This document shows positions 1-64,000 of a stretch of DNA of 64,000 nucleotides, one piece after another (position 1 is the stretch's first letter; every line of letters begins with the position of its first letter). The stretch lies in assembly GCF_964188315.1 (NCBI RefSeq), contig NC_135655.1, positions 82,522,001 through 82,586,000 on the forward strand, written 5' to 3'. This DNA is from Podarcis muralis (Eukaryota). Under the pieces are notes generated by a model. The model had not been told where the DNA came from and ran no database searches. It worked only from the letters and a program-made list of their open reading frames with translations. Made by a program: the position numbers and the translations under genes.

Positions 1-258
1 GAACTTGATTACAGGTTACCAGGCAGAGGGCCTTCTCAGTAGTGGCGCCCGCCCTGTGGAATGCCCTCCCATCAGATGTGAAGGAAATAAACAACTATCC
101 AACTTTCAGAAGACATCTGAAGGCAGCTCTGTTTAGGGAAATTTTTAATGTTTAAAGTTTTATTCTGTTTTTAATGTTCTGTTTAAAGCCACCCAGAGGG
201 CCTGGGGAAACCCAGCCAGATGGGCGGGGTAGAACTAATAAATTGTTGTTGTTGTTGT
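1..258 (+). mobile_element. L2 LINE 3' end with (TTG)n tail
   Basis: CAGAGGGCCTTCTCAGTAGTGGCGCCC...CTGAAGGCAGC...GGGAAACCCAGCCAGATGGGCGGGG then microsatellite tail; the same 3' end is attached to L2-type RT coding sequence at 22255 and 60151. Confidence 0.8.
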
Positions 259-261
259 TTA

Positions 262-700
262 TTCAGTTCACACTTTAGGGTGAATCTAATTTGCACATTC
301 CAAAACCATATTTTAGTTTTAAATGCAGTTGCTGCTTCTGTATCTTTACTGTTTACAACTAAGTTTATTATACATCACCTTGAGAGAGGTGTTTATGAGG
401 AGATTAGTAAATTGAATTGAGATTAGTAAATTGAATTCTGCAATGCGATTCTGCAGCCCGGTAATGTGTTCAGAATGAATCTACTAGTATAAAAGGTGCA
501 TAAAAATGCACACATGGTACATTGTAAAATGTGTATAGTAATCACAACTCCATAAAAAAATGTGACCATTAAGATACATTTACACGAACAGGCTGATAAA
601 ATTTCATTGAGGACTTTTTTTATAAATTGCAAATTCATGGAAATGTGGAGCGCTGAATTTAAGATTGGAAAAATGGAGACAGAAATTGAAATTGACACAG
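262..700 (+). mobile_element. Degenerate non-autonomous DNA transposon (TAGGGATG-ended, hAT-like MITE) remnant
   Basis: Shares AAATTTCATTGAGGACTTTTT...GAATTTAAGATTGGAA...GAAATTGACA body with 5099-5590, 10490-10880 and the complete copy at 21163-21534. Confidence 0.5.
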
Positions 701-702
701 AA

Positions 703-950
703 GAATAGAAGAGAAGCATCTAGTCCAATATCCTGTTCTCACAGTGGCCAATTACATGCCTGTGCGAAACCAGCAAGTGGGACCTGCGCACAAGAGCCCT
801 CTTCCCTCTTGAAGCTTCTAGCAAGTGGTATTCAGAACCATTACTGCCTCCCACTATGGAGGCAGAGCACAGCCATCAAGGCTAGTAGCCACACATAGCC
901 TTCTTCTCTATGAATTTATCCAATCATCCTTTGAAACTGTCCAGGTTGGG
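703..950 (-). mobile_element. CR1 LINE 3' UTR remnant
   Basis: CATCTAGTCCAATATCCTGTTCTCACAGTGGCCAA...GGCAGAGCACAGCCATC..GGCTAGTAGCC resembles the reverse complement of squamate CR1 3' ends (recognised from memory). Confidence 0.55.
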
Positions 951-1034
951 TGCAAGAAGCCTTTAGAGCTCCCTTCTCAGGTAGGGAGGGGAAAACCTAA
1001 GCTCCTTTGAGGCCCAATACACACCTTCAAAGCT

Positions 1035-1044
1035 TCCCATGGGG
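1035..1044. promoter_or_regulatory. O/E (EBF)-type site TCCCATGGGG
   Basis: Fits YCCCNNGGGR; paralog at 6058-6067 is TCCCTTGGGG, differing only at an N position. Confidence 0.3.
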
Positions 1045-2429
1045 GTTCAAATATGGAGGCTCGAACAAAATTCCCATTCATTCAGACTTAGTAATGGTTT
1101 ACAGGGCAGAATTCAAAGAGTCTATGAGAGCATTTCCTGTATTGTAAGATATATGTCATCTTAACCATTCATCCTCTACCCATGCGCCTTTTCCAACCCT
1201 AGCATCATACAATCTCTCATCCTACCACAGACCTTGGACATACTTACTCAACCCATTTTTCACTGTACATGTTAGAACCCTTCTTGTACTTAATATAAAG
1301 TGGCTTTTCAGTTTAACATTCAGATGTTTGGTGTTAGCAGGCTCAATGAAACCCCAAAGTTTTGAGGCCTGACCACAAAACTCAGAAGACAAGATAGGGA
1401 GGAATCTAAAGTGTACAGGTGCTTCTTTGCTTTCACAGCACTCACTCCATGAAGCTTGGAAATACAGGAGATGGTTGTGGCTTTTATTCGTCCTGTGCAT
1501 CTGCTCAGAGCAAATCCTTGATCCCAAACTCATTCCGGCTGAGTGAGTCAAGGCAGCCCATGATTCTCTTAGATCCACCTGGAGCAATCCAGTGTTTGTC
1601 AAAATGGAGAGGCAGTCAGGTGGTGAGGAGAGTGGGAAGTAGATGATGTAGTCAGACAATCCCACCGCCATTGTCTCCCTCTTCCCCCACTGCTTATTGC
1701 CAACCACATGTTTCATTAGGGCTTAATACCCTGGTTGAACCTGGGCTAGGAGGGGGGAGTGAGACAAGGTCACCAACCACACTGAGTTGTATAACCCTGA
1801 TTACACCTTCTCGGGTGGGGCAGGAAGACACACTGACCACATGTTCAATTAGAGCTTAAACCATTATCTTTTTAATTATGGCCTTTATAAAACTCCTGAT
1901 GAAATTTAGGGTCCAGGTTGCCTTGGGTTCAGATCAGTCTCAGCCAGATTGAAGCCTAATCATGATTCTTGAAATTATTTATTTCACAAAATTTATCTAA
2001 TGTTTCATAGTAAAAAAACAAAAACAAACCTCAAAGCAGTTTCTAAAACAATGGTTTAAAAAATCAGGATTGCCAAATTGGGCCAGGGCCAAATTATGAG
2101 TACTGTGCACAGCCCTAGTTTTTGACCCCATGGGCAATTGAAAAGAAAAACAATTTATCTTTCTTCAACTTAGGTGAGAAAGCAAAACTTGTTACTATTT
2201 AGGATCTATAAAAAGACACACTATTTCAGTCTAAATAACATGACACACTATATTTTTGCATTTCTTTCATTTTAAAATGTCATAAACTTGGGGAATAAAC
2301 ATAATTTTAAATAAGAAAAAAATTCAAAACATTTATATCAATACTGTACTCAGCTTTATTGACCAAAGCCATCTCCTTTACCATCTAACTACAGAGCGGA
2401 ATTATTCTATCTAAGTTTTGCATACTCTG

Positions 2430-2543
2430 TATTATCTGGGGAATATGTTCCCAAGTGGTGAACCAGTGCTTATATTAATTGCATAGTATCAAAGTGGGGT
2501 CTCCCACAACTGCAGAGCTGAGTTATTCTAGCTGGAGGTAAGA
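2430..2543 (+). promoter_or_regulatory. Putative promoter and non-coding first exon of OR at 3347
   Basis: TTCCCAAGTGG (O/E-like), TATATTAATTG (homeodomain TAATTG 2476-2481), donor GAG|GTAAGA at 2537/2538; nearly identical in the paralog while the downstream intron carries many indels. Confidence 0.5.
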
Positions 2544-3346
2544 TACTAGGAGATGGTACCATCCATCTCTTCATGCATTCAAGCTAATCTCCATTTAGTT
2601 TCAGTGCTCATTTTAAAAATGCAGTTGCCAAATGGGAAAGGAGTTACTGTACTTTAAAGCCTGAGAGAAACAGGAGCTGCATGAGGAACGAGTCGGGAAA
2701 TTGGCTTGTATTCAGATTGGTGAGTTTCTTCAGTCCTATACCATCTATTAGGATTAGATGAAGTACGGTATATTTTTTACCTGTGTTATGCAACAAAGTG
2801 CTACTAGGCCTCAAAATAGGTGACAGAGGATGGTTCACTGCAGGAGACGAGGGAGAAATTTGGTCCTCTTCACACTTGAATGTGAAACTACATAGTTTGC
2901 TGTTGTTAAAGCAATGCAAAGGCCAAAACATGCCTGTCCTTCAAAATTTCCACTTCTTTGAACTTTCCCATGCAAAAGCTGCATATAGAGGGAAGGTTCT
3001 CATAAATAGTCATATATACATGAAATACAACATATATAGATTAATTATATCAAGCAACGTTGCTTACAGATATGTCCATTTTAAGAAAAAATGAATACTG
3101 AGCAGCTTATGAATTTCCAAAAGGACTTAAAAAAAATACTTGAACTGGCAAGGAATTATGGCATGGTGAAGATTCAAAAAATGAGAAACTGATATAGATA
3201 GATTTGTCCAGCCATACATTTGCAGTAATTCAAATTTCAAAACCTCAAGGCAGGGTTAATCTCAAGGGTTAGATCAGAAAGATGTTTATAAACTAATAAG
3301 ACTTCACTTTCATTTTCCTTTCAGGTCAGATAACATTATTGGCAAC

Positions 3347-4300
3347 ATGAATAAGGCAAATGACAGCTCAGTGACTGAATTTCTCTTGCTGGGCTTTTCT
3401 GTCTTTGGAAAGAAACCAACTCTACTTTTCCTGGGTTTCTCTCTTATATATGGCACGATCCTGGTCTTCAACCTCACCATCATGTCTGTCATCCTGTTTG
3501 ACCGGACTTTACACAGCCCCATGTACTTTCTACTCTTTGCATTCTCCGCATCAGAAACCTGCAGCACATTTGCCACCATCCCCAAGTTGCTGGTAACCCT
3601 GGTGACAGGCAGTCAATCCATTTCCTTTGTCGGGTGTGCCATGCAGATGTTTTCCTTTTCTGTATTTGGAGCAAACAACTGTTTCCTGCTTGCTGCTATG
3701 GCTTACGATCGGTATGTGGCAATATGCTGCCCACTTCAGTACCATATACTGATGAACAAAAGGGTTTGTACCCAAATGGTAGCGGCTTCATGTGTAACTG
3801 GATGTATCATAGCACTGAGTATTAATACCCTCATTTTTAGGTTACCCTTCTGTGGGTCAAACGGAATCAGGCATTTCTTTTGTGATTTCCTACCTGTGCT
3901 GAGGCTGGCTTGCATTGATGAATCGGTCTTACACTTGACTAACATTGCAATCATTATTTTCTGTGCCATTGTTTTGCTGGGCACCCTCATGGTGATGTTT
4001 GTCTCATACCATTACATCATTTCTGCCATCCTAAGGATCCCCTCCAGTGTAGGAAGGCAGAAAGCCTTCTCCACGTGTGCCTCCCACCTCACAGTGGTGA
4101 TAACACACTTTGGGTGTGCATCCTTTGTGTATTTGAGACCCAAGTCTTCCTCATCGCTAGATCAGGACACATTGATCTCAGTGACCTATGTCTTTCTAAC
4201 CCCTCTACTGAACCCTGTGATTTATACCTTAAGAAATAGGGACGTTAAAATAGCCATAAAGAACTTAGTTGTGCACTCATTCCGTTCTCAGAAACTGTGA
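3347..4300 (+). CDS. Olfactory receptor, class II, OR10-family-like, 317 aa
   Basis: [38 protein letters not shown] motifs; N-glycan sequon NDS; acceptor TTTTCCTTTCAG ends at 3324, 22 nt before ATG. Confidence 0.96.
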   Translation: MNKANDSSVTEFLLLGFSVFGKKPTLLFLGFSLIYGTILVFNLTIMSVILFDRTLHSPMYFLLFAFSASETCSTFATIPKLLVTLVTGSQSISFVGCAMQMFSFSVFGANNCFLLAAMAYDRYVAICCPLQYHILMNKRVCTQMVAASCVTGCIIALSINTLIFRLPFCGSNGIRHFFCDFLPVLRLACIDESVLHLTNIAIIIFCAIVLLGTLMVMFVSYHYIISAILRIPSSVGRQKAFSTCASHLTVVITHFGCASFVYLRPKSSSSLDQDTLISVTYVFLTPLLNPVIYTLRNRDVKIAIKNLVVHSFRSQKL

Positions 4301-5098
4301 AGAGAAGATATTTTGACCTTTTTGCCAATGCAAACATGCAAGTCCTGATTGAGAATGCAGTTGTTTAAGCTGTGGCTGTTAGTTGACATGCGAAATAAAC
4401 TTCGATACGTTTTAGGTTGGGACCATTTTGTAGGAGATAAGGGTACCCCACTTCTCCCATACTCTCTGGTTCCAATCCTGATCATGTCCACCAGTGATTG
4501 CCATTTTCAGTTTTCAAAAATACAAGGAATGTCAATCCAAATATCGAACATTATGGGTAGTTCGTCCTTAGTTTTAAATAACAACATGCCGTTCCCTAAT
4601 ACAGTTTGCCAGTTCTCTGTTTCAGTATTTGTACCTGAATAAATATTTACTCAAAAAATCTGTATGCAGTAATTTGTACTCAAAGGGTTGGTACAAAAAT
4701 GTGACCATTAAGATACATTTACACAAACAGGCTGATAAAATTTCATTGAGGACTTTTTTAAGAAATCGCAAATTCATGGACATATGGAGCGCTGAAGGGA
4801 GAGTCAATGTCTTGCCTTCAGATATTTGGTGGACTAGAACTCTCATCAGGGTAAACTGACTGGCCACCCATGTCCTTGGCTGTTGTGGGAACTTCATTCT
4901 CAGATTGACTCAGGAGGATCCCCTCCCTTTCTGTGATATCTGGAAGCAAAGGGGTGGAGCCCTCTCCCAAGTCTGTTCTTCATCTGTCCCGATCACCAAC
5001 TTCTGAATCCCCTATCTCCTCCTGTGACAGACCCACCATGTCCCACTTGGCACCATGGGGTCCATAGCATTCAGTCACCTTTCAAAATATCCTGAATA

Positions 5099-5590
5099 AG
5101 GACGGGGGCAGGAACTTGATTCAGTTCACATTTTATGGTGAATGTAATTTGCACATTCCAAAACCATATTTTAGTTTCAAATGCATTTGCTGTTTTTGTA
5201 TTTTAACTGTTTACAACTAAGTTTATTATACATCAGCTTGAGAGAGGTGTTTATGAGGACATTAGTAAATCATTCATAATAATACTGAAACACAGGAATC
5301 CTTTGAAATTCACACTTCTCTGAATTCTGCAATGCAGTTCTGCAGCCCAGTAATGTGTTCAGAATGAATATACTAGTATAAACAGTGCATAAAATGCATA
5401 TATGGTACATTTTAAATTGTGTCTAGTAATCACAACTGCATAAAAAAATGTGACTATTAAGATACATTTACACAAACAGGCTGATAAAATTTCATTGAGG
5501 ACTTTTTTAATAAATCGCAAATTCATTGACATATGGAGCGCTGAATTTAAGATTGGAAGAATGAGAGACAGAAATTGAAATTGACACAGA
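5099..5590 (+). mobile_element. hAT-like MITE remnant (same family as 21163-21534) with ~120 bp internal insert
   Basis: Begins TAAGGACGGGGG (degenerate TAGGGATGGGG); body matches 262-700 and 10490-10880. Confidence 0.5.
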
Positions 5591-5591
5591 A

Positions 5592-5975
5592 GAATAGAAG
5601 AGGAGCATCTAATCCAATATCCTGTTCTCACAGTGGCCAACTGCAAGCCTCTGGGAAACCAGCAAGTGGGACCTTCGCACAAGTGCCCTCTTCCCTCTAG
5701 TACCTTCTAGCAAGTGGTATTCAGAACCATTACTGCCTCCCACTATGGAGGCAGAGCACAGCCATCAAGGCTAGTAGCAACACATAGCTGCCTGCGCACG
5801 TGGGACCTGCACACAAGAGTCCTCTTCCCTCTTGTACCTTCTAGCAAGTGGTATTCAGAACCAATACTGCCTCTGACTATGGAGGCAGAGCACAGCCATC
5901 AAGGCTAGTAGCCACACATAGCCTTCTTCTCTATGGATTTGTCCAATCATCCTTTGAAGCTGTCCAGGTCAGGTG
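5592..5975 (-). mobile_element. CR1 3' UTR remnant with an internal 134-bp tandem duplication
   Basis: GCAAGTGGTATTCAGAACC...GGCTAGTAGC occurs at 5710 and 5844; single in the unit 1 copy. Confidence 0.55.
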
Positions 5976-6883
5976 CAAGAAGCCTTTAGAGCTCCCTTCT
6001 CAGGTAGGGAGGGGGAAACCTAAGATCCTTTGAGGCCCAATACACACCTTCAAAGCTTCCCTTGGGGGTTCAAATATGGAGGCTCGAACAAAATTCCCAT
6101 TCATTCAGACTTAGTAATGGTTTACAGGGCAGAATTCAAAGAGTCTATGAGAGCATTTCCTGTATGGTAAGATATATGTCAACTTAACCATTCATCCTTT
6201 ACCCATTCGCCTTCTCCCACGCTAGCATCCTACAATCTCTCATCCTACCACAGACCTTGGACATACTTACTCAACCCATTTTTTACTGTACATTTTAGAA
6301 CCCTCCTTGTACTTTATATAGAGTGGCTTATAATTTTAACATTCAGACGTTCGGTGTTAGCAGGCTTAGTGAAACCCAAAAGTTTTGTGGCCTGACCACA
6401 AAACTGGTAAGACAAGGTAAGGTGGAACCAAATGTGTACAGGTGTTCTTTTGCTGCAACAGCACTCACTCCATGAAATTTGCAAATACAGGAGATGGTTG
6501 TGGCCCTTTATTCGTCCTGTGCATCTCCTCAGAGCAAATCCTTGATCCCAAACTCATTCCAGCTGAGTGAGTCAAGGCAGCCCATGATTCTCTTAGGTCA
6601 ATCCCACGTGGAGCAATCCAGTGTTTGTCAAAATGGAGAGGCAGTCAGGTGGTGAGGAGAGTGGGAAGGAGATGATGTAGTCAGACAATCCCACCTCCAT
6701 TGTCTCCCTCTTCCCCCACTACTTATTGCCAACCACATGTTTCATTAGGGCTTAATACCCTGGTTGAACCTCGTCTAGGAGGGGGAAGTGAGACAAGGTC
6801 ACCAACCACACTGAGTTGTATAACCCTGATTACACCTTCTCGGGTGGGGCAGGAAGACACACTGACCACATGTTCAATTAGAG

Positions 6884-7021
6884 CAGCCTTTTTCAACCTA
6901 TGGGTCCCCAGATGTTGTTGGTCTACAACTCCCATCACCCCTAGCTAGCAAGGCCAGAGCTCAGGGATGATGGGAGTTGTAGTCCAGCAACATCTGGGGA
7001 CCCACAGGTTGAGAACTGCTG
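6884..7021. mobile_element. hAT-type foldback MITE, 138 bp
   Basis: 8-bp TSD AATTAGAG at 6876-6883 and 7022-7029; termini CAGCC..TCAACCT / AGGTTGAGAACTGCTG; empty site AATTAGAG at 1847-1854 in the paralog. Confidence 0.92.
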
Positions 7022-7599
7022 AATTAGAGCTTAAACTGTTATGTTTTTAATTACAGCCTTTATAAAATTCCTGATGAAATTTAGGGTCCAGGTTGCCTTG
7101 GGTTCAGATCAGTCTCAGCCAGATTGAAGCCTAATCATGATTCTTGAAATTATTTATTTCACAAAATGTATCTAATGTTTCATAGTAAAAAAAACAAAAA
7201 CAAACCTCAAAGCAGTTTCTAAAACAATGGTTTAAAAAATCAGGATTGCCAAATTGGGCCATGGCCAGATTATGAGTACTGTGCACAGCCCTAGTTTTTA
7301 ACCCCATGGGCAATTGAAAAGAACGACAATTTATCTCTCTACAACTTAGGTGAGAAAGCAAAATTTATTACTGTTTAGGATCTATAAAAAGACACACCAT
7401 TTCAGTCTAAATAACATGACACATTATATTTTTGCATTTTTTCTTTTTAAAATGTCATAAACTTGGGGAATAAACATAATTTTAAAGAAGAAATAAATTC
7501 AAAACATTTATATCAATACTCAGCTTTATTGACCAAACCCTTCTCCTTTACCATCTAACTCCAGAGCGGAATTATTCTATCTAAGTTTTGCATACTCTG

Positions 7600-7713
7600 T
7601 ATTATCTCGGGAATATGTTCCCAAGTGGTGAACCAGTGCTTATATTAATTGCATAGTATCAAAGTGGGGTCTCCCACAACTACAGAGCTGCGTTATTCTA
7701 GCTGGAGGTAAGA
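7600..7713 (+). promoter_or_regulatory. Putative promoter and non-coding first exon of OR at 8517
   Basis: Paralog of 2430-2543; TAATTG 7646-7651; donor GAG|GTAAGA at 7707/7708. Confidence 0.5.
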
Positions 7714-8516
7714 TACAGGAGATGGTAGCATCCATCTCTTCATGCATTGAAGCTAGTCTCCATTTAGTTTCCGTGCTCATTTTAAAAATGCACCAGGAAT
7801 GGAGTTGCTCTTAAAGCCTGAGAGAGTAACAGAAGCTGCATGAGGAACAAGTCAGAAAATCTGCTTGTATTGGAGGGTTTCTTCAGTCCTATACCATCTG
7901 TTAGGATTAGACGAAGCATCTTTTTTACCGGTGTTATGTAAGAAAGTCTAAGAAGACAGAGATCATTTATTTTCAAAGTGCTACTCAGCCTGAAAATAGG
8001 TGACAGGGGATGGTTCACTGCAGGAGACGAGGGAGAAATTTGGGCTTCTTCACACTTGAATGCAAAACGACATAGTTTGCTATTGTTAAAGCAATGCACA
8101 GGCCAAAACATACCTGTCCTTCAAAATTACCACTTCTTTGAACTTTCTCATGACAAATCTGCATATAGAGGGAAGGTGCTCATAAATATCTATATATACA
8201 TGAAAGACAATATATATAGATTAATTATATTCGGCAACTTTGCTTACAGATTTGTGCATATTAGGAACAAATGGATACTAAACTGCTTATAAATTTACAA
8301 AATGGCTTTTAAAAAACACTTGCTTGGTGAAGATTCAAAAAATGAGAAACTGATATAGATAGATTTGTCCAGCCATACATTTTCAGTAATTCCAATGTAC
8401 TGTATTTCAAAACCTCAAGGCAGGGTTAATGTCAAGGGTTAAATCAGAAACATGTTTATAAACTAATAAGACTTCACTTTCATTTTCCTTTCAGGTCAGA
8501 TAACATTATTGGCAAC

Positions 8517-9470
8517 ATGAATAAGGGAAATGACAGCTCAGTGACTGAATTTCTCTTGCTGGGCTTTTCTGTCTTTGGAAAGAAACCAACTCTACTTTTC
8601 CTGGGTTTCTCTCTTATATATGGCACGATCCTGGTCTTCAACCTCACCATCATGTCTGTCATCCTGTTTGACCGGACTTTACACAGCCCCATGTACTTTC
8701 TACTCTTTGCATTCTCCGCATCAGAAACCTGCAGCACATTTGCCACCATCCCCAAATTGCTGTTGACCCTGGTGACAGGCAGTCAATCCATTTCCTTTGT
8801 TGGGTGTGCCATGCAGCAATTTTGTTTCTTTGGATTCTCTGGAAGCAACTGTTTCCTGCTTGTTTCTATGGCTTACGATCGGTATGTGGCAATATGCTGC
8901 CCACTTCAGTACCATATACTGATGAACAAAAGGGTTTGTACCCAAATGGTAGCTGTTTCATGTACAATTGGATGCATCATATCACTAAGTATTAATACTC
9001 TCATTTTCAGGTTGCCCTTCTGTGGGCCAAATGGAATCAAGCATTTCTTTTGTGATTTCCTACCTGTGCTGAGGCTGGCTTGCATTGATGAATCAGTTTT
9101 GCATTTGACTAACATTGCAATCATTATTTTGAGTGCCATTCTTTTGCTGGGCACAGTCATGGTGATGTTTGTCTCATACCTTTACATCATTTCTGCCATC
9201 CTAAGGATCCCCTCCAGTGTAGGAAGGCAGAAAGCCTTCTCCACATGTGCCTCCCACCTCACAGTGGTGATAACACACTTTGGGTGTGCATCCTTTGTGT
9301 ATTTGAGACCCGAGTCTTCCTCATCGCTAGATCAGGAAACATTGATCTCAGTGACTTATGTCTTTCTAACCCCTCTACTGAACCCTGTGATTTATACCTT
9401 AAGAAACAGGGAAGTTAAAATAGCCATAAAGAAATTACTAGCGCACTCATTCCATTGTCGGAAACTGTGA
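8517..9470 (+). CDS. Olfactory receptor, class II, OR10-family-like, 317 aa (paralog of 3347)
   Basis: All OR motifs intact; acceptor ends at 8494. Confidence 0.96.
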   Translation: MNKGNDSSVTEFLLLGFSVFGKKPTLLFLGFSLIYGTILVFNLTIMSVILFDRTLHSPMYFLLFAFSASETCSTFATIPKLLLTLVTGSQSISFVGCAMQQFCFFGFSGSNCFLLVSMAYDRYVAICCPLQYHILMNKRVCTQMVAVSCTIGCIISLSINTLIFRLPFCGPNGIKHFFCDFLPVLRLACIDESVLHLTNIAIIILSAILLLGTVMVMFVSYLYIISAILRIPSSVGRQKAFSTCASHLTVVITHFGCASFVYLRPESSSSLDQETLISVTYVFLTPLLNPVIYTLRNREVKIAIKKLLAHSFHCRKL

Positions 9471-9979
9471 ACAGAAGGCATTTTGACATTCTGTTAATGG
9501 AATCCAAACCCTGATGGAGGATGCAGTTGATTCAGCAGGGCCTGCTACTTAACATGAGAGGGTAGCTTGAGAGCATTTTACTGTTGGAAGAAAACTAAAT
9601 CCCCTCCCCCACATTCTCCGGTTCCAGTCCTGATCACATTCCCCAATGACTGCTGTTTACAGTTTTCCAAAATACATGGAATGCCAATCCACACATTTAA
9701 CGTTATTGTGCCCTGAATAGCACAATAATACATTTCTATAGTACAGCTTGCCTATCCAGTTCATCAGTATTTGTCCTTGAGCGATGAATATTAACTTAAT
9801 GAATCAGTACACAGTGATTTGTACTGTGAGAATTGCTGGATGTGAGTCATACAGAATATACTATGGAAATCCAACATATGTTCATTTTCATATTTTTTTT
9901 GAGAGAATGGATGGTGTATAATTGTCCCTATTAAACTAGAATGTTGTTCCTAAGCAATGATACTGCTTCTTTTATCATC

Positions 9980-10336
9980 TAAACCACTGAGCCTAGGGCT
10001 TGCCGATCGGAAGTTCGGTGGTTCGAATCCCCATAATGGGGTGAGCTCCCGTTGCTCGGTCCCAGCTCCTGCCAGCCTAGCAGTTCGAAAGCATGTCAAA
10101 GTGCAAGCAGATAAATAGGTACTGCTCCGGCAGGAAGGTAAACGGCGTTTCCGTGTACTGCTCTGGTTTCGGTGTTCGGTTGCGCCAGAAGCAGCTTAGT
10201 CATGCTGGCCACATGACCCGGAAAAACTGTCTGCAGACAAACGCCAGTTCCGTTTGGCCAGTAAAGTGAGATGAGCGCCGCAACCCCAGAGTCGTTCGTG
10301 ACTGGACTTAACAGTAAGGGATCCTTTACCTTTTAC
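9980..10336 (+). mobile_element. Sauria SINE (Squam1), slightly 5'-truncated
   Basis: AAACCACTGAGCCTAGGGCTTGCCGATCGGAAG..GGTTCGAATCCCC (B box), body GCTCCCGTTGCTCGGTCCCAGCTCCTGCC, tail CCTTTACCTTTTAC. Confidence 0.88.
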
Positions 10337-10489
10337 TGACAATGTAAATGAGCCAAATGAAAAGTGATTTGGGATTGCAGGATCTACTTTCCTTTTTCGT
10401 TTAATCCTGAGGCTGAACTACTGGCGCCAGATGTAAAATAATGGCAAGGTTGGAACCAGACATACTTTGAATTAAACAGGGTCCCTCTT

Positions 10490-10880
10490 TATTGTGCATC
10501 ACCTTGAGGGAGGTATTTGAAATGTGATTAATAAATCAGTAATTATAATAGAACTGAAACACAGCAATCCTTTGAATTTTTCACTTTTCTGAATTTTGTG
10601 ATGTGGTTCTACAGCCAAGTAATTGTACAAATTGCATATACCAGTGTGAACTGTGCATAAAAATGACATTTTAGTGAAAATTGCTTTGCAAAATGTAAAT
10701 CTTGGTCACAACTGAAGGCAAAAATATGAATATTAATAGTAATTCACACAAACATGCAGATGAATTTTCATGAGGAGTATTTTTTTAAAATGCAAATCCA
10801 TGGACATGTTGAGAACTGAACTTAAGAGTCAACAAATGAAAAATGGAGGGGAATTGAAACTGACAGATTCACCCAACCCA
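10490..10880 (+). mobile_element. Older, more diverged copy of the hAT-like MITE at 262-700/5099-5590
   Basis: ATCACCTTGAG.GAGGT.TTT insert tail plus ACTGAAACACAG.AATCCTTTGAA and GAAACTGACAGATTCACCCA end. Confidence 0.5.
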
Positions 10881-11093
10881 GTGCTGAAGATGCAGCTTTT
10901 TGTTATGGCCTCTGAAAGCTGAACCGTATTATTATGACCCTCCTGAAAAGGGTAAATGAATGTATCAGTTTTTCCTTTGTATTGATGGTTGGTTTTATTC
11001 CATTTTAAACTATTGTTTACTCTGGAACCTTATGATGAAGAGTGGGTGAGAAATCTAATAAATAAATATAAATACGTTGTTGTTGTCGTCGTT

Positions 11094-11160
11094 AGAATCA
11101 TAGAATGGTAGAGTTGGAAGGGACCCCAAGGGTCATCTAGTCCACCTCCCTGCAATGCAG
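11094..11160 (-). mobile_element. CR1 extreme 3' end
   Basis: AGAATCATAGAATGGTAGAGTTGGAAGGGACCCCAAGGGTCATCTAGTCC is the reverse complement of the CR1 (ATTCTATG)n tail region. Confidence 0.7.
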
Positions 11161-11429
11161 GGGGTTGTTGTTAGTATTCAACACAGGTTTGCTGTCCTGG
11201 GATCGTAAATTCACAAATGTATTTTATAGCTTTCTTCTGGAATGACCGCTCCCCGCTTAAAACGGGGGGCGCCCTTTGCGTGGACGCGTGCAGCCCCCAG
11301 ATCTGGAGCGGCTCCAACAGCATAGGCTTGGCCTTGCCTTCCCTCAGGTGGGATACCTGGAGGTCTCCGCCTGTGGATATATAGGATTGCAACATTATTC
11401 TTCATTTTCAGATCATTACTAGATGATTA

Positions 11430-11739
11430 CAGTGGAACCTCTATTTGTGACCATAATCTGTTCTGGAGGTCCGTCCGGAGGTCGAAATGGGTTGCGGGGA
11501 GAGGTGCCGTTGTGCACAGGCACGGGCGGCGATTGCCCACATCTGTGCATGTACAAACAGTGATCATCACTTCTGTGCATGCGCAAACAGCGATCGTCGA
11601 TCCTACGCATGCGCAAATGGCGATCGCCGCTCCTGTGCATGCGCAAATGGCTGCAAACTCACCGGTTACTTCCAGGTTTGCCTCGGTCACAACTTGGAAT
11701 GACTGTAAGAAGAGGTATTGGTAAGCAGAGGTTCGACTG
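11430..11739. mobile_element. Tc1/mariner-type MITE with internal 30-bp tandem repeat
   Basis: TA TSD; TIRs CAGTGGAACCTCT / AGAGGTTCGACTG; repeat starts at 11514, 11544, 11574, 11604, 11634. Confidence 0.8.
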
Positions 11740-12539
11740 TACTGTGCATGTATTATTAACATGTCAGACATTTCCATGCTGAAGCAAGGTTGGGGATATG
11801 TTTTTATCTCTGCTGAATCTGGCCTTGCATCTCCTTCCTGTGACATCTGTGTGTTCAGTGTGCTTGTCTGCCATGGAATCCCAGCATCAGCACCTGCTTG
11901 CAAGTAGAGGCTCTGTATGTGATTGATGCACCTATAGAGCCATGCATTGGGGTTCCTTTGGAGACACTGATGTTCAAAATAGGGATGTTAGAGAAATGAG
12001 ATGCAGTGTCAGGGAAGGGGGAGGGGTGTTAAAATGACAACTCTGCTCCAGTTTAGCATGGAAATACCCTACACTTGTGTAATGCCTGAAGCTATTTTCT
12101 CTTACAATCAGAAATGCATTTCATTTGTTTTTCTTCTGCTTCCGTTTAATCATTTTCCATCTTATGAACTCTTGGTGCACCCGATTGCCATATGCAAACA
12201 ATCTCTGGGGCACATGTCTCTGCAACTTCAGGACTGAACTATTGCTGTGTGGTATGTACTGTGCACCTGGGATTCATTAGCGTAAATATGAACGCTGCCT
12301 TTACCCACAGGATATCGTAGTGTGGTGTGTGTTTTTAACACAACCATAATATATTAATTTTCCATGTATAAAATTAGAGAATCAAGTCTTGCATACAGAT
12401 CATTAAATCAGAAGGCTTTGAAAAGTTTGTGTTCTCTTGCCCTCTTCCACACTTTCCATACAGTAAGTTCAATAATATTCCCTAAGTATAATGTGTTTCA
12501 CTAACAGAGGGGTGGGATGACAGAGAATAGCCCAACTGA

Positions 12540-12705
12540 AGAAGCTCATAGCCTAGTGGATGAGCATATGCATTGCACGAAAGGGTCCCAGGTCCTTTCT
12601 CTTGAATCTCCAGGTCAGGCTGTGAAAGGTTGGAGACACACTGTTTGTCAGTGTAGGCCAAACTGACCTAGATGGATCAATGGTCTGAATCAGTATAAAG
12701 TAGTT
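12540..12705 (+). mobile_element. Degenerate tRNA-derived SINE with CR1-like tail (Squam2-like)
   Basis: AGCCTAGTGGATGAGCAT..GGGTCCCAGGT..TCTCCAGGT..CTAGATGGATCAATGGTCTGAATCAGTATAA. Confidence 0.6.
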
Positions 12706-13228
12706 AGAGATAGAGAGAAAATTTGTTTGAAACATATTTATCAATGGAATTTGGCACTTCCATCAAGTATTCTCTTACAACCAAGCCACTGGTGCATTGT
12801 CACTTTAAACAAAATGCACAACTGATTATATTCAAAAATTTAAACAAAATTATAGAGGGGGGAGCATGTTATATGTATAAAAGAGTCAAGCCCAATGTGG
12901 TACTATATTTTAATTATTAATATGTAAGAGTTTTTATACAGTTACATGCTTTTTTGTATGCATCTGTTTACGTGCTGGTTACTTTAGGGAACCTGGAGTG
13001 CATATGCATATAATACCCAAGAAATGTTCGTATTTTTAGTGGAACCGGGGGAAAGGAATACCTTCCTTCTTGACAAGAGCAAAGGAGCAAGAAAAGAAAG
13101 AAAGACTCATGTGGATAACTTCAGCATCAAGTTGTTCAGAAGGTTCCATCCCTAAAGGTAGTTTCCAGTGCTTCTGCTTTACTATCTACTTCTGAGTAAA
13201 CTTGCAGAAGGCCTGCCTTCAGACATAA

Positions 13229-13524
13229 GGCTCGTCCACACTTACCTCTGCTCCACATTTCTAAGGACAGGTTCCGGCTTTCTGGGTCTGTATCCCAGCT
13301 CTTTGTTTAATTTTTGGCCTGCCGCTTTCTCCTTGAAAAACTGTTTACCACTGAATTGGAGCAAACAGCAATCCACAGAAAACCCAAAATGTCATTGCTC
13401 TAATTCAGCGATAAAGATTGGGTTTTCCTGGGGAAAGTTACAGAAACAAAAACAAAAAGTGCTCGGACACAGACCAAGAAAGCTTGGACCTGTGCCTAGA
13501 AAGCATGGGGCAAAAGGTAAGCCC
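13229..13524. mobile_element. Possible PIF/Harbinger-type MITE
   Basis: TAA flanks on both sides; left end GGCTCGTCCACACTTACC, right end GGTAAG..GCCC with the central part of the TIR missing. Confidence 0.4.
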
Positions 13525-13775
13525 TAAATCTCACTATTTTCCATACTGAAAGAAGAGGAAGCAGTGAAGAGGTTAGTAGGATGGATTCTATAAAGTTCTC
13601 AGAAATGTAATGTTTCCACATTAATTTGATGGGGGCTGTTTTACAACCCCTTGCATACATCTGCAGCAGAAAAGGCATAGGCAAGCTTTTAAAATTGTGT
13701 GCCTGCTTTTTTAATTGATCCTGAGATATCCTTGAGTGTTAAGGTGGTGTAGTGTAGTGGTTAAGTACAGTATGG

Positions 13776-14024
13776 AGAGCCAGTGTGGTGTACGGGTTAA
13801 GAGCGGTGGACTCGTAATCTGGTGAACCGGGTTCACGTCCCCGCTCCTCCACATGCAGCTGCTGGGTGACCTTGGGCTAGTCACACTTCTCTGAAGTCTC
13901 TCAGCCCCACTCACCTCACAGAGTGTTTGCTGTGGGGGAGGAAGGGAAAGGAGAATGCTAACCGCTTTGAGACTCCTTCGGGTAGTGATAAAGCGGGATA
14001 TCAAATCCAAACTCTTCTTCTTCT
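13776..14024 (+). mobile_element. CORE/MIR-related tRNA SINE (Squam3-like) with (CTT)n tail
   Basis: GAGCCAGTGTGGTGTA..GGTTAAGAGCGGTGGACTCGTAATCTGG; CORE-like GGGTGACCTTGGGCTAGTCAC; second copy at 50495-50736. Confidence 0.8.
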
Positions 14025-15530
14025 CTTAAGCTGCTATTGGGACAAAAATGGGATGGGAGGATTTTACTCATGTAACTTTAGGATAGGGAGAACTCTGTTA
14101 TTGTTACATTAATTTCAAATTGAAGCCTTTTTGTGTTTTGTTTTCTGGAACCTGTCCTGAAGCTTTATTGAATAGCATAATGAAAATCAGTATCAGTAAA
14201 TGCCACTTGGGGGAGTTAAATAATAGGGAGGGTGGGACAGGGTAACTTCAGTGATAACTGTGCCATTTAAAGAACACTGTCTTGTTTACCAGTTTGACGG
14301 GGGCTAATTACCCTTCAGCATTCTTTCCTCCCTTTTCTTATACTCACAACCAAGGTGATTTAAAAGAGAAAGATTCTTATCCCACCCTAAGTCTGAGCTG
14401 AATTGGTGATTCAAAATATAGAACCAGAAGGTGGTGATTATTGTGCATTAGTCAGCACTGAATGTTTTGTGGTGGAGCATTGAGGCGAGGCTTCCTTCTT
14501 TATCTGAGTTTCCAGAAATAAAACAACATCATCCCAGAACTCTTCTTTACTTGATCCCCATCCCAGTACACACACACCCTCCCCATGTAAAATGTTCTTA
14601 GTAACCTTATCACTGCCAAGCAGTGGGAAAATGTTTTTAAAAGGGAAAAAAGAGCTTGTAAGCCCTTCGGCAATGCCATAAAAGAAAAGAAAAAAACAAG
14701 GAATGAGCAGATCAGGATTAGAAAGGTCTGTAGACATGCAATCTAATCTGCATGTCTATGTTCCCATCCAGCCCATCAAATGTAGACCATGGAGTTTTGT
14801 CCCAAATTCTGGAACCGACCAAAATCCTCCCCCATCCTTACCTGTCACCCTGAAAATATTATTCTACTCCACCTCCCATCAGCTACAGCCAGCATGACTT
14901 ATGCTCAAGGATTATGAGAGATGTAGTCCAAAAGCATCTCGTAGCCTCCATTCCTGCTCTCCATCCCTGCTTTATGTGATGCTAGTTATTATGAGTAAAA
15001 AAGAAAAATCTCTTCCATGTGGCTTCTCACTACTAGCAAAATGGCCAAAACATACAGGCATGCATTACATACACCACCTTTCCATAGTTAAAACCATGCT
15101 CAATGTGGCTTACAGCATGGGGGGGGGGGGAATCATAATTACAAACATAACAAAGTAGTCTTGAACAGTAAATAAAACGTTTAAAAGTGCACAACTAAAA
15201 TATGCAATTTCCACATAAATCATTAGAATATCTAAAATAAAAATACAAAAATTAATATGAGTAACAGCAACAACCCCTCCAACCCCTACTAAACAATATC
15301 CCAGTCCAAGAGTCTCCTCAGCAGCCTCAGCTTTTGTAACTGGGGTCAAACAAAACAAGGAGGCCAAGTATTTACTGCTTAGATACACATCCCTGGAACA
15401 CAGTCAGAGCACTGACACGGCAACAAATTAGCATAACATGTAACTATTAGATAGGTTGGTATTATTCAGCTTTATTTACTTGCTTTATTCAATTATCATC
15501 TTTGCTCTCCAGGTTCTTGATGCTGAAAAG

Positions 15531-16553
15531 ATGGACAAGCAGAATAATCACAGCAGGGTGACAGAATTCATCTTGCTGGGATTCACTGATGACCCAAAGG
15601 TGCAGATTGCCCTCTTCTTGCTCTTTCTAGCCATCTATGTTATCACTGTGGCTGGAAGCCTCAGCCTGATTGTGCTGATCAGGACTTACTCCCACCTGCA
15701 CACTCCCATGTACTTCTTCCTCTGCCACTTATCATTCACAGACCTCTGCTATACCTCTGCTATAGCCCCCAAGATGCTGGTGAGCTACTTGGTGGGTGAT
15801 AAAACCATCTCTTATGCTGGCTGCGCTGCTCAGCTGTGCTCATTTGCTGCCTTTGTGAGTACCGAGTGTTTCCTTTTGGCTGTGATGGCATTTGACCGCT
15901 ACATGGCTATTTGTAACCCACTTCTGTACTCTGCTGTCATGTCCCAAAGAGTGTGCAGCTGCCTGGTTGTAGGGTCGTATGCAGCTGGTTTTGCCAACTC
16001 AGCGCTGCAGACAGTATGTATATTCAGATTATCCTACTGTGGACACAACATCATCAAACATTTCTTCTGCGATATCCCTAAACTTCTGAAGCTTTCCTGC
16101 TCTGAAACCTTCCTTTCAGAGTCACTGTCAGTCTTTGCATCTGGAGCAGTTGCTATGACCTCTCTTTCAGCCATTATTATCTCCTACTTCTGCATTTTAT
16201 CTGCCATCCTGAAAATACACTCTATCAAGGGCAGACACAAGGCCTTCTCCACTTGTGCTTCTCACTTGACCTCAGTGGCTCTGCTTTATGGAACGGGGAC
16301 CTTTATGTATATACATCCCAACTTGAAATCTGGACTAGATGGTAATATGGTGGTTTCTGTAGTTTACACATTAGTGATACCCATGCTCAACCCCCTAATC
16401 TATAGTTTGAGAAACAAAGAGGTGAAAGAGGCCATTAGAAAAGCCACAACAAAAATGAAAGAACATCCCCCTTCCAAAAGCATTGAGGGAAATGATGGTA
16501 ACCAATGTCGCACCCCAAGACTGAACAATTTAAACCAAGGTAAGATTACATAG
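15531..16553 (+). CDS. Olfactory receptor, class II, OR5-family-like, 340 aa with extended C-terminus
   Basis: [43 protein letters not shown]; start placed at MDKQNNHS (15531) because a splice acceptor TTTGCTCTCCAG ends at 15512 inside the longer GTG-started ORF. Confidence 0.93.
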
Positions 16554-16564
16554 ATGCATTACAC

Positions 16565-16712
16565 TGTTCCAGACCATTGGTTCAACTTGCTCGCTATTCT
16601 CTACTTTAACTGGTGATAGCTCTCCAGGGTTTCAAACATAGCTCTCCCTGCCCTACCTGGAGACACTGAACCTGGGACCTTCTGCATGCAAAGCAGATCC
16701 TCTACTATTGAC
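16565..16712 (-). mobile_element. Degenerate tRNA SINE (Squam2-like)
   Basis: CCTACCTGGAGA..GAACCTGGGACCTTCTGCATGCAAAGCAGAT is the reverse complement of the SINE head seen at 12540. Confidence 0.65.
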
Positions 16713-16823
16713 TAATAATAATAATAATAATAATAATAATTTTACTTATACCCCATCCATCCAGCTGGGTTGCCCCCGCCACTCTGGGCGGCTTCCAACA
16801 CACGTAAAAATCAAAATCAAAAT
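16713..16823 (-). mobile_element. L2 3' end with (ATT)n tail
   Basis: (TAA)n then CCAGCTGGGTTGCCCC.GCCACTCTGGGCGGCTTCCAAC. Confidence 0.8.
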
Positions 16824-16836
16824 CAAATATTAATAG

Positions 16837-17022
16837 ATTCAGTTAGGTAGCCGTGTTGGTCTGACACAGTCGAAATATATATAAAAATAAAAAATTGTCC
16901 AGTAGCACCTTAGAGACCAACTAAGTTTGTTCTTGGTATCATGCACACGAAAGCTAATACCAAGAACAAACTTAATTGGTCTCTAAGGTGCTACTGGACA
17001 ATTTTTTATTTTTATATATATT
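16837..17022. mobile_element. Penelope-like element remnant forming a 66-bp inverted repeat
   Basis: GTAGCCGTGTTGGTCTG, GTAGCACCTTAGAGACCAAC and GCACACGAAAGCT typical of reptile PLE ends; arms 16874-16939 and 16957-17022; flanking near-TSD CAAA(T/C)ATTAATAG at 16824 and 17023. Confidence 0.75.
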
Positions 17023-17816
17023 CAAACATTAATAGTAACAATCTGATCCAATATAAAAAGTTGCAGTAACTTTAAAATAAACCATTTTCAATAATCCAGT
17101 AGTATTACAGTTCTTCCCTCAACTACATAGTTGTGTTACATGAACAAAGAAAGTTAGACCCCTTTCCTTAGTCTGACCCCATCTGGGATGCTAGTATCTT
17201 TATGCATATCTTCTCAATAATGGCGACCTTATCCTTAAACTGAGTTACAATGAATCAGTTATGACCACCTTCTACAACGTGATAATCACTTTAAGGAAGT
17301 CAGAGATTTCTGTGTCACAGTGTTATTTCATTGTGATTCCTTCGATCAACGTTGTTGCTCAAGATCCTATCCATTCTCTTTCACTAGCTACTGAACATTT
17401 CTCAATATGTCACATTCTTTTTTCAGACACAACACCCAACTTTCCCTTGTTTTCAGAGGGAACTGTGGGTCACGGGGCCTCGGCATGCAATTCCACAAGA
17501 CCTCACCATCACCAGAAGCTGCCACAGTTGCACAACTGTGGCAATGGTGGGATGGGCGAAGTGTCCGCATGGGTGCTGCCTCATGGGATCCTGCTGCCCA
17601 AGGTGGCTGCTTCAGCCCACCTTATGGGTGGACCAGCCCTAGCATTGGTCATACTGGGTGGGGCTGATGGGGACTGGAGTGCAAAAACAGCTGGCGAGGC
17701 ACAGGTTCTCCATCCGTGCCATAAATGACACAGATGTCAAGGTTCTGAGACATACATTCATGTGTAACATATCGTTCGATCCAAATATAAGGTAAGAGAA
17801 TATAATAAACTGGAAA

Positions 17817-17888
17817 CCCCAAGGGAGTGGAGAAAAGTAAACTATGGTGCCCTGTGCATTCATTTTAATTGCTGTGTGCCTTTAATTG
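17817..17888 (+). promoter_or_regulatory. Candidate OR promoter: O/E site plus two homeodomain sites
   Basis: CCCCAAGGGA at 17817-17826; TAATTG at 17866 and 17883; 1.7 kb upstream of OR at 19568. Confidence 0.4.
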
Positions 17889-18341
17889 AGTATTGAGGCG
17901 TTCAAGGCATAAAGTACTCAAGAGATTATCTAAAGCAGATATTATAAATACCCCATTCTATTAATTCTACCCTACCTGGTTTTTCTGCTGTAACTTGCAT
18001 TACTTAGATCAGGTGGGTCTTGGGTAATAACTTTGTGACAGCCAGTGATTAGGAATTAAAGGTTCCTGCTGTTCTTCTCTGTCATCAACAGTAATTAACT
18101 CTGTGTTTACTTCCATCTTTTGCAAATTATGAAAAATATTTCAACAGAAGTACTATGTCTGTTTGGTGAGCTGGATATATGAGGAGCTTTTGTATGGGGT
18201 AAATGTACACAGTTGGAGTAATTTAACAGTAGTGTTAATACTAGGGTGATATATTATGTAGTTTTGCATTTCAAAGCTCTAGAACCTAAGCTGGAGTAAG
18301 ATCCATGGTAGACAATGTATTTACTATGCGTGTGTTTCCAG

Positions 18342-18356
18342 GACCATGGGAAGAAG
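18342..18356 (+). other. Candidate 15-nt 5' UTR exon (or end of a longer exon) for OR at 19568
   Basis: GTGTTTCCAG|GACCATGGGAAGAAG|GTGAGT: acceptor-like site and a consensus donor. Confidence 0.35.
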
Positions 18357-19567
18357 GTGAGTTGGCCTTTTCTCTAGGCACTATTTTCCCGTGGAAATCC
18401 TCTCCAATCTGCTAGTATTTACCCCCAAAGATGCCATTTGACTCCCACTGATATTATCCACATTTTCCATGAGAAATAAAAAGTTTATTGCAGATCCAGC
18501 CACAGCACCCCCCAACCCCGTTGGACAAAGACATTGAGCACAGATATTTGGAACAAACTTGACACGACAACCTTCTGGGATTGGAAAGGCGGCCACACCT
18601 TTACTGAGTACAGATATAGGTAGACTTTGGCTCAGGCATCGGATCGATTATCAACCTCTGGGTGGAAGGCTGAAGTTTGAAGGGGCTTTTACTATGTTTG
18701 CAGCTTATTTCTCACGGCAAATGAGAAAATTCATAGAGATATTTCCCTTTGAAGTCAGTAAACTCAGTATTCACAACAGTTTGCAGCTTAAAGAAATTCA
18801 AGTGGTCCAAATTGCATTGCAGTCTTTTTATAGTAATTGCTTTACAATCAATTTATAAAGCACCACGCACACTCAAAACCCAGCTTTTTTAAAAAGAAAA
18901 AGAAAAAAGCAGGCTTCCAAAACACCTGAGCAAGAAAAAGATAAGCAAAAGAAAAGGGAGATAATGCAAGACCTATCAGAGAGGGGAGGATAGTAAAAAT
19001 AAAATGAAAGTAGATGAAAATAAAATTTGAAATGGAAGAGGGTTTTTTCCACTGGCACTAGATCAAATGTATTTTTCCAGAATTAGAATATGCACAACAG
19101 CTTGATTATTGATCCACATTTGTCATTATTATGACAACATTGAAAAAGTCCCACCATCACTTTCAGAGTAACAGTGCTATGTAGAACTCTTCTGCAGCTC
19201 TGCAGTAATAAGAAAGATAATGCAAAGTGGAACCAGACTCCCTCCCAGCTCACACTGCTTCTAATGTTATCCTTCTAACTAAAGATTTTAAAAGAGTACT
19301 TTTCCCATTTAGAGTTGCTGAAAAGCAAGCACAGAGATCAACTCTTTGATCCATTGCACAGTGACAACAGAAATTTAGCCATGATGTCCATTTCACATCC
19401 TTTTCTATCCTGTATGTTTGAAATGTACTTTTGAATTTGGAAGCTGTTTAGCTCCAGTTGATCAAATTTGCAATTTGTGCTGCAAATAAATCTTCAAGTC
19501 TAGCTATTTTCTTCCTTTCAAGTTTCCATTTTTACCTCTCCCTGGCAGGTGAAAAGACCTAGGATAA

Positions 19568-20512
19568 ATGACCGCAAAAAATCAAACCCAAGTGACTGTG
19601 TTCATATTCTCAGGATTCACAGATCATCCAGAATTGAAAGCTATCCTCTTTATCACATTCCTGGCGATTTACACCATCACTCTGGGTGCAAATCTAGGGA
19701 TGATCATCTTGATCAGGATGGATCAACAGCTACAAACCCCAATGTACTTCTTTCTCAGTCACTTGGCTTTCCTGGATGCCAGCTACTCTTCCGCAGTTAC
19801 TCCAAAAGCCATATGGGACCTTTTAGCTGAAAGGAAAACCATTTCCTTTGCTGGGTGTGCAGCACAGTTTTACATGTTTGATGGTCTGGTGATGACTGAA
19901 TTCTTCCTACTGTCTGTGATGGCATATGATCGCTATGTGGCCATCTGCAACCCATTGCTTTATAACGTAGTTATGTCTAAGAAGTTCTGCACTGCGGCAG
20001 TGGCCAGTGTATATATCTATGGCTTTGCGAGCTCAGTGGTTCAAACAGCCTTGACTTTTCAGCTGTCCTTCTGCAGATCAAATGTGATCAATCATTTCTA
20101 CTGCAATGACCCACCGCTTCTCGCTTTGTCCTGCTCTGACACTCGACCGAAGGAAATCCAGCTTTTAGCTCTATCTGCTATCAACTTATGCAGTTCCCTC
20201 TCAGCAATCATCGTCTCCTATGTCTACATTCTGTCTGCCATCTTTGGGAAACACTCTGCAGGTGGGAGTCAAAGAGGCTTCTCCACATGCGCCTCACACA
20301 TGACAGCTGTTATCATTTTCTATGGCACCCTCTTCTTCATGTATCTTCAACCCAGCTCGGCTCATTCTCTGAACTATGACAAAGTGGTGTCAGTTTTTTA
20401 TGCTGTTGTTATCCCTATGCTGAACCCTCTGATCTACAGCTTGAGGAACAAAGAAGTGAAGGGGGCCTTGAAGAGAGTGATGGGAAGAAATTGTTTTTAT
20501 TGTATGGTTTAA
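19568..20512 (+). CDS. Olfactory receptor, class II, OR5/OR8-family-like, 314 aa
   Basis: [41 protein letters not shown]; sequon NQT; acceptor CCTCTCCCTGGCAG ends at 19548. Confidence 0.95.
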
Positions 20513-21162
20513 ATAAAGTGCAGCCCTGGTCCTGCGTTTAAAAAATAGTAGTATTGCAGTTGACCAACTCTACAATTTTATGATTCTGTGACCCTGAAAT
20601 AAATGCTACACTGATTACCATTTCAGAGCTGTGTTTAGTGATAAAAACCTTCCCATAGGGAGCCCATGGGGTGCCCTCCAGATCCCATCAACCAATGCTC
20701 AGGGGTGATATAAACCACAACTTTGAGAGGGCACCATGTTGGCTTCCCTTGGAAGGGAATTGTCAAGGCTACGGGAAAGCTATTTCTCCCCCAGTTGTAG
20801 CAAGAGCAGGGAAAACAAGGTAAAGTCCTGTTTAATGAGTTTTATTCAATACTAATAGCGAGAGACAAAAGAATGCAACAAGTCTTAACAATGGCATTGC
20901 TCCAAACTGGGCTCCTCCTCCCTCCTTTCTAGCAATAGCACCTTCCCTTACAGTGGCCACTTGTGGCCAAATGTCTCTGATTCTGTTGTTCCTGCACTCT
21001 TAATGAACGAAGCATTCTGGGAAAAGGATGACCATCTGTACTGCCTCCACCACCCACAAGTGGTTATCTATTGGATTTTCTGGTGAAAGGCAGCTGTCAC
21101 CTTTGGAGTGGCAGGATGGCCAGCCAACTGGTCATTCAAGCCCCTATAGGATGTACCTTGGA

Positions 21163-21534
21163 TAGAGATGAGTGACTCTGCCAATTTAAGTTTCTCATAT
21201 TTCCAGTTGTCCACATTTCTATATCAGTTTGTATTTTTTATAGTCCTCATGAAAATTCTGCAGCATTCTAGTTTGAATTTCCCCATATCTGATTTACACA
21301 TATTTGAAAAGCAATTTTCTCTCATGGATTTTTGTATGATGTTTTCAGTAATGGTGCATTTGTAGGCATACTTTCCCCTAATCTATGCATTTTTGTACAC
21401 ATCACTTAACTGCACTGCAAAATTCAGAGAAATGCAAATTTTGAGACATCAGTGTGTTTCATTGTTTCAGAAAGTGCAAATTAGATGGGTCCGCCTTTGA
21501 ATGCAAACTGAATTGTATTTCTCCCCCATCACTA
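21163..21534 (-). mobile_element. hAT-like MITE, near full length
   Basis: Termini TAGAGATG / CATCACTA; degenerate 8-bp flanks ACCTTGGA / GTCATGGA; body is the reverse complement of the 262-700 family. Confidence 0.6.
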
Positions 21535-21659
21535 GTCATGGAGATGATTTCTCCCCTCTATTTACTAGCCAAGGGTGTTCCATAAGAGGCTCCACATACT
21601 GTGCTGACCTGCTCAAATTTCCTGCTGGACAAGAGGGCTTCAGGTGCCAAACCACTGAA

Positions 21660-21735
21660 GTCAGCAATGTCTATCACATCAAATATTTAAAGGGTTGTCA
21701 CATGGAAGATGGAGCAAGCTTGTTTTATCCTAACA
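21660..21735 (+). mobile_element. CR1 ORF2 C-terminal fragment
   Basis: Translates to KYLKGCHMEDGASLF, typical of the CR1 ORF2 end. Confidence 0.65.
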
Positions 21736-22027
21736 AGGGCTCTCTCTCCTCTATCTCTCTCTCTCCCCCCCCCAACCCTTACCCACTCCTCAGAGAAGAA
21801 GTGGGGGGTCTGGTAGGGAACATGGTTCCAAGTTATTAGTGTGTCCCCCCCCCCCGAAAAAAAGAATAAACAACAAAAGTGCTGGACAATTCTCTGAGAA
21901 AGCAAAATACACACACACACACACTGAGGCAAGCAAGGGGAGAACAACAGAACAACAATAAATTATCCAAATTACCGGTAGTACCTAAAAGGTTAAAAGG
22001 GAAACAATCTCATTTTAAAGATGAGTA

Positions 22028-22250
22028 CAGTAATCCCATAATTTATGTGCATTTAACTTGTGCACATTCAGTTTTATATGTGTGGCAATTTTTAAAAATA
22101 AAAAGGGGAAGGAAGGCAGATGGGGTTCCAAGAAAATATGCCTTTGGCAATCCCACCGGCCATTGAACACAATGGGGTTTGACTATACACAATTTTGGCT
22201 TTAGGCAACGTCCCTGGAGCGTAACCCCTGTGTAAATTGTGGACTTACAC
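22028..22250. mobile_element. Degenerate Tigger/mariner-like MITE
   Basis: TA-CAGTAATCCCATAATTTA left; TAAATTGTGGACTTAC right (imperfect inverted match). Confidence 0.45.
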
Positions 22251-22254
22251 AGTA

Positions 22255-22638
22255 CATTTCCGAGCACAATTCAAAGTTTTGGTGTTGACCTTTAAAGCCC
22301 TAAATGACATTGGCCCAGTATACCTGATGGAGTGTCTCCACCTCCATCGTTCTGCCCAGAAACTGAGGTCCAGCGCCGAGGGCCTTCTGGCGGTTCCCTC
22401 ATTGCGAGAAGCCAAGTTACAGGGAACCAGGCAGAGGGCCTTCTTGGTAGTGGCGCCTTTCCTGTGGAACGCCCTCCCACCAGATGTCAAAGAGATAAGC
22501 AACTACCTGACATTCAGAAGACATCTGAAGGCAGCCCTGTTCAGGGCTGTGTGTGATATTTTAATGTATTTTTAATCTTTGTTGGAAGCCGCCCAGAGTG
22601 GCTGGGAAAACCCAGCCAGATGGGTGGGGTACAAATAA

Positions 22639-22678
<40 letters not shown>
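22255..22678 (+). mobile_element. L2 LINE 3' fragment (ORF2 end, 3' UTR, (ATT)n tail)
   Basis: FRAQFKVLVLTFKAL...LWNALPPDVK peptide and L2 tail. Confidence 0.88.
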
Positions 22679-22679
<1 letters not shown>

Positions 22680-46632: not shown

Positions 46633-46858
46633 CAGTGCTTCCTCAGGTTACAGATGCTTCAGGTTATAGACTCCGCTTACTCAGAAATAGTACCTCGGGT
46701 TAAGAACTTTGATTCTGGATGAGAACAGAAATTGCAAGGTGACAGCGCAGCGGAAGCAGGAGGCGCCATTAGCTAAAGTGGTGCTTCAGGTTAAGAACAG
46801 TTTCAGGTTAAGAACGGACCTCCAGAATGAATTAAGTTCTTAACCTGAGGTACCAGTG
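46633..46858 (+). mobile_element. Tc1/mariner-type MITE (CAGTGGTACCT family)
   Basis: TA TSD; empty sites TACAGTATAAAGTCCC in paralogs near 34731 and 39736. Confidence 0.88.
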
Positions 46859-46989
46859 TATAAAGTCCCTTCTTACTGATAAGGGATTCAAGATTGTGAC
46901 ATGGATATTTGCCCATCACCCACTGATATCATGAGATCTGATGTCTGATCTTCAGCTCTTTGAATGAATACAGTTTGCCTATCACTAAA

Positions 46990-47375
46990 AAATGGCACTA
47001 CCTACCTAAAATGTTTGACTGCCTAAGTCTGCCAGTACAATAAAGCATCTACTTGCCTTCCTTGCTTTCCTTGTAAGTAAGAGTCTTTCCACAGTAAGAG
47101 AGGGCAATGTGAAGAATTTATGTCTCATCAGGAGAATGATGTCATGCCTCTTCTGAACTAAAATTCAATAAACATTGCCTCTGACTTGAGTCAAAGGGGC
47201 AAAGTACCGTATTATTTTTCCTTTGGCACAGCAGTGTGGGTGAGTGGTATTGAGACAAAGTGTCTATATTGGGACGAAAGTCTCTGAGGAATCCGGCAGT
47301 CCCTGAGTTGAAGTCTCAGAAGTGTGCAAATTCATTCTGCCAAAAGGTATTTTAAATGCAATGGCCCTGATCCAT
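46990..47375 (-). promoter_or_regulatory. Conserved upstream block for OR C
   Basis: ACTTGC at 47051-47056; GTCTCTGAGGA; TCCCTGAG. Confidence 0.5.
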
Positions 47376-47469
47376 GGAAGATGGGTTGTGCCCAAGTTCT
47401 CTTTGCTTTCAAAGGGACTCACACAGCTACTTTTCTCAGGAGAACAAAGTCTCTTCAAAGCAATTATTT

Positions 47470-47542
47470 GTTTTAATTTATTTTTAATTTTGTTGGAAGC
47501 CACACAGAGTGGAAACCCAGCTAGATGGGCGGGGTATAAATC

Positions 47543-47596
<54 letters not shown>
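47470..47596 (+). mobile_element. L2 3' end with (ATT)n tail (paralog of 40378)
   Basis: Same junction TTATTTGCTTATTTCA with the half-OR. Confidence 0.8.
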
Positions 47597-47597
<1 letters not shown>

Positions 47598-47600
47598 TGC

Positions 47601-48013
47601 TTATTTCATTATGTTTGTGTAGCATGATGGACTGCAGATAGCAACATACCGGTCATATGCTATCACTGCTATCAATAAAATGTGAGTGCCCACCACAGCA
47701 ATCAGAAATAAGAGTTCTAGCATACAACCAACAAATGGTATTGCCTTGTCCTCTGACAAGAAGACCTGGTGCATCTTTGACACAGTGACAGTTGGACAAA
47801 GGACATCTAAAAAAGATTAATTACTGAGGAAGAGATGCATGGGGGTCTGGAGGTGAACATCTGTCCCTTTGGCCAAGAGAACTGCCCCATTCCCTACCAG
47901 GGTAATCAAGTAGGTCAGCAGAATTGCCACTAAGAGGGAGATTTTCACTTCCGAAGATCAGGCAGCTCGGTGAGGTAAAAATCTTTTGCTTCTGTGATAT
48001 CGTCTTTCTCCAT
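47601..48013 (-). pseudogene. OR pseudogene, 5' half only (duplicate of 40537-40948)
   Basis: Same truncation at YTNIMK; [11 protein letters not shown] retained. Confidence 0.92.
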
Positions 48014-48362
48014 CTTCCTGCCAATCAGGTCAACTGGGATATCTAAAATACAGTGGAAACAGAGTAAATTTGTTTAAAGTTTAACTACTTAACAATATAT
48101 TATTGATTACCTATCTGACTTTTATTTACATTCAGTTTGATTCATTTGTGTCTCCACACACCCCTCATCCACCCGTGGCTACCAGCTGGGCCGGAGGGGA
48201 CTGGCAACTGAGTGGGAGTTCATATGTACTTCTCAGTGTGCAATAAGCTAGAATTAATATACCAAAGCTCTACCATGAGCCACTGAGAAAAGGAAATGCC
48301 ATCTTATCAACAATCTTATCAATAATCAATTTAGAAATGTGAAATACAAAATTTAGGCCGTA

Positions 48363-48580
48363 CAGTGGTACCTTGGGTTAAGAACTTAATTCATTCTGGA
48401 GGTCCATTCTTAACCTGAAACTGTTCTTAACCTGAGACACCACTTTAGCTAATGGGGCCTCCTGCTGCCACCGCCGTATGATTTCTGTTCTCATCCTGAA
48501 GCAAATTTCTTTACCTAAGGTACTATTTCTGGGTTAGCGGAGTCTGTAACCTGAAGCGTCTGTAACCCGAGGTACCACTG
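48363..48580 (-). mobile_element. Tc1/mariner-type MITE (CAGTGGTACCT family)
   Basis: TA TSD; empty site TTTAGGCCATATTAGGC near 41315. Confidence 0.9.
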
Positions 48581-49494
48581 TATTAGGCATCAAACAAAAA
48601 CCAGACCTTTGATTGATTAACTGTGTCCTTCCCCTCTTCTTAAAGCTTTTCCCCCTACATACGCCGTGGGCTCTTGTGTGTGGATAGTACCATTATGGCT
48701 ACATGAAGACTCGGAGAATGAATTTGCTCTTAGTATATACAGTATTACTAAGAGGAGGAGCAATTTCTCAGTACTTTAAATCATTATTGGATTTAATTTA
48801 TGTTTCAATTGGAATCATTATTAGTGGAATGGAATAAAAAGTGATGGAGGGATGTAACACATATATTATGAATCAGATCAGTGTCAGTTTGCTGCAAATA
48901 CAACTTTATAAACCTTCAGATGCAAATTCTTTTTTCAGCTTTTTAATCAGAAATTTCCATCAGGCATTTCCAAGTTTTATAATGAGATAATTCAGAATAG
49001 TAGTCTTGCTAAAACCAGTAAAACTGAGACTATTTGCATTTGACATATATGAACATTGCCTTCCAAAATTAAAGATTCTATTAAATTTTATGGTAAGACA
49101 GTTCTTTGCCAAAGCTGACATACTTTAATAAAACTAAATAGATTTAAAACATGCATAATGACAACAACATATTGCAAAGATACTTGGTGAGATTCAATTA
49201 AGTTGTTGTGTGCAGAGAATGAAGTCCACTCATGACACATCTCCTTCCACCTTGTGCCCCCAGTAATCCCTCAGTCTGCTGTAGAGGGTTGGGAGGCCAC
49301 CCAGAAGAATCTAGAAATTGTGGTTTGCGCTGTTAAATATCCAGCTATTAGAAAGTCTGAAAGCGGCAAAGAAGATGGTATCTCAAATAGCTTGCCAGGA
49401 TTGATCTTCCTGTTATCAACACACAGATGGAACCAGCATTAGTCAGCAAAATCAATATCAACTTCAACATGCCGATGCCTTCAGTATGTGTAGA

Positions 49495-50000
49495 TGTCAG
49501 GGAGTGTTGATAACAAATGAGTGTAGTGAATTAACTAGAAGATTTATTGCAAAAACAGAGTTCACTGGAGCGGCGATTACAGCTGTCCATCTATAAATCA
49601 AAGATGTCCCTTCTAAGGAGGGTGCTTCCAGCGAGACCAGAAACAGCCAAACTTCTTCTTGTGACGCATTCTGTCTTGCAGACCCCCCTTATGCCCCTGG
49701 ACCTTGGACTAAGGGGGTCAGCTCCCACCCCTTCCTCATTCTCTGAAACAGTACTTCCGTGGTCCTTCACGCTCTCTGAGCTGCTTCCGTTACTAGCCCC
49801 TGCAATTTGTCCTTCACTAGTACGCCGCCAAGCTGCCAGCTGACCTTCTGCAACTCTGCTATCAGCTGACATTCCTAAGGGTGGGGGAGTTGACTCTCGG
49901 CTATAATCATCCTGTCTTGCAGTTAACTCTCTCTTCCTGGTTACGTCCTTCACTGGGAGCTGGCTGCAAACTTTCCCTGGGGGCTGGCTCATGCATTACA
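49495..50000 (-). mobile_element. Solo LTR, 506 bp (duplicate of 36051-36556)
   Basis: Same termini and same imperfect TSD GTAGA/GTTGA. Confidence 0.85.
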
Positions 50001-50494
50001 GTTGATGAGGGCTAAGGAGCCTTTCTTAGCCTTAAGTACCAACCTTTGCCATTAGTTTACACTCTTTGCTTTTTTGTTAATCTCCAAGCCCAACTCAAAC
50101 ATAAGAGCTGATGCTTTTCACCTAACTATCTAGGAATCCATGGTTGCCCAAGAGACTTCGCCTGTCTCTGTAGAAGAAAATTTCTTGTGGAACAATACAC
50201 TCACACACCTTGCATTTTACGCTTGGCTTTCCATCATTCCTATGCTGAGGAGATTTCCATGTCACCACCATCAACCCCAACAGACCTCATCCTTGCAGAA
50301 TCAGGAAATGCATTAAACTCTCTCAAGTCCACCCCTCCCTCTCCTTCCCCTGCCTTCTGCTTTGAAGCCCCATGAAGTCCCCTTCTCTTGGGGAAACGTG
50401 TTCTCTTCCTTGTCTGTTGTCTCACTGTAAAATCTCAATTCCCCCTTTCCTCACTATCCATACCCTCCTGCTGCAAAAGGGTGACTGCCCAAAG

Positions 50495-50736
50495 AGTTTG
50501 GATTTGATATCCCGCTTTATCACTACCCAAAGGAGTCGCAAAGTGGCTAACAATCTCCTCTCCCTTTCTCCCCCACAACAAACACTGTGAGGTGAGTGGG
50601 AGTGGGGCTGAGAGACTTCAGAGAAGTGTGACTAGCCCAAGGTCACCCAGCAGCTGTATGTGGAGGAGCGGGGAATCGAACCCGGTTCACCAGATTACGA
50701 GTCCACTGCTCTTAACCACTACACCCCACTGGCTCT
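50495..50736 (-). mobile_element. CORE/MIR-related tRNA SINE (Squam3-like)
   Basis: Reverse complement of 13776-14024; CAAAG on both flanks; absent from paralogs near 37045 and 44270. Confidence 0.85.
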
Positions 50737-51244
50737 CAAAGTCTCTAACCTGCATTCTTGTTATTTTTGCCTTAAAACCTTCTCAGGGCCCCACTCTTGA
50801 ACGCCCCTGTTTCCTCTGACTATCTCTGTTTCTCTTCTGCAAGCAAACAAGTCTAGTCACCCACCCACCCTGGTTCTAAAAGAACTTTCACTCCTTGAGC
50901 CAACAACCTCTTTCTCTGCCTTCCTTCACCACACCCGTGTTTTCAAATGAGTATCTCGGAAAACTTTTAAGAATAACTCTCCTATTGGTTTTAAACTTTT
51001 CTAAATTCAACCTAGTATTAGAGTGGTGTTTATTATTTTGGTTAATTTTTTAGTAACTGTGCTAATTTCCTTTTGCGGCCATAAGCTAGTTGTAATAAAA
51101 TTTACTTCTGATTTTTCTCTGCTGTCTGTGTTAACCCTTGGGGTACTAGACTCTTGTGTGCTTCCAGGTCTCAACATGAAAAGATCCCTAGATTTGAGTG
51201 TCAGATTGCATGTGAGAATTGCAGGCTTGTGTCCAAACTGCATA

Positions 51245-51349
51245 CGGTATTTACTCAAATCTAATGCGCCATCGAATCTAATGCGCACCTTAATTTTCGC
51301 AACATAATTTGGCCCAAAAGAAGTGTGCATTAGATTTCAGTAAATATGG
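51245..51349. mobile_element. Short Tigger/pogo-like MITE (paralog of 37323)
   Basis: CGGTATTTACTCAAATCTAATGCGC / GTGCATTAGATTTCAGTAAATATGG. Confidence 0.65.
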
Positions 51350-51389
51350 TCCTTCATAACAGGTCATTAAATGATAGTCTCCCAGTACA

Positions 51390-51445
51390 GGAAGGAAGGA
51401 AGGAAGGAAGGAAGGAAGGAAGGAAGGAAGGAAGGAAGGAAGGAA
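51390..51445. repeat. (GGAA)14 microsatellite
   Basis: Counted directly. Confidence 0.97.
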
Positions 51446-51525
51446 TACTGAGTGACTTTCAGCTTATAAGTACAATGTATTTGAAGGACAGTATTCAAGG
51501 ACAGGGATGATTGAACCCAATAACT

Positions 51526-52461
51526 TCATGAAAAACTTTTCAGGTGAAATGCCTTGACCAAGGCCCTCTTAACATCCTTATTCCTCAGACTGTAGATCAT
51601 AGGGTTTAGCATAGGAGTAACGATCCCATACAACATGGAAACAATTCTGTCCTGTTTGGGCGAATAGCTGGAGGTGGGGCGAACATAGGTGGCAATGGTG
51701 GTCCCATAAAACAGGAAAACTACAGTCAGGTGGGAACCACAGGTGGAAAAGGCTTTGCGCCTTCCCTCAGCAGAGCGCATGCGCAGGATAGTAGAGATGA
51801 TATAGACATAAGAGATCAGAGTGACCAGGAAAGCACCACCTCCTAAAATGCCAGCCACAAGAAGGAGAACCAGTTCTGGGAGGTAGGTAGAGGAGCAAGA
51901 GGCAGCCATTAGTGGTGGGATATCGCAGTAATATTGGTTAATTTTGTAGGGCTCACAGAAGGATAATGTAAAGGTCAATGAGGTATGAATCATGGAATTG
52001 ATGAAGCCGGTTAGCCAGGTCCCTGCAGTCAGTTGAACACACAGCCTTTTCGTCATGATGTTTGTGTAGTGCAAGGGACTGCAGATAGCCACGTAGCGGT
52101 CATACGCCATCACTGAGAGCAAGAAGATTTCGGTGCCCACAGCATCAATCAGAAAGAAGAGTTGTAATACACAGCCCACAAATGATATTGTCTTGTTCTC
52201 CGACATAAAGACCTGGAGCATCTTTGGCACAGTCACTGTGGGGCAAAGGACATCCAGGAAAGACAGGCTGCTGATAAAGAAGTACATGGGGGTCTGGAGG
52301 TGACTATCTGTTGCTATTGCTGTGAGAATTGCCCCATTTCCTGCCAGAGTGATCAAGTAGGTCAACAGAATCACCACAAAGAGGGTGATTCGCACTTCTG
52401 GGAGATCAGAGAGTTCAGTGAAGTAAAAGTCTTTTGCCTCTGTGGTGTTGTCTTTCTGCAT
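51526..52461 (-). CDS. Olfactory receptor D, 311 aa
   Basis: Intact OR motifs; start MQKDNTT at 52461 aligns with paralog starts; acceptor at 52495-52496. Confidence 0.95.
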   Translation of the reverse strand: MQKDNTTEAKDFYFTELSDLPEVRITLFVVILLTYLITLAGNGAILTAIATDSHLQTPMYFFISSLSFLDVLCPTVTVPKMLQVFMSENKTISFVGCVLQLFFLIDAVGTEIFLLSVMAYDRYVAICSPLHYTNIMTKRLCVQLTAGTWLTGFINSMIHTSLTFTLSFCEPYKINQYYCDIPPLMAASCSSTYLPELVLLLVAGILGGGAFLVTLISYVYIISTILRMRSAEGRRKAFSTCGSHLTVVFLFYGTTIATYVRPTSSYSPKQDRIVSMLYGIVTPMLNPMIYSLRNKDVKRALVKAFHLKSFS

Positions 52462-52970
52462 TGTCCTCCTAATCAAACTGGTCAGCTAGAATGTCTAAAA
52501 TACAAAGAAAACAAAGCAAAAAATTTATAAGTACAAATGTTGGTTGAAGGACAATATACAATTGTTTAAGCATCTGACTTTTAATCGTAGATGGCCTGAT
52601 CCTGTTTGTTTCTGATGAATATCTCTCCCGCACATGTGGCCAAAACCTGTATATAGATTCCTTTGGTCAACAGAAAAAGCTTTGAAACCATTTTGAAATT
52701 AAGAATAAAGAAAACCTCATAAAATATAAAATTGAACACAAAATGGGAAAGCATGAGAGACAGCACTATAATCTCTTTTCAAAACCATTCAAGTCTTAAC
52801 CACAATATTACTGTCAGAAGTTACCATAGAAAGAATCATTTTCTTGTACCTACTAGGAGAGGGAGGCAGGCATAGTGGCCAACCCTGGCAAGGTGGAGGG
52901 GAGTGTCTTTCCCCCAGTTTCCCTCTCCTTTCCAGTTTTTTTTAAATGAATTTTTGATTAATTGACTGAC

Positions 52971-53420
52971 GGATTGGCTTGGATTGGATTGGATTGGATT
53001 GGATTGGATTGGATTGGCTTTCTATCCAGCCTCTCCTCCAAGAAGCTCAAGTTGACATACACAGTTTTTCTTCTCCCCATCTTCTCCTCACAATCCTGTG
53101 AGGTAGATTAGGTTAAGAGACAGTGACTGGCCCAACACCACCCAACTAGTGGTGGAGCTTCATGCTCTGGCACCAAGGAGCGGAGAGCTGGCAGGGGCAG
53201 GGATGGTGCGCATCCTGGAGGCGTGGCACACGTCCTGGGGGCGTGGCGCACCACCTGCAGGGGCATGGCGCGTGTCCTGGGGGCGGTGCGTTCCCCACTG
53301 GGATCGCGCTGCTGGGGGTGGTGCGCTCCCCCTGCACTCTTCTTCCTCCGCCAGTGCACCCAACGAGCTTCCTGGCTAAGTGGGGGATTGAATCCTGGTC
53401 GCCCAGCACTCTGATCACCC
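52971..53420 (-). mobile_element. Old CORE-type SINE with (AATCC)n tail, interrupted by a hAT MITE
   Basis: CCTGTGAGGTAG..GTGACTGGCCCAA..GGGATTGAATCCTGG; (GGATT)7 at 52981-53015. Confidence 0.6.
53147..53356. mobile_element. hAT MITE, 210 bp, GC-rich
   Basis: 8-bp TSD CACCCAAC (53139-53146, 53357-53364); degenerate TIR TAGTGGTGGAG / CTCCGCCAGTG. Confidence 0.85.
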
Positions 53421-54229
53421 CACCGTATGATGCATGCCAACATCAGGGCTGTGTACCCTCCCCCACCTCTGCTACATTCTAGGGGCTTGTCAAGGGAATG
53501 AGAGGGCTCTGGATCAAATGGTTGCAAAACCTCCTCTCACCATCCCCAGCACAACCCTGGAACACTGGAGGCAGGGCAAAAAGCAGCAGCAGATCTTAAC
53601 ACTGATGCTGCAGGAAAACCTCCCTCATCAGATCTTCCTCTCCTATGGCGGACCTCTGTCTCCACCCATGGAAAGGAAGATCTGCAGAATCGTATGGCCT
53701 CAGGTCAGGCACCCCAAAGACTACAGGATTGCAGTCGTAATCGAAACGCCCTACCCCTCAAAATTATACTGCATATACTGCAGTGCACACATTGCATTAA
53801 TCCTGGATTAAATAATCCTGTTCAAAATATTAAGGAGTACCAGAATGATGGGTGGTAGTTAAACAGTAAAGCCTAGGAAACATTATATAGTACATGTTAA
53901 AAGAAGGAGATTAAGAACTTATCAAACCAAGAAAATGTGCTTATTGGCATATAACAACATTACTCTCCAAGTTTATATTTATCACTTAATAACAGGCATT
54001 TGTATGGCAAGACATTTATCTGCCAAAGCTGCAAAACAGTTTATTAAGAGTAAATGGATTTCAAACTTACCTAATGACAATATATTGCAAAGATGCTATA
54101 GGGTTGTTTTTTTTTTTCAAAACAATCACTAAACCTAAGGTATACATTTCCACATAGAAACTCAACTAAGATTATGGCTTCCGATCTCTTATATTTAGTT
54201 CACTGAATGAATATAATATGCCCATAACT

Positions 54230-54590
54230 GAAAAACAACACTATAGACCTAAAGTGTTTTGACTGCCTAAGATTGGAGACCCGGTAAACTGCATCCACGA
54301 GCCTTCCTTGCTTTCCTTGTGAACTGTAGAACCACAGCAACAAACAAGACAGTGAAGAATTTATGTGGAGTCAAGAAAAATGTTGTCACACAGCAATCTG
54401 AAGTAATGCCTAAGAAGCATTGCCTCTGTCAGAAGGACAACATCTCCCCCCGCCCAACTTTGCCACAGAGGTGGAGCGGGGGCGGAGGGGAGATGGCATA
54501 AACTCTATATTGGGACACGGGTCTCGGAGGAATGCTGCAGTTGCTGACTTGAAATCTCAGTTGTGCAAAAGCTCATTGGGCCAAATCCTG
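54230..54590 (-). promoter_or_regulatory. Diverged copy of the conserved upstream block for OR D
   Basis: GACCTAAAGTGTTTTGACTGCCTAAG...TATTGGGAC..GTCTCGGAGGA; GC donor degenerate (AAG|GCTCGT). Confidence 0.4.
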
Positions 54591-55398
54591 TTTGCCAACA
54601 CACAAGAAAGAAAACTCGAGAAAAACATTACCACGGGTAAACAGATTATATTGATTAAATATACCAAAGTAGAGGATCTGCAAACCAACCTAGTTCAATC
54701 CGACTAAGCAAATCAAATACACCCAGCTGGGCAAGTGAATTGCAATATATGGGTGGGATTCTATCCTTCCCAGCTCCTGGGCATATTCAGAGTCACTTGC
54801 TGTGGACATACAGAAATGTTTGGAAAGAATCCTCCCTCTCTGCTGCAAACATATTGATGTTCAGACTATGACCCTGCCAGTAGGAACCCCACCCCACCCG
54901 AAGGACATCCCAAGGTATAACCTGTGAAAGATGACTGAAGAGTGCCCTCAACCCAATAATGTCTTAGATATTAAAGCAAGCATGCCTTAATTCCTCTCAC
55001 CTCCCCATACCAAATGCCACAGGAGGTGATCAGCTCCCATTTGTTCATTTCCAGGGAAACACACAAGAGCTCAAACAGAGAGCTCTTTGCAGATCCTCCA
55101 AGAACATGTTCTGACCTGAAAGATGAACCCCATCACCCTTAAATAACTTCCATGCGATTATCAGGGACTGGGCAGAGGAGGAGGATGTCGGCATGCAGAG
55201 GGTCGCAAGGCCAGCTGGCTAGCCCCAGCTGGGTCATCTCCTTCCAGCCGTCCCACTGCAAAGACCCATCGGCCTCTGGTCCCCATCACCCTGGGTCCCC
55301 AGCGACCCAGGCTTCAAAAAGCCAGAGCACACCATATCAGCAGAGCGAACTGCGCACACAGAATAGGCATGAGGCTTGTGGAAGCATACTACAACTAT

Positions 55399-56658
55399 GG
55401 ATTTATTTATTTATTTTTAACATAATTTTCATTGAATTTTCCATATTTCATTTCATTTCATAATACATATCCAGAGCTTACATTATTACTCAAAAAGAGC
55501 AGCGACCTCCTTCCCTCCCACTTTTCTGACTTTCCTATACCTTTAACATATTTATCACATTTCCATAATCACTTCTTTACCTTATATAATCATTTAAAAA
55601 TCACACTCTCATTTGTAAATTAGCTCTTTCTTTCCTCATTACCAACTCCACAAATTCTACCATTTTTATCTGCCAGTCATCTAGGGTGGGGAGTTCTTGC
55701 TGTTTCCATCTCTGGGCCAGGAGGATTCTTACTGCCGTTGTGGCATACATCAATAAGTTTACATCTTTTTTGTGGATTTCCTCATCAGTTAACCCTAATA
55801 AGAATACTTCTGGTTTTTTACTGAAATTATATTTCAATACCTTTTTAAATTCATTATAGATAATGTCCCAGAAGGTTTTAACTTAAGGGCAAGTCCACCA
55901 CATACGTAGGAAGTTTCCTTCCTTCTCCCTACATTTCCAACATGATTTATCCTGGCCTCTATACATTTTGGCAAGTTTACTTGGTGTGATGTACCAACGA
56001 TACATCATCTTCATTAGATTTTCTTTAAGTGCCACACACGCTGTGAATTTGATTGTTTTATTCCACATTACCTCCCACCTCTCAAAATCGATGTTATGTG
56101 CCAGATCCTTTGCCCATCTTGCAAGTTGACCGTATTCTTCTATCTTTTCCATTGCTTCAATTGCACTGTTTGTTGGTTGTTCCAGCGTCAACACTACGTC
56201 ATCTGCAAAGGCTTTATATTTATACTCTTTGGAGCCAATTTCAATACCCTTTATTCCTTTTGTTTCATCCATTTTTTTCAACAAAACTTCTAAAGTTGTT
56301 ATGAATAATAGTGTCGATAACGGACACCCCTGCCTCGTCCCCTTCATTATCTCAATTCTTTCCGTAAGAGTATTATTAATTACAAGTGTAGCATATTGTT
56401 CAGAATAGATAGATTTAATTCCATTTATAAATTTCATTCCCATATCCTTGATTTCTAAATGCCTTTTCATGAAGTGCCAAGAAACATTATCAAATGCCTT
56501 CTCAGCATCCAGGAACATTAACACCGCTTGTTTATCCCTTCTGACATCCAAGAGTTCGATTATGTCAATGATGTTTCTAACATTATCTTTCAGTTGACAG
56601 CCAGGCACAAAGCTGGTTTGATTTTTCCCAATTCTCTCTCCTAATATTTGTTTATATC
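55399..56658 (-). mobile_element. L1-clade LINE ORF2 fragment with RT motifs, internal deletion and 3' tail
   Basis: FLDAEKAFD, GTRQGCPLS, YKAFADDVVL, CWKC..WWTC in ORF 55883-56608; (TAAA)n tail near 55400. Confidence 0.92.
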
Positions 56659-57020
56659 TGTCAGATAACTGCCATCGGCTCAGGGGCGAGAGGGGAAAAG
56701 GCGGATGGATTACAGCGAGCCCCCAAAGATCGTGGGAAGCAGCACTTCCTCAGCAGAGGAAGGAAGCCACGCCTCTAGAGGGGAGGAGATGCAGGGTTCG
56801 GAGGATGCAAGGCGGTGCCAGGACACCTTGCCTGAGCAAAGCGGGGAGGAGGGAGGTCCCCCGTTACCCAAGCCTTCCTTGCACAGTAGGCTTTCGCACA
56901 GAGAGGGGAGGCGCAGAATGGGGGTTAAGAAACTACTTTGCTGGGGAAGATTTAAGGACCGCCCACTCTCAGATTCTGCCAGTGAATGAGCAAGACATGG
57001 AATAGAGGCGCTCTGCATCA
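56659..57020 (+). mobile_element. Probable partial LTR (Gypsy-like), GC-rich
   Basis: Starts TGTCAGATAACTGCC exactly where the L1 fragment stops; no matching 3' end or TSD found. Confidence 0.35.
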
Positions 57021-57143
57021 AATGACACAGTGCACACACACCATTTGAATGGGAATGCCCATCAACTTTGTGGGGGTCTGGCCCCCTCAAATATTTTATT
57101 ATGGGGGCCAAAGCCCCCACTGCCCCTAGGAGTTGACTCTTAT

Positions 57144-57760
57144 GTGCTCTGGTAACCTTTAGGCTAGATTACTGCAATGTGTTATATATGAGGCTGCCTC
57201 TGAAGACAGTTCTGAAACTTCAGCTCCTGCAGTGTTCAGTGGCCAGAGGCCAGGTTGCTCGCCAGGACAATATGGTTTGAACATATAACACCAATCCTGT
57301 CCTGATTGCACTGCCTGCTAATGGGCTCAAATCAAAGTGCTGGTTTTGACCTATACAGCCTTAAATGGCTCAGGACTGTAATACCTCAAGGACTGCCTCT
57401 CCCCATATGAACCAACCTGGACCTGAGATCATCATCTGAGGTCCTTCTTTGTGTGCCTCCTCCACAAGATGTCTTGAGGGTGGCAACTGAGAATGGGCCT
57501 TTTCTGTGGTGGCTCCCCGTTTGTGGAATACTCTCTCCAGGGAGAGTAGATATTGTTAGGTGCCAGGTGAAAACATTCCTCTTCTCCCAAACTTTCTCCC
57601 AAACCTTTGGCTAATTAGACTATTAAACCTATTAAACTGTGAGAGGTATTGTTTAGTTTGTTATTGTGCTATGTATTTTTGTATTTTTATACTGTAAACC
57701 ACAATGTGATTCACAGATGAAGGAAAGTATAGAAATTTAATTAATAAATAATAAATAAAT
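57144..57760 (+). mobile_element. Older L2 subfamily 3' fragment
   Basis: CTAGATTACTGCAATG (LDYCN), AAAGTGCTGGTTTTGACCTAT, (TAAA)n tail. Confidence 0.75.
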
Positions 57761-59199
57761 GCATTCGGTTAAGCCTGCCCAGCCCCACTCCCTATTATTT
57801 TTAAGGGGAAAGGGTTATATGAACCATTCCAATAGACATTCCATTGCTGGCTTGCTAGCAGTGGCATTGCAAGGGGAAACCCAAGCCCTTTGCCCTTTGT
57901 GTTGGGCATTGCATCTCCTATGACTTTGCCTCCCTTTTAAAATTATTCTGTGTACCTGTTATTACATTACATTGTATTGTATTATATTATATCATATTAT
58001 ATTATATTAATTATTTACATTGCTTACAGGGCAGCTGGGCACATTGCAAAGTGCCTTACAATTGAGCCACTCATCATCTTAATTTGTCCAGAAGCATATA
58101 TGCGTCTAAATTAGCATAAGCAAAACTTATGTCATGTGATAATCTCTAATGAAAAATGGAACATGGTTTTTTTGTGGGGGATCTTTTAAAACAGTTTTGG
58201 CCCAATTAAACAGCAGGCGGCCACACACCCCGGCCATCCTGATTGGTCAGCCAGGGGGTGTGACACGACTGGGAGTCCCAGTGATGTGGGCGGCATCCCT
58301 CCGCCCACAGCCAGGTCACCGGGAGGCCCACAGGCCCTCCCGCAATGCTGCCCCCCGGGGAAGGGGAGCAGACTTTTTGAAACTTACATAGGTGGCATCT
58401 TTCCCCCTTGCAAATATCTCACATGATACCAGGGGCAACATCAGCCTGCTGGAGGGGAGTTTACATACATATATGGTGGTTTTGCAAATCTGTTCACCCA
58501 TGTTAGGCTTTGGCATTCAAAGAATTGAGTTTAATATACAAAGCGGGCCTGCAAACTTCCCCTCAGCTTACTTTACTTGGAATAAAGGACATGTCTGCTC
58601 CACCAATTGTTCATAAAGTACTTTTAACGTTCCTCCTTGTGGTGGCATGTATGGAAATACCCATGCAATGGCACACTACCTTGGGCTTGAACTTTGAAGC
58701 ATAGTACTCCAGAGCATGGACAAGAGCCCTGGCTGAGAAGACATAACAGATTCGTGTGACCAAAGGGAATTCTAACCCCCATCAGTTCTATGAAGTGTGG
58801 TAACCATTTTTGGATTACATGCATCAAGAAGACTGTGCTTATAAACCTCTAGAGAACTCATGGCAATATGTGGGCGGGGGTGGGGGGGGAATTGGAGTGA
58901 ACTATAAGAATTTGATTTGATATTTTTAAGAAAAGCGATTGATGTGTTGGGAGCTGAGTTGTTTTCTGTGTAATGTGAAAAATGAAAATTATTTAAAAAA
59001 ACAAACAAACATGCATAGAGGGACCATCCTGGTGAGAATATGAACTAGCCCATTTTATCTGGTGTGATTAGCTTACAGGGACAGAACTATGCTGTGGGAA
59101 AGTGGGGGGGGGGCAGATCTGGGCAAGATAAGGAGGGGGGGATCGTGGGTCATTTTTGTCATGATACACAGGCATGTCAAGGTGTGATGTCCAAACCAG

Positions 59200-59700
59200 C
59201 ATTCGTTCCAGAGAACCTGCATCTGCCTTTCTCTAATTTAAAGTAACGTCTTTGAAACAGAGTTGAATTTTAACAAGGCACTGAGGAGCCAATTTGCCAG
59301 AACTTTCAGACTTCTTGCATAAGTTACATAATGGCAGGCTGGCAAGCGATAACTTTTTAATCATGCCCTCGAGGGCTTATTAGTATAGCTGGGAGTTGAC
59401 TCGGTTGCCGGAGATATGAGTCAATTACCTTAAACTGATCACCTCAAATCCAGAGGCAGAAGCACTCAAAGGGGAAAACCCCTGGAGTTTTCATTTTTGT
59501 TTTCTTGCCAGAGTTGGGACCATTAGGCTGAAGCAGTGCACACAATCTCCATGGTGCATGTCTTCGTTCCCAAGAAAGGAGAAAGAATTGGCTACAGAAA
59601 ATTCCCTAGGAGAGATTGGTAAGGGGAAGAAAAACTACTTGTATGATCTCCAACTCTGAGACTACACAGAACATTAATCATGCACTTCTATCTTCTATTC
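59200..59700. promoter_or_regulatory. Candidate OR cluster enhancer (homeodomain-EBF composite, H/P-element-like)
   Basis: ATAACTTTTTAATCA-TG-CCCTCGAGGG at 59349-59375 plus CAATTA, CATTAG, TTAATCA and EBF-like CCCTGGAG, TCCCTAGGAG. Confidence 0.55.
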
Positions 59701-60150
59701 TATTATACATGACAGAGTAAATCACCTCTGAGTATGAGTACCATTCTTGTTAGCCACACACCCCCATCTTCCCAGTCTGGGCCTGCCATTTGTCCTATCC
59801 CCTGCTGACCCCACAGGGAAAAATCACAGAACATAGAGTTTAAACTGAGAGTTGCTTATAGAAAGCAGCTATATGCAAATCAAAGCATGGTGTATTTGCT
59901 AGAACACAGCAGAAGTTATGGGAAAGGGACATTAATTCATCCTACTGTAAGCTGAAACTTCAGCCATGAGTTCCTCAGACTCAGAACAAAGCCCACCCCA
60001 ATGGCAAACATTTCCCCATTCCTGTAGGAAAGGCATTCTCCATCCACAGGAAATTTGAGTTGTGGCAAGGCCGCCCTACCATTACGCAGACTGATGTAGG
60101 CCATATTCACACCATATATTTAAAACAGTATGATATCACTTTAAAGAGTC

Positions 60151-60932
60151 ATAATAATAATAATAATTTATTATTTATTCCCCAGCCACTCTGGGCGACT
60201 TCCAACAGAATATTAAAATACAATAGTCTATTAAACATTAAAAGCTTCCCTAAAGAGGGCTGCCTTCAGATGTCTTCTAAAAGTCAGGTACAGTCATACC
60301 TTGAGTTGAATGTGCTTCAGGTTGAGCGCTTTCGGGTTGCGCTCCGCAGTAACTCGGAAGTAATGGAGTGTGTTACTTCTGGGTTTCAACCACTTGCGCA
60401 TGCGCAGACGCTCAAAATGACGTCACACGCATACGCAGAAGCAGCAAAACACGACCCACACACGTGCAGACACTCCGGCACGTCTTACGTTCCGTTCAAG
60501 ATGCGAACGGGGCTCCAGAACAGATCCCGTTCGCATCCTGAGGTACCACTGTAGTTGTTTTTCTCTTTGACATGCCACTACCAAGAAGGCCCTCTGCCTG
60601 GTTCCCTGTAACTTGGCTTCTCGCAGCAAGGGAACTGCCAGGAGGCCCTCGGTGCTGGACCTCAGTGTCTGGGCTGAACGATGCGGGTGGAGATGCTCCT
60701 TCAGGTATACTGGATCGAGGCCATTTGGGGCTTTAAAGGTCAGCACCAACACTTTGAATTGTGCTCGGAAACATACTGGGAGCCAATGTAGGTCTTTCAA
60801 GACCGGTGTTATATGGTCTCGGCGGCTGCTCCCAGGCCCCAGTCTAGTTGCCACATTCTGGATTAGTTGTAGTTTTCGGGTCACCTTCAAAGGTAGCCCC
60901 ACATAGAGCACATTGCAGTAGTCCAAGCAAGA
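60151..60932 (-). mobile_element. L2 LINE 3' fragment interrupted by a mariner MITE
   Basis: DYCNVLYVGLPLKVTRKLQLIQN...HITPVLKDLHWLP peptide; (ATT)n tail at 60151. Confidence 0.9.
60291..60551. mobile_element. Tc1/mariner-type MITE nested in L2
   Basis: TA TSD restoring L2 GTCAGGTA|GTTG; termini CAGTCATACCT / AGGTACCACTG; CpG-rich interior. Confidence 0.85.
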
Positions 60933-61392
60933 CTACTTGGCTTCCCCCAAAGAATCCTGGGAACTGTAATTTGTTATGGGTGCTGAGAGATACTAAGAGA
61001 ACCCTATTCCCCATAAAGACCTACAATTTCCAGAGCTACCTGTGAAGAGGGATTGATAAACCACGCTGGGAATTGTAGCTTGGGGGGGGGTAGGGGGTCT
61101 CCTAATAAGGCTTAACAAGCTTAACAAACTACAGCTCCCCAAATTATTTAAGGGAAGCCTTGATTTCATAGTGCATTAAATCTTTGATGTGAATGTGGCT
61201 GTAGTCACCTCAGATCGCTGATATTTGGCAGGGGGAAGGAGTTGTGGCAAAGTGTTGGAGGCTGAAGCCTGTGTGTCTGCCCTGCCTTGAACAAGCCTGC
61301 TGCCCTCTGGTAAACAGAAAATGAATTCCCCTTGCCAGGATGGCCCATCCAGTTTCACCGCCTGAAAAAAGATCTCTATGAGATCCCACGAG

Positions 61393-61704
61393 CAGGAGTG
61401 GAGGAAGGGGGTTTGTGGGTGCAGTCCGCCCTGGGTGTCACCACTGAGGGGGGTGACAAAATGCCAAGCAGCACTCACCAAAATGCCAAGCAGCACTCCT
61501 GGGAGAGACGCGGCGGCTTGGGCGTGCACAGGTTCCGCGCTGCCCAAACGGTCTGCCCACTGCCTCCCCCCCAGCTGTAGGGCAGCTGAGTGAGAGGAGG
61601 CAGGCAGACTCCAGAGGCCTCACGGTGTGCCCCGCCCCTATGGACGGCTCACCCCACCCCTGGGCACACCGCCCCAGGTGCCCGAGCAGCTTCCTCCACC
61701 GCTG
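61393..61704. mobile_element. hAT MITE, 312 bp, GC-rich
   Basis: TSD CCCACGAG / CCCACCAG; TIR CAG(GA/CG)GTGGAGGAAG. Confidence 0.82.
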
Positions 61705-61807
61705 CCCACCAGATCTCGACAGAAGCTGCATCCACCACAGCCACAACGGCCACACAACCCCAGCAGTGACAGGGGTGGGTCTATGGAGACACAGCTTCCT
61801 GGGATTC

Positions 61808-62081
61808 CAGACCCTCCAAGTGTCCCTATTTTCCAGGGACAACCCTGGATTTACAGAATCCATCCTGGTTTCTGATTTGAATGTCCTACTTTTCCTTAGG
61901 ATGTCCCTATTTTCATCAGAGAAATGTTGGAGTGTATGGAGTTAAGCGACCCCTGAGCCAAGGAGATAAGTAACTATACAACCTTTAGAAGACACCTGAA
62001 GGCAGCCCAGTATAGGGATGTTTCTTCATGTATAATGTTTTATTATTATTTTTTATAGGTTGGAAGCCACCCTATAAATAA

Positions 62082-62129
<48 letters not shown>
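61808..62129 (+). mobile_element. Second copy of the MITE-head plus L2-tail composite, lacking the outer right TIR
   Basis: CAGACCCTCCAAGTGTCCCTATTTTCCAG...ATGTTGGAGTGTATG-GAGTT..CCCCTGAGCCAAGGAGATAA..CTTTAGAAGACA..(ATT)n as at 25658. Confidence 0.75.
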
Positions 62130-62204
62130 TCCTTTTTAGCACCATTGGAGGTGTCTTCATGTTTTATAGGCCCATGCTTTAAGCCAAGGTTGGTGGTAGT
62201 AGTG

Positions 62205-62340
62205 GACTGTGGCCTTCTTGATGTTGTTGGGACTCCCAACTCCCATCAGCCTCAGCCAGCATGGCCAATGGTTAGGGATTGATGGGAGCTTGTAGCCCAG
62301 CAACATTTGGAGGGCCACAAGTACCCCATCCCTGGCTTAG
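62205..62340. mobile_element. Degenerate foldback MITE related to 6884-7021
   Basis: GATGTTGTTGGGACTCCCAACTCCCATCA / TGATGGGAGCTTGTAGCCCAGCAACAT. Confidence 0.5.
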
Positions 62341-62407
62341 ATCATTTGGAGTTGCCTGGCTCAAGTTCCTAAGGCCCTATGCTGTTTCTCAAGTCTCCAT
62401 CATTACA

Positions 62408-62638
62408 CAGTGGTACCTCGGGTTACAGACACTTCAGGTTACAGACGCTTCAGGTTACAGACTTCGCTAACCCAGAAATAGTACCTCAGGTCAAGAACTT
62501 TGCTTCAGGATGAGAACAGAAATCGCGCAGCAGCAGTGGGAGGCCCCATTAGCTAAAGTGGTACCTCAGGTTAAGAACAGTTTCAGGTTAAGAATGGACC
62601 ACCAGAACGGATTAAGTTCTTAACCTGAGGTACTGCTG
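62408..62638 (+). mobile_element. Tc1/mariner-type MITE (CAGTGGTACCT family)
   Basis: CAGTGGTACCTCGGGTTA / TAACCTGAGGTACTGCTG-TA. Confidence 0.88.
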
Positions 62639-64000
62639 TACAAGGTGCTTTACAGTGCAACATAAGCAACAGAGACATGTCCCTGACCCAAATTTTGTAA
62701 GAAGGAAAAGGAGAGGATGAGTGGAGCGCCTGGAGGAAAGAGGGTCAAAAATAATAGGAGACAAATATGTTTAAGTGCAGCTGCACCTATTTAGCTCAGG
62801 TAAAGAGTGAAACCAAAAGGGCATCACAGAACAAAAAGGCTTTGAAAAAAGAAGCTTGGAGGAACAACTATTGTATATCACTAGCTTAGAGTTCAGAAAC
62901 AATAGCTTGAATCTCCTATATTGTGAATAACATTGCGCAGAGAGCCTATAGATGGATCTTTGGTGACATCTAGCGGCTAGTTTAAAAAATGTATTCATTC
63001 AGTCTTTTCAAACCAAAGGAATGGGAAGTTTTTCAATTCTAGGCCCGTTTAGATTTTAAAGAATCAAGTACCAGGTAAAGAAACTATGTGGAGGTTATAC
63101 ACGACTGTATTCTGCTTCTCTATCCATTACTAATAAAGGATGCAATACCCCACATTACTGTTGATGAGTGCTGACAATCCACATGCTGCTGTGCTTGCCA
63201 CTCAACCATACCCTGGTCACGAGTTAGGCTTCCTCTTGCCTTCAGACTTTTTGTTAAGTATCTTTCCGTAAGAACAACCCCTCAAATTGATAATCCCGTC
63301 ATCACACACACACACAACTGATGCAATAATTTTAGATTAGATGGCACAGCTTCTGTTGGCTTCTGGCTCTTTATTAGCTGAACTTCCAATGGTTATGCAT
63401 TTTTCAGGGCCATATCTCCATATGCAAAAGGTGGAGACACATAGAAAGTTGGTGGTGCATGCAGATTGCTGCATGTCATTAGCTGGAGCTATTACTGATG
63501 CTGCCCATTCGCACAGTGGTTGCATACTACCATTATCAGCTTATGAAAAAAGGTTTGCATCTTTGACAAGTCACCACTTTTTAACATCAAATCATAAGAT
63601 CTCAGGGCGGCTCACAAGATAAAATACAAGGTAAAAACATTATTGGCTGAGAACCAAGTTTTGAAATTTAAAAAAAAACCAGACTCATCAGAATGGTATG
63701 CAGAACAAGCTGGTGCCTCTGTGGTGTATCTTCCAATTGCAGGTTGTATGAAATAGTGTTCCAGGTTCTGCAACAAGACCCAACTTCTGTTTATCCATAG
63801 CTGGGGGGCAGGGACGACCTGGTATAAGACAGAGATCATCTCAATAACAAGGCTTTTAATGCAAGATAAATAATGCATTGCACATCATTTTGAATTGGTC
63901 GTATTAAACAAACAAACCAGATACTTGTGGATGAAACTAGCAGAAGATGTCAAAAGTATTTGAAATATTAATTAGTGAGTTATTGATCTGAAACATAAGA

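What the first reader, a model, noticed from the sequence alone, without database searches (positions are those of the whole stretch)
59349..59383. H/P-element-like homeodomain-EBF composite: candidate reptile OR-choice enhancer
Seen: ATAACTTTTTAATCA TG CCCTCGAGGG CTTATTAG. Knowledge (from memory): mouse OR enhancers H and P share the 13-mer AACTTTTTAATGA, the H-derived 21-mer is ACATAACTTTTTAATGAGTCT, and Greek-island enhancers carry a closely spaced Lhx2-Ebf composite. The lizard sequence matches the 13-mer at 12/13 and the 21-mer at 14 of 15 consecutive positions. It is followed after 2 nt by an EBF-type CCCNNGRG inside the palindrome GCCCTCGAGGGC, with a second TAAT on the opposite strand, giving HD-EBF-HD symmetry. 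It lies ~7 kb upstream of the last OR, not at a promoter. Inference: an amniote-conserved OR-choice enhancer for this cluster.
Basis: partly seen in the sequence, partly recalled or inferred. Interest (0 to 1): 0.85.

Follow-up and report, generated by a model that had tools for sequence, protein, structure and literature searches.

The report
Conserved lizard smell-receptor regulatory element
The flagged motif sits in the middle of the best-conserved non-coding stretch of this wall-lizard smell-receptor gene cluster, so it is probably a real switch for those genes and most likely an enhancer, but nothing shows it is shared with mammals and no activity has been measured.

Summary
The sequence is exactly as described. 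Against published mouse sequences it matches the H/P 13-mer at 12/13 and the x21 21-mer at 14/15. The motif alone is weak evidence. A 12/13 hit arises by chance in about 30% of such windows. The mismatch makes TAATCA, which is not the TAATKR core. The Ebf-like site is degenerate, and its palindrome exists only in Podarcis.

The new evidence is evolutionary. The window is Podarcis muralis. The motif lies at the centre of a single-copy, non-coding block (~59150-59900). This block is the most conserved 500-bp window of 265 compared with Lacerta, P. raffonei and Zootoca: divergence 0.025, against 0.069 for non-coding DNA and 0.042 for OR coding sequence. In the 35-nt motif only the two central bases of GCCC-NN-GAGGGC vary.

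The block lies between two head-to-head OR genes, 6.9 and ~9.9 kb from their start codons. Each gene has its own proximal upstream block. The best reading is a Greek-Island-like OR enhancer (~0.5). A distal or alternative promoter is the main rival, because the same T-rich homeodomain motif marks OR promoters in this window.

"Amniote-conserved" is unsupported. First readers of this scan flagged similar homeodomain + O/E modules elsewhere in this genome (s1-152691, s1-152824).

The parts
59150..59900 (.). Conserved non-coding element (CNE), core 59201-59700. It is single-copy and has no ORF.
   Evidence: It is the most conserved 500-bp window of 265 (pooled divergence 0.025 vs 0.069 non-coding and 0.042 OR CDS; binomial p 6e-15, not corrected for phylogeny). 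Four-way identical columns are 86-98% per 50 bp inside the block vs 74-86% just to the left. One contig's depth covers it in DNA runs X1 and X3, while 60156-61023 reaches ~1e6. There are 12-13 stops in every frame and no paralogue in the window. No Rfam match.
59349..59363 (+). x21/H/P-type extended homeodomain site ATAACTTTTTAATCA (13-mer at 59351-59363)
   Evidence: 12/13 to AACTTTTTAATGA and 14/15 to the x21 21-mer. Invariant in Lacerta agilis, P. raffonei and Zootoca. The core is TAATCA, not TAATKR.
59365..59376 (.). Ebf/O-E-like site GCCC-NN-GAGGGC. It is palindromic only in Podarcis.
   Evidence: It starts 2 nt after TAATCA. The Y4-N-R4 run is in the same register as the mouse Sfaktiria composite oligo. 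Only 59369-59370 vary: TC in Podarcis, GT in Lacerta, GC in Zootoca. It is 2 mismatches from YCCCNNGGGR.
59366..59382 (-). Minus-strand match TAATAAGCCCTCGAGGG to the published degenerate Lhx2-Ebf composite pattern
   Evidence: It fits WWAHDRRBHHHHNDRDD from PMC11643329. The pattern is very loose: 263 matches in the window, 15 of them with a TAAT core.
59329..59334 (+). Homeodomain site TAATGG (TAATKR)
   Evidence: Invariant in four lacertids.
59417..59427 (-). Homeodomain site TAATTG (59422-59427, minus strand), next to an AP-1-like TGAGTCA at 59417-59423
   Evidence: Invariant in four lacertids.
59479..59487 (-). O/E-like site CTCCAGGGG (YYYCARRRR); on the + strand it reads CCCCTGGAG
   Evidence: In Lacerta the two central bases differ (CCCCATGAG).
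59515..59525 (-). Homeodomain site TAATGG abutting TCCCAA
   Evidence: Invariant.
59618..59623 (+). Splice-donor-like GGTAAG inside the CNE. It matters only for the promoter/first-exon rival.
   Evidence: Conserved in all four species. No RNA reads here.
51526..52476 (-). Left-hand neighbour: an OR5V1-like gene, first of a tandem minus-strand array. The motif is 6.9 kb upstream of its ATG.
53891..54585 (-). Upstream block of the OR5V1-like subfamily, probably its promoter/5' exon region
   Evidence: It is shared with paralogue upstream regions and with Rhineura. It is less conserved than the CNE (0.044-0.047) and has 1 TAATKR and no O/E-like site.
60363..60371 (+). Homologue of the first coding exon (ATG) of P. 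raffonei OR1052-like isoform X4. It lies inside a high-copy repeat.
   Evidence: Repeat depth.
63931..63956 (+). Small 5' coding exon (MKLAEDVK + GT donor) that matches isoform X1 of the right-hand OR

Best explanation
The motif is the core of a ~600-750-bp, single-copy, selectively constrained cis-regulatory element. It lies in the head-to-head gap between an OR5V1-like array (minus strand) and an OR1052-like gene (plus strand) in Podarcis muralis. It most likely works as a distal olfactory-neuron enhancer of the mouse H/P/Greek-Island kind. In that reading, LIM-homeodomain (Lhx2-type) proteins bind the T-rich extended TAAT site and the other TAATKR sites. Ebf/O-E proteins bind the adjacent GCCC-NN-GAG site and the other O/E-like sites. 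The occupied element then raises the probability that a nearby OR promoter is chosen.

Shown here: the sequence, its conservation, that it is single-copy, its position and its motif content. Inferred: which factors bind it, that it acts as an enhancer, and which genes it serves.
For: 1. It is the most conserved 500-bp window of 265 across 26 kb against three other lacertid genomes. It is more conserved than OR coding sequence.
2. Across the 35-nt motif only the two central 'NN' bases of the Ebf-like site vary among genera.
3. It is single-copy and not a transposon, although a ~1e6-depth repeat starts at about 60032.
4. It is non-coding, has no Rfam family and is not an OR relic.
5. The homeodomain-to-Y4NR4 spacing is identical to the mouse Sfaktiria composite, and the first 11 nt (AACTTTTTAAT) are identical. 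The homeodomain site is within 3 bp of the O/E-like site, which is how the Greek-Island motif is described.
6. The block has 3 TAATKR plus 4 YYYCARRRR sites per 500 bp. Only two loci in 1270 sliding windows reach that.
7. It lies 6.9 and ~9.9 kb from the flanking ATGs. Recognisable OR promoter-like cassettes here lie 0.6-3.9 kb upstream.
8. Both neighbours have their own proximal upstream blocks: 53891-54585, and a TAATGA + TATA-like + GT-donor cassette 1.4 kb upstream of the P. raffonei OR1052-like ATG.
9. No TATA box follows the homeodomain site in the CNE, unlike those cassettes.
10. The CNE is retained in Zootoca even though an inversion/inverted duplication rearranges the genes to its right.
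Against: - There are no functional data: no chromatin accessibility, factor binding or reporter assay.
- Both TAAT sites flanking the Ebf-like site fail TAATKR (TAATCA, TAATAA).
- The Ebf-like site is degenerate.
- The motif alone is near chance once the number of windows read is counted.
- The same T-rich homeodomain motif followed by GCC occurs in OR promoter-like cassettes in this window. Motif density does not separate enhancer from promoter: the other top-scoring locus, ~47.2 kb, lies in an OR upstream block.
- A P. raffonei isoform starts coding about 1 kb downstream of the motif, about 460 bp beyond the CNE's right edge.
- Conservation is shown only within Lacertidae, where background divergence is only about 7%.
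- The central NN variation also fits CpG hypermutability.
Confidence: 0.5

Rival explanations
1. The block is a distal or alternative promoter, possibly with a short non-coding first exon, for the plus-strand OR1052-like gene ~9.9 kb to the right. Alternatively it is a former OR promoter kept in use. The homeodomain site would then act as in ordinary OR promoters.
For: The core aligns with OR promoter-like cassettes at 1868 and 7044 and with the P. raffonei cassette: [GT]TAT-N-TTTTTAAT-N-A-N-GCC. In mouse the 13-mer also occurs in the P3 promoter. A conserved donor-like GGTAAG lies at 59618. The first coding exon of P. raffonei isoform X4 lies at ~60363, with the other alternative 5' exons further right. 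First-reader notes from this scan describe homeodomain + O/E + TATA + short-exon cassettes nearby (unchecked).
Against: It lies at 9.9 kb, against 0.6-3.9 kb for the recognisable cassettes. There is no TATA box where the cassettes have one. The OR1052-like gene has its own cassette at -1.4 kb. The X4 exon lies in a repeat with ~1e5-1e6 k-mer depth and has a weak GTTACT donor, so that model may be spurious. No reads cover 57800-60091 in four RNA runs, but their tissue is unknown. The block is more conserved and longer than the subfamily promoter block. In Zootoca the region to its right is inverted, and no ortholog appeared in the homolog search or in the 90% protein cluster.
Confidence: 0.25
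2. It is a constrained element with a function unrelated to OR choice, for example an enhancer or boundary for another gene or tissue, or part of an unannotated non-coding RNA. The homeodomain/Ebf-like strings would then be incidental.
For: Conservation by itself says nothing about tissue or target. TAAT-type and Y/R-run motifs are common: 152 TAATKR and 123 YYYCARRRR in the window. An invariant AP-1 site (TGAGTCA) and NFI half-sites are also present.
Against: Every gene seen in the window and in the fetched flanking loci is an OR. The rare extended-homeodomain + in-register Ebf-like combination falls at the centre of the most conserved ~1% of the window, which is unlikely if the two were unrelated. 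No Rfam hit and no RNA reads.
Confidence: 0.17
3. The block has no function. The motif is chance, and the low divergence reflects local mutation-rate variation or alignment bias.
For: The motif alone is expected about once or twice over the windows read so far. Conservation depth is shallow, within Lacertidae only.
Against: The 2.7-fold drop in divergence is sharply bounded on both sides, is seen in all three comparisons and is lower than coding sequence.
Confidence: 0.06

Closest known systems
Mouse H and P elements and the H-derived 21-bp 'x21' extended homeodomain site (AACTTTTTAATGA; ACATAACTTTTTAATGAGTCT)
   Same: 12/13 and 14/15 identity. [quoted passage not shown]
   Different: The core is TAATCA, not TAATGA. 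x21 has no proximal O/E site, whereas this one does. There is no orthology to mouse. Activity is untested.
Greek-Island Lhx2/Ebf composite motif (Monahan et al. 2017), e.g. the Sfaktiria composite AACTTTTTAATTGATCTCCAAGGAAT
   Same: The first 11 nt are identical and the register is the same: TAAT + 4 nt, then four pyrimidines, N, four purines. The minus strand fits the published degenerate pattern.
   Different: The Lhx2 half-site is non-canonical on both strands. The HOMER composite score could not be computed. Here two TAAT sites share one Ebf-like site. Binding is unknown.
Mouse J element (class I OR enhancer, conserved from platypus to human)
   Same: A conserved core a few hundred bp long with several homeodomain sites, one O/E-like site and an extended-homeodomain-like site.
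   Different: The ORs here are OR5V1/OR1052/OR1038-like, not the mouse class I cluster genes. The J-specific AAACTTTTC motif was not examined here. Conservation is shown only within one lizard family.
OR promoter cassettes (homeodomain + O/E + TATA, short 5' exon)
   Same: They share the T-rich TAAT motif followed by GCC.
   Different: The CNE has no TATA box. It is 3-10 times further from the ATG, and it is larger and more conserved.

Membership tests
H/P/x21 extended homeodomain site | 13-mer AACTTTTTAATGA (or 21-mer ACATAACTTTTTAATGAGTCT) | tested here: inconclusive
   12/13 and 14/15 identity. The mismatch is the G of TAATGA. One-mismatch hits occur about 0.3 times per window by chance.
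H/P/x21 extended homeodomain site | Homeodomain core TAATKR (TAATGA/TAATTG) as used for Lhx2-type sites | tested here: not met
   The core is TAATCA, and the opposite-strand site is TAATAA. TAATCA is listed among conserved homeodomain sites of TAAR enhancer TE1.
H/P/x21 extended homeodomain site | Raises the probability of OR choice when multimerised | not testable with these tools
   Needs transgenic animals.
Greek-Island Lhx2/Ebf composite motif | Homeodomain site within ~3 bp of an O/E-like site at a fixed spacing | tested here: met
   There are 2 nt between TAATCA and GCCC. The register is identical to the Sfaktiria composite. The minus strand fits the fuzznuc pattern.
Greek-Island Lhx2/Ebf composite motif | HOMER composite score >=10 (stringent) or >=5 (permissive) | not testable with these tools
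   The matrix is not in the text or held supplements.
Greek-Island Lhx2/Ebf composite motif | O/E-like half matching YCCCNNGGGR or YYYCARRRR | tested here: inconclusive
   GCCCTCGAGG is 2 mismatches from YCCCNNGGGR and does not fit YYYCARRRR. It does fit the Y4-N-R4 form said to be tolerated in composites.
OR enhancer / Greek Island (whole element) | Intergenic, inside an OR gene cluster | tested here: met
   It lies between an OR5V1-like gene (51526-52476, minus strand) and an OR1052-like gene on the plus strand, ~9.9 kb to the right by the P. raffonei loci.
OR enhancer / Greek Island (whole element) | Non-repetitive and conserved across related species | tested here: met
   Single-copy. Most conserved window across four lacertids. 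Nothing found beyond Lacertidae, but orthologous intervals were not secured.
OR enhancer / Greek Island (whole element) | Lhx2 + Ebf (+ Ldb1) co-binding and open chromatin in mature olfactory neurons | not testable with these tools
   No lizard olfactory ATAC or ChIP data were reachable.
OR enhancer / Greek Island (whole element) | Not a promoter; acts at a distance on several ORs | tested here: inconclusive
   It is far from both ATGs, and both genes have proximal blocks. However, an alternative first coding exon is modelled ~1 kb downstream of the motif in P. raffonei.
OR promoter cassette | Homeodomain site followed by a TATA box, then a short exon and donor, 0.6-4 kb upstream of the ATG | tested here: not met
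   No TATA box at the aligned position. Distances are 6.9 and 9.9 kb. A donor-like site at 59618 is the only promoter-type feature. No RNA reads.

The most novel reading that the evidence does not exclude
Squamate OR clusters use Greek-Island-type enhancers built on the same grammar as in mouse: a T-rich 'AACTTTTTAAT' extended homeodomain site fused in fixed register to an Ebf-type site. That grammar, and perhaps hub-based singular OR choice, would then date back at least to the amniote ancestor, even though the individual enhancers are not orthologous.
Probability: 0.3. Interest if true: 0.75.

Novelty: new member of a known kind. Interest (0 to 1): 0.55.

Why it matters
OR-choice enhancers have been defined functionally in mouse, and mouse elements work in zebrafish neurons. 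In the searchable library I found no paper describing an OR enhancer in any reptile or bird. A sharply bounded, single-copy, constrained element whose core combines the x21-type site with a composite-type Ebf site gives a concrete ~500-bp test object. It could show whether the Lhx2/Ebf enhancer logic of singular OR expression operates in sauropsids. It could also show whether the conserved T-rich flank of the homeodomain site has a function of its own. If the block proves to be a distal promoter, the result is ordinary.

Tried and rejected
1. Deep conservation. I fetched OR-anchored loci from Rhineura, Hemicordylus, Elgaria, Python (two loci) and Pogona, about 115 kb in total. I searched them with blastn and with an nhmmer profile of the lacertid block and found no hit. 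tblastn showed that gene order around the anchors differs. In Rhineura the subfamily upstream block already sits 8-9 kb out. These negatives are therefore uninformative. The last look-up, a Rhineura OR1052-like isoform, was not on record.

2. A 42-bp Python match (78.6%, E 0.017) did not extend and lacks the motif, so I rejected it as chance.

3. RNA evidence. No indexed RNA run holds the block. Four raw RNA runs give zero depth over 57800-60091. The tissues are unknown, so this neither supports nor excludes a promoter.

4. The HOMER composite matrix could not be obtained. I used the degenerate published pattern, which proved too loose to mean much (263 hits).

5. OR pseudogene relic. One marginal tblastn hit (E 0.025) disappeared in a rerun at an E-value cutoff of 0.05.

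6. Structured RNA. No Rfam hit at E<=1.

7. 'HD-EBF-HD palindromic symmetry' as a conserved design. I rejected this because the palindrome is Podarcis-specific.

Full report
**Observation**

Window 59349-59383 reads ATAACTTTTTAATCATGCCCTCGAGGGCTTATTAG, exactly as reported.

- AACTTTTTAATGA is the 'extended homeodomain' site of the mouse H and P elements and the P3 promoter (PMC7804114 and PMC5638857).
- ACATAACTTTTTAATGAGTCT is the 21-bp x21 element (PMC8213819).

The matches are 12/13 and 14/15 as stated. Taken alone the motif is weak evidence:
- A 13-mer hit with <=1 mismatch turns up in 29 of 100 shuffles, or 0.305 per window under a Markov model.
- The single mismatch changes TAATGA to TAATCA, which lies outside the TAATKR definition used for these sites.
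- The Ebf-like part is two mismatches from YCCCNNGGGR.
- Requiring an in-register Y4-N-R4 run, or CCCNNGRG within 5 nt, lowers the expectation to about 0.0025 per window. This rests on one simulated event in 400 windows, so it is rough. Over the ~730 windows of this genome already read, that still means roughly one to two chance cases.

**Identity and context**

The OR at 51526-52461 (minus strand) is 99% identical to a Podarcis muralis OR5V1-like protein. A P. muralis RefSeq protein of the neighbouring gene lies on a contig of the same length as the window's own. The window is therefore from the wall lizard.

I fetched orthologous loci from Lacerta agilis (L001), Zootoca vivipara (L002, L006) and P. 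raffonei (L003, L011). In P. raffonei the order is:
- OR5V1-like (minus strand);
- the block studied here;
- OR1052-like (plus strand), with its main exon ~9.9 kb to the right;
- OR1038-like (plus strand).

The motif therefore lies in a head-to-head gap, 6.9 kb from one ATG and ~9.9 kb from the other.

**The main new result: conservation**

The motif is at the centre of a conserved non-coding element.
- In a four-way alignment, 59150-59900 has 86-98% identical columns per 50 bp. Just to the left the figure is 74-86%.
- Over 26 kb (38-64 kb), 59201-59700 is the most conserved of 265 alignable 500-bp windows. Pooled divergence is 0.025, against a non-coding mean of 0.069 and 0.042 for OR coding sequence. 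That is 38 mismatches in 1500 aligned positions (binomial p 6e-15, not corrected for shared ancestry).
- Within the 35-nt motif the only differences among genera are the two central bases of GCCC-NN-GAGGGC: TC in Podarcis, GT in Lacerta, GC in Zootoca.

This pattern is what an Ebf-type CCCNNG-G site would allow. It is also what CpG decay at unconstrained positions would produce. It does show that the palindrome, and hence the strict 'HD-EBF-HD symmetry', is specific to Podarcis.

**What the block is not**

- It is not a repeat. In DNA runs X1 and X3 a single contig's depth covers 59164-60031, whereas 60156-61023 reaches ~1e6.
- It has no paralogue in the window and 12-13 stop codons in every frame.
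- It has no Rfam match.
- It shows no credible OR-coding remnant.
- Four RNA runs of unknown tissue give zero depth across 57800-60091.

**Motif content**

- The block holds three TAATKR sites (59329 +, 59422 -, 59520 -) and four YYYCARRRR O/E-like sites (59206 +, 59249 -, 59479 -, 59568 +). Only two loci among 1270 sliding windows reach 3 + 4.
- Compared with the mouse Sfaktiria composite oligo (PMC5608512, supplementary file 7), the lizard site shares the first 11 nt (AACTTTTTAAT). It also has the same register: TAAT + 4 nt, four pyrimidines, N, four purines.
- On the minus strand, TAATAAGCCCTCGAGGG fits the degenerate composite pattern used by the same laboratory (PMC11643329). That pattern is too loose to carry weight: 263 hits in the window, 15 of them with a TAAT core.
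- The Greek-Island motif is described as a homeodomain site within 3 bp of an O/E-like site, whereas x21 lacks a proximal O/E site. The lizard site combines both features.

**Enhancer or promoter?**

A lead from first-reader notes elsewhere in this genome made me compare the block with OR promoters in the window. The T-rich homeodomain motif recurs 1.47 kb upstream of the ORs at 3347 and 8517. There it reads ...TTAT-N-TTTTTAATTA-NN-GCCTTTATAAAA..., that is, a homeodomain site followed by a TATA box. Related forms lie 0.6-3.9 kb upstream of other ORs. The CNE core aligns to these cassettes through the GCC, but it carries TCGAGGGC where they have the TATA box. So the motif is not specific to enhancers, just as in mouse, where it also occurs in the P3 promoter.

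Points for a promoter reading:
- the similarity to those cassettes;
- a conserved donor-like GGTAAG at 59618;
- a P. raffonei isoform (X4) of the OR1052-like gene whose first coding exon maps to window 60363.

Points against a promoter reading:
- That X4 exon lies in a repeat of ~1e5-1e6 k-mer depth and has a weak donor.
- The OR1052-like gene has its own TAATGA + TATA-like + GT-donor cassette 1.4 kb upstream of its ATG.
- The OR5V1-like subfamily has its own upstream block at 53891-54585, shared with paralogues and with Rhineura.
- The CNE is 3-10 times further from either ATG than any recognisable cassette, and it is longer and more conserved than the subfamily promoter block.
- In Zootoca the genes to the right are inverted or duplicated, yet the block is retained. 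No ortholog of the OR1052-like gene appeared in the homolog search or in the 90% protein cluster.

I put a distal enhancer at about 0.5, a distal or alternative promoter at about 0.25, another constrained function at about 0.17, and no function at about 0.06.

**Depth of conservation**

The claim 'amniote-conserved' is not supported. No alignable copy was found in loci around OR5V1-like or OR1038-like orthologues of Rhineura, Hemicordylus, Elgaria, Python and Pogona. Gene order around those anchors differs, so the orthologous interval was probably not sampled. This is absence of evidence. The resemblance to the mouse elements is one of binding-site grammar, not of orthologous sequence.

**Comparison and novelty**

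The closest known systems are the mouse H/P elements and x21 site, the Greek-Island Lhx2/Ebf composite, and the J element. I found no reptile or bird OR enhancer in the searchable literature. Mouse OR enhancers do drive expression in zebrafish olfactory neurons, so the trans-acting factors are old.

If the block is active, it would be a new member of a known kind in a new clade. First readers of this scan have flagged similar homeodomain + O/E modules on other DNA of this genome (for example s1-152691 and s1-152824). I did not check those.

Noticed in passing
window 1850-1960 and 7030-7140 (+): Two paralogous promoter-like cassettes lie 1.47 kb upstream of the ORs at 3347 and 8517. Each has a T-rich extended homeodomain site (TTTTTAATTA) followed 5-6 nt later by a TATA box (TTTATAAAA).
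   Followed up: partly
window 13709-13740 (+): CTTTTTTAATTGATCCTGAGATA lies 1.75 kb upstream of the OR at 15456. It is a TAATTGA site with a Y4-N-purine run in the Greek-Island composite register, but at a promoter-like distance.
   Followed up: no
window 63931-63956 (+) and 60363-60371 (+): These are small upstream coding exons that match alternative N-termini (MKLAEDVK..., MER/MEC...) of the P. raffonei OR1052-like isoforms X1 and X4. All isoforms join an internal acceptor just before GNCTVV in the main exon.
   Followed up: partly
L006 9638-12819 and 18319-20939 (Zootoca vivipara): Two protein-identical OR1038-like copies in inverted orientation flank the conserved block. Each is bordered by a repeat like window 62407-62640. 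This is a recent inverted duplication or inversion relative to Podarcis, or an assembly artefact.
   Followed up: partly
window 60032-61050 and 62193-62765: These are very high-copy interspersed repeats (summed k-mer depth up to ~5e6). They are transcribed as parts of many RNAs. The ORF at 60423-60926 (minus strand, DYCNVLYVGLP...) has no Pfam match.
   Followed up: partly
window 55883-56608 (-): A LINE reverse-transcriptase fragment (Pfam RVT_1, E 5e-17). The ORF list alone could mislead a reader into taking it for the 'last OR'.
   Followed up: yes
window 53891-54585: An upstream block of the OR5V1-like subfamily. It is shared with the paralogue at 46276-47344, with paralogue upstream regions in Lacerta, and at 73-85% with Rhineura. 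It is probably the promoter/5' exon region.
   Followed up: partly
window 56951-57500: The second most conserved non-coding stretch in the gap (divergence ~0.038 in two species). Not examined.
   Followed up: no
window 47151-47650: The only other locus with >=3 TAATKR and >=4 O/E-like sites per 500 bp. It lies in the upstream block of the OR at 44642-45583 and ends in an (ATT)n microsatellite.
   Followed up: no
L010 12748-12787 (Python bivittatus): A 42-bp match (78.6%) to window 59206-59247, between two OR genes. It does not extend and I judged it chance.
   Followed up: yes
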